DNA of 64,000 nt from Candidatus Multivorans sp. (GCA_965224025.1 OZ245033.1:160001-224000); one strand, 5' to 3'; positions 1 to 64,000 are shown, numbered from the stretch's first letter. Notes: generated by a model from the letters alone, not told the origin. A program made the numbers and translations.

Positions 1-633
1 TTCCTCACTGAAGAAGCCACCCTCGGGGCCGACGAGCAGGGCCGTCGGACCGTCGACGCCGAGCGGACATGGTTCGTCGCCTGCCGCGTCGGCAACCAGC
101 ACGTCATCTTGGTTCAGCACCAGGCCGGGCAGGGCTTCGATCAGGTCCCGCGACCGCACAAGGCATTCGATCTCCGGGAGCACCGTGTCCCGCGCCTGCG
201 CCAGGCCCAGCATCAGGTGGCGCCGCAACGCCCCCGGCCGCATCACCGAGCTCTGCCAGTAGCTCTTCTCGACCCGCGCCGTGTGGACGAGCAGGATCCG
301 CTTGACGCCCATCGCCGTCGCGCTTTGCAGGATGCGGCCCACGAACTTGGGCCTGGGCAGCGCGAGCACCAGGGTCACGGGCAAGGGCGCCGGGGGCTCC
401 TGATCGAGCGGTCCGAGTTCCACCACGACGCGCTCGCGGTTCAGCTCAACGATCCGCCCGCGACCGACGCCGACGCCGAGGCGGCCCACTTCCAGCGTGT
501 CGCCGACCTCCGCCCGCAGCACCTTCCGCACATGCAGGAGCCGTTCGCCCCGGACGACCGCACGCGCTGCCGGCCGCCGGCCGGAATCGGCTGCAAGATC
601 GAGGTCGCGATCCTCCAAGAGGAGCAGGTTCAT
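1..633 (-). CDS. rsmE: 16S rRNA m3U1498 methyltransferase RsmE (3' end runs off the window)
   Basis: Manual minus-strand translation from ATG at 633: MNLLLLED...HVRKVLRAEVGD...LALPRPKF...GVKRILLVHTARVEKSYWQS...LLVGPEGGF (SPOUT GPEGG motif). Not in the ORF track because it has no stop inside the window. Confidence 0.85.
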   Translation of the reverse strand, partial: MNLLLLEDRDLDLAADSGRRPAARAVVRGERLLHVRKVLRAEVGDTLEVGRLGVGVGRGRIVELNRERVVVELGPLDQEPPAPLPVTLVLALPRPKFVGRILQSATAMGVKRILLVHTARVEKSYWQSSVMRPGALRRHLMLGLAQARDTVLPEIECLVRSRDLIEALPGLVLNQDDVLVADAAGDEPCPLGVDGPTALLVGPEGGFFSEE

Positions 634-708
634 GCTGCTAGAGTCACGCGCTCAAACGACGCAGAGAGTTGCCTTCCAGAGACCACTGGCAGAGGAGGAC
701 GGAACCGT

Positions 709-1200
709 ATGGCAGCAGAGAAGTTCCCGATCGAGGCCGGACACATCATGATGTTCGCCCGCGCGGTCGGCGACCCGAACCCCATCTATCACGACGCGGA
801 GGCGGCGGCGGACACCGAGCCCGGCAACGTGATCGCCCCGCCAACCTTCTATCAGGCCTCGGCGCAGTTCGACCCGAACTACTTCCTGCGCCCCAAGATC
901 GGCGAACCGTGGTTCGGCTCCGGCAAGGAACCCACAGGCGTGCCGCCCACCCGCACCGGCGGCGACGGCGGCACGGGCCTGCACGCGGAGCAGCGCTTCG
1001 AGTACTTCCGGCACGTGAACCCGGGCGAGACGCTGACCATCAAGACGCGCCCCGGCAAGACCTGGGAACGGCAGGGCAAGCGCGGCGGCAAGCTCACCTT
1101 CAGCGAGAACATCACCGAGTACTTCGACGAATCCGGCGAACTCGTCGTGCGCGCCACCGGCGTGGGCGTGCGCACCGAGAAGGTCGTCGAGAGCGACTGA
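709..1200 (+). CDS. MaoC-like dehydratase, N-terminal-type hotdog subunit
   Basis: MAAEKFPIEAGHIMMFARAVGDPNPIY...APPTF...LHAEQRFEYFRHV; GAGGA SD upstream of ATG 709. Confidence 0.8.
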   Translation: MAAEKFPIEAGHIMMFARAVGDPNPIYHDAEAAADTEPGNVIAPPTFYQASAQFDPNYFLRPKIGEPWFGSGKEPTGVPPTRTGGDGGTGLHAEQRFEYFRHVNPGETLTIKTRPGKTWERQGKRGGKLTFSENITEYFDESGELVVRATGVGVRTEKVVESD

Positions 1201-1211
1201 GGAGAGAACAG

Positions 1212-1634
1212 ATGGCACTTCAGGCAAGCAAGGTCCAGGTCGGCGACACCTACACCCAGAAGCTCACGGAAGACCTCTCCCGCACGCAGATCGTCCAGTA
1301 CGCGGGCGCCTCGGGCGACTACAACCCGCTCCACTCGGACGAGATCTTCACCACCAAGGTGGCGAAGTACCCCACCGTCTTCGCCCACGGCATGCTCACG
1401 ATGGGCATGACCGGCCGCATGGTCACCGACTTCGTCGGCGACGGCAGGCTGACGGCCTACGGCGTCCGCTTCACGCGCCAGGTCTGGCCCGGCGACAGCC
1501 TGAGCGCGACCGCGACCATCGATGCCGTGCGCGAAGAGGACGGCCAGCACCTCGTCGACCTGTCGGTCACGACGGTGAACCAGGACGGCGAGGTGGTCGT
1601 GATGGGGAAGGCGACGGCTCGGGTCGATCCGTAG
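1212..1634 (+). CDS. MaoC-family (R)-enoyl-CoA hydratase, catalytic hotdog subunit
   Basis: YAGASGDYNPLHSD...AHGML hydratase-2 motif; follows the partner gene by 11 nt. Confidence 0.85.
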   Translation: MALQASKVQVGDTYTQKLTEDLSRTQIVQYAGASGDYNPLHSDEIFTTKVAKYPTVFAHGMLTMGMTGRMVTDFVGDGRLTAYGVRFTRQVWPGDSLSATATIDAVREEDGQHLVDLSVTTVNQDGEVVVMGKATARVDP

Positions 1635-1670
1635 GACGCAGAAGGTCGCCGCTGCGCGGCGGCGCTTTCC

Positions 1671-1694
1671 TCCCCGGGTCAGAAGACCCGGGGA
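1671..1694. terminator. Hairpin between convergent genes, possible bidirectional terminator
   Basis: TCCCCGGGTC-AGAA-GACCCGGGGA perfect 10-bp stem. Confidence 0.5.
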
Positions 1695-1741
1695 CACTGC
1701 AGGGCGGCGGCGCGGATCGACCCGTAGGCGGAGGCGCGCCC

Positions 1742-2827
1742 CTAGTCGCGCACCACCTGTTGGCGCAGGGCGTGGTCGGCCAGCGCCAGCGCCACCATCG
1801 CCTCGCCCATGGGGACGAAGCGCGGCAGCAGGCAGGGGTCGTGGCGGCCCTTGGTGGCGATGGTCGTCGGCTCGCCGGCACGGGTCACCGTGTCCTGGGG
1901 CTGCGGCAGGCTGCTGGTCGGCTTGACCGCGCAGCGGAGCACGATCGGCTGGCCTGAGGAGATACCGCCCAGCATGCCGCCGTGGCGGTTGCCGCGGGTG
2001 GCCACCCGGCCTGCCCGCATCTCGAACGGATCGTTGTTCTCGCTGCCGCGGGCGCGCGCGACCCCGAAGCCGGCACCGTACTCGACGCCCAGCACCGCCG
2101 GCAGGCTGAACAGCGCCTTGCCCAGGTCCGCCTTGAGCTTGTCGAACACCGGTTCGCCCCAGCCCGGCGGCACGCCGGTGGCCACGAGTTCCGAGATGCC
2201 GCCGACCGAGTCGCGCTCCGAGCGCATCCGCTCGATCAGTTCCGCCATCCGCGCCGCGGCCTCCTGGTCCGGGCAACGCACCGGGTTCGCCTCGACCTGG
2301 TCGAGCGTGACCGCGGCCGGATCCTCGATCCGAGCCTCGATGTTGCCGATCCGCCTCACGTAGCCGACGATCCCGACCCCCCAACGCTCCCGCAACAGCT
2401 TCTTCGCCACCGCCGCCGCCGCCACCCGCACCGATGTCTCGCGGGCACTGGAGCGTCCGCCGCCCCGGTAGTCGCGAAAGCCGTACTTCGCGTCGAACGT
2501 GTAGTCGGCGTGGCCCGGGCGGTACTTGTCCTTGATCTCGCTGTAGTCCTTCGGACGCTGGTCCCGGTTCTCGATCAGAAAGGCGATCGACGTGCCGGTC
2601 GTCTTGCCCTCGAACACGCCGGACAGGATGCGGCACTGGTCCGGTTCGTTCCGCTGCGTCGTCAATCTCGACTGACCCGGCCGGCGGCGGTCGAGGTCCG
2701 GCTGCAGATCGGCCTCCGACAACTTGAGACCGGGCGGAATGCCGTCGAGGATGCCGAGGTAGCCCGGCCCGTGGCTCTCGCCGGCCGTGGTGAGCCGCAG
2801 GGAGGATCCGAACGTGTTTCCGGCCAT
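1742..2827 (-). CDS. aroC: Chorismate synthase
   Basis: [25 protein letters not shown] and GRHDPC signature motifs. Confidence 0.97.
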
Positions 2828-2872
2828 GACAGGGGCACTCTGCCACAGCCGTGCCGCGGAGCGGCGACCGCC

Positions 2873-3595
2873 TTACCGGCCGGGGACGATCTCGCCCGCT
2901 TCGATCTCCAGATCGAGGCCGGGAACGGATAGACGGTCGCTGCCGGAGTGAGTGGACGACTCGACGTAGCCGTCCGGCCCGGGCAAGCGGTAGACATCGA
3001 CCGTGTCCGCACGCAGGTCGACGACCCAGACCTCGGCGACGCCGTTGCGGGCGTACAGCCCCAGCTTCTCTCCGCGGTCGTAGTCGAGGCTCGAGTCCGC
3101 CAACTCGATGACGACCAGCGTGTCCCGCGGGCCGGGATGCTGGCTGGCATACCCGTCACTCCGCCAACGAAGCAGGGCGATATCCGGCTGCGGCTCGGAC
3201 GAATCGTCCAACCGCAACGGGTTCTGGGGTGCAACGGTCACCCGGCCCCGCGCGGCGGGGACGAGAAGTTCATTGAGCCGGTTCAGGCAGCCGGCATGGC
3301 GGCTGCCGACAGGTGACATCAATACGATTTCTCCCGCGATCAGTTCCACACGGTCGTCCTCGCCAAGGATGCCGGCCTCCGCCATGGCGTAGTACTCGTC
3401 TACGTTGAACAATCGTGGTGCGGGCGGCGCAGCGTGCTTCCGGATGATCGTCCCCTCGATCAGCTCCAGCTTCTCTTCGTGATGCAGGATGTCCGCCCGC
3501 GCCATCGCGTAGTACTCGCGCACGTTGAACCGTCGCCTCGCCGGCCCCTCGCCGGTCAGGCCCTTCTCCAATTCACGCGCCGCGATGGTCATCAT
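2873..3595 (-). CDS. Uma2-family PD-(D/E)xK endonuclease with duplicated N-terminal segment
   Basis: F.V.EYYAMA...ELI.G.I occurs twice; EPQPDIALL, LVVIELADSSLDYDRGEKLGLYARNGVAEVWVVDL. Confidence 0.85.
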   Translation of the reverse strand: MMTIAARELEKGLTGEGPARRRFNVREYYAMARADILHHEEKLELIEGTIIRKHAAPPAPRLFNVDEYYAMAEAGILGEDDRVELIAGEIVLMSPVGSRHAGCLNRLNELLVPAARGRVTVAPQNPLRLDDSSEPQPDIALLRWRSDGYASQHPGPRDTLVVIELADSSLDYDRGEKLGLYARNGVAEVWVVDLRADTVDVYRLPGPDGYVESSTHSGSDRLSVPGLDLEIEAGEIVPGR

Positions 3596-3645
3596 CAGGG
3601 ATCATACCGGCCGGAACGGGCCGGATCGGGCGTAGACTCGTACGG

Positions 3646-4572
3646 ATGGAGCTTCACGCGCAGGCCATGCACAGCGGACCTCAAGCCGCTTCATTCGACT
3701 CGCCGCCCATCGACGCGGTCGGTGTCGAGGAACGGGTGGCGAGGCTCTGCTCGCGCTCCATCAAGAAGGACGCCAAACTCCAGGCGCTGCACCTGACCCT
3801 GTCGATGATCGACCTGACGACGCTCGAGGGCGCCGACTCGGAGGGCAAGGTCGGGCAGCTCTGCGCCAAGGCGCTGCAGCTTCACGCGGCGCTGCCGGAT
3901 CTGCCGCACGTCGCCGCGGTCTGCGTCTACCCGGCCCTGGTCGGCGTCGCCAGGCGGGCGCTCGAAGGCAGCGGCATCCACGTCGCCTCGGTCGCCACCA
4001 GCTTCCCCGCCGGGCAGGCGCCACTGGAGATCAAGTTGCTGGAGGTGCGGAAAGCCGTCGAGGCCGGCGCGGACGAGGTCGACATGGTCATCTCCCGCGG
4101 GCGCTTCCTGGCCGGCGACTTCGCCTACACGGCGGACGAGATCGCCTCGGTCAAGGAGGCCTGCGGCGACGCCCACCTCAAGGTGATCCTCGAGACCGGC
4201 GAACTCGGCACCCTCGACGCGGTGCGCCGCGCCTCGGACCTGGCGATGCGCTCCGGCGCCGACTTCATCAAGACCTCGACCGGCAAGATCAAGCCCGCCG
4301 CCACGATGCCGGTGGTGCTCGTCATGCTGGAGGCGATCCGCGACCACTACCTCAAGACGGGCCAGCGAATCGGAATGAAGCCCGCCGGCGGAATCTCCAC
4401 CGCCAAGGACGCGATCCGGCACCTGGTCATGGTGCGGGAAACGCTGGGCCAGGACTGGCTCGACCCGGACCTCTACCGGTTCGGAGCGAGTTCGCTCGCA
4501 AACGACGTCCTGCGGCAGATCGTCAAGCAGCGGAGCGGCATCTACCAGTCCTTCGACGACTTCTCCCTCTGA
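3646..4572 (+). CDS. deoC: Deoxyribose-phosphate aldolase
   Basis: IDLTTLEG, AAVCVYP, GADEVDMVI, LKVILETGEL, ADFIKTSTGK, KPAGGI, RFGASSL. Confidence 0.95.
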   Translation: MELHAQAMHSGPQAASFDSPPIDAVGVEERVARLCSRSIKKDAKLQALHLTLSMIDLTTLEGADSEGKVGQLCAKALQLHAALPDLPHVAAVCVYPALVGVARRALEGSGIHVASVATSFPAGQAPLEIKLLEVRKAVEAGADEVDMVISRGRFLAGDFAYTADEIASVKEACGDAHLKVILETGELGTLDAVRRASDLAMRSGADFIKTSTGKIKPAATMPVVLVMLEAIRDHYLKTGQRIGMKPAGGISTAKDAIRHLVMVRETLGQDWLDPDLYRFGASSLANDVLRQIVKQRSGIYQSFDDFSL

Positions 4573-4592
4573 AGGAAAGGTGACGAGAGTTC

Positions 4593-6092
4593 ATGGCCAG
4601 CAGCGCAACATCCGCAGGAATCGCCCCGTTACGGCTCGGCGGCGACGACGGCTGGGCCTACGCGCCAGCACCCGAATCGACCGACCACGTCGAGCTGCGG
4701 GACCGCTACGGCCTGTTCATCGACGGTGAGTTCACGGACGCGGCCGACGGCCAGACCTTCGAGACGACGAACCCGGCCACCGAGCAGAAGATCGCCGACG
4801 TGGCGCTGGCCTCCGATGTCGATGTCGACACCGCGGTGGCCGCGGCACGGCGCGCCTACGAGGACGTCTGGTCGAAGCTGGCGCCGCGGGAGCGCGGCAA
4901 GTACGTCTACCGCATCGCGCGGGTGCTCCAGGAACGCGGCCGCGAACTCGCGATCACCGAGTCCCTCGACGGCGGCAAGCCGATCCGCGAATCGCGGGAT
5001 GTCGACATTCCGCTCGCGGCAGCGCATTTCTTCTACTACGCCGGCTGGGCCGACAAGGTCGACTACGCCTTCCCCGGCCGGGGCGCCCGTTCCCTCGGCG
5101 TCGCCGGCCAGGTCATCCCGTGGAACTTCCCGCTGCTCATGGCGGCCTGGAAGATCGCGCCGGCGCTGGCTGCCGGAAACACGGTGGTGCTCAAGCCGGC
5201 CGAGACCACGCCGCTCACGGCGCTCAAGCTGGCTGAGATCGTCCGCGACGCCGGGCTGCCGCCCGGGGTCGTCAACATCGTCACCGGCGCCGGCGAGACC
5301 GGCGCCTCCGTGGTCCAGCACGACGACGTCGACAAAGTCGCCTTCACCGGCTCCACCGAGGTCGGCAAACTGATCCGGCACGCGCTCGCCGGTACCGGCA
5401 AGCACTACACCCTGGAACTCGGCGGCAAGGCGGCGAACCTGGTGTTCGAGGACGCCGCCATCGACCAGGCGGTCGAGGGCATCGTCAACGGCATCTTCTT
5501 CAACCAGGGGCACGTCTGTTGCGCCGGTTCGCGCCTCCTGGTCCAGGAATCGGTCGCCGACGAGGTGATCGCCAAGCTGAAGGACCGGATGGAGACCCTG
5601 ATCGTCGGCGATCCGCTGGACAAGAACACCGACATCGGCGCGATCAACTCGCGCGCCCAGCTCGACAAGATCGAGGAGTACCTGGGGATAGGCGAGAACG
5701 AAGGCGCCGAGCCGTTTCAGACCTCGTGCCCGGTACCCGAACGCGGCTACTGGTGCCGTCCCACGCTGTTCCTGCGCGCCTCGCAGTCCCACCGCGTCGT
5801 CCAGGAGGAAATCTTCGGCCCCGTGCTCGCGGTGCAGACGTTCCGCACGGTGGACGAGGGCATCGCGATGGCGAACAACACGCCCTACGGCCTCTCCGGC
5901 GGCGTCTGGAGCGACAAGGGCGCCAAGGCCTTCCGGGTCACGAGCCGGATCCGCGCCGGCGTCCTGTGGGCCAACACGTACAACAAGTTCGATCCGACCG
6001 CGCCGTTCGGCGGCTACAAGGAGAGCGGCATCGGCCGCGAGGGCGGGCTGAGCGGCCTGCAGGCCTATCTGCGGCCGGAGGAGGCGGCATGA
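4593..6092 (+). CDS. Aldehyde dehydrogenase (full length)
   Basis: PWNFPL, KPAETTP, FTGSTEVG, LELGGK, FNQGHVCCAGSR (catalytic Cys), EEIFGPV, PFGGYKESG. Confidence 0.95.
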   Translation: MASSATSAGIAPLRLGGDDGWAYAPAPESTDHVELRDRYGLFIDGEFTDAADGQTFETTNPATEQKIADVALASDVDVDTAVAAARRAYEDVWSKLAPRERGKYVYRIARVLQERGRELAITESLDGGKPIRESRDVDIPLAAAHFFYYAGWADKVDYAFPGRGARSLGVAGQVIPWNFPLLMAAWKIAPALAAGNTVVLKPAETTPLTALKLAEIVRDAGLPPGVVNIVTGAGETGASVVQHDDVDKVAFTGSTEVGKLIRHALAGTGKHYTLELGGKAANLVFEDAAIDQAVEGIVNGIFFNQGHVCCAGSRLLVQESVADEVIAKLKDRMETLIVGDPLDKNTDIGAINSRAQLDKIEEYLGIGENEGAEPFQTSCPVPERGYWCRPTLFLRASQSHRVVQEEIFGPVLAVQTFRTVDEGIAMANNTPYGLSGGVWSDKGAKAFRVTSRIRAGVLWANTYNKFDPTAPFGGYKESGIGREGGLSGLQAYLRPEEAA

Positions 6093-6967
6093 GCGACCCG
6101 CGACCCGCCACCGCGACCGACCGGCTGCCGGTGCTCAAGACCCACAAGGTCTACGTCGGCGGCAAGTTCCCGCGCTCCGAGTCCGGGCGCTTCGACCGCG
6201 CGCTGGCGCCGGACGGTCGACCGATCGCGAACATATGCCGCTGCTCGCGCAAGGACGTGCGCGACGCGGTGACGGCGGCGCGCGCCGCCCAGGCGGGCTG
6301 GGCCGCACGCACGGCGTACAACCGCGGCCAGATCCTCTACCGGATCGCCGAGATGCTCGAGGGACGGAGCGCCCAATTCGAGGCTCTGCTCGGGGCGGGC
6401 GGCGCGACCCCGGAGAGCGCGGCGGCCGAGGTCCAGGCCGCGGTCGACCGGCTCGTCCACTACGCCGGATGGACGGACAAGTTCCAGCAGATCTTCTCGA
6501 GCGTCAACCCCGTCGCAACGAAGCACTTCAACTTCTCGATCCTCGAGCCCATGGGCGTGGTCGGCGTGCTGGCGCCCGAATCGCCCCTGCTCGGCCTGGT
6601 GTCGGCCACCGCGCCCGCAATCGCCGGCGGCAACACGACGGTGGTGCTGATCACCGGCAGTCAGCCGCTTCCGGCAGTGACCTTCGGCGAGGTCCTCAAC
6701 TCCTCCGACGTACCCGGCGGCGTCGTCAACCTCCTGACCGGCCGGCGCGGGGAGATGCTCGCCCCGCTCGCCGCCCATCGCGACGTCGACGCACTGCTCC
6801 TCTGTACCTCCGACCCGGAGATCGCCAAGGCCGCCGAGATCGAGGCCGTCCACAACCTCAAGCGCGTCCTGCATCGCCGCTACGAGGACTGGGCGGACGT
6901 CCAGAACCCTTACGAAATCACCGGCCTGCAGGAAGTGAAGACGACATGGCATCCGATCGGGAGTTGA
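6089..6967 (+). CDS. Short aldehyde-dehydrogenase-like protein (NAD-binding domain, no catalytic domain)
   Basis: ATGA overlap with the preceding stop; KVYVGGKFPRSESGR...YNRGQILYRIAEMLEGR...GVVNLLTG...KTTWHPIG; no ELGGK or catalytic Cys. Confidence 0.85.
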   Translation: MSDPRPATATDRLPVLKTHKVYVGGKFPRSESGRFDRALAPDGRPIANICRCSRKDVRDAVTAARAAQAGWAARTAYNRGQILYRIAEMLEGRSAQFEALLGAGGATPESAAAEVQAAVDRLVHYAGWTDKFQQIFSSVNPVATKHFNFSILEPMGVVGVLAPESPLLGLVSATAPAIAGGNTTVVLITGSQPLPAVTFGEVLNSSDVPGGVVNLLTGRRGEMLAPLAAHRDVDALLLCTSDPEIAKAAEIEAVHNLKRVLHRRYEDWADVQNPYEITGLQEVKTTWHPIGS

Positions 6968-7473
6968 ACGGCGGCGCCATCGAGACGGCGTCCCCCGTGG
7001 AACCAACTGAACCGCCCGAAGCCGGTGAGATGGAACTCCCGCTCCACGCCCGCAACCGCGCCGCGGAGATCGTCAAGTCGCCGGAGAAGCTCCGGGACAT
7101 GGTTGCGGAGGCGAGGGCGAAGGCGTACACGGCGGGCAGTTCGTCCAACCCCCTCAGCGGTGTGATCGAGGACCTGAAGACCCTGTTCGAGATGCTGAGG
7201 GCGGTCGCCAGGGGCTCCTACCGCCTCCGAAAGGAGACTCTGATCCTCGTCGCCGGCGCGGTCCTCTACTTCGTGATTCCGATCGACGTCATTCCTGATT
7301 TCATCCCGGTGGCAGGTTTCCTCGACGACGCCGCGGTGATCGCCTGGGTGGTCAAGACCTGCAAGGGCGAGATCGATCTCTTCAGGGCTCTGACGGTAAA
7401 TGGCGGAGGCTCCGCGGCGGCCTCCGCCGAGCCGGCCGAGCCGAGAGCCGAGTCTCCCCAAGCGACGTCCTAG
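6946..7473 (+). CDS. YkvA/DUF1232 family membrane protein (start uncertain: 6946 or 7030)
   Basis: GAVLYFVIPIDVIPDFIPVAGFLDDAAVI motif. Confidence 0.85.
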   Translation: MASDRELNGGAIETASPVEPTEPPEAGEMELPLHARNRAAEIVKSPEKLRDMVAEARAKAYTAGSSSNPLSGVIEDLKTLFEMLRAVARGSYRLRKETLILVAGAVLYFVIPIDVIPDFIPVAGFLDDAAVIAWVVKTCKGEIDLFRALTVNGGGSAAASAEPAEPRAESPQATS

Positions 7474-7548
7474 CGGTACCAGCCGAACTGCCTTGAAGCT
7501 GATGGCGGCGATTCCCGGAATTCCTACGCCGGCTCTTCCGATTTCAGA

Positions 7549-10500
7549 ATGTTGACTCCCACGAACGGAGCCGTAGCACCAACCGCCGAAGGCCCGCGAG
7601 GCCATTCGCCGGAAAGACGGGAGGGGGATCGACTCGTCGAGGCACAAGCGAGGCGGCAAGTGCAGACGTTCTTCGACGAACTGAAGAACGGGACCCGGAA
7701 CTACCGGACAGTCGCCAGCCTGAGCGGCCAGATCACGCAGGAGTATCGAGGCCGCTGCGTCCTGGAACTCCTGCAGAACGCCCACGACGCGCTCGCCGGC
7801 GCCCGGCCGGACGACCCACGCAGGATCTCCTTCGTGCTCGCTACCGAGCCCGAACCGGTGCTCCTGATCGCCAACAGCGGCCGCCCGTTCCGCCATGAGG
7901 ATTTTGAGGGAATCTGCCAACTCGGCCAAAGCCCCAAGGATCCCAACGAGAGCGTCGGCAACAAGGGCCTCGGCTTCCAGAGCGTGCTCGAAGTCTCGAC
8001 GCGGCCCCAGATCTGGTCCATGACGGCCGAAGCGGGCGACCCGGAGTTCGTCTTCGGTTTCGACCCCGCCGGGACGGAGCGCCTCGTAGAGCAGGCTCTC
8101 GCCGAGATCGAGAGTGGTCTCTCGCCTCCACATGCCGCTACCGGTCGACGAATCATCAACTGGTCGGAAGAACAAGTGCACGACTACCAGAACGGCGATG
8201 GGTCCGGCGGAGCGGTCGACGCCGCTCGCGAAGCCCGGAAGTACGTGTCGCCATACTCGATCCCACTGCCGATCGAAGAAACGCCCCCGGAGGTAGCCGA
8301 GCTTCTCGATGCGGGTCACGCAACGGTCATCCGGCTGCGGCTCGACGGTGGCAGAACCGGCGCATTGGACAAGGCTGTCGAGTCCATCGGGGACTCTGAT
8401 CGGGCTGCAGGTGCTTCTGCCGACCGGCGGCGCGCAGTGGACGAGGCGGTCGAGTCGATTAGGGACCAACTCAACCGACTGGACGCCCGCTCGGCTGTCT
8501 TCCTGCCGGACCTCGAGAGACTGACCATAGACGTGGACGGAGAGAGCCGCATCCTCGAGCGCATCGTCGACTCCAGCGCTGACCTGCCGGGATCGCGACC
8601 TGCACGCGAGCAAGTGCTGCTGGTCGGTCGTTCAGCCGGAAGCGCCCTCGACGAAACGACGCGGGAGTTCCGCGTATGGTCGCGCGGCCTGGGAGGCGAC
8701 CGCGATCCCGCGGAAGCGCGACGAATCCGGGACGCCGTCAAACACCTGCCGAACCGTTGGCCCGAGGTTCGACAAGTCAAGGTCGGTGTAGCGGTCGAGG
8801 ACAGCAGTACCCCAGAACCCGGCGCGTTCGTCATCTTTCTGCCCACTGAAGTCGGCACCGGCACCGGAGCGCACATCAACGCCCCGTTCTACGGCTCGCT
8901 CGACCGCCGCCAGATCAACTTCAACGACGAATACAACGCGCTGCTCATCGAGTACGTGAAGGATCTGGCGCTCGACGTGGCCACCGAACTCGCGGCGGGA
9001 CCGACCGAAGGCTGGCGCGCGCGAGCGGTCATCGACTTGCTGGCCTCCGCCGGCCCGAGACCCGCAGACGGGCGACCGCCCCTCATGGACCAGATGCGCC
9101 AGCGGGCGGAGGACACGCAACGGGATCTCGACAAGGCCGCCCTGCTTCTTTGCGACGACGGTTGGCGGAGGGCCGAAAGCGCGAGGACCATGCCCGACGT
9201 TCCCGGCGACGGCGCGCTGGGCGCGGCCCGATGGCGCGAGAGCGCGGCGTTCGATGTCGTCTCTTCCGAGCTCGACGGCCGCCGCAAGAAGGTCGAAGCG
9301 CTTCTTGACTGTCTCGGCGGATCGTCTGCACCGACGCCGGCCGAGTGGGCGCATACGGTCGAGCGGCTCGCGGATCGCATTCACCGCGGCGAGATAGACG
9401 CCTCCTGGGACGCGTTTCTGAGGAGTCTGCAAACCGTCCTGCCCCGGGAGGTCCGATCCGAACCCAAGGCCGGGGCGGCCGACCCGCTCGCAACCGCGAA
9501 GTTCCTTCCCACCCGTGACAGCCGCGTCCTCTCCGCCTCCGGCGACCTCCAGATCTTCTTCCGGCCGCGTAGGGGATTCGACGACGCGACGGAGTTCGCC
9601 GCCCTGGTTCCCGAGTCGCTCGCGGACCGCATCGCGTTCCTTCACGACGGCGTGAGGACCCATGAGGGTCCGCAGCGGCGGACCGAAGTCCAGGCCTTCC
9701 TCAGCGGACGGAACGGACGCTTTGTCCAGAGCTTCCGACGAGAAGACCTTCTCCGGGATGTGGTCCTTCCGGCACTCCCCGAGTTGCCCGTGGAACACGG
9801 TACACCAGAGGCCGGGCGCTGCTCCGAGATCCTGGGATGGACCCTCTTGCTGCTTGGCGGTGAAGAGCTGGAAGCGGTCGAGGACCTACTGAGACGTCTG
9901 CCCGTAGCCTGCTACGGCGGTTGGTTGGCGGCCGGCAGAGCCGTCTTCGGCCGGGGGTGGCAAGGTCAGCATGGCGAGTGCCTCCAGACTCTGGTCGACG
10001 GTCTGCCCGACGGTAGGCGCCGTCTACTCGACCAAGCACTCCTGCCGCCACAGGACCGGCGGTGGGGCCTCTCCGCCGCAGCTCCGAACGGACTGCTCGA
10101 AAGAGCCGGGGTCGTCGACGGACTCCCGATGGAAACCGCGGAACCAGTTCTCTTCGCGATGTCCGCGAAGTATCGGGAGTTGCCGCGGAACGCGCCCCAA
10201 GGCATTCCCCAAGACGCATGGGACGACTGGCTCGACGCCGTGGAGACGGAGTTGAAGCCAGAGATCAAGAGTCGGACCGCCTACCGGCTCGACAACGTCC
10301 ACGTGACGTCCGAGATCCACTACCTGCACGATCTCCAGGACCGAGCGCGAGAAGCTCTCTCCGACCTGATCCTCTCTTCTCTCGACAAGTGGGACGATGA
10401 CTGGGAGTCCGCGAGGTTCCTGAGACCGCGCTATCCGGCCGCCGCGAAGCGCGTCGCTTCTCCCCTGCGCCACTGGCTAACGACCCTCCCGTGGCTCCAC

Positions 10501-13180
10501 GACAACCAGGTCGAGCCGCGACCTCTGTGCCAACGGTGGTTCGTGCCGGAGTCTCTCCTCCGAGGTCAAGGCGGCCGGTTCGCCCATCTGGCGCCCTTGT
10601 CGCTGAAGCTGGCCCGCCGCCTGGGCGAGAGCCCCGATCTGCTCGCGACGCTCACCCGGCTCGGCCTGAACGTCTATCCGACGGAGGGCGACCGGACGGG
10701 GCCCGAGTTGCTCGAAGCGCTGGCGGACGCGCATGAGAAGAACGAGATGCCCGCCGGCGGATTCGACGTCTTTCTGGGTCAGGTGCGTCACGCCTGGAGC
10801 CACCTCGACCCTGACGACGAACTGCCGAAACGTTTCCTCGTCCGGACAGCGGCGCGCAGGTTCGAGATCAGGAGCGCAAGCCAACTGGCCGACGTGTACC
10901 TGCCCGATCACAACCTCCGCAGCCGCTCCCTCAAGAGCCACCGGAAGCCGCTCCTCGAAATGCTCCTCAAGGAGGCGCGTGGCCCGGCCGGCGATCGTCT
11001 CGACGCGCTCGACTTGAGACGCGCGTCGAATCTGCGCGAACGCTGCCTCGTCGACGGCCAGCCCCTCCTTGACGACGCGACCGCCGGGGCAGCGCCGATT
11101 GAAGACACGGAACTGAGCTGGCTGCCCCTCGTGCTGCTCACTCTCGCCGCACATGGAGGCGGCGATCCCAGGGGCCCGGCTACCGCCCCCTGGCGGAACG
11201 CCATGGGGCGGCTCCGCGGCGCCCTCGTGCGCCGCTGCGGCTCGCTCGCGGTGGAACTGATGGACGCCGACCAGGTCGTTGACTACAGCGAGCCCCGCGT
11301 CCACTGGCTCCCGAACGAACGAGTGCTTCTGCTCTGCCACGGCGCGAGATACGACGACCTGGCATCCGCTAGCCAGGCGCTGCTCGAACGTCAGGATCTT
11401 CTGAAGGACCTCCGCCTCGTCCTGGGAACCCTGACAGGCGCGGCGCCGGAACCGACCCGCCAACAGATCGAGTCCGCGCTCGACCGAGCCGAAATCGATG
11501 GCGAAGCGGTGGCCGACATACGCCATCGGTGGTTCGGCGCCACCGCGCTCCTCGTCGACCGCATTCGGCCCGTGCTGAAGCTGCTCGGGCTGCCTGACGC
11601 GGGGCTCGAGGCGGCGGTGAGCGATACCAAGGCCCTGGAGGCATGGCTGGCGTCGCACCTGCCGGAAGGCACGACCGACTGCTGGTCGCCAGAAGAAACT
11701 CGTCTCGGCCGCCAGAAGAAGTCGCGACGACATCGAGATGGGACGAGCTGCCTTCAGGCACCTCGGCGAGAAAGCTCAACTTCCAGGCTGGAACAACGCC
11801 TTGGCCCAGCTTGGCGACCGCTGCGCGCCAGTGGCGAACGTCGACGCAGCCGAGCAGACGAAGCGGCACGTCAAGGAAGCCGCGCCGTGTCTGCGGGCGC
11901 TGGCTCGGCACCTCGCCATCGAGAAAGACAGGCCAGAACTGTTCCGAAAGCTCGAACAGGTAGCCGAGAACTTCGAAGCTCCAGACGACTGGTCAGCCAA
12001 GTGGTGGGAAGTGCCCTTCCGCGCCGTGACCGCGAAACTACGCACCGGCTACGCGGGCGTAGTTGGCACAGACTCAGGCTTGGTGGAGGCCCTTGAAGAC
12101 GCTGGTTCGCCCAAAGACCTTCGCGCGGCACTCGAACAGCGAGGCGTGGTCCTTGACTGCGACCCGTACGAGACCTTCCGGCGGAACGAGAACCGGCTCG
12201 AAAAGGAGATCGGCCAAGTGAGCGATCTCCACCGAGCATGGCTGGAGGTTTCGGAAGCAGGACCGGCCCCTCCCCGGCACGAGGCGTCCGGGTCGCCCCG
12301 AATGGACTCCTCGGAATACCTTCGGAACTGGTCTGACGCGGAGGTCTTCGAGCAAGCGCTTGAGGCGTTGGACGATGCGGAGTTCAGCAGACGATGCGAC
12401 GGGTGCCGAGCCGTCGACGAGGCGCGGGCGAAGCTCGGAGTCACTTCACAAGTCGTCGAACAAGTACGGCGGAAGCGTCTTGAGCGGCAGCGGGAAGAGG
12501 AGCGGGCGAAGAGGACCTTCACGATCGCCGGCAGGCCGTTCGAGGTGGGCGGCCGCGAGAGCTACGGCGATCTCCTGGCTCGTCTCGGCACCCTGCCCGA
12601 ACCGAAGGGGCCCAGCGTCAAGGGCGACGAGTCGACGCGGCTGGTCCCACCGGGCCGCGGTCCAGCCCCAAGGCATCGTCCCGCCCCAGCCTCACCCGGC
12701 AGAACCTCCCACCTGTACTCGCGGCCCCACCTTCCCGGCCTGGTCGGAATCGTCGGCGAGATGCACGCCTACCGCTACCTTCGGTCTGAATTCGGCAGCG
12801 ACATCGTCACGGCTGCCGCCTGGGTGTCCGAGAACGGCCTCGAGGTCCTGCCGCTGGCAGGAGGCGAGAAGCGTGACGCACGCGACAACCACGGCTTCGA
12901 CTTCCGGTTCGCCAGCGACGGCATCACGTGGCGCTTCGAGGTCAAGGCGACCACGGAGGACGACACGAGCTTCTCGCTCCCGCCGAGCGAAATTCGCGCG
13001 GCCACGAGCCTCGCGAACAGGCGTCGCGACCGCTGGCGCATCCTGCGCATCAGGCATGCGCTCTCCGACACACCGGAGATCGACTTGCTTCCCAATCCCT
13101 TCGAGACCGGCTTCTCGGACCTCTTCCGGCTCAGCAGCGGCGGGCTGAACGTCCGCTACGCACTGGACGCCGCTACGTAG
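7549..13180 (+). pseudogene. Sacsin/Nov-like GHKL ATPase fused to a C-terminal DUF3883-type PD-(D/E)xK nuclease; one +1 frameshift near 11697
   Basis: N-terminus: YRGRCVLELLQNAHDA, IANSGRPF, VGNKGLGFQSVL, HINAPFYGSLDRR. C-terminus (11738-13180 frame): GIVGEMHAYRYL...WVSEN...DNHGFDFRF...FEVKAT...SEIRAA. Removing one base (most simply an A at 11696-11698) joins the two frames into 1876 aa. Confidence 0.8.
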
Positions 13181-13201
13181 CTGCCGCGACCAACCGCGCA
13201 A

Positions 13202-13804
13202 TCACCGGTACGGAAACAGCCTCCGTACTTCGAGATCGATCTCCACACCCGGCACTCTCAGGCAATCGCCGCCGTCGTGGACCGAGCGCTCCCCATAGCC
13301 CTCCGGCCCAGGTGCGCGGTGCACTTCGACGGTGCGACTGCGCAGATCGATCAGCCAGAACTGCCGTATGCCATGGCGGGCATAGAGCAGCGCCTTGACT
13401 CGGCGATCGTAGTCGAGCGTCGTGTCCGAGACCTCGATGGCCAGGAGCACGTCCTCGGGCTGTGGGAGACGTTCGCTGTACGCGTCGTCGCGTCTGACGA
13501 GCACGCATACGTCGGGCTCCGGCTCCGTGGAGTCGTCGAGACGGACCGGGCTCTGAACCCGGATGGCGGTGCGGTGGTCGGCCGCACGGATGAGCAACTC
13601 GGCAAGGATGTCGACACAGGCCGCGTGGCGGCTGCCGACGGGGGACGTCACGACGATTTCTCCTTCGATGAGCTCGACCCGGTCGTCTTCGCCCAGGATT
13701 CCCGCCCGCGCCATCGCGTGGTAGTCGTCCACCGTGAACAACCGTCTGGCGGGCGTGGTCGGCGGCGTCCCCTCCGCACTCGTTCTTCGCGCGGCCACCG
13801 TCAT
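13202..13804 (-). CDS. Uma2-family endonuclease
   Basis: FTVDDYHAMARAGILGEDDRVELIEGEIV...EPEPDVCVL...LAIEVSDTTLDYDRRVKALLYARHGIRQFWLIDL; TAAGAT 7 nt before ATG 13804. Confidence 0.88.
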   Translation of the reverse strand: MTVAARRTSAEGTPPTTPARRLFTVDDYHAMARAGILGEDDRVELIEGEIVVTSPVGSRHAACVDILAELLIRAADHRTAIRVQSPVRLDDSTEPEPDVCVLVRRDDAYSERLPQPEDVLLAIEVSDTTLDYDRRVKALLYARHGIRQFWLIDLRSRTVEVHRAPGPEGYGERSVHDGGDCLRVPGVEIDLEVRRLFPYR

Positions 13805-13878
13805 GCGGACGATCTTATCCGCCGAAGCGAATCGCACCGTCGTCGGTGAGGCGGATCCGACCTCGCCGCCGAATGAAG

Positions 13879-15087
13879 CTACAACGACGCCGCGCCGTGG
13901 TAGGCCCGAGCCACCCACGCCATGAGCTGAGCGCACAGGAGACCCAGCGGCGTGCCGACCAGGTTGCCGAGCACGCCCATCAGCACACCGACCGCGGCCA
14001 GGGCGGGCTGGAAGACGCCCGCGACGACGGGCGTCGAGATCACGCCGCCGACGTTGCCCATGCTGCCCGTGGCGAACAGGAACAGCGGCGCCCGCAGCAG
14101 GCGCATGGCCACGTACAGACAGGCGACGTGGATGCCGATCCACACGGCGCCGACCGCGAGTACCTGAGGCGCCTCGGCGACCGCGGCCAGGTTGCCGCCG
14201 GCGCCCATCGTCGCGACCATCAGGTAGAGGCCGCCGTAGGCCACCGGCGTCGCGCCCCGGTGGTCGAGGCGGCGAATCGGCGTGAACGACAGTCCCAGGC
14301 CGACGGCCACGACGAGCAGGATGCCCCAGGTGAAGTGCGAGAGCACGGAGCCTACCCGCGGCAACAGCTCCCCGCCCCGCATGCAGAGCCAACTCCCCAC
14401 CAGGCCGACGCCGAGCATGGTGGCGAAGGCCGGCAGAGTGATCGGCCGGGCCTTTTCCTTCTGGACCTTCTGCAGCCGCTCGTTCAGCCGGTCGAGTTCT
14501 TCGCGGCGCGCCCGGTGGCGGCGGTCGATCCGGTTCTGGTGGCCGCTCAGCAGAATGATGATCGACATCCAGCCGTAACCGACGACCGAGTCGACGATGA
14601 TCATCGGAGCGAAGATGTTGTCCGGAGCGCCGACGCCCTCCTTGATCGCGATCATGTTCGAGAGGCCGCCGATCCAGGAGCCGGATAGCGCCGCCAGGCC
14701 CTTCCAGGCCTGCGGATCGAGGAAGGGCTGGAAGATCGCCAGGGCGATCGGGCCGCCGATCACGATGCCGGCGGAGCCGGCGAGGAGCATCGCCGCCGCC
14801 AGCGGCCCCAGCCGCTTGATCGCCGGCACGTCGGTCGCCAGGACCAGGAGCAGCAGGGCGCACGGCATCAGGTAGTCCGTGCACCAGTCGTAGAACGGCG
14901 ACTCGGCCGGCGTGATGCCAAGCGTGGTCAGGACCACGGGCAGCAGGTAGATCCAGACGATCGGCGGCAGCGTCCTGAACAGCCGCTCGAACGCCGGGGT
15001 CCGCGCGAGGGCGAAGATCAGCGCCACGAAGCCGGCGAAGAAGACGAGTAGCGCGGTCGGATCGTTGATCAGCGCCTGCTCCGTCAT
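13879..15087 (-). CDS. DUF819 family multi-pass membrane protein
   Basis: About 10-12 hydrophobic helices; GSWIGG.SN and GSMGNVGG motifs. Confidence 0.8.
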   Translation of the reverse strand: MTEQALINDPTALLVFFAGFVALIFALARTPAFERLFRTLPPIVWIYLLPVVLTTLGITPAESPFYDWCTDYLMPCALLLLVLATDVPAIKRLGPLAAAMLLAGSAGIVIGGPIALAIFQPFLDPQAWKGLAALSGSWIGGLSNMIAIKEGVGAPDNIFAPMIIVDSVVGYGWMSIIILLSGHQNRIDRRHRARREELDRLNERLQKVQKEKARPITLPAFATMLGVGLVGSWLCMRGGELLPRVGSVLSHFTWGILLVVAVGLGLSFTPIRRLDHRGATPVAYGGLYLMVATMGAGGNLAAVAEAPQVLAVGAVWIGIHVACLYVAMRLLRAPLFLFATGSMGNVGGVISTPVVAGVFQPALAAVGVLMGVLGNLVGTPLGLLCAQLMAWVARAYHGAASL

Positions 15088-15192
15088 CGCGGGCGAGTCT
15101 ATGAGCTTGCGTCACAGCACGCGGCGGAGCGAGTGTTGCTATCTTCCGACGCCACTTTCACCTGGCGTTGCACCCTCCGAAAGGCTGACCAC

Positions 15193-16245
15193 ATGAGACC
15201 CACGCGCCACTCCGCCGCGACCATCCTGTCCGCCGCGGCCGCGGCCTGCCTTGTGTTCGCATCGGCCGTCGAGGCTCAGTTCGGGACCCGGCCGCCCAAC
15301 CGTTCGTCCCTGCTCGACGACGGCGCCCTCCACGTCGTCATCTGCGGCAGCGGATCGCCGCTGCCGAGCGTCGAGCGCGCCGGCCCGTGCACGGCGGTGA
15401 TCGCAGGGGGCCGGATGTTCCTGATCGACGTCGGCGCCGGCTCGACGGAGAACCTGCGCCTCTGGGGACTTCCCGTCGGCAGCCTGACCGGCGTGCTACT
15501 GACCCACTTCCATTCGGATCACATCGGAGAGCTCGGCGAGGTGACCTTCAGGAGTTGGACCGGCGGACGGGCCGTGCCCCTCGACGTCTACGGTCCGGAC
15601 GGCGTCGAGCGCGTCGTTGCCGGCTTCCAGGCCGCGTACGAACTCGACGTCTCCTACCGGGTCGCCCACCACGGCGCCAACCTGCTGCCGCCGGACGGCG
15701 GCAAGGCGGCAGCGCACCCGATCGAACTCAACGAAGACGCCTCATCGCGCGTCGTCTACGACGAGGACGGCCTCAAGATCACGGCGTTCCTGGTCGAACA
15801 CGAGCCGATTTCGCCGGCGGTCGGCTACCGGATCGACTTCGGCGGCCGCTCGGTCGTCGTCAGCGGCGACACGATCCGTTCGGCGAACCTGGAGGCCGCG
15901 AGCCAGGGCGTCGACGTCCTGGTCCACGAGGTCCTCTCCGACGCCCTGATCGGCGGGGCGGCGCAGGCTCTCGAGAGCGGCGGCAACGAACGAACCGGAC
16001 AGATGCTCCGGGACACGCTCGACTACCACACCTTCCCAGCCGACGTACATGCGCTGGCCGCCGACGCCAAGGTCAAGCTCCTGGTCCTGAGCCACCTCGT
16101 GCCGCCCCTGCCCGCGGCACAGGCGGAGACCGTGTTCATGCGCGGCCGGGTGGAGGACGCGCCGAACGAGGCCGTGGTAGCCGTCGACGGCATGCACATC
16201 GTTCTGCCTGCCAACAGCGACGAACGGACGATCGAGAGCTTCTAG
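15193..16245 (+). CDS. Exported MBL-fold metallohydrolase (RNase Z/AtsA-like)
   Basis: Signal peptide; GSGSPLP, THFHSDHIG, VSGDT, HEV, YHT, LSHLVP. Confidence 0.85.
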   Translation: MRPTRHSAATILSAAAAACLVFASAVEAQFGTRPPNRSSLLDDGALHVVICGSGSPLPSVERAGPCTAVIAGGRMFLIDVGAGSTENLRLWGLPVGSLTGVLLTHFHSDHIGELGEVTFRSWTGGRAVPLDVYGPDGVERVVAGFQAAYELDVSYRVAHHGANLLPPDGGKAAAHPIELNEDASSRVVYDEDGLKITAFLVEHEPISPAVGYRIDFGGRSVVVSGDTIRSANLEAASQGVDVLVHEVLSDALIGGAAQALESGGNERTGQMLRDTLDYHTFPADVHALAADAKVKLLVLSHLVPPLPAAQAETVFMRGRVEDAPNEAVVAVDGMHIVLPANSDERTIESF

Positions 16246-16291
16246 AGTCTCTTTCGGCTCGGACCGCCAGTCTGCCGCGTAAGCTCTCACC

Positions 16292-17077
16292 GTGACGAGC
16301 TACGAAGCCGAACTCGACTTCGCGGTCGAGACCGCGTGGATCGCCGGTCAGTTGACGCTCGAGTTCTTCCGGCTCGGCGTCGAGGCCGAAGTCAAGAGCG
16401 ACATGACACCGGTCACCGAGGCCGACCGGGGCGCCGAGGAACTGATCCGTGCGCGGATCAAGGAGACCTTCCCCGGCGACTCGATCGTCGGCGAGGAGTT
16501 CGGAACGAGCGACGGCTCGGCGGACGCGGAAGGCGCCTGTGGACGCCACTGGTACGTCGATCCGATCGACGGCACCCGCTCCTTTGTCCGCGGCGTGCCT
16601 CTCTACGGCATCCTGATCGGCCTGGAGGTCAACGGACGGGTCGAGGTCGGCGTCGCCCACTTCCCGGGCATCGGCGAGACGGTGGCGGCCGCCTCCGGCC
16701 ACGGCTGCACGCTGAACGGCGAGCCGGCCCGAGTGTGCGGAACAAGCAGCCTGGCAGAGGGTTACGTCTCGTTCGGCGACCCCGGGCTCTTCGTTGACGC
16801 CAGGCACAAGAGGGCCTGGAAGCGCATGATGGAGAGCACCGCCTACCGCGTCGGCTGGTCCGACGCGTACGGCCACGCCCTGGTGGCCTCGGGCCGGCTC
16901 GAACTGATGGTCGATCCGCGGATGAGCGCCTGGGACTGCGGACCGTTCCCGCTCATCCTACGCGAAGCGGGCGGCTACTTCGGCGACTGGGACGGCAACG
17001 AGACGATCCACTGCGAGCGGGCGGTTAGCACCAGCCGCCGGCTGCTGCCCGAAGTTCTGGAACTGCTCGGCGACTGA
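16292..17077 (+). CDS. Inositol monophosphatase family protein, probable histidinol-phosphatase (HisN type)
   Basis: TPVTEADR, GEEFG, WYVDPIDGTRSFVRGVP, WDCGP. Confidence 0.85.
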   Translation: MTSYEAELDFAVETAWIAGQLTLEFFRLGVEAEVKSDMTPVTEADRGAEELIRARIKETFPGDSIVGEEFGTSDGSADAEGACGRHWYVDPIDGTRSFVRGVPLYGILIGLEVNGRVEVGVAHFPGIGETVAAASGHGCTLNGEPARVCGTSSLAEGYVSFGDPGLFVDARHKRAWKRMMESTAYRVGWSDAYGHALVASGRLELMVDPRMSAWDCGPFPLILREAGGYFGDWDGNETIHCERAVSTSRRLLPEVLELLGD

Positions 17078-17080
17078 TCA

Positions 17081-17332
17081 TCAGCCGCCCGGAGGCTCCT
17101 CGCCGTCCTCGACCGGACCGGCCACGCAGCTCAGCAGCTCCCGGACCTCGTCGAGCCGGTTGTCCGGCACGCACAACGACACGGGCACCGGCGACTTCCC
17201 CATCATCCCCATACCGAACATGCCGACCCCGGCGCTCTGCACCAGGAACGGAATGTCGTACTGGTCCAGGGCATGGCCGATCGACTCGGCCTCCAGCCTG
17301 GAATCGAAGGTGGCAAGTTTGACGAACTTCAT
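17081..17332 (-). CDS. DUF2007-like small protein
   Basis: MKFVKLATFDSRLEAESIGHALDQYDIP...LCVPDNRLDEVRELL. Confidence 0.65.
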   Translation of the reverse strand: MKFVKLATFDSRLEAESIGHALDQYDIPFLVQSAGVGMFGMGMMGKSPVPVSLCVPDNRLDEVRELLSCVAGPVEDGEEPPGG

Positions 17333-17438
17333 GGCGAACCTCACGGGCAGCCTACTGTACTGCCCGTGAGCGGGCTTCCTCACAGAGGCTGCCCACAGGC
17401 AGCTGCGGCAAGACGTCCAGACGTCTATAGTCCGCGAC

Positions 17439-18641
17439 ATGGAACCGCACCGTCGTCCACCGGGCCAGGTCCGAGACGCAGTCGTTGCCGTGCTCCGCAC
17501 CTATCCGGACGGAGCGTCACCGAGCCAGATTGAGCAGGGCGTGCAACAGCGCATCGGACCCGTGGCAGGTTCGAGCATTCGCTCCTACCTCCGGCTCAAC
17601 ACGCCCAGCCTCTTCGAGAGGCCCGCCCGGGGCCTCTATCGGCTTCGCAACGGCGAGACTCGATGGTGTCCGCCGAGCAGTGAACTCCGGGACGCGCTGC
17701 CGGCCTTTGACCACGGCCGGGCATCGATCGTCCATGCCGACTGCCTGGACTGGCTAAGGACGTGCGAACCCAACACGATTCACGCCGTGATTACCGACCC
17801 TCCCTACGGCCTCGTCGAGTACTCCAGTCTCGAACAGGAGAAGCTCCGGGCCGGGCGCGGCGGCGTGTGGCGCATCCCGCCTTCCTTCGACGGCGCGAAG
17901 CGGTCTCCTCTACCGCGGTTCACGACGCTCTCGGACAAGGACAAAGAGGCCCTGGGCGCGTTCTTCGAAACTTGGGCGAGACTACTGCTGCCGGCACTCG
18001 TTCCCGGCGCCAACGTCGTCGTCGCCACCAACCCCCTGCTCTCCTACCTGGTCTCGGGCGCGCTCGCACGGGGTGGTTTGGAACGGCGCGGCGAACTCGT
18101 GCGGCTAGTCACTACGATGCGCGGTGGAGACCGTCCAAAGGGAGCCCACGTCGAATTCGAGGATGTGAGCGTGATGCCCAGGTCCATGTGGGAGCCGTGG
18201 CTGCTGTTCCGCAAACCTCCGGAGGGCAGGATCCAGGACAACCTGCGGAAGTGGGGCACTGGCGGATTCCGCCGTCCTGAGAGCGGTCGACCATTCGGCG
18301 ACGTCATCCGCTCAGCGCCAACTCAAGCTTCCGAACGAAAGCTGGCCCCACACCCGAGCCTGAAACCACAACGCTTCCTCCGACCGCTTGTGCGGGCGGT
18401 CTTGCCGCTGGGCAAGGGCGTCGTGCTCGACCCGTTCTGCGGTGCCGCTTCCACACTGGCCGGGGCGAACGCCGTCGGCTACGGGAGCGTCGGCATCGAG
18501 AAGGACCCGCACTACTACCGCATGGCCTGCGAGGCTCTTCCGCGGCTCACCGCCCTACAAGGGCAACACCAACTCTCTTGGCCACGACCGCCGACTACTC
18601 GATGCAGGCCCACTGCCCGAAGACCCTCTCGAAGCACATGA
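17439..18641 (+). CDS. Beta-class N4/N6 DNA methyltransferase with N-terminal winged-HTH-like extension
   Basis: ADCLDWL..ITDPPY (motif IV) precedes HPSLKP..VLDPFCGAAST (motif I); N-terminal ~70 aa (SSIRSYLRLN..FERPARGLYRL) is wHTH-like. Confidence 0.88.
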   Translation: MEPHRRPPGQVRDAVVAVLRTYPDGASPSQIEQGVQQRIGPVAGSSIRSYLRLNTPSLFERPARGLYRLRNGETRWCPPSSELRDALPAFDHGRASIVHADCLDWLRTCEPNTIHAVITDPPYGLVEYSSLEQEKLRAGRGGVWRIPPSFDGAKRSPLPRFTTLSDKDKEALGAFFETWARLLLPALVPGANVVVATNPLLSYLVSGALARGGLERRGELVRLVTTMRGGDRPKGAHVEFEDVSVMPRSMWEPWLLFRKPPEGRIQDNLRKWGTGGFRRPESGRPFGDVIRSAPTQASERKLAPHPSLKPQRFLRPLVRAVLPLGKGVVLDPFCGAASTLAGANAVGYGSVGIEKDPHYYRMACEALPRLTALQGQHQLSWPRPPTTRCRPTARRPSRST

Positions 18642-18946
18642 ACACTAGGCCGGAGAGCCTGGAGCTTCGGGCAACCTTCAGAAGGACGCACCGTCAGGAG
18701 TGGCGACGAAATGGATGAAGTGGATGACACCAAGCGAGACCCTGCCGTCACGTTCTGGGTCGGCTTCCTTATGGGGAGGATCACAGGTCAGTAGCTCATC
18801 TCGATGCCTGCAGGGCGGAGCGCCACGAGGCCCTTGGAGAGACCGGCACGCGTCGTGGTTCACGCCCAGCTACTTCGCCAGACCCGAAACGCGGGCCGCC
18901 TCGCGAAAGTGCCGTTTCTTCTTGGGCGAACCCTCCCCCCCCACAC

Positions 18947-19558
18947 CTAAGAACGGAGTCGGTACAGCCAGTTCTGGCGGAACTTCCGAATTCCGTCTCG
19001 ATCGAGCGTCGCCGTCCGCGTTCCCAACTCACCCCGCTCGTTTCGACGGAAGTCGTCCACCGTGACGTAGCCGAGGTAGACTTCGGTGAAAACCATCGGC
19101 CTTCGAGCACGGGCCGGCTCGGTCACGTGATCGGTCTCGTACACGAAGACGCAGAGCCACTGCTCCCGGGCACCGTGGAAGTCGACGGCGCCGCCCTTCT
19201 TTCGGGTCGTCTTGATCTCAAGGCCCTCTTCCCCCGCCGCAACGCTGTTGTCGGGATAGACGCCCTCGACGAGAAGATCCGGATGGCCATTGTGGTAGCG
19301 GTTCTCGGTCAGGCTTCGCGCGTGGTTCGCAAGACTCGCCGTCAGCATGTCCGAGACGAATCCGGACATCGCGGCCGGCCGCAGTAGATCGTCGAGGCGC
19401 TTCAACCCTCGCCCGAGCAGGTTGCTGTTGACGTCGAAGAAGAAGTCGTAGACATCCTGCATCGCCAGGTCGAAGTCCTTGATGCGCGGTTCGTACGGGA
19501 GCCGCAGTTCCCGGTTGAAGCCAGCAGGGGCGACGTGGCTTCGATCCATCGGCTTCAT
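18947..19558 (-). CDS. Putative type II restriction endonuclease (PD-(D/E)xK fold)
   Basis: NGHPDLL...GLEIKTT motif; convergent with the MTase; ATG 19558 overlaps the stop of the MaoC gene. Confidence 0.6.
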
Positions 19559-20034
19559 CCGCCGGAGTCCCTCTTGCTCTCCTTCTCCGGCACCTTCAGC
19601 ATCAGCCCCAGCCGGATGCAGCGGGCAACCAGCTCGTCGTGCTGGTTGTAGGCCCGGTGCTCGAAGGTCACGATCCCGGCGTTGGGCCGCGAACGGCTCT
19701 CCCGCTTGTCCTTGACCTCGGTCTCGATCCGCAGCGTGTCGCCATGGAAGACGGGGCGTGGAAACACGACATCGTTCCAGCCCAGGTTGGCGATCGTCGT
19801 GCCGAGCGTCGTGTCGCCCACCGAAACCCCGACCATGAGACTCAGGGTGAAGCAACTGTTGACAATCCGCTGTCCGAACTCGCTGTTCTTCATCGCCTCG
19901 GCGTCGAGGTGGAGCGCCGCCGGGTTGTGGGTCATCGCGGTGAAGAAGACGTTGTCCGCCTCGGTGACCGTCCTCCGCAAGGCGTGGTCGAAGAGTTGCC
20001 CGACTTCGAACTGCTCGTAGTAGAGCCCTGCCAT
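19555..20034 (-). CDS. MaoC-family dehydratase
   Basis: [10 protein letters not shown]...[24 protein letters not shown]...PVFHGDTL. Confidence 0.9.
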
Positions 20035-20068
20035 GAAGACAACCCTACAGCCACTACCGCCTTCGGCG

Positions 20069-20095
20069 GATGCGGGCGGGATGCCCGCGTTCCCA
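20069..20095 (+). repeat. REP-like palindromic extragenic repeat, copy 1
   Basis: GATGCGGGCGGGATGCCCGCGTTCCCA; near-identical copies at 47312 and 61042. Confidence 0.75.
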
Positions 20096-20122
20096 AGGCC
20101 GGATACCGGCGGGTGCCGCTTG

Positions 20123-21430
20123 CTAGCCGACGCGTTCGATGTCGGCGCCGAGCGAGCGCAGCCGCTCGTCGATCCGCTCGTAGCCGCGGTCGATCTGCTG
20201 CACGTTGTCGATCACGCTGCGGCCCTCGGCGCACAGCGCGGCGATCAGCATCGCCATGCCGGCGCGGATGTCGGGGCTCACCATGTCCCGCCCGTAGAGC
20301 TTCGACGGCCCGCTGACGACCACCCGGTGCGGGTCGCAGAGCACGATCTGGGCGCCCATCGCGACCAACCGGTCGACGAAGAACATGCGCGACTCGAACA
20401 GCTTCTCGTGGATCAGCACCGAGCCGCGGCTCTGGGTCGCACCGACCACCGCGATCGAGGTCAGATCGGCAGGAAAACCGGGCCAAGGCGCGTCCTCGAT
20501 CTTCGGAATCGCGCCTTGGAGATCTGTACGCACGCACAGCTCCTGGCCGCCCGGAACGAACAGGTCACGGCCGTCGACGGAGACCTCGAAGTCGATCCCC
20601 AGACGCCCGAACGCAAGCCGCGTCGCGCGGTGCTCCCGCGGCCGCGCGTTGGGAATGCGCAGTTCGCCGCCGGTCACCGCGGCCAGCGTGATGAGCGACC
20701 CGACCTCGATGTAGTCGGGCCCGATCTCGAACTCGGCGCCGCCGAGCCGTTCCGCACCCTCGATGGTCAGCGCGTTCGTCCCGATCCCGTCGATCGGCAC
20801 CCCCATCGACCGCAGCAGCCGGCAGAGGTCCTGGATGTGCGGCTCGCTCGCAGCGTTGAGAATCCGTGTCTGGCCCCCAGCGAGAGACGCCGCCATCACC
20901 GCGTTCTCGGTAGCCGTCACCGACGCCTCGTCGAGAAAGATCTCGGCGCCGCACAGCCGGCCGTCGGCGGCCTTGACGCGGCACTCGAGGCCGCCGCGGG
21001 GACAGAGCGTGATTTCGGCGCCCAGGGCCTCGAGTGCCAGCACATGGGTGTCGAGTCGCCGCCGGCCGATCACGTCGCCGCCCGGAGGCGGCATGCTCAC
21101 CCGGCCCCGCCGTGCGAGCAACGGCCCCGCAAGCAGGATCGAGGCCCGGATCGCCCGGCACAGGTCCGGGTCCGGATCCGCGTCACCGAGAGCGGCGGCG
21201 CAGACACGGACCGTGTCCGCGCCCACGAACCGGGCCGCGGCCCCGAGCTGACGGAGCAACTCGATCTGCGCTTCGACATCGCGGATTCGCGGCACGTTGC
21301 GCAGCGTCACCTCGTCGTCGGTGAGCAGCGCGGCAGCCAGAATCGGCAGCGCCGCGTTCTTGTTGCCGCGCGCTTCCAGGGTACCCGAGATCGGTCGGCC
21401 GCCCTCGATCACGAACTGGGAGCGGGGCAT
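20123..21430 (-). CDS. murA: UDP-N-acetylglucosamine 1-carboxyvinyltransferase (Asp at the catalytic Cys position)
   Basis: [61 protein letters not shown]. Confidence 0.95.
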
Positions 21431-21604
21431 GTGTCCGGCGGTGTCCATCGGATGTCAAGTTGACCACAGGAACGTCGTGACGGGTCCTCCGTCTTCCGAT
21501 ACCGGCCGATCCTGAAACTTCGACGGCGCTCTCGCGTCCTAAAGAAGTACAGCGCAAACAGGCCGCCCTGCCCCCCGGCCTGCCCCGGAACAAGGAGAAC
21601 CGAC

Positions 21605-22276
21605 ATGAAGAACCGTCACCACCCGTGGACAGCCCTGGCGTTCGCACTGCTCATCGCCATCGTGCCCGCCGCCGCCATCGCGCAGGCGGATGACGACCAC
21701 GGCCACGACGAGCGATGGGAGGAACTCGGCCAACGCTGGCAGGAGTGGGGCGAGCGATTCGGCCGCAGCTTCGAGGAAGCCGACTGGGAGTCCCAGCACA
21801 AGAGCTGGGAGGAGTACGGCAAGCGCTGGGAGGTGTGGGGCGAACAGTTCGCCGCGTCCTTCGAGAGCGCTTTCAACGAAGAAGAGTGGGAAGCCTGGGC
21901 CGAGCAGTTCGAGGACATGGAGCACGAAGACGGCGAAGTCGACTGGGATCGCTTCGGCGAGTTCTGGGAGCAGTTCGGCGAGCGGTTCGGCAACTCCCTC
22001 GGCGAAGCGCTCGAAGGCGCTGACTGGGAGACCTTCGGTGAAGCCCTGGGCGCGCTTGGCGAGCAGATGGGCGAGCTGGCGGAGCTGATCGCGGCCAGCG
22101 TCGAGAACGCCGATTGGGATGGCTTCGCCGACCTCGTCGGCGAGACGGTGGACCAGGCGGTCGAGAACGCCGAGGAAGCTGTCGAGGCGGCCGAGGAAGC
22201 GGCCGAAGCAGCAGCAGACGCCGCCGAAGAAGCCGCCGAGCACGCCGCGGAGGCAGCCGAGGAGATCGACGCCTAA
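21605..22276 (+). CDS. Secreted, highly acidic Trp/Glu-rich repeat protein of unknown function
   Basis: AAGGAG SD; Sec signal peptide ending AIA-Q; repeated W-E-x-(F/W/L)-G-(E/Q) units; Ala/Glu tail. Confidence 0.75.
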   Translation: MKNRHHPWTALAFALLIAIVPAAAIAQADDDHGHDERWEELGQRWQEWGERFGRSFEEADWESQHKSWEEYGKRWEVWGEQFAASFESAFNEEEWEAWAEQFEDMEHEDGEVDWDRFGEFWEQFGERFGNSLGEALEGADWETFGEALGALGEQMGELAELIAASVENADWDGFADLVGETVDQAVENAEEAVEAAEEAAEAAADAAEEAAEHAAEAAEEIDA

Positions 22277-22335
22277 GGGCCACACGCAATGCCGTAGGCT
22301 ACGCACTCCGTTTCACCAGCCACGGAGTGCCCCAC

Positions 22336-23286
22336 ATGCCCGTCGACCCCCAGGTACAGGCCTTCCTCGAAGTTCAGGCGCGGGCCGCGATCGAAAACCA
22401 GGTTCCGCCCATCACGGAACAGACCGTGGCGATGGCCCGGGCCGGCTATCTCGCGGTCGCCGAGATGCTCGGCCAAGGGCCCGATGTCGACACCGAGGAC
22501 TGCGCCGTGCCCGGCCCGGCCGGCGACATCCCGGTCCGCATCTACAGGCCGAAGGACGCCGGCGCCGGCCTGCCCATCCTCGTCTACTACCACGGCGGCG
22601 GCTGGGTGATCGGCGATCTCGACACCCACGACTACGCGTGCCGCGAGCTCTGCGTAGGCGCCGTCTGCGTCGTCGTCGCGGTCGACTACCGGCTCGCCCC
22701 CGAAGCCCAGTTCCCGGCCGCGGTCGACGATTCCTGGGCCGCCCTCCAGTGGGTCGCGGACAACGCGGAAGCTCTCCGCGGCGACCCGAACCGGATCGCG
22801 GTCGGCGGCGACAGCGCCGGCGGCAGCCTCTCCGCCGTGATGAGCCTCCTCGCCCGCGACGCCGGCGGCCCGAACCTCGCCTTCCAACTCCTGATCTACC
22901 CGGCCGTGGACATGGAGTTCAGCCGCGCCTCGATCGACGAGAACGCGGACGGCTACGTCCTCACCAAGGACCACATGATCTGGTTCCGCGGCCACTACCT
23001 CCGCTCTGACGCCGACCGCGCCGACTTCCGCGCCTCGCCGCTCTTAGCCTCCGACCACAGCGGCCTGCCGCCCGCGCTCGTCATCACGGCCGAGTTCGAC
23101 CCGCTCCGTGACGAAGGCCGTGACTACGCCGAGACCCTCCAGGCCGGCGGCGTCCAGACCACGCTCTCGAACTACGAAGGCCAGGTCCACGTGTTCTTCC
23201 AGCTCTCCCCGATCCTCGACGGCGGCCGCAACGCGGTCGACGAGGCATGCGCCGCACTTCGAAAGGCGTTCGGCGACGCGTCATAG
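22336..23286 (+). CDS. Alpha/beta hydrolase, HSL-family esterase/lipase
   Basis: YHGGGWV, VDYRLAPE, GDSAGG, EFDPLRDEG, HVF. Confidence 0.92.
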   Translation: MPVDPQVQAFLEVQARAAIENQVPPITEQTVAMARAGYLAVAEMLGQGPDVDTEDCAVPGPAGDIPVRIYRPKDAGAGLPILVYYHGGGWVIGDLDTHDYACRELCVGAVCVVVAVDYRLAPEAQFPAAVDDSWAALQWVADNAEALRGDPNRIAVGGDSAGGSLSAVMSLLARDAGGPNLAFQLLIYPAVDMEFSRASIDENADGYVLTKDHMIWFRGHYLRSDADRADFRASPLLASDHSGLPPALVITAEFDPLRDEGRDYAETLQAGGVQTTLSNYEGQVHVFFQLSPILDGGRNAVDEACAALRKAFGDAS

Positions 23287-23373
23287 AAGTTGCCCCCGCA
23301 GGCCGTTACCGCCCGGCGGCGCGGTTGGAGCGGCTGCGCTCCAGAAGCCAGGCGCGCGGTAGGATCGCATGTA

Positions 23374-24960
23374 GTGAGCGTCCCCGCTATCCGGCCTACA
23401 GACGCCGCCGAGTCTCTCCAGACCGAACGGGAACTCGGCGCCGTGGCGGCGGAACTGGCCGGCACAAAGGGACCACTGGCAGCCAGGCCGCCGGAACACG
23501 GGGTCGTCGAGACCCTCCGAGACCAGATCCGAGCCGGTGGCGATCCTCTCGGCGAGGCTTTCTGCAGAATCCGAACCCCGCGGGAACGCCGCGACAAGGG
23601 AGCCACCTACACGCCGGCAGCGATCGTCGACAACATGCTCGCATGGACGGTGAAGCACAAGTCGCCGGCGCGCGTCGTCGATCCGGGAGCCGGATCCGGG
23701 CGCTTCATTCTCGCGGCGGGACATCGGTTCCCGGGTGCCGCCCTGGTCGCAGTCGAGACCGACCCGCTCGCGATTCTGATCCTCAGGGCCAACGCGGCGG
23801 TTCTGGGACTTTCCGATCGTTTGATGATCGAAGAGACCGACTACCGAGACTTGTCACTGCCGGCGATCGATGGACCGACACTATTCATCGGCAATCCGCC
23901 CTACGTTCGCCACCATCGGATCAACGCGAAGCGAAAGGACTGGTTCGTCAACATAGCCGCGAAGCACGGCCTTCGCGCGAGCAAGCTGGCCGGTCTCCAC
24001 ATCCACTTCTTCCTCAAGAGTCTGGAACTGGCCCAGCCCGGCGACTACGGCGCATTCATCACCGCGGCCGAGTGGCTGGACGTGAACTACGGCTCGGTGC
24101 TTCGCCATGCCCTCGCTGACGGGCTAGGCGGACTGGCCCTCCACCTCCTCTCGCCGACTGCCGAACCCTTCCCCGACGCGCTGACCTCGGCCGCCATCAC
24201 ATGCTGGGAAGCCGGCCATCACGGATCGTCGGTCGGGATACGCATGATCGAAGGTCCGGACCAGCTAGACGGCCTGCGATCGGGCCGCTCGGTGCCTTGG
24301 AGCACCCTCAGAAAGGCGCATCGGTGGTCAACAGTCATCAGACCCTGCAGCCGCAAACGCGCCGGCGCCATCGAGCTTGGTGAGCTCTGCCGCGTTCACC
24401 GCGGCCAGGTGACCGGCAACAACGGGGTGTGGGTCGCTGGGAAGTACGAGGGTGACTTGCCGCCCAGAGTCCTCTTTCCGGCTATCACACGCGCTCGAGA
24501 GCTGTTCTCGGCAGGCCCTGTTCTTGCTCACGCGGACCATCTGCGCCGCATCGTGGACCTGCCACGCGACCTCGACTGCCTTGAAGGTTCGGACCGCGAC
24601 CTGCTCGACGAGTTCCTGCGCTGGGCACAACAGCAAGGCGCCCACAAGTCCTACATCGCCCGCCACCGACGACCCTGGTGGACGGTCGGCCTTCGAGCGC
24701 CCGCGCCGGTTCTCTGCACCTACATGGCACGTCGTCCACCCGCTTTCGTGCGGAACCCATGCGGCGCCCGGCACATCAATGTCGCCCACGGGCTCTACCC
24801 CCGGCAAGAACTCTCCGAGGACCAGCTTGCGGCGCTCACCGAATGGTTGAACGGCCACGTCGGCACCGACCAAGGTCGCACCTACGCCGAAGGCCTGACG
24901 AAGTTCGAGCCCAAGGAAGTCGAGCGGCTCCTGATCCCAAGGCTTGAAGACCTCGGATGA
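23374..24960 (+). CDS. N6-adenine DNA methyltransferase (gamma class), partner of a XamI-like endonuclease
   Basis: GATYTP, VDPGAGSGRF, IGNPPYVRHH, GRTYAEGLTKFEPKEVE; GTG 23374 preceded by a TAGGAT -10-like box (alternative start 23290). Confidence 0.88.
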   Translation: MSVPAIRPTDAAESLQTERELGAVAAELAGTKGPLAARPPEHGVVETLRDQIRAGGDPLGEAFCRIRTPRERRDKGATYTPAAIVDNMLAWTVKHKSPARVVDPGAGSGRFILAAGHRFPGAALVAVETDPLAILILRANAAVLGLSDRLMIEETDYRDLSLPAIDGPTLFIGNPPYVRHHRINAKRKDWFVNIAAKHGLRASKLAGLHIHFFLKSLELAQPGDYGAFITAAEWLDVNYGSVLRHALADGLGGLALHLLSPTAEPFPDALTSAAITCWEAGHHGSSVGIRMIEGPDQLDGLRSGRSVPWSTLRKAHRWSTVIRPCSRKRAGAIELGELCRVHRGQVTGNNGVWVAGKYEGDLPPRVLFPAITRARELFSAGPVLAHADHLRRIVDLPRDLDCLEGSDRDLLDEFLRWAQQQGAHKSYIARHRRPWWTVGLRAPAPVLCTYMARRPPAFVRNPCGARHINVAHGLYPRQELSEDQLAALTEWLNGHVGTDQGRTYAEGLTKFEPKEVERLLIPRLEDLG

Positions 24961-25883
24961 TCGAACCGAGGCGTTGGACCCTCGCCGAGCTTGAACGAAG
25001 CGCGGAAGAGGCCACGTCCGTGTTTCGCGAAGGACGCCTCAAGGAGTCCCTGAACCAATACTCCAACTTCTTCGAACACTTCTCGAGCGTCTTCCGCGAA
25101 CTCATCGACCGCCTGCCGGCCCTTGCGCGTGCCGAGGACTCCGCGGACACTGTCATCGAGATCCTCAGCGAGGACGATGCGCGAACCGCTCTCCGCTATC
25201 TGGCGGCGCCGCCCGTGTCCGACGACGACCTCAAAACTCTCGCCGAGACCAAGCTCTCCGCCTCCGCCCTCCGAAGCACACCCGAGAACGCCCACCGCAT
25301 AGCCGCCCTCGTCTTCCATCTCCTCGATCCCCACCGCTTTCCCTGGATCACCGAGAGCCGCCCACCGACGAGCGATGAACTCGAACGAGCCGTCATCGCC
25401 TCCGCCGCTCTCGTAGCGGCACAGAAGGTGTCCACCTCCCGCCGGAGCGCGAGCAAGGTCCAAGAAGATGCGGTCAAGGAGGTGCTCCGCTCCTGCGGCT
25501 TCATCCAAGACGCTTCCCGGCCCGACATCGAGACTCTCGTGGATGCCCCGGCGCCGAACCACTTCCGAGGCGAGAGCAAACTAGGCCGAACGAAGGCCGA
25601 CATCGTGGCCCGTCTGGCCGATCAGCGCCTCTTGGCGATCGAATGCAAGGTGTCGAACAGCGCCGTCAACTCGTACAAGCGCGTGAACCACGAGGCCGTC
25701 GGCAAGGCACGATCGTGGCTGTCCGACTTCGGAAGACGCCAGATCGTCCCTGCGGCCGTCCTCAGCGGCGTGTTCAAGCCCGCTAACCTCGCAACAGCTC
25801 AAGACGAGGGTCTCGCTCTCTTCTGGGCCTTTCGGCTCGACGACTTGGCAGCCTTCGTTCAGACCACCAGCGGCGAGCGTTAG
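24957..25883 (+). CDS. XamI-family restriction endonuclease
   Basis: LRYLAAPPVSDDDLKTL, LDPHRFPW, KADIVARL..RLLAIECKVSNSAVNSYKR, PAAVLSGVF; ATGA-coupled to the MTase. Confidence 0.85.
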   Translation: MIEPRRWTLAELERSAEEATSVFREGRLKESLNQYSNFFEHFSSVFRELIDRLPALARAEDSADTVIEILSEDDARTALRYLAAPPVSDDDLKTLAETKLSASALRSTPENAHRIAALVFHLLDPHRFPWITESRPPTSDELERAVIASAALVAAQKVSTSRRSASKVQEDAVKEVLRSCGFIQDASRPDIETLVDAPAPNHFRGESKLGRTKADIVARLADQRLLAIECKVSNSAVNSYKRVNHEAVGKARSWLSDFGRRQIVPAAVLSGVFKPANLATAQDEGLALFWAFRLDDLAAFVQTTSGER

Positions 25884-25966
25884 GACATCCAGACCGCGGA
25901 CTGCTTCTTCGGCCGTTCAGTGGCGAACGCCTCCTCCACTTCGTCTGGACATCACCGCAGTGCAGC

Positions 25967-26640
25967 TCACGAGACAATCCACCCTGTCATCTCAGGGCGC
26001 CGAAACGGCCGCCCGCACTCAGTGGCCTCCACCATGGCTACGGAATTCCCAATCACGAATTCGCGGGAGGCCTCTGCGATCCAGACGTTCAAGTCCTTCA
26101 CCATATCTGCACACACTGGTTTCATCGCGCACCCAACAACTTTGGGCAACAACAAGAAGGCGCTGCGGGGCGAAAGCGGATAGCAAGGACAGTGACGTGG
26201 CCCCGTCTCACTTCTTCGACAATAGAGTCGGCCCGGCTCTCGACCTGACTGAAATACGCCTCCCCCACGCTCTTGGCGGCACGCCGCATCCTCTCCTTCG
26301 TGCACTCAGATGTAAGCGGGAGCCCATCTACACACGACTCGGTGCGAGAGAACGAAACGTACGCTTGCAAGATGCTCTTCGCATGGGCTCTCACGTTCGG
26401 ATTCGCGAACGACAGTTCCACATACTGGCCGAGAGAGTCTATGTCACGCTCGTTCAGCAGGGGCATCCGATAGAAATCCCTCTTCGCGAGAACGTTCGCC
26501 GGATTGGTGGGCTGAGGGTTCACGACGCCATTCCGTGAGAAGAACACCTGGCCGTTCGTATTCCCCCACTTCTCCAGATAGGCCCTCGGTACATAGTGGT
26601 GCCTCCTGGCGATCGACTGCCGAGACTTGGGTTTCTTCAT
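25967..26640 (-). pseudogene. DUF4238-like protein with internal deletion and frameshift
   Basis: N-terminal RRHHYVPRAYLEKW...KRDFY; after ~26186 a second frame gives the typical tail YPLSPRSAFLL...VKDLNVWIAEASREFVI. Confidence 0.65.
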
Positions 26641-26759
26641 GCTTGGTGCCACCGTTCTCGGGTCGAGTTCATACGGTCGCGTACATTACTGGAACTAGAA
26701 GGAGCGACGGCGTCCATCGTGGTCGGGCTTGGCGAGTGCCACCATCGCCGCTGGAGCGC

Positions 26760-29700
26760 CTACACCGCCGGCAGCAGACGGCTGACGCGGTAGCCGTCGG
26801 AGTCCTTCTCGAAGCCGCAGGCGTCGAGGGTCGGAGCCCAGCGCGATTCAGGGGCAGGCCGGCCGTCGATCCGCAGGAGGCGGATCGACCGGCGCTTGCG
26901 CCGGCCGGCAAGGTCCCGCAGGGCGGACCAGGCTTCCCGTGGATCGGGGTCGTCGCCGAGCGCCGAGAACGTCCAGACGCCCTGACCGCCGGCTTCGAGA
27001 TACAGGCACGGCGTGCCGGCGCGCAGCACGAGCCAGGCGCGGGGAATGCGCCGGGGACCGGAACGGGCCGACTCGACTTCGCTCCCGAGCTGGGGCCACG
27101 GCAACACCGCGCCCCAGGGATTGGCCGGATCGACCGCGGCCAGGCTCTCGATCGGCCCTCGCCTTCCCGGCGTCCGGCGCGCCCGCCGCAGGCGCTCGAC
27201 CGCGACCGGCAGGGCGAACTGGCGGCCAGCCAGACCGTGAACGAAGTAGCCGCGGCGCAGATGGCCGACCTCCTCCATCTCGCGCAGCACCGGGTAGAGC
27301 GCCTCGAACCCGCCAGGCACGTTCTCGGCACGGGCCGTCTCGGCCGCGACGACGCCGTAGCGGTCGAGCAGAAGCGTGGCCGTCGCGTGAGCCCACTCGG
27401 TGTCGCTGACCGCGGCGTCCGGCGCCGCGAGACCGGCGACCAGGGACCAGCGTCCGCCGGCCAGGGTCGCGGCGCGGCTGCGCCGGACGCCGGCGGGTGG
27501 CCGGCCCCGTGCCGGTCGACGAGGCCAGCCTCGCGGGATTCCCCGAGGCTGAGGTCCGGCGGAAGGTGTCCTGCGGCGCTTGTCCAGCGACTCGAGCGGT
27601 AGAAACGTGTCGTTCGTGATCCGGCCCGCCCACACGAGGTCCCAGATCGCCGCCTCGACTTCCGTTTCGCCCCAGTCGCCGGCACCGACCACGCCGCGCA
27701 CGAGGTCGAAAGTGAAGCAGGCGCCGCGGGTCTCGAGCCGCTGGAGGATCGCCCGGTGCAAACCGCCCGTCCACTGTGCCTCCGGTCCGGCCGCCTGGCC
27801 CCCATCTCCGGCGTCCGCGGCCTCGGAGGCCTGCTCTGCCAGGCCGTGGGCCAGAACGCCGAAGCGATCGCGTCCGTAGACGCCCACCCGGCCGTCCCGC
27901 GGTCCGAGCCGCCCGCGGCCCACCCACAGCAAGTCGCCCGCCATCGCCAGCCGGTCCAGCATCTCCACCCGGAAGCCAGGAATCCGGGCCGGCAGGATGT
28001 GATCGACGAGAGTCCGCCAGGACAGCGGAAGGCCTTCGAGCTGAGACACCGTTTCCTCGAGCCGTCCGAGCGTCCGGTCCGGCACCGTGGAAGCCGCCGG
28101 CGCGGCCCGGGCACGGCTCCGCGGCGCCGGCGGGCTGGCCGACGCGACCCCCTGATCCACGCCCTGCCACCGCCCGAGAAAGCGCGCCAGCGCCGCCCCG
28201 TCGACCGGCTCCGCTTCCCGGCGCAGCTTGGCCAGGGTGCGGCGCTTGATCTGCCGGAGCACCTCCCGGTCGCACCATTCGAACCCGTCGACGCCCGACC
28301 GGAATTCACCGCGAACGAGCGAACCGGCATCTTCGAGCGCCTCGAGCAAGGGTTCGACCGCTCCCTGCGGCAGACCGAAGCGGCCGGCGGCGCCGCCGCT
28401 CGCGAACGGTCCCCGGCTGCGCGCGAAGCGCCCGACCAGCGCCTTGAGCGGCGCCGGCCGGGTCGCCAGCAAATCGCGCGGCAGGCCTTCGGGCAGGTCC
28501 GCGTCGAGGCCGTCGCGGTAGAGCGCCGCATCCTCGACCGCCACCCAGAACCGCGTGCCATCGCCTGACTCGACCTCGACCGCGCGTTTCTGGCGTTCCA
28601 GTTCGGACAGCCAGTCGTCCGCGTCGGCCGGCGCGCGTGCGCCGACTTCAGCCCTCGTCAGCCCGCCGGTACTCCGCAGCAGGTCGTAGAGATCGTCCTC
28701 GTGCCGCGGACCCCGGCCCGTCGCCAGCCCCTGCAGTTCCTCGCCTACGGCCTGGATCACGTCCTCGTCCAGCAACTCCTTCAGACTGGACGTGCCGAGC
28801 AGCTCGCGCAGCAGTTCGCGGTCCAGCGTCAGCGCCTGCGCGCGGCGCTCCGCCGCCGGCGCGTCGTCGTCGTAGAGAAACCGCTCCTCGTAGGCGAAGA
28901 CCAGGGAGCGGGCGAACGGCGACGGCCCCGGGGTCTCCACGTCGTCGACCCGGATCGCGCCGTCTTCGATGTTCCTCATCAGGTCCACGAGGCCGGACAG
29001 GTCGAAGAGATCGCTCATGCACTCGCGGTAGGTCTCGAGCAGCACCGGAAAGTCCGGGTAGCGGCGCGCCACGGAAAGCAGGTTCTTCGAGCGTTGGCGC
29101 TGCTGCCAGAGGGGCGTTCGCCGACCCGGCCGGTTGCGTGGCAGAAGCAGGGCGCGGGCGGCGTTCTCCCGAAAGCGGCTCGCGAACATCGGCGTCGACG
29201 CGACCTGGTCCGTGACCAGATCCTCGACCTCGTCCGGATCGAGCAGGAACGTCCGCGCCGGCGGCAGGCTGTCCACGTCGGCGAACCGGAGGGCTATGCC
29301 GTCGTCCGTCCAGTGCGTCTGGACCTGGACGCCGGTGCGCTCGCTGAAGCGGCGCTCCAGGGCCATCGCCCAGGGGGCGTGGATGCGAGAGCCGAAGGGG
29401 GTCAGGATGCACACCCTCCAGTCGCCGATCTCGTCCCGGAACCGCTCGATTGTCAACGCGCGGTCGGTGGGCAGGGTGCCCGTCTGGTCGCGCTGTTCGT
29501 CGACGTAGGCGAAGAGGTTCGCCGCGGCGTAGCGGTCTAGCGGAGCCTCCTCGGCCAGGAAGCGCCGGGCGTCGTCGCGGTCGCGGCGGCCGAGTTCGCG
29601 CAGGAACGCGCCGAGGGCCTCGCCGAGTTCCACCGGCCGGCCCGGACCGTCGCCGTGCCAGAAGGGCATGCGGCCCGGTTCGCCGGGAGCCGGCCGCACG

Positions 29701-31457
29701 ATGACCCGGTCCCGGGTGATCTCGGTCACCCGCCAGGCAGCGGCGCCGAGCAGGAACGTGTCGCCGGCGCGGGACTCGTAGACCATCTCCTCGTCGAGCT
29801 CGCCCAACCGTGGCCCGTCGGGACCGAGGTGGACGGTGAACAGCCCGCGGTCGGGAATCGTGCCGGCGTTCATCCGTACGAGCAGGGCGGCACCGCGGCG
29901 AGCGGTCAGCACTCCGCGACCGTGATCCCAGGAGAGTCGCGGGCGCAGGTCGGCGAACTCCTCCGAGGGATAGCGGCCGACCAGCATGTGGAGCACCGTG
30001 GTCAGCACGCCGCGGGTCAGGCCGCGGTATGGCCGCGCGCGCCGGGCCACGTTCAGCAGGTCCTCGATCGTCCGCTCCCGGTCGCAGCACATCGCGACGA
30101 TCTGCTGCGCCAGCACGTCGAGCGGGTTCTCCGGCAGCCGCATGGACTCGATGGAACCCCGCTGCATCTGGATCGCGGTGACCGTGCACTCCAGCAGATC
30201 GCCCCGGAACTTGGGGAACATCAGGCCGCGGCTGCGCTCGCCGACCGCGTGGCCGGCACGGCCGACGCGCTGCAGACCGCGGACGGCGGAACCGGGCGCC
30301 TCGACCAGCAGCACCAGATCGACGCTGCCCATGTCGATCCCGAGCTCCAGCGAGCTCGTAGCGACGATGCAGCGCAGGCGCCCCGCCTTGAGGGACTCCT
30401 CGATCTCCCGCCGCTGCTCGTGGGAGATGCTGCCGTGGTGGGCCCGGACCAGCGGTCCCATCTCCGCGTCCTCCGCGGCGCCGTCCATGTCGCCGCCGTC
30501 GCCGACCGCCAGGTCGTTCAGCCGCTGGGCGAGCCGCTCGCACAGGGAACGGCTGTTGACGAAGACGATCGTCGACCGGTGGTTGCTGACCGCCTCCAGG
30601 ATGCGCGGGTACACCGAGGGCCACAAACCGGCCGTCTCTGACCCGGGCGGCGGTTCCTCACCGTCTCCGAGTGCCTCCGCCGCGGGCGGCGCCTCCATGT
30701 CCGCCACGGGCACGACGACCTCGATATCGATGTGCGGCGGCTCGGAAGCATCCACGACCTCCACCGGCCGGTCGCCGCCGAGGAACTCGGCCGCCAGCGC
30801 CATCGGCCGCACGGTCGCCGAAAGGCCGATCCGTTGCGGCTCCCGGTCACCCGTCAACTCGGCCAGACGCTCCAGCGACAGGGCGAGATGAGCGCCGCGC
30901 TTGGTCGCCGCCATCGCATGGACCTCGTCGACGATCACGGTCTCGACCGTGCGCAGGTTCGCCGCCGCCCGTGACCCCAGGATGAGAAACAGCGACTCCG
31001 GCGTGGTGACCAGGATCTCGCCCGGCCGCCGCAGTTGACGGCGGCGCTCGTGGGGCGTCGTGTCGCCGGTCCGCACGTCGACGGTGACTGGACGCACCGG
31101 CCGCCCGAGCTTCCGAGCCGCGCGACGAACACCGGCCAGCGGCGCGTCGAGATTGCGCTCGATGTCGTAGACCAGGGCCTTCAGCGGCGAGACGTAGAGC
31201 ACACGGACGCCCGACTCAGGCGCCGTAGCGTCGGCATCCTCAGCCGCCGCGGCGGCGCCATTGGTCTGGAACGCGCCGAAACTGAGGCGGTCGATCGCCC
31301 ACAGGAACGCCGCCAGCGTCTTGCCGCTGCCGGTCGGTGCAACGAGCAGGGCGTTCCTGCCCCGGGTGAGCACGGGCCAGCCCAACTCCTGCACCCGGGT
31401 CGGCCCCGGGAACGTGTCGTCGAACCACCGGCGTACCGGCTGGGAGAACGAGTCCAT
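26760..31457 (-). CDS. lhr: Lhr-family SF2 helicase, long form with C-terminal extension
   Basis: APTGSGKT, SPLKAL, TTPESL, DEVH, SATV, HHGS, TSSLELGIDMG, QRVGRAGH; C-terminal RRGYFV.GL.G.QFA and AVDPANPWG. Confidence 0.93.
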   Translation of the reverse strand: MDSFSQPVRRWFDDTFPGPTRVQELGWPVLTRGRNALLVAPTGSGKTLAAFLWAIDRLSFGAFQTNGAAAAAEDADATAPESGVRVLYVSPLKALVYDIERNLDAPLAGVRRAARKLGRPVRPVTVDVRTGDTTPHERRRQLRRPGEILVTTPESLFLILGSRAAANLRTVETVIVDEVHAMAATKRGAHLALSLERLAELTGDREPQRIGLSATVRPMALAAEFLGGDRPVEVVDASEPPHIDIEVVVPVADMEAPPAAEALGDGEEPPPGSETAGLWPSVYPRILEAVSNHRSTIVFVNSRSLCERLAQRLNDLAVGDGGDMDGAAEDAEMGPLVRAHHGSISHEQRREIEESLKAGRLRCIVATSSLELGIDMGSVDLVLLVEAPGSAVRGLQRVGRAGHAVGERSRGLMFPKFRGDLLECTVTAIQMQRGSIESMRLPENPLDVLAQQIVAMCCDRERTIEDLLNVARRARPYRGLTRGVLTTVLHMLVGRYPSEEFADLRPRLSWDHGRGVLTARRGAALLVRMNAGTIPDRGLFTVHLGPDGPRLGELDEEMVYESRAGDTFLLGAAAWRVTEITRDRVIVRPAPGEPGRMPFWHGDGPGRPVELGEALGAFLRELGRRDRDDARRFLAEEAPLDRYAAANLFAYVDEQRDQTGTLPTDRALTIERFRDEIGDWRVCILTPFGSRIHAPWAMALERRFSERTGVQVQTHWTDDGIALRFADVDSLPPARTFLLDPDEVEDLVTDQVASTPMFASRFRENAARALLLPRNRPGRRTPLWQQRQRSKNLLSVARRYPDFPVLLETYRECMSDLFDLSGLVDLMRNIEDGAIRVDDVETPGPSPFARSLVFAYEERFLYDDDAPAAERRAQALTLDRELLRELLGTSSLKELLDEDVIQAVGEELQGLATGRGPRHEDDLYDLLRSTGGLTRAEVGARAPADADDWLSELERQKRAVEVESGDGTRFWVAVEDAALYRDGLDADLPEGLPRDLLATRPAPLKALVGRFARSRGPFASGGAAGRFGLPQGAVEPLLEALEDAGSLVRGEFRSGVDGFEWCDREVLRQIKRRTLAKLRREAEPVDGAALARFLGRWQGVDQGVASASPPAPRSRARAAPAASTVPDRTLGRLEETVSQLEGLPLSWRTLVDHILPARIPGFRVEMLDRLAMAGDLLWVGRGRLGPRDGRVGVYGRDRFGVLAHGLAEQASEAADAGDGGQAAGPEAQWTGGLHRAILQRLETRGACFTFDLVRGVVGAGDWGETEVEAAIWDLVWAGRITNDTFLPLESLDKRRRTPSAGPQPRGIPRGWPRRPARGRPPAGVRRSRAATLAGGRWSLVAGLAAPDAAVSDTEWAHATATLLLDRYGVVAAETARAENVPGGFEALYPVLREMEEVGHLRRGYFVHGLAGRQFALPVAVERLRRARRTPGRRGPIESLAAVDPANPWGAVLPWPQLGSEVESARSGPRRIPRAWLVLRAGTPCLYLEAGGQGVWTFSALGDDPDPREAWSALRDLAGRRKRRSIRLLRIDGRPAPESRWAPTLDACGFEKDSDGYRVSRLLPAV

Positions 31458-31580
31458 GAGGCATCCTACGCACGGATCGGGATGTCGATCCCGCCGGCAC
31501 CCGACTGTTACTCTCGACCACCTTCAAAGCAGCCCGAAGCCACGTTCAGAGCAACCGAAACGTCGACGATCGAGATCGGA

Positions 31581-31886
31581 TTGGCCCACCACGACCACAG
31601 GAAGCACGGCGGCAAGAGGTACTGGCTCGACAGCAAGCGAAACGTCGCCAAGGTCTTCTACGCGCTGATCGCCATCGACGCTCTGTGGCTGGCGTCGGAC
31701 TTCTTCTACGACAAGCACGCCGAGTTCGAGGCGCTCGGCGGCTGGGCGGACGGCGGGATCGGGTTCTACCCGGTCTACGGCTTCGTCGGCGCCTTCCTTC
31801 TGGTGCTGGCGGCCAAGCAGATGCGTCGGGTCCTGATGCGGCCCGAGGACTACTACGACCGCGAAGAGCGGTCCGGGAGCTCCTGA
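31581..31886 (+). CDS. Small membrane protein associated with Mrp-type antiporter genes (start uncertain)
   Basis: Two hydrophobic segments; FYPVYGFVG..LVLAAK.MRRVLMRPEDYY; ends 7 nt before the mrpD-like gene. Confidence 0.65.
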   Translation: MAHHDHRKHGGKRYWLDSKRNVAKVFYALIAIDALWLASDFFYDKHAEFEALGGWADGGIGFYPVYGFVGAFLLVLAAKQMRRVLMRPEDYYDREERSGSS

Positions 31887-31893
31887 GTTTCCG

Positions 31894-33651
31894 ATGGTCG
31901 AGTTGCTGCTCTCGCCGCCCCTGCTCCTGATGGTCGGCAGCCTCGCGCTCGCCGCGGCGCCGCGTTCCGTCCTGCCCCGGAGCGTGCTGCGCGCGCTGCT
32001 CCTGGCCCTGCCGGTCTATTCGTTGTGGAGGTTCTGGGGCCTCGATCTCGGCAACTACATCCAGTTCGACCTCTTCGGGCAGACCCTCACACTGATGCGG
32101 ATCGACCGCCTGAGCCGGATCTTCGCCGTCATCTTCCACCTCGCGGCGCTGATCGGCAGCATCTACTCCTTCTACGTCAGGGACAACTTCCAGCCGCTCG
32201 TGGGCGTGTTCTACGCCGGTTCCGCCCTTGGCGTCGTCCTGGCCGGCGATCTATGGACGCTGTTCCTGTTCTGGGAGGTCGCGGCGGTGTCGTCGGCGCT
32301 CCTGGTCTGGGTTCGCCGGGACGGCCGGGCTCTCGCCGCCGGTCTGCGCTATCTCGGCATGCAGATGGTGTCGGGGGTGCTGCTGCTGGCGGGCATCGTC
32401 CTGCTGCGCCACGAGCTCGGCGCCGCGCCAGGCTGGGCCGAGTTCCGCAATCTCACCGGCCTACTCGAGGACGGCGGACTCGGCTTCTCGAACCTGGCGC
32501 CGACACTGATCCTACTCGCCTTCGGCCTCAAGGCGGCCTTCCCGTTTCTCCACAGTTGGCTGATCGACGCCTACCCCGAGTCGACGCCGGCGGGGGCCGT
32601 GTTTCTGTCGGCCTTCACGACCAAGTTCGCGATCTACGCCCTGGCGCGCGCCTTTCCCGGCCAGTCCGAGCTGATCTGGATCGGCGGGCTGATGACCGCC
32701 TTCCCGATCTTCTTCGCGGTGATCGAGAACGACCTGCGCCGCGTGCTCGCCTACAGCATGACGAACCAGCTCGGCTTCATGGTCGTCGGCATCGGTATCG
32801 GCACCGAGCTGGCAGTCAACGGCGCCGTCGCCCACGCGTTCGCCGACATCCTGTTCAAGGGCCTCCTGTTCATGGCGATGGGCGCCGTGCTCTACCGGGT
32901 CGGCCACGTCAACGGATCGGACCTGGGCGGCCTCTACAAGTCGATGCCGATCACGACCGGGCTCTGCATCATCGGCGCCGCCTCGATCTCGGCCTTCCCG
33001 CTGTTCTCGGCCTTCGCCACAAAGTCGTTGATCATGAGCGCGGCCGCCCACGAGCACTACTTCTGGCTGTGGCTCGTCCTGCTGTTCGCCTCCGCCGGCG
33101 TCTTCCACCACGCGGGGATCAAGATCCCGTTCTTCGCCTTCTTCCACCACGATTCCGGCATCCGCTGCAAAGAGGCGCCGCGGTCGATGCTCGTCGCGAT
33201 GGTGCTGGCCGCCGCAGCGAGCATGACGATCGGGCTGTTCCCGAATCTGCTCTACGGGCTTCTGCCCTACGCAGTCGACTACGTGCCGTACACGAGCACC
33301 CACGTCATCACCCAGAGCCAGCTCCTGTTCTTCTCGGCCCTCGCCTTCGCCACCCTGATGCGCACCGGCCTCTACCCACCCGAACTGCGCTCGGTGAACC
33401 TGGACGCCGACTGGTTCTACCGGCGTGTCGGGTATCGCCTCTGGGAGAACGCGGCCACGGCGTTCGCCGCGCTGCACCGGACCGGCTACGCCGCAACCGG
33501 GCGCCTCGCCGCGACCGCGCTGGCCCTCGCCCAGCGTCATCTGGGCCCGCAGGGCCTGCTCGGCCGCTCGTGGCTGACCGCGTCGATGGCCCTCTGGGTC
33601 GCCGTGCTGCTCGCCGCGTATCTCGTCGTCTTCTACTGGCGTCTGGGGTAG
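31894..33651 (+). CDS. Na+/H+ antiporter subunit D-like proton-conducting membrane subunit
   Basis: LFWE, KAAFPFLHSWLIDAYPE, SAFTTK, NDLRRVLAYS, HAF..ILFKGLLF, LGGL. Confidence 0.88.
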   Translation: MVELLLSPPLLLMVGSLALAAAPRSVLPRSVLRALLLALPVYSLWRFWGLDLGNYIQFDLFGQTLTLMRIDRLSRIFAVIFHLAALIGSIYSFYVRDNFQPLVGVFYAGSALGVVLAGDLWTLFLFWEVAAVSSALLVWVRRDGRALAAGLRYLGMQMVSGVLLLAGIVLLRHELGAAPGWAEFRNLTGLLEDGGLGFSNLAPTLILLAFGLKAAFPFLHSWLIDAYPESTPAGAVFLSAFTTKFAIYALARAFPGQSELIWIGGLMTAFPIFFAVIENDLRRVLAYSMTNQLGFMVVGIGIGTELAVNGAVAHAFADILFKGLLFMAMGAVLYRVGHVNGSDLGGLYKSMPITTGLCIIGAASISAFPLFSAFATKSLIMSAAAHEHYFWLWLVLLFASAGVFHHAGIKIPFFAFFHHDSGIRCKEAPRSMLVAMVLAAAASMTIGLFPNLLYGLLPYAVDYVPYTSTHVITQSQLLFFSALAFATLMRTGLYPPELRSVNLDADWFYRRVGYRLWENAATAFAALHRTGYAATGRLAATALALAQRHLGPQGLLGRSWLTASMALWVAVLLAAYLVVFYWRLG

Positions 33652-33784
33652 CGGCGCTACACCTCTCGCTCGCGGCTGGCTGAGCCCATTTGGCGGTGCC
33701 TCACGCGCCGACCACCAACGGCTGTTCCGGCCCGCGAGGAGCCCCGATGAAGAAGGGCGGAACGATGCTAGCCTCGCGCGCAGC

Positions 33785-34801
33785 ATGAGAACGGCGTTTG
33801 ATGTCTTCAGCGGCTGCGGCGGCCTGACACTCGGCCTAAGGCAGGCTGGTTTCCGTGTCTTAGGTGCCGTCGATCTGGATCGTCTGGCCGTCGCCGCGTA
33901 CAGGTCCAACCACCAAGGGGTCGTGACTTGGCGGCGAGACGTCAGGGACCTCGATGGGCGGACCATCCGGGAGCGTCTAGCCTTCACGAAGGGGCAACTC
34001 GATCTTCTGGCGGGCTGCCCCCCGTGTCAGGGCTTTTCGACTCTGAGAACTTTGAACGGCGCGCGGGAAGTGGGCGACAAGCGGAACGACCTCGTCTTCG
34101 AGTTGCTCCGCCTAGTGAGGGACCTAGAGCCCAAAGCCATCATGCTCGAGAACGTGCCCGGGCTTGGTACTGACGGCAGGATGGCCCGGCTCAGCGACCA
34201 ACTTACCGGCTTGGGCTACATGCACGCCTGGCGCGTCCTCAACGCTGCCGACTACGGCGTGCCGCAGAATCGCCGCCGCCTCATCCTCCTCGGCTCAAGG
34301 CTGGGTCCCATCGACTTCGCGGAGCCGCTAGCCGGGCGCGCCACGGTCCGATCAGCAATCGGGAAGCTAACGCCACCCGGCCAAAGCGGCGATGCTCTCC
34401 ATGACCTCCCCGAGCAACGCTCGCCCAGAGTACGCGCGCTGATCCGGAAGATCCCGAAGGACGGGGGCGGGAGGCTGGATCTTGAGGCATCTGATCAACT
34501 TCCCTGCCACCAAGGCTTCACCGGATTCAAGGACGTCTACGGGCGAATGGCCTGGGACCTACCCGCTCCCACCATCACGAGCGGCTGCCACAACCCGTCC
34601 AAAGGGCGCTTCCTCCATCCAGCCGAGAACAGGGCCATCACGCTGCGAGAAGCTGCCCTCCTTCAGGGGTTTCCAGCCTCCTACTGTTTCCCCCCTGGCG
34701 GAGGGAAACTGGCTCTTGCCGCCCTGATCGGAAACGCTTTGCCACCGGCCTTCGTGTGCAGCCACGCTCTCAAGGTGGCGAAGCGCCTCACGCAACAGTA
34801 G
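33785..34801 (+). CDS. dcm: DNA (cytosine-5) methyltransferase
   Basis: FSGCGG, GCPPCQGFS, ENVPG, YGVPQNRRR, LREAALLQGFP, IGNALPP. Confidence 0.93.
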   Translation: MRTAFDVFSGCGGLTLGLRQAGFRVLGAVDLDRLAVAAYRSNHQGVVTWRRDVRDLDGRTIRERLAFTKGQLDLLAGCPPCQGFSTLRTLNGAREVGDKRNDLVFELLRLVRDLEPKAIMLENVPGLGTDGRMARLSDQLTGLGYMHAWRVLNAADYGVPQNRRRLILLGSRLGPIDFAEPLAGRATVRSAIGKLTPPGQSGDALHDLPEQRSPRVRALIRKIPKDGGGRLDLEASDQLPCHQGFTGFKDVYGRMAWDLPAPTITSGCHNPSKGRFLHPAENRAITLREAALLQGFPASYCFPPGGGKLALAALIGNALPPAFVCSHALKVAKRLTQQ

Positions 34802-34821
34802 AGGGGAGAAACTCGCTGGCA

Positions 34822-36849
34822 GTGTCGACGCCTACCAGTAAGAAGGCCCGCCAATTCTCTCTGAGGGTCCTCGGACGAACTCTTGAGCACCTCGGCGTTC
34901 AGACCTACAAACGCAGGGATACGGCCATAGCGGAGTTGGTCGCGAACTGTTGGGATGCGGGTGCCGAGAACGTCAGCATCACGGTCCCCGACGAGAGCTC
35001 TTACGACCCCGGGACGAGCCGAATCACCATCCGGGACGACGGCTGTGGAATGGCCGAAGACGAGGTCCAGGACGCCTACTTGGTCATCGGCAGAGACCGT
35101 CGCAAGTCGGGCTCTACCGCCATCGAGTCCCGCAAGGTCATGGGGCGCAAGGGCATAGGCAAACTGGCTGGTTTCGGCATCGCGTCACGCATGGTGGTAC
35201 GAACTTGGCGCAACGGAGCGCTCACCGAGTTCACTCTCAACGTGGACGACCTGAAGAAGCCTGACAACGAAGTCGGCAACGTGGCAATCGACGCCAGTGT
35301 AGGCAGCCCCCCTGCTGACTTTGGTGAGCATGGCACGGAGCTTGAGCTGAAGACCCTCAAGCACCTCACCCCACTCGACATCGACGGCCTCCGGGAGGCG
35401 TTGGCAAGACGCTTCAGTCGAACCGCGCGAGGCGAGATGACAATCCTCGTCAATGACCTTCGGATTCAGGAGCCGGCGCTGGAGATGACCGACCGGTTCC
35501 CCGGCGAAGCAGACTCCTACCTCGAAGACGAGATAGAGCTGGCAGATGGACGAAACGGGCACGTTCGGTACTACTACGGCTTTGCGAAGAAGCCGATTCG
35601 TTCCCGGGAGCTACGCGGATTCACGATCTATGTGCATGAGAAGACCGCACAGGCTCCGCCGTTCTTCTTCGACGTCGAAGCCACGGCCACGGGCCAGCAT
35701 GGCACCAAGTACGTCACCGGTGCTATTGAAGTCGACTTTCTTGACGACGGTCCGGCGGATCTGATTTCGACCGACCGGCAAGAGATCGACTGGGAGGCCG
35801 ACGAAGTACAGCCGTTCAAGAGGTGGGGAGACGACTTGAGTCGGCGAGTACTCCGAGAGTGGAGGGACCGCAAGGAGGAACGCGCCGAAGCTTGGATTCT
35901 CGAAGAAACCGACATCCGTAGCCGCATCGAGGCTCTGGACCCCCCTTCTCAGAAGCAGGTCAAGCGGTTCCTGCGAACACTCGGCCGTGTAGAAGGGGAC
36001 AGCGAGGAGAACGTGCGGTCGCTCGCCGATTCGCTAGTGCAAGCGTACGAGTTCCGCCACTTCTATGACGTGGTTCAGGAGATCGAGGCAACTGAGGACG
36101 ATCCGGACTCACTCCGAGTGCTCTTGGAACACTTGAGAGACTGGCAAGTTCTCGAGAGCCGCGCGATCCTCGAGGTCGTTCACGGACGTCTGCAGATCGT
36201 AGACAAGTTCCACAACATGATCGCGAACAATGTTCCAGAGACCGCGCCCCGGGTGGGCACCGACAACCTCCATGATCTCTTGGCTGGCTATCCGTGGTTG
36301 CTCAGTCCAGAGTGGCAGGTCCTGGCTGAGGAGAGGACGATCTCAAGACAGCTCATGGAGTGGATGTACGAAGACGTAGCGGAACAGGATCGCCGGCGTC
36401 GTTACGACTTCATGGCGCTTGGCGATGAGCGGCGACTGGTCGTCGTTGAGATTAAGAGGTCCGGCCACCCGGTCGAACACGAGGAGTTGCAGCGGCTAGA
36501 AGACTACAAGGAGCGACTGAGCCGGGCCCAAACACGGGACTTGGCCATGGTCATGGTCTGTAGCGGCAACCTGAATCTCTCTGAAAGCGGCAAGGAGAAC
36601 TGGAAGACCAGAAGAGACGGCGAGATCCTGCAGTGGAGCCGCGTCTACGACCGCGCCAAGGCGCACTACGAACACTACCGCGCGATCCTGGAGAAGCACA
36701 TTAGCGACCCTTCCTTTGCCCGCAAGACCGAAGAGGTTCGGCAGACTCGACGCGTCCTGGAGAGCGGGACGTCGTATCGAGGAACTGAAGCTCGAGCTCG
36801 CGGCCTTGGCCCGCAGGACGTTACGCTGGAAGACGACACGAAGGACTGA
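34822..36849 (+). CDS. MORC-like GHKL ATPase fused to a C-terminal PD-(D/E)xK nuclease (putative restriction component)
   Basis: AELVANCWDA, DDGCGM, GRKGIGKLAGF, HGT; C-terminal YPWLL...RYDFMAL...VVVEIKRSG. Confidence 0.82.
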   Translation: MSTPTSKKARQFSLRVLGRTLEHLGVQTYKRRDTAIAELVANCWDAGAENVSITVPDESSYDPGTSRITIRDDGCGMAEDEVQDAYLVIGRDRRKSGSTAIESRKVMGRKGIGKLAGFGIASRMVVRTWRNGALTEFTLNVDDLKKPDNEVGNVAIDASVGSPPADFGEHGTELELKTLKHLTPLDIDGLREALARRFSRTARGEMTILVNDLRIQEPALEMTDRFPGEADSYLEDEIELADGRNGHVRYYYGFAKKPIRSRELRGFTIYVHEKTAQAPPFFFDVEATATGQHGTKYVTGAIEVDFLDDGPADLISTDRQEIDWEADEVQPFKRWGDDLSRRVLREWRDRKEERAEAWILEETDIRSRIEALDPPSQKQVKRFLRTLGRVEGDSEENVRSLADSLVQAYEFRHFYDVVQEIEATEDDPDSLRVLLEHLRDWQVLESRAILEVVHGRLQIVDKFHNMIANNVPETAPRVGTDNLHDLLAGYPWLLSPEWQVLAEERTISRQLMEWMYEDVAEQDRRRRYDFMALGDERRLVVVEIKRSGHPVEHEELQRLEDYKERLSRAQTRDLAMVMVCSGNLNLSESGKENWKTRRDGEILQWSRVYDRAKAHYEHYRAILEKHISDPSFARKTEEVRQTRRVLESGTSYRGTEARARGLGPQDVTLEDDTKD

Positions 36850-36908
36850 CAGACGGCCATCTTGGCAAAGACGGCCAAGCGGGTCTACGCGGAGGCACGG
36901 GCACACCT

Positions 36909-37322
36909 GTGGATCACTTGACAGCAGTAGAGCGATCAGCCTTGATGGGCCGCGTCCGTGGAAAGAACACGTCTCCGGAGAGGGTCGTTCGTCGCCTCGC
37001 CCATGCCATGGGAGGTAGGTTCCGCCTGCACAGGCGCGATCTTCCTGGGTGTCCTGATCTTGTCTTCCCCTCCAGGCGCAAGGTCGTACTCGTCCACGGC
37101 TGCTACTGGCACCGGCACACCTGTCGTCGCGGCCGCAGCACTCCTCGAACGAACTCGGCTTTCTGGCTGGCGAAGTTCGCGGCCAACGTCAAGAGGGACC
37201 GCCTGAACAAGAGGGCACTGCGTCGACTCGGCTGGGAGATTCTGGTCGTTTGGGAGTGTGAGACGCGCCCTGTGGCCCGGGATGGTCTCGCTACGAAGCT
37301 ACGTAGTTTCCTGGAGGCGTAG
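36909..37322 (+). CDS. vsr: Very-short-patch repair endonuclease
   Basis: RS.LM..VRGKNTSPE, LPGCPDLVF, VHGCYWHRH, FW..KF..NV.RD, VVWECE. Confidence 0.93.
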   Translation: MDHLTAVERSALMGRVRGKNTSPERVVRRLAHAMGGRFRLHRRDLPGCPDLVFPSRRKVVLVHGCYWHRHTCRRGRSTPRTNSAFWLAKFAANVKRDRLNKRALRRLGWEILVVWECETRPVARDGLATKLRSFLEA

Positions 37323-37501
37323 ACGGTTGGACGCCAGTCGTCCAATCTCGTGAGGGAGTGCTTTCGCACTGGGGCTTGTTGCCCCGGCTACCCACGCGGA
37401 AACGGCGGGAGCGTAGCTACGGAGGTGGCCGTGCGAACCCTCAAATCCGGTGTGCGGGTCGAACGCCGCACAGGACCGCCTCCAGATCAACCGGCGTTCT
37501 T

Positions 37502-37791
37502 CTACGTGTCCTGTGAGGGCTGCGACATCTTGATTCCGTGACGCTTTTCCCAGAGTTCCCGATAACGTCTGCACCCTGCGTCTGTCAGATGGAGGTCGTG
37601 GTACCTGTAGTACTGGCAGTCTTGAGTGGGTCCCTGAACGATACCCGGTCTGATCAAGCCCGTTCGTCCATCTTTCCAATCTTGGCGTGGAGCACGGCAT
37701 CGTCGGCGTCGTTCAGCGTGGAGGGCCGGTCTCCTTCCGTGCCGCCTCCCTCTGCCCATGCCAGGATTTCGTACTCAAGGTCTAGCTTCAT
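37502..37791 (-). pseudogene. Small winged-helix-like protein (DUF2513-like), -1 frameshift near 37660
   Basis: Adding one G gives 96 aa: MKLDLEYEILAW...DDAVLHAKIGKMDERGLI...LHLTDAGCRRYREL. Confidence 0.4.
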
Positions 37792-38031
37792 AGCGAACTC
37801 CGCGGTAATCCTGCCTGAAGTTGCTTCGGATCGCCCGTTTCCCCATTCGAGCTGCCCTCGGCATGAGCCGACGATGGCCGGCATAGTAGTCGACCACCGT
37901 GCGAGGCACGAGGCGAGGGCGGGTCTCGGCATCTCACCTGCTTCGAGAACCGGATGCCCCAGGGGATGCGAGATGCCGCCGCCAACTACGTCCGTCGATG
38001 CCCTTGTCGCCCCTCACACTCCGCTCGATGT

Positions 38032-41000
38032 CTACGTCACCGGATTGTCGAGGAAACTGCCTTGTCCTTCGTTTGAGCGCCTTGGGCGTACGGTGACGGA
38101 CCCGTCGAACGCACCATTGGCGCGGAGATCGTCGGCGCTCAGAAGGGGGCCGTCGCAGATTCGGCGGAGGAGATCGGCCTGGCGAGGTTCGAGCGCGACC
38201 AGACGACCGAGCACATGCAGCACGTGCATCAGCTCCGTGGTGTACTCGGCGAGCCAGCCGCCGGGCTGGATCGACGCGAGCGGGGACGGCGGGCGTCGAT
38301 GGGCCGGGAGCGGTCACGACGGCGATAGCTGAACCACTGGACGAGCACCTGCTTGCCCGAGACTTCGTACTCCCACACCGCTGGAGGCACGTTGTCGATG
38401 AAGCCGTCGCCGACCTTCAAACGGCGGAGCGCGTCAAAGTAGTCGATACTGCCAGGGAAGTGGTCCGGGCGGGTCGAGATAGAGCCCGCCGTCGGGATGA
38501 TGGGCCGCTCGCCCTGCGGCATGCGCGGCGGGCCGCCGGGGTGTCCCGCCCCGGGATCCGCGAAGCGCTCCCCGAAGCAGTGGAGCCAGATGACCTCTCG
38601 CCCGATCTCGAACGCCTCGGCGAACAACGAGGCGTCGGCGGTCATTGGGAAGCGAAGTCCCGGCTGCAGTAGATCGGGCCGGAAACGCTCGGTGTAGGCG
38701 GGGTGCGCCGCGACCGCCGCGAAGTAGGCCATGAGGTCAGTGGCGCCGACGGCAATCCCCAGGACTTCGGTCAACTCGCGGAGTAGCTCAGCCTTGAGGT
38801 TCGGCGTCCGGTGCTCGCGGTCGGCCCAGAGTGGGAACACGCGACCGCCTCGGCCGTTGTAATGGTGCAGATCCGGTATCGTCGCAGAGAAGGTGACGGC
38901 CGGACCTGCCGAAGGCGGGTGTGCTTGCACCGCCGTCATGTACACCTGCCGGCTCGAATGGGTCTCCCAAAGGGTCGGATTCGGCTGATTGATGAGCCGC
39001 CCATCGGGGATGATCCACTGTCGATCGAAGGAGCGGTAGCCGTAGCGGACAGGCCGGATGACGGCTCCGGCGTCGGACACGACGGGTCCGGGGCGAAACT
39101 CATGGCCATGTAGCCCGTCTCGTAGCGATTTGTGGACGTGCTTGTCGCCCGGCTTGCCATTCCGAATATGCGGATGGAACAGAGTCTCCTTCTTCCCGGC
39201 ATCGGATTCTGATTGCAGCACCTGCCAGCGTCGTTCCAGCGAGACGGGGTCCGGCGCGATTACCCAAGTCCGTCCCGGCATCACGCCGGAGCCGTCGTAG
39301 TCGAACAGGTCTTCCAGGGCCGCGAACTCACGCCACGCCCCGGCCGATCGGGGGAGGAACGAGGCGCGAGGATCCGACGGCGATTCGGTCCACCCGTCGT
39401 CGTCCAGCGCAATCCGACCAAGCGCCGCGAACTTTTCGGTTCGGTGTCCAGGCGGCAGAGCGCGATAGCGGACTCGCGCTGGCCCGGGCGCGCCCGCTTC
39501 GGTGCTGCGAAGCGCCATGACGATGCACACGGGCTGCTGCACGTCCTGGAAGATGCGCGTCCGCACTTCCGGTTGATGCCCCTCCGGCGAGCAGTCGATG
39601 ACCCAAATCTCGTCCGCGTCCCGGCGGAGCTCCGCCCGCATCTTCTGAAAGCCGGGTCCGTTCAGAAAGCCTGCCACCGTGATGAAGCACACGATGCCAC
39701 GGCGGTCGGCCAGCCGGGTGCCTTCGGTCCGTGACCGGTCGTCGTCTCGGCTGCGGTTCTGCCCATGGCCCTCGCTGCCCGGCCTGCCACCATCCCCAAA
39801 GACTTTCCACGCCGCCCAGCGCCAGAAGTAGACGTAGAGATTGCGCAGATGCTTCGTATGGGCGCCGACATCCCAGTCCGCCGGCGGCATCCACTGGCGG
39901 AGCGGAGCGCCGACTTCATTGCCTGGCGATCCGCTCTCGACCCAGCCGCCGAGGCCCTTCGCCTTCTCCCCGTAGGGCGGGTTGCCGATGACGACGGTGA
40001 TCTTCTCCTCCCGTTTGATGGCGTTGGCGCGCCGGCGGGACTCGCCGAGAGGCATGAGGATGTTCGGAAGGTACTCCTCCTCGGCGTAAGGGTTGCCGAG
40101 CGTGTCGGTCACGAACAACCGCGTCGCGGGCACCGCGTCCGGGTCGCCGAGGAGCAATCGCAACTCCGCGAGGAGACGTAGCTGCGCCACCGCGAAGGGG
40201 CCGAACTGCATCTCGAATCCGATGAGGCGGGACACGGCCTGCTCGACTACCGCAGGCGGCCCCCCGGGCCCCTGATCGGCCGCGGTCGTCTGCGCGATGC
40301 GTCGGAGAACCCCCAGCAGAAAGGTGCCGGTCCCGGTCGCCGGATCGGCGATGGTCACTTCCTGCGAGGCGAGACCACCCGGCAGCGCGAATCGTTGCCC
40401 GGAACTTAGCGCCTCGTCGACCAGCCGCACCATGGCGTAGACCACTTCCGGCGGCGTGTAGTACGAGCCCGTCTTCTTGCGAAGCTCGTTGTCGTACACG
40501 CTCAGGAAGTCCTCGTAGAAGTACAACCAGGCTTCCGGTTTGCCCTTGCTGACGGCGAGCCAGTGAACCGCGTTGAGCACTCGCGTCAGGGTGGCGAGCG
40601 AGGTCTTGAGCGCCATCTCATTGTCGGCGTCGTCAGTGAGGATGCGGAGCGCGGTACCGATGAGTGTGTTGGTGTCGCGCAGCTCGCCGGCCGCTCGATC
40701 TAGACCGTCGGCGAGCCGGATGTCGCGCGCCCGAGCCATCAAGAGCCCGAAGGTGACCGCTTGGGCGTATCCGTCCGCGAAGGCTTCGTCCGTTGCCCTC
40801 GGAAACAGGAGTTTGCGCCAGTCCGCCGCGAGGTTCGTGAGCGAGGGCGAGCCCCGGCCCAACTGCTCGGTCACCTCTTCACGCAGCAGCCGGCAGAGGC
40901 GAGCCGTCGTGTCGGCGAGCTCCTTGGCCGAACGGGGCGGCAGCGGCTCCCACTGGAAGAAGTCGGCGAAGACGGACAAGAGGTCATCGGAGGCGGACAG

Positions 41001-41441
41001 CCTTGCACCGGAGGTCTCTACATCACCCTCCAACTGAACGACCTGTTCCACCAACTCGCCATTTCGCCAGAGGCTGAATCCGTTGCCATCCGTATAGATG
41101 AGATTCGGGAGGGTCTGGAGCTTTGCCCACTGCTCCTGGTCGTGCGGATCGCGAAAGCGACGGGGGTCGGCGCCTTTCCCGGGCGCCTTGACCTCGATGA
41201 AGCCGATCAGGGCGTCCCTGCGGGTGACGGCGTAGTCGGGCCGCGTCTTGATGTCGGCAAGCGACGTCTCGCCAACCATGACCACCGTGCCGGGACGCAG
41301 CCCCAGCAACTCGGCCAAGTTCCCGACGAGGGTCTCCAGCGGGGCGCGCAACTGATCCTCCGGCGCACCGCTCGCGACGGGGTTCGAGAGCTTGGCTTTG
41401 GCTTCACGTCCGAATGCGGACATGGCTCGCTGAAGTGACAT
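38032..41441 (-). pseudogene. Type IIG/ISP-like single-chain restriction-modification enzyme, frameshifted near 38300
   Basis: N-terminal RPDYAV..GFIEVKAPG nuclease; GSYYTPPEVV, DPATGTGTF, IGNPPY MTase; YRSFDRQW and VWEYEVSGKQVL.QWFSYRR; the C-terminal tail (..YTTELMHVLHVLGRLVALEPRQADLL..) is in another frame ending at 38032. Confidence 0.82.
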
Positions 41442-41681
41442 GCGCAGCGTACTTCCGGTGAAAGCACTATCGTCGCACAGTCAAGCACGAGCCTCCCGGC
41501 CCAAACTCACACTACACCGCAGCCGCATGGAGAACCTGCACGGAGACCCGAGGGCGCACGGAGTCGCATCGGTTCTCTGCCCTAGTGGAAGCCGTGGTCT
41601 GGACGCCCCGTCAACATCAGCTTCTCTAATGCTCCACGGTTGCTCCATGAGACGGGCCTAATGTAAGATTCCGCCCTTACG

Positions 41682-42598
41682 ATGCAAGGGCTCAGGATCT
41701 TCTGCGATGTCGCCGATCTGCGCAGCTTCAGCCGTGCGGCCGAGCTTCACGGCATCACCCAGTCGGCGGTCAGTCAGCGCATCCATCACCTCGAAGAACG
41801 GCTCGGCACGAAGCTGCTCGACCGCTCGAAGCGCCCGTTCGTGCTCACGCCGGCCGGCGACCTCGTGGCCCGCGAAGGGCACGAGCTGGTGGCCCGCTAC
41901 GACGCGCTGGCGCGCAGCGTCGCGCGACTCGACCCCGAGCGGGGCGGATCCGTCCGCGTCCACGCGATCTACTCCGCGGGAATCGCGCTGCTGAACCAGT
42001 TGCGGAGGGAGTTCCAGCGCCGGCGGCCCGAGCTGGACATCCAGATCGAGTACGAACCGCCCTCCGCGGTCGCCGAATCCGCGCGGACCGGCCGCTGCGA
42101 CTTCGGCATCGTCTCCTACCCGGAACAGTGGCCCGGTCTGCAATCGCGGCCGTTGCGCGAGGAGCCGATGTGCCTCGCCTGCGGAGTGCACCACGAACTG
42201 GCGAGCGAAGAGCGGGTCCTGGCAGCCGACCTCGACGGCCGGGAGTTGATCCACTTCACGCACGAACTCCCAGCGGCGCGTCACATCCGGAGTTACCTGG
42301 TCGAGCACGGGGCCGACGCAGTGTTCGCCCAGCGCCTCGACAACATCGACACCTTCAAGAGCATGCTCCAGGCGACCGACTACGCGGCGATCCTGCCGCT
42401 GCGGACCTTCCTCGCCGAAGTCCGCGCCGGGCTGCTCGCCGCCGTGCCTCTCGAACCGTCGCTCGAGCGGCCGATGGGCATCGTCTACGCGCGCCGCAGA
42501 CTGCGGCCGGCGGCACAGGACTTCGCCGCGTTCCTGGTCGAGAACGCCGGGCCGCTGACCGCCGACGGCGAGCTGAGGGCGCAGCGCGGAGAAGCCGC

Positions 42599-42602
<4 letters not shown>
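41682..42602 (+). CDS. LysR-family transcriptional regulator
   Basis: SFSRAAELHGITQSAVSQRIHHLEERLGTKLLDR HTH; stop overlaps the gltB start. Confidence 0.93.
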
Positions 42603-47230
<4,628 letters not shown>

Positions 47231-47311
47231 GGCCGCGGCCTGAGGCCGCCGGCGGCATACCATTCGCAGCATCGCAAGCCAGGCGCGGCAGAACCATGCA
47301 GACTCCGATCC

Positions 47312-47338
47312 TGGGAACGCGGGCATCCTGCCCGCATC
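47312..47338 (-). repeat. REP-like palindromic repeat, copy 2 (gltB-gltD spacer)
   Basis: Reverse complement GATGCGGGCAGGATGCCCGCGTTCCCA. Confidence 0.75.
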
Positions 47339-47388
47339 CGGCGCGCGGCGCCGGCCTGTCCGGCGCCTAGGAGGGCACGCGGCAACCC

Positions 47389-48888
47389 ATGGGCAAGGAC
47401 ACCGGCTTCAAGGAGTACGCGCGCGCGTCGATCCCCTACCAGGATCCGCTCATCCGCCTCACCCACTACGGCGAGTTCCTGCAACCTGTACGCGAGGAAC
47501 ATCTCGCCAGCCAGGGCGCCCGCTGCATGGATTGCGGCGTGCCGTTCTGCCAGTCCGACGACGGCTGCCCGATCGACAACCTGATCCCGGAGTGGAACGA
47601 CCTCGTTTACCAGGGGCGCTGGCGCGAGGCGCTGCGGAGGCTGGAGCGGACGAACAACTTCCCCGAGTTCACGGGACGCGTGTGTCCGGCGCCCTGCGAG
47701 GGCGCCTGCGTGCTGGGGATCACCGACCCGGCGGTCACGATCAAGAACATCGAGAACGCGATCGTCGACCGCGGGTTCGAGGAGGGCTGGATCGTCCCCC
47801 GGTTGCCCGCGACACGGACAGGCAAGAAAGTCGCGGTCATCGGCTCGGGCCCGGCCGGCCTCGCCGCGGCCGCCCAGTTGAACAGTGTCGGCCATTCCGT
47901 CACCGTGTTCGAGCGCGAGGACCGTATCGGCGGTCTGCTCATGTACGGCATCCCGAACATGAAGCTGGACAAGCGCCAGGTCGTCGATCGCCGGATCGAC
48001 CTGATGCGTGCGGAGGGGATCGAGTTCGTCACCGGGGCCCACGTCGGCCACAACGTCGACATCGCCGACCTGCGGCGGGACCACGACGCCATCCTGCTCG
48101 CCTGCGGCGCCACCCGGCCGCGCGATCTTCCGATCCCGGGGCGCCAACTCTCAGGGATCCACTTCGCGATGGACTTCCTGACGGAACACACGCGGGCGCT
48201 GCTTGACGCCGAACTGCCAAGCGACGGCGTGGGCGTCGTCATGCCCCCGATCACGGCCGAGGGCAAGAACGTGATCGTGATCGGCGGCGGCGACACCGGC
48301 GCCGACTGCATCGCGACCGCAACCCGGCACGGCTGCGCCTCGATGGTCAACTTCGAACTGCTCGACCGGCCGCCCGACGGGCGCGCGCCGGACAACCCCT
48401 GGCCGGAATGGCCGCGCATCTTCCGCGTCGAGTACGCCCACGCCGAGGCCGCGGCCCGGTTCGGCGCCGACCCGCGCGTGTTCTCCGTCCTCTCGAAGCG
48501 CTTCGTGGATGACGGCGCCGGCAACGTCGCGGGCATCGAGACCGTGCGCATCACCTGGCGCAGGAACTCCGACGGCCGCTTCACGATGGAGAAGCTGCCG
48601 GGCACCGAGGAGACCTTCGAGGCCGACCTGATGCTGCTGGCGACGGGTTTCCTCGGGCCCGAGGCCGCGCTCGGCGAGCAGTTGGGGCTCGATACCGACC
48701 CCCGCAGCAACTTCGCCGCAGCGCCCGGAGAGTACGCCACGTCGGCCGAAGGCGTGTTCGCGGCCGGCGACTGCCGCCGCGGCCAGAGCCTGATCGTGTG
48801 GGCGATCAACGAGGGCCGCGGCGCCGCGGCCCGGATCGACGAGTACCTCACCGGCGCGACGGATCTGCCGCTGCCGTCGGCCTACTGA
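47389..48888 (+). CDS. gltD: Glutamate synthase small subunit
   Basis: [50 protein letters not shown]. Confidence 0.97.
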
Positions 48889-48988
48889 GGCAGCCTTCAC
48901 GAACGCTTCGAGCCGCTCGCAGACACTGCCCGCGCCATGCTGCGAATGGCCTCGCCAATTCAACTTTTTGGACCAGACCGGCCATTCA

Positions 48989-49017
48989 TTGACGGGCGGC
49001 GAAGCGGCCTCTATAGT
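48989..49017 (+). promoter_or_regulatory. Sigma70-type promoter of the TonB-dependent receptor gene
   Basis: TTGACG-17 nt-TATAGT. Confidence 0.7.
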
Positions 49018-49159
49018 GCTCCCAATTCGTGGCCTTGCGCCGACGCGCCCCACCACTCGCCACAACCAACGGACAAGCCTTCGACGCGTGAACCGCACGC
49101 TGGCGGATTCTCAATTGAGTTCGGCGGCATTCAACCAGCAACAGAGGAGAACACCTACC

Positions 49160-52084
49160 ATGCAGTGGACCCGCCCCTGGGCACGTCTTCTTGCGATCCT
49201 CCTGGCAACGACCTGCGCCTTCCTCATGGCCGGCGCCGGTGTGGCCCAAACCATCAACGGCACCGTCCAGGGCTACATCTCCGATGTCGCCGGTGACCCG
49301 ATTCCCGGCGCGACGGTTACGGCGACCAACCAGGACACCGGCATCGACCGGGCCGTCATCTCCGATGCGAACGGCTTCTACAGCGCCAAGGCGCTGCAGG
49401 TCGGCGCCTACACCGTGTCCGCCGAACTCGCCGGCATGCAGACGACCCAGCAGACCGACATCTCGGTGCTTGTCGGCCAGATCAAGGACGTCAACCTGAC
49501 CCTTGAGGTCGAGTCGTCCTCCGAGGTGATCACGGTCACTTCCGAGGCGCCGATCATCGAAGTCAGCCGCTCCGGCGCCGCCAACTACATCGACGAGGTG
49601 GCGATCGAAAGCCTGCCGATCGTGGGCCGCGACTTCACCGACTTCGCGATTCTGACTCCCGGCGTCCAGGCCGACCGGCAACGCGGCTTCCTGACCGTCG
49701 CCGGCCAGCGCGGCATGTACACCGGCCTCTCGGTCGACGGCGCGGACAACAAGAGCACCTTCTTCGGCTACGGCCGCGGCGGCGAGGCGACCGAGAACGA
49801 CGGGCTGATCGTCGCTCAGGACACGGTGCGCCAGTTCCAGGTGGTCACCAACGGCTTCTCGGCCGAGTACGGCCGCCACGGCGGCGCCTTCATCAACGTG
49901 GTCACGAAGTCCGGCACCAACGAGATGAAGGGTTCAGCCTTCGCCTTCTTCCGCGACGACAGCATGGCCGAGGATCTGCCCTCGTCGCCGCTCGACGACC
50001 ACTTCGGCAACGACGGCTCCCGATCCGTGGACGAGTTCGACACCCAGAACTACGGTTTCTCGATGGGCGGTCCGTTCAAGCGCGACCGTACCCACTACTA
50101 CTTCGGCATCGACCAAGTTGACCGGGAGATCCCGTTCACCCGTTCGCTGCGTTCGACGGGCGCCAACAGCACCTACGACCTGGTCATGCAGCGGGCCCAG
50201 AACGAGCCTGCCTTCGCTGCCTTGGTCGACGGGTTCACCCGTAACTCGGACGGATCGGCCACCGGCCTGTTCCTGCGCTCGGTGAGCAACCAGATCCTGT
50301 TCGGCAAGCTGGACCACCAGATGAACGCCTCGAACCTGATCACGCTGCGAGTGAATCTCACCGACTTTGAGCGGGAAAGCAGCTATCTCGACGAAGAGTC
50401 GCTGAAGACGGAGGACACCCTCTCCTTCATCGCGTCGATGACATCGGTGATCGGCAGCCGCGGCGTGAACGAGTTCCGCATCCAGTCGGCCGACGACAAC
50501 CTGGACCGTCTATCCCTGCGCGTCGGAACCCCGATCGAGGCTCAGGTCCGGTTCCGGTTCGGCTCCTTCGACAGCGTCGGCAAGTTCGACTTCCTGCCGA
50601 TCTTCGTCGAGGAATCGCAGCTCCAGATCAAGGACGACTTCTCCTACCTGTTCGGCGCCCACGACATGAAGTTCGGCGTCGACTACTCGAAGGACGATCT
50701 GGCGCAGCTCTTCGCGGGTAGCCGCGACGGCCGCTACGACTTCAACTCGCCGGAAGACTTCCTGGCCAACGAAGCGAACCGGGCGCGGATCTGGTTCGGC
50801 GATTCGACCTACCCGAACTACGACGAGACCCAGGCCGCGCTCGCGTTCTACGGCCAGGACAGCCTGAAGCGGGACAACCTGACCCTCAACTACGGTCTCC
50901 GCTACACCTCGACCGACAACCCCGACGGCCTGGACCACAGTGAGGAGGACGGTCGGCAGATCCCGGATACGCAGAACCTGGCGCCCCGCTTCGGCTTCGC
51001 GCTGTCCTCGGACGAGGGCCGGCAGGTTCTCCGTGGCGGCATCGGCCTCTTCTTCGGACGCACGCCGACGCTGCTGTTCGCCAACCAGGTTCAGGCAAAC
51101 GGCGTACCGCCGAACTACGGCCGCATCACGGTGAGGCCGGGCCAGAACGGCTACGTGTCGCTCGGCACGCCGATCGACAACGAGAACCCTCCGCCGGGCA
51201 TCATTCCGGCAATCTCCTACGTGGATCCGGCGTTCGACGATGCCCAGACGCTGCGCATGAGCGCCGGCTGGGAGCGGGAACTCGGCTCCGGCTGGAGCAC
51301 CGGCGTAGACGTCGTGTACGCCGAGGCGACTGGCCTGCAGCGCAACACGGACTGGAACCGCCAGTTCGCCGGCTACGACGAGTACGGCCGTCCAATGTGG
51401 AGTGGCCGCCCCCGAGACGACGTCGCCGAGATCCTGGTCCGCCAGTCTCGTGGCGAGTCCGAGTACCAGGCGGTCACGTTGAAAGTGAACCGCCGCTTCA
51501 CTGGCCGCTACCAGTTCAACGCCCACTACACCTGGGGCAAGGATCGCGACACCGACTCGAACGAACGTTCGGCGACCGGCGTCACGATCTCCGACCTGGG
51601 GAACCTGGACTACGACTGGGGTCTCTCGAACCGTGACGTGAAGCACCGCCTGGTAGCCACCGGAATGATCCAACTGCCCGCCGACTTCCAGATTTCGGGC
51701 ATCCTGAACTACCAGTCGGGCAACCCGTACACGCTGGTCGACGTAGGCAGAGGGTCCTTTGACGACAGAGCCTGCGGCTTCCCCATCTTCAACTGCCCCG
51801 ATCCCTATGCGGTGGTGGACGGCCAGCTTGTGGGCCGGAACACGGAGCGCAACGAGTCGATTCAGACGATCGATGTCCGGATCGGCAAGTTTTTCCGCTT
51901 CGGCAACGGCTTGCGTCTCGACGTGTTCGCCGAGGCCTTCAACCTGTTCGACCAGAACAGCTTCGGCGTGGGTACGAGTCAGCGCAACATCCGCAACGGA
52001 GTTGTCCCCGACACTCTCGGAATCCCGTCGTTCCTGGTCACGCGCCCGCGACAGTTGCAGATTGGAGGCCGGTTCAGCTTCTAG
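49160..52084 (+). CDS. Oar-like TonB-dependent outer-membrane receptor with carboxypeptidase-regulatory-like N-domain
   Basis: GAGGAG SD; signal peptide; GTVQG..D..G.PIPGATVT, LPIVGRDF, SAEYGR..G..INVVTKSGTN, APRFGFA; C-terminal PRQLQIGGRFSF. Confidence 0.9.
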   Translation: MQWTRPWARLLAILLATTCAFLMAGAGVAQTINGTVQGYISDVAGDPIPGATVTATNQDTGIDRAVISDANGFYSAKALQVGAYTVSAELAGMQTTQQTDISVLVGQIKDVNLTLEVESSSEVITVTSEAPIIEVSRSGAANYIDEVAIESLPIVGRDFTDFAILTPGVQADRQRGFLTVAGQRGMYTGLSVDGADNKSTFFGYGRGGEATENDGLIVAQDTVRQFQVVTNGFSAEYGRHGGAFINVVTKSGTNEMKGSAFAFFRDDSMAEDLPSSPLDDHFGNDGSRSVDEFDTQNYGFSMGGPFKRDRTHYYFGIDQVDREIPFTRSLRSTGANSTYDLVMQRAQNEPAFAALVDGFTRNSDGSATGLFLRSVSNQILFGKLDHQMNASNLITLRVNLTDFERESSYLDEESLKTEDTLSFIASMTSVIGSRGVNEFRIQSADDNLDRLSLRVGTPIEAQVRFRFGSFDSVGKFDFLPIFVEESQLQIKDDFSYLFGAHDMKFGVDYSKDDLAQLFAGSRDGRYDFNSPEDFLANEANRARIWFGDSTYPNYDETQAALAFYGQDSLKRDNLTLNYGLRYTSTDNPDGLDHSEEDGRQIPDTQNLAPRFGFALSSDEGRQVLRGGIGLFFGRTPTLLFANQVQANGVPPNYGRITVRPGQNGYVSLGTPIDNENPPPGIIPAISYVDPAFDDAQTLRMSAGWERELGSGWSTGVDVVYAEATGLQRNTDWNRQFAGYDEYGRPMWSGRPRDDVAEILVRQSRGESEYQAVTLKVNRRFTGRYQFNAHYTWGKDRDTDSNERSATGVTISDLGNLDYDWGLSNRDVKHRLVATGMIQLPADFQISGILNYQSGNPYTLVDVGRGSFDDRACGFPIFNCPDPYAVVDGQLVGRNTERNESIQTIDVRIGKFFRFGNGLRLDVFAEAFNLFDQNSFGVGTSQRNIRNGVVPDTLGIPSFLVTRPRQLQIGGRFSF

Positions 52085-52137
52085 GCTGACCCAGCACCGC
52101 AGGCTGCGGCGTCTGACGCAGCGGCACCGACTACTTG

Positions 52138-52165
52138 AGGGCCTCCCTGGCAACGGGGAGGCCCT
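52138..52165 (+). terminator. Hairpin downstream of the receptor gene
   Basis: AGGGCCTCCC-TGGCAACG-GGGAGGCCCT followed by pyrimidines. Confidence 0.55.
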
Positions 52166-52532
52166 TCTCCGATTCCCGCAATCGGCTGTCTGGCCGACCG
52201 GGCCGCGGACGCCGAGTCCGCAGCTACTGCCCGGGACACCCAGCCTCGGACACCAGAGCTCGCGCCCAAAGCAGCATCTCGCCGTGGCCGCCGCCTTCGC
52301 GGGCCGCCGCGCGACGCGCGTTGCCGTCGCCGCGGACGACACTTCCAACAAACGGCCCTCCCACCGCGAAGAGGCTGGAACGTGCCCGAATCTGGCCGGT
52401 CTTGCCCGGATCTGACCCAAGTTCGCTATCAGGCGTCCGCTTTCTCTCCCCGAGGGCTTGTACCGTAGTTTGAGGTGGTCCCGGTCCTTTGGACAGTTTC
52501 GAGGCCGGGCTAAGGTGTACTCCATGTGTTGA

Positions 52533-53399
52533 TTACGCCGCAGCCGCCGTCGCCGGGGCTGTGGAAAACTCTCGATTCTGCGGAATGCCCATTAGTCCGC
52601 GGTGGGCTTCGGCAGGTGTCCTGCCGCCGAGCGCCGTGTGTGGCCGCTCCTCATTGTAGAAGGCGAGCCACCCATCGATCACCCGCCGCGCCTCGATGCC
52701 GTCGACGAGTTCGTTCAGGTAGACCGCCTCGTACTTCAGCGAGCGCCACAGGCGCTCGATGAAGATGTTGTCGAGGAAGCGACCCCGGCCGTCCATCGAG
52801 ATCTTCACCGTCGCGTTCTCGAGAAGACCGGTGAAGTCGCCGCTCGTGAACTGGCTCCCCTGATCCGTGTTGAAGATGTCCGGCTTGCCGTACCGGTCGA
52901 GGGCTTCGGCGAAGGCCTCGACGCAGAACGATGCGTCCAGGCTGTTCGACAGCCGCCAGGACAACACCCGACGGCTCGCCCAGTCCATGACCGCCACCAG
53001 GTACAGGAACCCGCCGCGCACCGGAATGTACGTTATGTCCGAGCACCAGACTTGATCCGGACGCTCGATGGAAAGCCCCCTGAGCAGATAGGGATAGACC
53101 TTGTGCTCCGGGTGAGGCTTGCTGGTCCGCGGCGCCCGGTAGATCGCCGCGATACCCATCAACCGCATCAGACGCCGCACCCGGTGACGACCGACCCGAA
53201 CGCCCTCTCGGCGAAGGTGGCGGACCATCTGACGCGAACCGTAGAACGGGTACAGCAGGAACAGCTCGTCGATCCTGCGCATCAGGGCCAGCGTCTCGGC
53301 GCTCTCGCCCTTGGGCCGGTAGTACAGCGAGGAACGGCTGATCTCGAGCAGACGGCACTGCCGACTCAAGCTCACGTCACCCGTCTCCCGCTCGATCAT
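52533..53399 (-). CDS. IS3 transposase OrfB (DDE domain)
   Basis: YGSRQM, WCSDITY, DWASR, NTDQGSQFT, DNIFIERLWRSLKYE, YNEERPH. Confidence 0.92.
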   Translation of the reverse strand: MIERETGDVSLSRQCRLLEISRSSLYYRPKGESAETLALMRRIDELFLLYPFYGSRQMVRHLRREGVRVGRHRVRRLMRLMGIAAIYRAPRTSKPHPEHKVYPYLLRGLSIERPDQVWCSDITYIPVRGGFLYLVAVMDWASRRVLSWRLSNSLDASFCVEAFAEALDRYGKPDIFNTDQGSQFTSGDFTGLLENATVKISMDGRGRFLDNIFIERLWRSLKYEAVYLNELVDGIEARRVIDGWLAFYNEERPHTALGGRTPAEAHRGLMGIPQNREFSTAPATAAAA

Positions 53400-53419
53400 C
53401 CGCAGGCGCTCGGTCCGGC

Positions 53420-53701
53420 TCAGTGCCCGAGCCCCCTGGACAAGAAATCCCGCTCGATCGTCAGCTCCCCGATCTTCGCGTGCAGGTCCCTGATCTCCTC
53501 CTCGTGGTCCCGGCGCCGCTCCGGCCCGGCCGAGAAGGTCTCACTCATCCCCTCGATCGCCTTCCGCTTCCAACTGCTCACCTGATTCGGGTGAATCCGG
53601 TGCCGCGATGCGATCGCCGCGAGCGGCTTCTCCTCACGCAGCGCCTCAAGCGCCACCTTCGACTTGAAAGCCGCAGTGAACTTCCGACGCTTCCTCTTCA
53701 T
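53420..53701 (-). CDS. IS3 transposase OrfA (HTH)
   Basis: RRKFTAAFKSKVALEA..IHPNQVSSWK..LHAKIGELTIERDFL. Confidence 0.92.
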   Translation of the reverse strand: MKRKRRKFTAAFKSKVALEALREEKPLAAIASRHRIHPNQVSSWKRKAIEGMSETFSAGPERRRDHEEEIRDLHAKIGELTIERDFLSRGLGH

Positions 53702-53767
53702 CCTGGCTCCTCCTCTAGGTCGAGGAGTACACCTTAGCCACCTGTCCAGTTTTCCGGGACCACCTCA

Positions 53768-54547
53768 TCGGACGAGCGTCGAGAGCGCCAGTCGTTGGGG
53801 GTGGGGAGGATCGGGATGGAGGCCGTGTTCCCCCTCTGGGGGCGCGACTCTCGTGAGCACGCGAGGGACTTGACCGCTGCTGGCATGTCCTCTTGGGTGT
53901 GCTCGGTCGATACGGGAACCGTTCCGGCGGAGCTCTCTGGCAAGCGCTACGACGAGATCTTCGTGGGTGACCTGCCGGATGGCGTCGACCCTGTGGGCGA
54001 GAACGGCGAGTTCCACACGTTCGTGGAGCGGGCACCGGGTTGGCACCGCCGGGTTCCGGTGGCCGCCACACGGCGGATCGAGGTCTACGACTTCGTTTTC
54101 ACCGAGATGGAACTCGCCCACTCAGACGAGAAAAGCCCAATCGGTGATGATGCTGATCCTACAAACAGCACCGTTCCGGACGGCACCGACCCATTTAGCT
54201 ACTTTGAACGGCTGGCCCGTGTACGACGCTACGTAGATGAGCACCTTGTTGAGCACTTGGACAGCGAGTCTGTAGCCAACGTTGCCGCGATGTCACCAAC
54301 GGGCTTCTCGAGATACTTCCGCCAACATGTCGGAACAACCTTCGTCGTATGGTTGGCCCACCGTCGGGTGGAATGGGCCTGCCGCCTCCTGCGGGAACAC
54401 AACGACGCCGTCGGTCAAGTTGCATTTGCCGTGGGGTTCCACAGCGAACGGACCTTCCGCCGGGTCTTCCACGAACAGGTCGGCTGCAGCCCGTCGGAGT
54501 ACCGGAAGCGGTTGATCGAGAAGAAGATGCCGACGGAGCCAGCGTAA
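53768..54547 (+). pseudogene. 5'-truncated fusion of a Dph6/MJ0570-like PP-loop ATPase C-terminal half and an AraC HTH domain
   Basis: VFPLWGRD...DLPDGVDPVGENGEFHTFV followed by YVDEHL..VANVAAMSPTGFSRYFRQHVG..VAFAVGFHSERTFRRVF..GCSPSEYR; the frame begins at the IS3 end. Confidence 0.75.
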
Positions 54548-54607
54548 TGGGGTCAGATGCCCGTCTCGACTGCATCGTGGGACAACGCGTAGGCGGTCTC
54601 GCTAGCC

Positions 54608-55160
54608 AACTGCACACTCGTTCCGGTGCGGTAGCAGCTGGGGCAGGCGTCCGGAGAAGCACCACGGGGCTCCGGTGTCGGCCGCAGGGAGCGAAGCGAC
54701 CGGAGGCCGACACCGGACGCGCCGAGCGGAGGGGGCTGGTTGTCATGGTCCGTCTTCCCGGCGGTGATCGTCGGTCGCGGTCCGGAGCAGGTCCTGGTGC
54801 GCCCTCATCCGGTAGCTGTTGCCCCGGATGTTGACGATGTGGCAGTCGTGCAGCAGGCGGTCGATGAGCGCCGCGGCCATGATCTCGTCGCCGAGCACGC
54901 CGCCCCATTCCTCGAAGCCCTTCTTGGAGGTAAGCACCGTGGACGCCCGCTCGTGGCGGGCGTTGATCAACTGGAAGAAGAGCACGGCGCCGTCCTGGCT
55001 GATCGGCAGGTAGTCGATCTCGTCCACGACCAGCAAGGCGGGATGGGAAAGTACCCGCAGCCGCCGCGAGAGGTTGCCGGCGGCCTGGGCTGCGGTCAGC
55101 GACTCGATCAGCGCCGCCAGCGTGCCGTGGTAGACGCGGCGTCCGTACCCGGCGGTCGCT
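54608..55160 (-). mobile_element. istB: IS21-family relic: istB C-terminal half plus degraded right end
   Basis: LVVDEIDYLP..LFFQLINARHER.STVLTS..WGGVLGD..AALIDRLLH..IRGNSYR; AACTGCACACT motif and a hairpin shared with 58878-59025. Confidence 0.8.
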
Positions 55161-55195
55161 TCTCGTCCGCCGCACGCAGCAAGTGAACGTACTCC

Positions 55196-56197
55196 TCAAA
55201 CCGTTTCATGCGGTCTCGCATCCAGCAGCGCGAGGAACTCGGTCTGGCTCGAGCAGGTCTGCGCGGCCTGGATCAGTTCATCGGCCGACAGCCGGTCGAG
55301 CCTCGCCAATCGGTCCGTCAGGTCCGTACTCACGCCGATCCCACGCGCCTGCAGGATCCCCATGACGGCCCGCAGCATCCCGGCACGGTCCTCCGCGCGG
55401 CCCTCGGCGCGACCCTCGGCGCGCTCGCTCCGCAGCCACGGGTCGTCGTCCGGCCCGGTGCCTTCGGCGGTGCCCAGAGCGCGTCCGACGCGCCGCAGCG
55501 CGGCCAGTGTCTCCTCGGAGGTCGCCGATTCGTTGAGCGCGCGGTGGATCTCCTCAGCCGTCCAGCCTGGAAACGCCCGGCTGCTCGACGCCGTCCGGAA
55601 CTTGCCGCCTTCCAGAACGTGGATCGTCAAGCCGGAGAGGCGAGACTTCGGACGGCTCGACGACGGCGCGTCTGGCACGTCCACCCAGACCTCCGGAAAA
55701 CCCCACGCCTCGTAGATTCGGAGCTTCCGCCGCCTGACGTCGGTCGAGTAGTCCACTTCGAGCACGACATCCGGGCGCTCTCGGCTGTCGATATCGACAT
55801 CCCGTTCCCAGACGGTGAACTCAAGTGGATGCAGATAGAGAATCTGGTCCGCCTGCATCAGCACCTTGCGCTCGCCCTGTGCGTCGTAGCGCACCAGGTC
55901 CGTGGCCCCGAACGTCTCGATCGGCGAACCCCTCGACGCGGCAATCCGCTCCGCAAGCCGCGCCAGCCGCTGCGAGGGTTGCTCGTGAAACCGCGTCGTC
56001 GGTTCGCACACGACGACCGCCGTCTCGGTGCGGGCCTCCCAGTACTCGACCCGGCCGTCGTAGTCCCCGATCTCCTCCCGAGAGATGCGCTCCGCCCGGC
56101 AACCGGGGAAGTCGGCCAGATCGAGCGGCGCTTCCTCGGGATCGCCCAGACTCTCGGATCTCGCCCTGGATACGGCTGTCTGGACCGGCTCAGCCAT
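55196..56197 (-). CDS. Uma2-like nuclease with Rpn-like EGRA repeats and C-terminal helical tail (copy A, intact, 333 aa)
   Basis: HEQPS..MQADQILYL..PDVVLEVDYSTD..KL.IYEAWGFPEVWVDVP..DDDPWLRSERAEGRAEGRAEDRAGM. Confidence 0.8.
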   Translation of the reverse strand: MAEPVQTAVSRARSESLGDPEEAPLDLADFPGCRAERISREEIGDYDGRVEYWEARTETAVVVCEPTTRFHEQPSQRLARLAERIAASRGSPIETFGATDLVRYDAQGERKVLMQADQILYLHPLEFTVWERDVDIDSRERPDVVLEVDYSTDVRRRKLRIYEAWGFPEVWVDVPDAPSSSRPKSRLSGLTIHVLEGGKFRTASSSRAFPGWTAEEIHRALNESATSEETLAALRRVGRALGTAEGTGPDDDPWLRSERAEGRAEGRAEDRAGMLRAVMGILQARGIGVSTDLTDRLARLDRLSADELIQAAQTCSSQTEFLALLDARPHETV

Positions 56198-56276
56198 CGT
56201 CCCGAAGCTATCACCGCGCTCGGCGCCGAAAGCCCATGGCCGGTCGTCGATGATCCGCACCGGAGGGCTCCTTCAG

Positions 56277-56413
56277 CGCTCAGAAGTCGAACAAGCTCCG
56301 CTTCGTCCAGGCATCGCTGCGCCGAGAGCACGGCCAACCCGGCGAAGCACCGCCAACGTGTCCGCCGGCGGCAGGCGGCGACTCCACGCGACGTGAATCC
56401 CCTCGGCGGTTCA
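56277..56413 (-). pseudogene. Degenerate remnant of the same Uma2-like family (copy E)
   Basis: G*TAEGIHVAWSRRLPPADTLAVLRRVGRALGAA joined out of frame to AQRCLDEAELVRLL. Confidence 0.6.
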
Positions 56414-57589
56414 GCCCGAGGCGCTCGAAAGGCGGCCCGCCATGCTCGGAACATCTCCCACCGGCAGAACGGAAATCCGCTCGTCCAGTTCATAGGGCCT
56501 TTCTCCGGGATAGATCACCCAGAGGTGATCGAGCCGAAGGTCGGCGAGCGCCAACCTCATCGACTTCGTCGTTCCCGGCGCGTCGCTGTACTTGAACTCG
56601 AACCCGTGTCGGCGGCCGCCGGACACGATCATCAAGTCCAACTCGGCCCCGCCGTGGGTAGCCCAGAAGTGTGCGTTCAGGGGCTGCAGGCAGGACAGGA
56701 CCTGCTCGACGGCAAAGCCTTCAAACGATGCTCCGACTTTCGGATGTCCCGCCAGGCGGTCCGCCGACGGAAGATCGAGGAGTGTGTGTAGGAGGCCACT
56801 GTCGCGAATGTAGACCTTTGGCGCGCGGACCTGCCGCTTCTTGAGGTTCTCGTGCCATGGCGGAAGGACCCGCACGACCTGCGCAGCGACGAGTATGTCG
56901 AGATAGCGGCGGGCGGCAGCCTGACCCGAGCCGATCGCTCGAGCGAACTCCGCCGCGTTCCACACCTGGCCGTGATAGTGCGCGACCATCATCCAGAAGC
57001 GACGCAGCGCCTCCGCCGGCAGCGAGAAGCCGAACTGCGGAATGTCGCGATCGAGAAAGGTCTCCACGAAACTCTCGCGCCACAAGGCGGACAGGTCATC
57101 GTCGTCGGCCAGAAAGCTGCGCGGGAAGCCGCCCCGCAACCAGAGCCTCCGCCAACCGCCTGGCGTCGCGCCGCCCACCTCGGTCAGATCGAAACCCGAG
57201 AGCCGAATCTGCCCGGCGCGGCCCGCCAGAGTCTCCGAGGCGCCGCGAGCGAGAGCCGGGGATGCGCTGCCGAGGACGAGGAAGCGAGCCGGCTCCTCCC
57301 GCCGATCGCACAGGACCCGCAGAATTTCGAACACCTCGGGCTGTCGCTGAATCTCGTCGATCACGACGAAGCCACGCAGAGGCTCCAGAGTCTGCATCGG
57401 CAGCGCGAGGCGCCTCCGATCGACCGGATCCTCCAGATCGAAGTAGCGGCCTCTCTCCGGCGCCTCGTCGAAGAGGGCTCGGGCAAGGGTCGTCTTCCCG
57501 CATTGTCGCGGCCCGACGACCGCGACCGCTGGATGCACCAGAAACGAGCGTTTGATCCGTTGGGCAGCGAACTCGCGGTCAACATTCAC
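56411..57589 (-). CDS. AAA+ ATPase (AAA_14) with wHTH and C-terminal DUF4143 nuclease-like domain
   Basis: GPRQCGKTT, IDEIQR, LGSAS, RGGFP, PKVYIRDSGLL, GASFEG, ELDL..GFEFK. Confidence 0.9.
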   Translation of the reverse strand: MNVDREFAAQRIKRSFLVHPAVAVVGPRQCGKTTLARALFDEAPERGRYFDLEDPVDRRRLALPMQTLEPLRGFVVIDEIQRQPEVFEILRVLCDRREEPARFLVLGSASPALARGASETLAGRAGQIRLSGFDLTEVGGATPGGWRRLWLRGGFPRSFLADDDDLSALWRESFVETFLDRDIPQFGFSLPAEALRRFWMMVAHYHGQVWNAAEFARAIGSGQAAARRYLDILVAAQVVRVLPPWHENLKKRQVRAPKVYIRDSGLLHTLLDLPSADRLAGHPKVGASFEGFAVEQVLSCLQPLNAHFWATHGGAELDLMIVSGGRRHGFEFKYSDAPGTTKSMRLALADLRLDHLWVIYPGERPYELDERISVLPVGDVPSMAGRLSSASG

Positions 57590-57595
57590 CGCCCA

Positions 57596-57645
57596 AGCCT
57601 ACTTTCTTGAAAATCACTCGGTCAAGAGACGATTTTCATGGAAAG
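57596..57645 (-). promoter_or_regulatory. Promoter with overlapping inverted repeat (putative operator) of the AAA+/DUF4143 gene
   Basis: Minus strand TTGACC-18 nt-TAGGCT-6 nt-GTG; imperfect IR CTTTCTTGAAAATC (57602-57615) / GATTTTCATGGAAAG (57631-57645). Confidence 0.6.
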
Positions 57646-57727
57646 ATGGAGAAGTCGAGACGTCTGTCGGCCCGCCACCAGCAGAGCGGCAACGGTTCGT
57701 CTTGACCGCCCCCTCCGACGAAGGACG

Positions 57728-58252
57728 TCAGGCGACTACGTAGGGAATCGTCTGCGGCCCCTCGGGCAGCACGCAGACGCGTGCGTCGGGCCGGCCGGCG
57801 AGGCATTCGGCGATTGCCTCATCGAGGTCGGACGCCGGCTCGAAGTGGGCGGCTGCAAGCTGCTCCGCGGTCAGACCGCCGGCCTTGACCAGAACCCGAG
57901 CGCGGCGCTGGATCAGCGCCTGCACCTGCACCTGCCACTGGTCCGGCTCGGTCACGGGCCGAGCCTCGATCTGCTGAAGCAGCTCCTCGGGCGAGCCGCC
58001 GCGGCCAAGCAGTTCCGCGTAACGGCCATGGTCCGGGATGCCGTCGCTGCACTCCGCCGCGCAGAGGATCGTGCCGCCGTCCGCGACCACTTGCGCCGCC
58101 GCGGACATCCCCTTGACCGCCTGGTACAGGTTCTGGTCGAGGGGATAGCCGGAGTTCGTCGTCACCACGACCTCGAACCGACGTCCGGTCTCCCGCATGG
58201 CGATCAGCCGCGCCGCTTCACACGGCTGGGCGTGCCGCTCGGACAGCTCGCA
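57728..58252 (-). pseudogene. Duplicated 3' fragment of the larA-like gene
   Basis: CEAARLIAMRETGRRFEVVVTTNSGYPLDQNLYQAVKGM...VLPEGPQTIPYV closely matches the last ~170 aa of 61888-63168. Confidence 0.85.
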
Positions 58253-58322
58253 AGCGAGACAATCCTTGCTTCCCAGTTCTCAGGGCGGCCTTCTGGAGCG
58301 GGGCCGACTCGAAGCCGGAGGA

Positions 58323-58877
58323 TCAGCGCCTGAGGCGCCGCAGAAGCTCGGCTTCGTCGGCGCATGTCTGCGCCGCCTGGACCATCTCGACCTCGGACCA
58401 GCCGCGGAGGCCGGCCAGGCGTTCGGTCAGGCCCGGGCTCGCGGGAACGCCGCGCGCCTGGAGTACCGCGACCACCATGCGGACACGCCCTCGGGCAAGA
58501 CCCTCCGCGCGGCCCTCGGCATGGGCCTCCCCGCGCACCTCGGCACGCTCCACCCGCAGCCACGGCTCGTCGTCCGGGCCGGTCCCCTCCGCAGCGCCCA
58601 GAGTCCGGCCGATGCGACGCAGAACGGCCAGGGTCTCCGGCGACGGCAGACGCCGGCTCAGTGCGACATGGATCTCCTCGGCCGTCCAGCCCGGGAACGA
58701 GCGGCTGGAGGACGCTTCCTGGAAACGCTCGCCGTCATGGACGTGAATCGTCAGCCCGCAAAGCCGCGACTTCGGACGCGAACGTTCGTCCGGCACGTCG
58801 ACCCAGACCTCCGGGAAACCCCACCCCTCGTAGAGCGGCAGCTTCCACACCCGCACATCGCTCGAGTAGTCGACCTC
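58323..58877 (-). pseudogene. C-terminal half of a Uma2-like paralog (copy B), truncated at an IS21 end
   Basis: EVDYSSDVRVWKLPLYEGWGFPEVWVDVP...AEGRAEGLARGRVRMVVAVLQARG...; homology stops exactly at the IS21 IR. Confidence 0.8.
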
Positions 58878-59025
58878 TGTCAATGGCAACCGAAACTGCA
58901 CACTTTCTCCGAGGGAGCGGTGGCGGGGCCGGTAGCGGTCGGTGGGCGGGTTCGGTCCGTCCGGAGTCGGCCGTAGGGAGCGGTGCGACCGGAGGCCGAG
59001 CCTGGACGCGCGGCGCCACCGTAGG
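58878..59025. mobile_element. Isolated IS21-family end
   Basis: TGTCAATGGCAACCGAAACTGCACACTT terminus, followed by sequence similar to the region downstream of istB at 54608-54725. Confidence 0.6.
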
Positions 59026-59028
59026 TCA

Positions 59029-59258
59029 CCGGAACGCTCCACGCGCTGCTCCTCCTCCTCGCCCATCAGGACCAGCTCGCCCGGCACCCGAAGGTCGGCG
59101 CCTCGTTCGAGGGCTTTGCGATCGAGCAGATCATCTCTTGCCTCGCGCTGACCAACGTCCACTTCTGGGGTACCCAGGGCGGTGCCGAACTGGACCCGTT
59201 GGTTGTGGTGGGAGGGCGCCGCTACGGCTTTGAAGCGAAGTACAGCGACGCGCCCGGC
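59029..59258 (+). pseudogene. Inverted fragment of an AAA+/DUF4143 paralog
   Basis: HPKVGASFEGFAIEQIISCL..HFWGTQGGAELD..GGRRYGFEAKYSDAPG is paralogous to the C-terminus of 56411-57589. Confidence 0.8.
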
Positions 59259-59301
59259 TACTCCTCAGCGCCGCCAAAGCGACGATCTTTTGGGTCCTCC
59301 T

Positions 59302-60291
59302 TCATGCGAGGAGCCGAAGCAGATCGGCTTCGTCGGCGCAGGTCTGCGCCGCCTGGACCATCTCGACCTCGGACCGGTCGCCGATGCCGGCGAGACGTTC
59401 GGTCAAGCCCGGGCTCGTGGGGACGCTGCGCGCCTGGAGTACTGCGACGACCATCCGGGCGCGCCCCTCAACACGCCCCTCAGCACGGCCCTCTTCGCGG
59501 CCCTCTTCGCGGCTCTCGGCGCGCTCCGCCCGCAACCACGGATCGTCGTCGGGAACGGTCCCGGCCGCAGCGCCCAGGGCGCGGCCGACGCGACGCAGGA
59601 CCGCCAAGGTCTCGGGCGACGGCACGGGCCGGCTCAACGCGACGTGAATCTCCCTCGCGGTCCAGCCCGGGAAGGCGCGGCTGGAAGGCACCTCCTGGTA
59701 GCGCTCGCCGTCGTGGACGTGAATCGTCAGGCCCGAGGACCGCGACCGCGGATGCGAGCGCTCATCCGGCACGTCGATCCAGACCTCAGGGAAGCCCCAC
59801 GTTTCGTACAGCCGCAGCTTCCACACGCGAATGTCGGTCGAATAGTCGACCTCCAGGACCACGTCCGGCAACACGTGGCCGTCCACGTCCACCACCGGCG
59901 AGTCGGCAGGCGCCACGCTCGTGTCGAGGTAGAGAATCTGATCCGCCTGCATGAGGACCCTGCGCTCGCCGGCAGCGCCCGACCGCACGAGGTCCGCAGA
60001 GCCGAACGCCTCGATGGGCGCGCCTCGCGACGCTCCGATCAGCCGCACCAGGCCCGCCAAGCGGTGCGAAGGCCGCTCGTGATACACAGTGGTCGGCTCG
60101 CAGACGACCATCGCCGTTTCGGTCAGGGCTTCCCAGTACTCGACCCGGCCGTCGTAGTCCTCGATCTCCTCCCGCGGGACGCGGACCGTCTCGCAGCCCG
60201 ACTCGCCGGCGAGGGCAAGCGGGGACTTCTCAGGGTCGATCAGTTCCGCTTTCGGCGCCTGGGAACTCGCGGCTTCGACCGTCTCAGCCAT
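59302..60291 (-). CDS. Uma2-like nuclease with Rpn-like repeats and C-terminal tail (copy C, intact, 329 aa)
   Basis: Same motifs as copy A; RAESREEGREEGRAEGRVEGRARMVVAVLQARS. Confidence 0.8.
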   Translation of the reverse strand: MAETVEAASSQAPKAELIDPEKSPLALAGESGCETVRVPREEIEDYDGRVEYWEALTETAMVVCEPTTVYHERPSHRLAGLVRLIGASRGAPIEAFGSADLVRSGAAGERRVLMQADQILYLDTSVAPADSPVVDVDGHVLPDVVLEVDYSTDIRVWKLRLYETWGFPEVWIDVPDERSHPRSRSSGLTIHVHDGERYQEVPSSRAFPGWTAREIHVALSRPVPSPETLAVLRRVGRALGAAAGTVPDDDPWLRAERAESREEGREEGRAEGRVEGRARMVVAVLQARSVPTSPGLTERLAGIGDRSEVEMVQAAQTCADEADLLRLLA

Positions 60292-60346
60292 GACGGCGAG
60301 CGTACCACTGACAAGGCCGTACAGACCGCGGGCCAAGCACCGGCGG

Positions 60347-60682
60347 TCATTCGAACAGGTCCGCGTGCGAGCCGGCCCGGGCAAAGTAGATCGACCCGCT
60401 CGGTCGGTCCGTGTCGTCGATGCGATAGATCAGAAGGAAGTCACCGCCGATGTGGCATTCCCGGTAGCGCGCCCACGAGCCCTTGAGCGCGTGGTCCCTC
60501 CGTTCGGGGTCGAGCGAGACATCGCTGGCAATGAGGAGGAGCATGACCGCCTTCAGCCGGTTCATGTCGTATCGGCCGGAGCGCGACAGCCGCTTCCAGT
60601 CCCTGAGGAACTGCCGGGCGTAGTCGACTCGCCGCGGCAGCTTGGCCCGTTTACTGGCCGCCGGCTTCTTCAAGCTCCGCAA
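60347..60682 (-). CDS. yafQ: YafQ-family (RelE superfamily) mRNA interferase toxin (start uncertain)
   Basis: F.RDWKRL...DHALKGSW..YRECHIGGDFLLIY...RAGSHADLF. Confidence 0.9.
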   Translation of the reverse strand: MRSLKKPAASKRAKLPRRVDYARQFLRDWKRLSRSGRYDMNRLKAVMLLLIASDVSLDPERRDHALKGSWARYRECHIGGDFLLIYRIDDTDRPSGSIYFARAGSHADLFE

Positions 60683-60932
60683 ACACCTCCTCCGCGCTGG
60701 CGAACCGCGCGCTGCGCTTCTTCACCATCCCGTCCACTTCGGCCATGGCGTGGCGGGTCTGCGCGTTCGGCACTTTGAGCTCGATCGGGAAGGCCTGATC
60801 GACGGCAATGCGGTGAAACAGTAGCCGCACGGCCTCCGAAGCCGTCAGTCCCATCGCCGCGAGCGCTGCGGTCGCCTTCTGCTTCATCTCGGTCTCCATG
60901 CGGACGTGCAGCATCGAACTCTCCGTCGTCAT
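60651..60932 (-). CDS. dinJ: DinJ/RelB-family antitoxin
   Basis: MLHVRM..EMKQKA..LAAMGLTASEAVRLLF.RI..DQAFPIELKVPNAQT; AGGAGG SD. Confidence 0.9.
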   Translation of the reverse strand: MTTESSMLHVRMETEMKQKATAALAAMGLTASEAVRLLFHRIAVDQAFPIELKVPNAQTRHAMAEVDGMVKKRSARFASAEEVFAELEEAGGQ

Positions 60933-60942
60933 CCGAGCCTCC

Positions 60943-60964
60943 TGTATCTCATTTGCGAGATACA
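60943..60964. promoter_or_regulatory. Palindromic operator upstream of dinJ-yafQ
   Basis: TGTATCTC-ATTTGC-GAGATACA perfect 8-bp IR next to the SD. Confidence 0.65.
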
Positions 60965-61041
60965 CTGCCATGCAGGCGTGACCAGGTCAACCCGAGCCGA
61001 TCGGACAACAGGACCACCCCGCATCCGACGCTTCGCGTCGA

Positions 61042-61076
61042 ATGCGGGCAGGATGCCCGCGTTCCCAGGCTCGGAG
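61042..61076 (+). repeat. REP-like palindromic repeat, copy 3
   Basis: ATGCGGGCAGGATGCCCGCGTTCCCAGGCTCGGAG, preceded by a CGACG-CTTCG-CGTCG hairpin. Confidence 0.75.
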
Positions 61077-61094
61077 AGCCGGTCCGGCACCGCT

Positions 61095-61826
61095 TCAAGG
61101 CCGCGAAGGCCGGAGCAGGCGAACCAGTACCTCGAGGGTTTCCCGGGACACGAGCGACTCGTTCAGCGCCCGGTGGATCTCCTCCGCCGTTCAGCCCGGA
61201 AAGGTCCGGCTGGCGGACACTGTCCGATACCGGTCGTCCTCCAGGACGTGGATAGTCAGTCCCGGATGCCGCGACCGCGGACGCGACCGCTCGTCCGGCA
61301 CGTCCACCCAGACCTCCGGGAAACCCCACGCCTCGGAGAGCCTCAACTTGCGCACGCGAACGTCGGTCGAATAGTCGACCTCCACGGTCACGTCGGGCAA
61401 CTTGTCGCCATCGACGTCGACCCCCGGTCCCAAGCCCAACACCTCAAGCGGGTCCAGGTACAGAATCTGGTCCGCCTGCATCAACACCTTGCGCTTGCCG
61501 CCACTCTCGAAACGCACCAGATCCGAGGCGCCGAATATCTCGATCGGCGAACCTCTCGATGCCGCGATGAGCCGCGCCAAACCAGCCAGCCGTTGCGATG
61601 GCCATTCGTGGTAGATGGTCGTCGGCTCGCACACGACGATCGCGGTCTCGGTACGGGCTTCCCGGTACTCGAGACGGCCGTCGTAGTCCTCGATGTCGTC
61701 GCACGGTATGCGGACCGCCTTGCAGCCTGGGAAGTCGGCCGGATCCAGCGGCGCCTCCTCGGTGTCGCTCAGCCTCGTTTCCTGCGCCTGGGGAGGACTG
61801 ACAACGGTCTGGACAGGCTCAGCCAT
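61095..61826 (-). pseudogene. Uma2-like paralog (copy D) with TGG->TGA nonsense change at 61191 and no repeat or tail region
   Basis: ...SRTFPG*TAEEIHRALNESLVSRETLEVL, then homology ends next to the REP. Confidence 0.78.
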
Positions 61827-61887
61827 GACCGCGAGCGTAACGCGGGCAACCGGTTCCGGCCAGCGAACGTGCGGACCCCAACCGCTC

Positions 61888-63168
61888 TCAGGCAGCGGCC
61901 GCCACATAGGGGATCGTCCGCGGACCTTCCGGCAGCACGCAGATGCGGGCCTCGGGCCGGGCGGCAAGGCATCCGGCAAGGGTCGCATCGAGGTCCGGGG
62001 CCGGCTCGAAGTGAGCGGCGGCGAGTTGCTCCTCGGTCAGTCCGTCCGCCTTGACCAGCACCCGGGCGCGGCGCTGAATCAACGCCTGGGCCTGGACCTG
62101 CCACTGGTCCGGTTCGGTCACAGGCTGGGCCTCGATCTGGGCCAGAAGTTCGCCGGGCGAGTTGCCCCGGGCGAGCAGTTCGGCGTAGCGGCCGTGGTCG
62201 GGGATGCCGTCGCTGCACTCGGCGGCGCAGAGGATCGTGCCGCCATCGGCCACGACCTGCGCCGCCGCCGACATGCCCTTGACCGCCTGGTAGAGGTTCT
62301 GGTCGAGCGGGTAGCCCGAGTTCGTCGTCACCACGACCTCGAACCGGCGGCCGGTCTCCTGCATGGCGATCGGCCGCGCCGCTTCGCAAGCTCGGGCGTG
62401 CATCGCGAACAGTTCGCCTCCGAAGACGTGCGTGATCCTCTGCGTGCGGTCGAGCAGCACATCGACACTGAAGTGAGGCCGCGCCTCGGGCCGCGCCGCG
62501 ATCGCGCGGATGTCGCTGTGGAGCGGGTTGTCGTCGATGATTCCCCAGGTCGAGCGCGGATCCCCGACGCGGGCGGCGTCGTGCAGAGTCAGCACGGCAT
62601 CGAGGCCGGCAAGGCCGGGAGCGACCATCTTCGGCCCGCCGGAGAAGCCGGCGAAGAAGTGCGGTTCCACGAAGCCGGTCGTGATCCGGAGATCCGCCTC
62701 CAACCAATAGCGGCAGAGCCGGGTCGGGACGCCTTGGCCGCTCTCCCCCAGGTCGACCAGGGACGAGTCGTCGCGGGCGTCGTGGTTGATCACGCGGCAC
62801 GAGCAGAGGATCTCCTCGCCGAGCATCGACCGGAGTTCGGCCGGCGTGTTCGCGCGGTGGGTGCCGGTGGCGATCAGGATCGTCACGTCTTCCGGCCGGA
62901 CGAGGCCGTCGAGTTCACGAAGAACCGCGCCGACCATCTCCCGGCGCGGCTGCGCCCGGGTGATGTCGCACACCGAGATCGCCATCGTCTGGCCGGGCTT
63001 CGCCAACTCCCGGAGCGGCGGTCCGGCGACCGGCTGGCGCAGCGCCGCGGTGAGAGCCGCGTCCGGGTCTCGGAGCGCCGGCGCCTGATACGGCTCGATC
63101 ACGGTCGTCCGCTCCCGCGGTACGTCGATCTCCAGGCCGCTCCGACCGTAGGCAAGGCGAACGCGCAT
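61888..63168 (-). CDS. larA: LarA-family nickel-pincer-dependent racemase/epimerase
   Basis: DITR, IATGTHR, NHD, EPHFFAGFSGGPKMVAPG, GYPLDQNLYQAVKG. Confidence 0.85.
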   Translation of the reverse strand: MRVRLAYGRSGLEIDVPRERTTVIEPYQAPALRDPDAALTAALRQPVAGPPLRELAKPGQTMAISVCDITRAQPRREMVGAVLRELDGLVRPEDVTILIATGTHRANTPAELRSMLGEEILCSCRVINHDARDDSSLVDLGESGQGVPTRLCRYWLEADLRITTGFVEPHFFAGFSGGPKMVAPGLAGLDAVLTLHDAARVGDPRSTWGIIDDNPLHSDIRAIAARPEARPHFSVDVLLDRTQRITHVFGGELFAMHARACEAARPIAMQETGRRFEVVVTTNSGYPLDQNLYQAVKGMSAAAQVVADGGTILCAAECSDGIPDHGRYAELLARGNSPGELLAQIEAQPVTEPDQWQVQAQALIQRRARVLVKADGLTEEQLAAAHFEPAPDLDATLAGCLAARPEARICVLPEGPRTIPYVAAAA

Positions 63169-63186
63169 GAACCACTTCGAGCGGCG

Positions 63187-64000
63187 CTACTCCGCCTCGT
63201 CCAAGCGGCGCACCTTGATGCTCCGGAACGCGACCTCGTCGCCGTGGTCCTGGAGCAGGATGCGGCCTTCGGGCCACTGCCCGAACCCTTCGAGGCCGGC
63301 GAACTTGCTTGCCGCGATCGCCTCCGCGAGTTGCTGCGAGTTGCGGTCGAACTCCAGCACCAGCACGTGGTTCAGCCAGTGCTCGACGCGGCCGTCGGCG
63401 CGGACGACGATCCGGGCGTGATTGAAGCGTCCCGGAGCCTTGACGAATCGACGAATCTTGGTCGCCGGCAGCACGTCGTAAAGGGATGCCAGGGTGCGAT
63501 TGCCAGTGAGGCCGGCCTGAGCGTCCGGGTGGCGCAGGTCGTCCAGGAGCTGATACTCGAACGCGACCGCCGAGCCGGGGGCCGCTCCGTAGCCTTCGGT
63601 GACCAGGTACTTGATGCCGCTGTTCGCGCCCTCCGTGAGCCGAGATTCCAGTTGGAGTTCGAAGGCCGAGAACGACTCCCGCGTCACGATGCCGCCGCCG
63701 CGCTCTCCGCCTGGCTCCGAGGCGAGCACCGTCAACTCGCCGTCCCGCACCTCCCAGCCCGTCGCCGGGAAGTCCTCGCGGTGAGCGCCTCGCCAGGCCT
63801 CCGTGCTCTCGCCGTCGAAGAGCAGCTCCCAGCCCAGCGCCGCCTCCGCCTCCGAGAGCTGGTTCGGGCGCGTATCGACGATGTAGGGGAACGGCCTGCC
63901 GCTCGGCGCCAGGTTCTCCGTGCGCAGCAAGACGCGGCGGTAGCGCACCTGCCGGCCGCCGCCGTCCGCCCCGACCGAGTGGACCTGGAGCGCGATGAAC
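63187..64000 (-). CDS. DUF1080 (3-keto-disaccharide hydrolase-like) protein, 5' part outside the window
   Basis: FIALQVH (end of a first domain) then GWELLFDG..W.V.DGEL..ANSGIKY..EYQLLDD..ASLYD..HWLN..LLQDHG.EV.FRSIKVRRL. Confidence 0.85.
   Translation of the reverse strand, partial: FIALQVHSVGADGGGRQVRYRRVLLRTENLAPSGRPFPYIVDTRPNQLSEAEAALGWELLFDGESTEAWRGAHREDFPATGWEVRDGELTVLASEPGGERGGGIVTRESFSAFELQLESRLTEGANSGIKYLVTEGYGAAPGSAVAFEYQLLDDLRHPDAQAGLTGNRTLASLYDVLPATKIRRFVKAPGRFNHARIVVRADGRVEHWLNHVLVLEFDRNSQQLAEAIAASKFAGLEGFGQWPEGRILLQDHGDEVAFRSIKVRRLDEAE

Follow-up and report, generated by a model that had tools for sequence, protein, structure and literature searches.

A multi-copy nuclease family joining a Uma2-type core to an Rpn-type variable repeat tail in Candidatus Multivorans sp. 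and other bacteria

Candidatus Multivorans sp. carries, within the 64,000-nucleotide stretch of DNA analyzed here (GCA_965224025.1 OZ245033.1:160001-224000, referred to as the window), a group of related genes in which a predicted nuclease is followed by a repeat tract and a short C-terminal tail. These genes raise the question of whether a toxic nuclease and a small antitoxin against it are encoded in one reading frame, as the preliminary description of the locus proposed. The precedent is Rpn, which the parts of Zhong et al. 2023 (PMC10400941) that we draw on describe as an anti-phage RpnL-RpnS toxin with an intragenic antitoxin. According to the same parts, the RpnS start precedes the repeats, which therefore lie within RpnS and set its specificity. 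Uma2 proteins (COG4636), in turn, are termed a 'likely solo toxin' that forms paralogue cassettes in the relevant portion of PMC2701414. Judged by sequence comparison, the four copies in the window, A to D, are members of a widespread multi-copy nuclease family that combines a Uma2-type core with an Rpn-type variable repeat tail. We regard this family as a new variant on the Rpn design, in which an intragenic antitoxin is unproven. The proposal of an Rpn-type arrangement of nuclease, four-residue repeats and tail built on a Uma2 core is supported, and that of a separately translated small antitoxin is not.

The window holds two intact members (A and C), two truncated ones (B and D) and one small extra fragment (E). 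The four copies lie where they had first been placed, all on the minus strand. Fragment E, a fifth family remnant at 56276-56410 that had been overlooked, was found by hmmsearch with the family profile against six-frame ORFs and belongs to direct repeat family D7. The features are as follows, with the evidence for each in brackets.

55196..56197, minus strand: copy A, intact, encoding 333 aa before the stop: a Uma2 core, a linker, a repeat helix and a tail (ORF, alignment, Pfam, AF2, Foldseek)
56205..56210, minus strand: -10-like hexamer TAGCTT of A, with TGn before it, 7 nt 5' of the ATG (sequence)
55381..55423, minus strand: repeat tract of A, period 12 nt, 3.6 copies, AEGR-type tetrads (TRF, translation)
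55199..55378, minus strand: non-repeat tail of A, the candidate 60-aa product from the ATG at 55378, a DUF4351/Rpn-tail-like helical bundle (hhalign, Atlas, AF2)
56276..56410, minus strand: fragment E, family residues 212-244 (linker), between the ATPase gene and copy A (hmmsearch)
58323..58877, minus strand: copy B, 5'-truncated, family residues about 145 to the end (ORF, alignment)
58487..58545, minus strand: repeat tract of B (TRF)
58326..58478, minus strand: non-repeat tail of B, the candidate 51-aa product from the ATG at 58478 (translation)
59302..60291, minus strand: copy C, intact, 329 aa plus stop (ORF, alignment)
60299..60304, minus strand: -10-like hexamer TACGCT of C, with TGn before it, 7 nt 5' of the ATG (sequence)
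59458..59523, minus strand: repeat tract of C, period 12 nt, 5.5 copies (TRF)
59305..59454, minus strand: non-repeat tail of C, the candidate 50-aa product from the ATG at 59454 (translation)
61191..61826, minus strand: copy D, 3'-truncated, core only, 211 aa, with neither repeat nor tail (alignment)
61834..61839, minus strand: -10-like hexamer TACGCT of D, 7 nt 5' of the ATG (sequence)

C is 62% identical to A and, used as a query, retrieved 1812 relatives. Copy D has exchanged the family-invariant W53 for arginine and the nearly invariant Y162 for serine and, having lost both, is probably decaying.

Profile and structure searches both support the suggestion that the core is Uma2-like. Pfam model PF05685 matched A at 29.3 bits (cut-off 27) and C at 19.9 bits, below the cut-off, and had no match in B or D. 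Among 149 tail-bearing proteins from a representative search, 18 also match Uma2 and none matches another nuclease family, the YhgA-like core of Rpn (PF04754/PF12784) being absent by Pfam. With the AF2 model of A (mean pLDDT 90) as a Foldseek query against the PDB, the top seven matches were all chains of the Uma2/DUF820 structures 9y1l, 6okh, 1wdj and 3ot2, with a probability of 1.0 and target TM-scores of 0.56-0.71. The putative catalytic residues E72, D117, D149 and K158 do not vary across 100 sequences, and conservation is 90% or more at D143 and E147; in the alignment these positions fall on the PD..E region of 9y1l and 6okh. The family shares with canonical Uma2/DUF820/COG4636 proteins (approximately 190 aa) the fold, the PD...E-x-D/S...K region and the habit of forming paralogous cassettes without a partner antitoxin. 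Unlike them, it adds approximately 30 N-terminal residues, a helical linker (approximately residues 212-245) and a repeat-plus-tail module of approximately 85 aa. By plasmid tblastn, the only matches were 'Uma2 family endonuclease' genes, and these plasmid-borne cyanobacterial genes align to residues 41-237 and never to the tail.

That an Rpn-like tail sits on this core is borne out by profile alignment, language-model neighbors and variation of the repeats in steps of one tetrad. An hhalign comparison of the non-repeat tail with the non-repeat tails of 20 Rpn proteins (of 23, three not being anchorable) gave a probability of 94.1 and E = 1.3e-7 over 47 columns, and thirty column-shuffled controls reached a probability of at most 2.0. 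The tail profile also retrieved P0346 at E = 9e-5. This protein corresponds to the C-terminal end of P0369, a PF04754 protein (98% identity), and its relatives, the source of the 23 Rpn proteins above, include P0388, which carries PF04754 and PF14261, and P0415, whose source name is Rpn family nuclease. In protein language model (Atlas) searches, DUF4351 accounted for 25 of the 30 nearest named clusters when the tail was used with its repeats and for 28 of 30 when it was used without them, the nearest clusters being stand-alone DUF4351 proteins of 48-57 aa. Such stand-alone DUF4351/RpnS-like proteins, of which E. coli ypaA is one, likewise combine an (EGRA/EAKG)n repeat with a helical domain, 'AVLxVLxxRGIxV...', on its C-terminal side. 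They lie within reach of the tail profile under the names 'predicted transposase YdaD' (JGI) and 'DUF4351 domain-containing' (UniRef), and align to the tail with an hhalign probability of 96.7, a value for sequences picked by that same profile. They differ in that the domain is fused to a nuclease in the Uma2-tail family and in that Pfam DUF4351 (PF14261) stays below threshold there, having matched just one of 52 tails (E = 0.019). The AF2 model of A places tail helices at residues 293-298, 305-314 and 318-327. When the PDB was searched by Foldseek with the tail model as query (mean pLDDT 75.6), the best E was 3.2 and the structures listed did not include RpnA-S (7TH0), which was likewise missing from the matches of the tail sequence profile to the PDB.

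The variable-length tract between core and tail has a 12-nt period by TRF and an EGRA-like four-residue unit. In six groups of close relatives, all differences in repeat-segment length are multiples of four residues, ranging from 4 to 32, and in the tightest group cores that are 98-100% identical differ in repeat number. Tails also appear to move between genes: synonymous divergence between paralogues drops two- to six-fold from core to tail, and the genes starting at L006:3479 and L007:3566 carry different tail types on near-identical cores. The family resembles Rpn in having a PD-(D/E)xK nuclease, a long four-residue-repeat helix and a small helical tail that is homologous outside the repeats. 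It also does so in its stepwise variation of repeat number among near-identical genes and in its occurrence as multiple copies, tandem arrays and tail-bearing remnants downstream of full genes. It is unlike Rpn in its core, which is Uma2/DUF820 and not YhgA-like.

The explanation that we consider best, and probable on this comparative evidence, is that the copies are paralogues of a large single-gene family with a Uma2 core and an Rpn-type module, and that a separate tail peptide is not a conserved feature. Each protein would comprise a Uma2/DUF820-type PD-(D/E)xK core, a helical linker and an Rpn-type C-terminal module, the last made of a single long helix of hypervariable 12-nt/four-residue repeats and a small DUF4351-like helical bundle. 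From homology, we infer that the core would be a DNA endonuclease and potentially toxic, and that the tail would serve self-association and regulation, as in Rpn. Slippage would change repeat number quickly and paralogues would swap tails, processes that would together insulate and diversify the many copies in one genome, as for a defense- or addiction-type gene. The ATGs after the repeats would then most simply reflect some subclades having methionine at hydrophobic positions of the helix.

The impression that the intact genes lack a Shine-Dalgarno (SD) sequence and are leaderless is well supported and extends to the family. Among the 64 homologous genes with an assignable start, 59 have a TAnnnT hexamer whose last base lies 5-9 nt upstream of the main ATG, compared to 143 of 6641 (2.2%) of all ATG triplets in the same DNA. 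A -10 box this close to the start (approximately 7 nt upstream of the main ATG) makes a leaderless mRNA probable. The TAGCTT hexamer before A is a probable promoter of this kind, and every gene would have its own promoter approximately 7 nt before its ATG and probably be translated without a leader.

Against this background, the ATGs after the repeats could be real internal starts in some subclades, from which a 50-60-aa peptide would be made that binds the tail and silences the nuclease, making these genes a gene-within-gene toxin-antitoxin or defense system. The elements on which this proposal was built do exist. In-frame ATGs are found at 55378 (A), 58478 (B) and 59454 (C), opening products of 60, 51 and 50 aa, and each has a purine-rich motif upstream (GGAGG at 11 nt in A, GAGGG at 9 nt in B and GAGGGG at 9 nt in C). 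The tail is homologous to that of Rpn, whose separately made form is the antitoxin. A leaderless main start combined with an SD-led internal start could, we infer, yield antitoxin in excess, and the stand-alone DUF4351 proteins nearest in Atlas are of similar size to the proposed peptide. In addition, two public 51-aa predicted proteins, P0196 and P0223, match only the post-repeat tail profile and do so from their first residue, P0223 beginning with MVVAVL exactly at the candidate internal methionine.

Conservation of the methionine and its SD motif among homologs had been named beforehand as a first test of this proposal, and neither is conserved. The three methionines had been described as sharing one position, whereas that of A lies eight residues and those of B and C five residues before LxxRG, and MAFFT leaves them unaligned. 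B and C, moreover, are paralogues of recent origin, sharing 82% DNA identity across 300 nt in the tail region, so the three methionines amount to about two independent observations. A methionine within the 12 residues before LxxRG occurs in a minority of homologs (37 of 85 genomic homologs and 41 of the 108 protein homologs, out of 120, that could be anchored), and that stretch contains no ATG, GTG or TTG in 16 of the 85. Its occurrences are split between two alignment columns, and the tree requires 12 or more gains or losses of it, of which well-supported branches impose eight. In 100 sequences, methionine does not reach 90% in any column of the C-terminal third. Even among the 22 homologs at least 61% identical to C, five have isoleucine or valine at this site, and GTG is not enriched at the conserved valine (55% versus a background of 49%). 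The SD-like motifs are supplied by the Glu-Gly and Arg-Gly codons of the repeat, and SD-like 4-mers are as common at the equivalent place without the methionine (25 of 48) as with it (20 of 37). Where the methionine is at -8, eight of 13 genes lack such a motif. Spacing from SD to ATG, 9-11 nt at the candidate starts, is longer than the 3-6 nt of real starts, namely 3-5 nt at the clear starts in the window (RelB, IS3 orfA and YafQ) and 6 nt from AAGGAG at E. coli rpnE-S and ypaA. Finally, a start after the repeats, unlike the Rpn S start before them, would give a peptide that lacks the repeats that, in the parts of PMC10400941 cited above, confer RpnS specificity. The methionine is nonetheless well kept in the two well-supported subclades that hold A (at -8 in seven of eight rows and at -5 in the eighth) and B and C (at -5 in seven of seven rows), so an internal start restricted to these clades may exist. 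As a whole, we consider this explanation improbable.

A tail-only inhibitor could instead come from elsewhere, either from truncated copies acting in trans, with B inhibiting C (compare ypaA and rpnE), or from a start before the repeats. C is followed immediately downstream by B, which has the same orientation, and both have 25 residues from WLR to the methionine, equal length being the pairing condition for Rpn in the material cited above. Remnants bearing tails are also common beside intact genes, for example in L001, L002 and L008, and 104 family ORFs include five that are tail-only and two that are partial. B itself, however, lacks the N-terminal half of the nuclease, keeps approximately 67 core residues and is continuous in frame with unrelated upstream sequence, features that give it the look of a rearrangement scar. 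Its tail is identical in protein sequence to that of the full-length gene starting at L022 base 90. Compared to its nearest full-length gene it has no nonsynonymous and three synonymous substitutions in the tail and a core pN/pS of 0.25, but the sites are few and pN/pS does not separate tail from core. As for a start before the repeats, some relatives have a methionine approximately 17 residues upstream of them (AAMGAAEG), at which the public predictions P0277 and P0288 (86 aa) begin, and P0130, P0136, P0170 and P0202 begin just upstream of the repeats. These short ORFs in public data may, though, stem from gene calling on fragments, and in the window A has no ATG, GTG or TTG from residue 191 to the methionine, while B and C hold just scattered GTG and TTG codons without an SD. 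Whereas all 20 PF04754 relatives of Rpn keep the methionine of MT(I/L)AE before their repeats, the Uma2-tail family has no conserved methionine there; its sole candidate start, a clade-specific one, follows the repeats, and its main start is apparently leaderless. An inhibitor of either origin is very unlikely in our estimation.

Taken more broadly, these genes might represent a second toxin-antitoxin family, independent of the first and built as a gene within a gene or as a gene plus remnant, in which a Uma2 'solo toxin' is checked by a separately made Rpn-type tail, supplied by the clade-specific ATG after the repeats or by length-matched orphan tails such as that of B for C. We think this rather unlikely. 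If it were true, the Rpn tail would be a portable antitoxin cassette captured by different nucleases, and the existence of Uma2 cassettes without partner antitoxins would be explained.

A role outside toxin-antitoxin biology is also conceivable. The tail could be an HTH-like DNA-binding or spacing module that tunes target geometry, or the gene could encode a selfish nuclease that promotes recombination and is propagated by local duplication. The consulted parts of PMC10400941 report that HHpred relates RpnS to HTH motifs and recall that TAEL repeat number alters the spacer in the EcoR124I/II recognition sequence. The genes also stand singly among housekeeping genes, and the copies in the window lie in a patchwork region with chimeras of a kind that recurs at other loci. 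The tail, however, has no significant match to a DNA-binding family in Pfam or the PDB, and its homology to the Rpn tail favors the function demonstrated for that tail. We hold both forms of this alternative to be improbable.

The distribution of the family is wide. We found 554 tblastn-confirmed places in reference genomes, several genomes having four or more, with hosts in Acidobacteriota and Spirochaetota and one Gammaproteobacteria MAG. Tandem arrays, together with truncated copies, occur in L001, L002, L008, L022 and L069. At 22 related loci the neighbors were mostly housekeeping genes, with an occasional transposase, AbiEii-like or DUF4143 gene and no consistent defense-island context. 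PADLOC gave weak PDC-S17 matches alone (E = 3e-4 to 2e-2), and a search for phage homologs found none. The surroundings of the copies in the window are themselves a patchwork, in which the 3' end of larA is duplicated, an ATPase fragment is inverted and copies are truncated or chimeric, and ATPase-Uma2 chimeras are also present in L008 and L022.

The family is represented in the window, whose G+C content is about 68%, by the following features, of which fragment E was absent from the list in the preliminary description.

55196-56197, minus strand: copy A, intact, 333 aa
56276-56410, minus strand: fragment E, a short fifth piece of the family
58323-58877, minus strand: copy B, 5'-truncated, running from about family residue 145 to the end
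59302-60291, minus strand: copy C, intact, 329 aa, 62% identical to copy A
61191-61826, minus strand: copy D, 3'-truncated, core only

Against Pfam, copy A matches Uma2 (PF05685) at 29.3 bits (cut-off 27), with copy C under the threshold at 19.9 bits. We modelled copy A with AlphaFold2 using a 100-sequence alignment as input (mean pLDDT 90), and a Foldseek search of the PDB with the resulting model returned the Uma2/DUF820 structures 9y1l, 6okh, 1wdj and 3ot2 as top matches, all with a probability of 1.0; a profile of the whole protein run against PDB sequences gave Uma2 matches as well, all of them weak. When a plasmid collection was searched by tblastn, four cyanobacterial genes, each annotated as a 'Uma2 family endonuclease', aligned over residues 41-237, and the tail was absent from all four of these plasmid-borne relatives. 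Within the family, the acidic and lysine residues of the PD..E..K region vary little or not at all. Collectively, these data indicate that the core is a Uma2-type PD-(D/E)xK domain, which probably has nuclease activity. Copy D no longer has W53, which is invariant in the family, or Y162, which is nearly so. Searches of NCBIfam with tails and whole proteins gave no match, and those of PADLOC gave PDC-S17 matches, all weak.

We found no significant family for the tail in Pfam, whose DUF4351 model matched one of 52 tails (E = 0.019). A tail profile run against PDB sequences gave chance-level matches only (RelA, MscS), with the RpnA-S structure 7TH0 not among them, nor was 7TH0 listed when a tail-only model (mean pLDDT 75.6) was compared with the PDB using Foldseek (best E = 3.2). 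In a language-model Atlas, DUF4351 accounted for 25 of the 30 nearest named clusters when the tail was submitted with its repeats (score 0.95) and for 28 of 30 when it was submitted without them (score 0.92; 182 of 256 features shared). Run against a set of 5.8 billion proteins, the tail profile reached small proteins that bear the names 'predicted transposase YdaD' or 'DUF4351 domain-containing' and also P0346 (E = 9e-5), which is a C-terminal fragment of the PF04754 (YhgA/Rpn) protein P0369; one of its relatives carries PF04754 together with PF14261 and another is named an Rpn family nuclease by its source. Because low-complexity repeats inflate alignment scores, the repeats were removed from both sides before comparison by hhalign; single-sequence HMM scores drop to 13-23 bits without them. 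With 20 of 23 proteins used on the Rpn side (the other three being without an anchor), the non-repeat tail aligned to non-repeat Rpn tails over 47 columns with a probability of 94.1 and E = 1.3e-7, and 30 column-shuffled controls gave probabilities of at most 2.0. From the Atlas neighbours, the profile link via P0346 and the repeat-free alignment we conclude that the tail is a homologue of the Rpn tail. At the level of architecture, this homology confirms the earlier proposal that an Rpn-type nuclease-repeat-tail layout is present on a Uma2 core. Among the relatives recovered in protein searches, P0154, P0201, P0243 and P0245 have two or three tandem repeat-plus-tail modules and lack the nuclease domain. 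A further relative, P0351, has a Uma2-family C-terminus with the tail motif 'LLxRQxxRRFG...', which we take to be typical of cyanobacterial DUF4351 and which is a hint that the Uma2 core has acquired tails of several subtypes by exchange.

The preliminary description had further proposed that copies A, B and C encode a small antitoxin translated from an internal Met at the same position in each gene. In-frame ATGs do exist at 55378, 58478 and 59454, with predicted products of 60, 51 and 50 aa, and each is preceded by a purine-rich motif, GGAGG 11 nt away in the first case and, 9 nt away, GAGGG and GAGGGG in the second and third. The three Mets do not share a position, as that of copy A lies 8 residues before the conserved tail motif LxxRG and those of B and C lie 5 residues before it, in separate alignment columns. 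An ATG occurs in the 12 codons before LxxRG in 37 of 85 genomic homologues (13 at -8, 17 at -5 and a few elsewhere), and 16 of the 85 have no ATG, GTG or TTG in this stretch. Such a Met is present in 41 of the 108 sequences that could be anchored among the best 120 protein homologues of copy C, whose closest homologues (at least 61% identity) have Ile or Val in its place in 5 of 22 cases, and no column of the C-terminal third holds Met in at least 90% of 100 sequences. Where the Met is present, 20 of 37 genes have SD-like 4-mers 4-12 nt upstream, and where it is absent 25 of 48 do; these 4-mers arise incidentally from GAG-GGN and CGA-GGG codons. The spacing of 9-11 nt at the internal ATGs exceeds the 3-5 nt at RelB, IS3 orfA and YafQ, which have clear starts in the window. 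With the Met scattered and the SD-like motifs equally common in its absence, the internal start is largely non-conserved, an outcome that the preliminary description had itself named as telling against an antitoxin start, and it is the weak part of the finding. On a core-only tree, the presence of the Met requires at least 12 changes, with well-supported branches forcing 8; the Met is nonetheless constant inside the subclades holding A and C, a pattern that favours an internally started antitoxin confined to some clades, which we consider unlikely overall. Two other candidates were tried and rejected. One was a concealed start at the conserved Val that precedes LxxRG by four residues, but its codon is GTG in 38 of 69 cases (55%), against a background of 49%. 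The other was a -10 box inside the gene that would give a small leaderless transcript, but no TAnnnT was seen in the 30 nt upstream of the internal ATGs.

The candidate start also differs from that of Rpn in its placement. According to PMC10400941, RpnS starts 8-20 residues before the repeats, making the repeats part of RpnS, and it is the repeats inside RpnS that determine which long protein is blocked; in the family described here, by contrast, the candidate Met comes after the repeats. The Met of the MT(I/L)AE motif on the Rpn side is kept in all 20 PF04754 relatives examined, whereas the equivalent stretch in the window copies, GPDDDPWLR, has no start codon. E. coli rpnE, which has a proven internal start, and its stand-alone copy ypaA have AAGGAG at 6 nt, closer than the 9-11 nt at the internal ATGs of the window copies. 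The family carries the Rpn design on another nuclease, apparently without a conserved gene-within-gene start.

Copy B lies directly downstream of C in an arrangement that recalls E. coli rpnE-ypaA, and the two have an equal number of residues (25) between WLR and the Met, such that pairing of B with C would be allowed by analogy with the Rpn rule set out in PMC10400941. Copy B keeps about 67 core residues, continues in frame into unrelated sequence and is surrounded by scars of rearrangement, namely a duplicate of the larA 3' end and an inverted fragment of the neighbouring ATPase gene. It shows few substitutions relative to its closest full-length relative, and pN/pS with so few differences does not single out the tail. 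That orphan tails act in trans, or that a start has gone unrecognised, seems to us very unlikely.

At the main start codon, 59 of the 64 homologues with an assignable start have a TAnnnT hexamer, often with TGn just before it, whose end lies 5-9 nt (mode 7) upstream of the ATG, compared with 2.2% of all ATG triplets of the same DNA at that distance. Copies A, C and D have this pattern. The enrichment points strongly to a -10 box from which a leaderless mRNA is made and supports the earlier reading of the main start as leaderless.

The repeat tracts are hypervariable. They have a 12-nt period according to Tandem Repeats Finder, with the array in the related locus L018 reaching 11.7 copies, and when close relatives, drawn mostly from different genomes, were compared in six groups, differences in repeat-segment length were always multiples of four residues. 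These differences occur even where the cores share 98-100% identity, as they do in the tightest group, and one group comprises 2, 4, 9 and about 10 tetrads with tails that are otherwise 96-100% identical. Such four-residue steps in repeat number match the behaviour reported for Rpn in PMC10400941.

At least 1812 proteins belong to the family at E <= 1e-3 (8000 candidates scored), and almost all have the same length and full coverage. In species-representative genomes, 554 places were confirmed by tblastn, mostly in Thermoanaerobaculia ('Ca. Multivorans'), Vicinamibacteraceae and Spirochaetia MAGs, and a genome often holds at least four copies. Tandem arrays and decayed copies are common in the related loci, and the 104 family ORFs of loci and window divide into 89 that are full, 8 without the tail, 5 consisting of the tail only and 2 that are partial. 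Two loci also hold internal-deletion derivatives (L001:7808-8430 and L002:5707-6329) in which residues 1-91 are joined out of frame to the tail (256-324); these lie downstream of intact copies and are kept in two related genomes. In paralogue pairs, synonymous divergence of the tail is two- to six-fold below that of the core, and the genes at L006:3479-4978 and L007:3566-4957 have almost identical cores (tree path about 0.02-0.03) with differing tail types (DLLRAVAGILEARRV... versus RMVVALLQARGV...), so tails appear to have been exchanged between paralogues. As an alternative to an Rpn-like regulatory role, the tail might be a DNA-binding or spacing module of a selfish, recombination-promoting nuclease, a reading to which we assign a low probability.

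The flanking ORFs with Pfam matches in 22 related loci, out of 28 selected from a total of 76 (102 ORFs scanned), are mostly housekeeping genes, including larA and a 3-keto-disaccharide hydrolase, for which the window shows the same synteny, as well as sulfatases, TPR proteins and transporters; a transposase, AbiEii-like or DUF4143 gene beside the family gene is occasional only. A fixed defence-island context was not found in these 102 ORFs, and given the mostly housekeeping flanks, family genes resemble insertions of single genes dispersed over the chromosome, a picture close to that drawn for rpn genes in PMC10400941. A search of a phage collection gave no match to a family relative.

In the interpretation that we favour, the protein would be a toxic DNA endonuclease whose tail may, by analogy with Rpn, mediate self-association and regulation, variation in repeat number would insulate paralogues from each other, and the family would function in defence or addiction. 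This fits the description of Uma2 in PMC2701414 as a 'likely solo toxin' that forms paralogous cassettes, an old view on which the family in turn bears. A commentary that accompanied the discovery of Rpn (PMC10400984) asks whether dominant-negative tails occur outside Rpn. The hypervariable tail module of Rpn is found here on a nuclease of another fold, mostly in uncultured members of the Acidobacteriota and Spirochaetota, and its presence on a second fold in a large family implies that the module is portable. The family is a natural experiment on what the Rpn design cannot do without, be it a small protein that has the repeats within it, conservation of the internal start, or neither of the two. 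We found no paper on a Uma2 core with an Rpn/DUF4351 tail, and Dataset S1 of PMC10400941 might list other architectures.

The stretch from 55 to 62 kb is a mosaic of local duplications with nuclease copies at the joints. The 3' end of larA (61888-63168) is duplicated at 57728-58198 (versus 61897-62196; 81% identity over 300 nt), and 189 nt of the DUF4143 ATPase gene recur in inverted orientation between B and C (59069-59257 versus 56574-56762; 72% complementary). The ATPase itself (AAA_14 + DUF4143; 56411-57589, minus strand) is an AAA+ protein that matches the PADLOC candidate defence family PDC-S01 (E = 5.7e-76), and in locus L003, too, the family gene is followed by this ATPase gene. Copies C and D are separated by an inserted antitoxin-toxin pair of RelB/DinJ and YafQ type (60347-60971, minus strand; Pfam E = 7.5e-14 and 8.2e-27). 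Further signs of a rearranged stretch rich in mobile elements are an IS3-family transposase orfA/orfB (52533-53701, minus strand), assigned by reading ORF translations, and two ORFs identified by Pfam matches, a C-terminal fragment of the IS21 helper IstB (54743-55036, minus strand) and a diphthamide-synthase-like fragment joined to an AraC-type HTH (53795-54547, plus strand). A G+C-rich element of 57 nt, which contains a palindrome (TCCGGTGTCGGCC...GGCCGACACCGGA) and resembles a REP-like hairpin, is present in two copies that are 84% identical (54671-54727 and 58960-59016). Finally, chimeric ORFs in two other genomes (L008:7771-8241 and L022:4025-4576) join the N-terminus of the DUF4143 ATPase to the C-terminal half of the Uma2-type core, and the occurrence of this type of junction in both suggests recurrent recombination between these neighbours.
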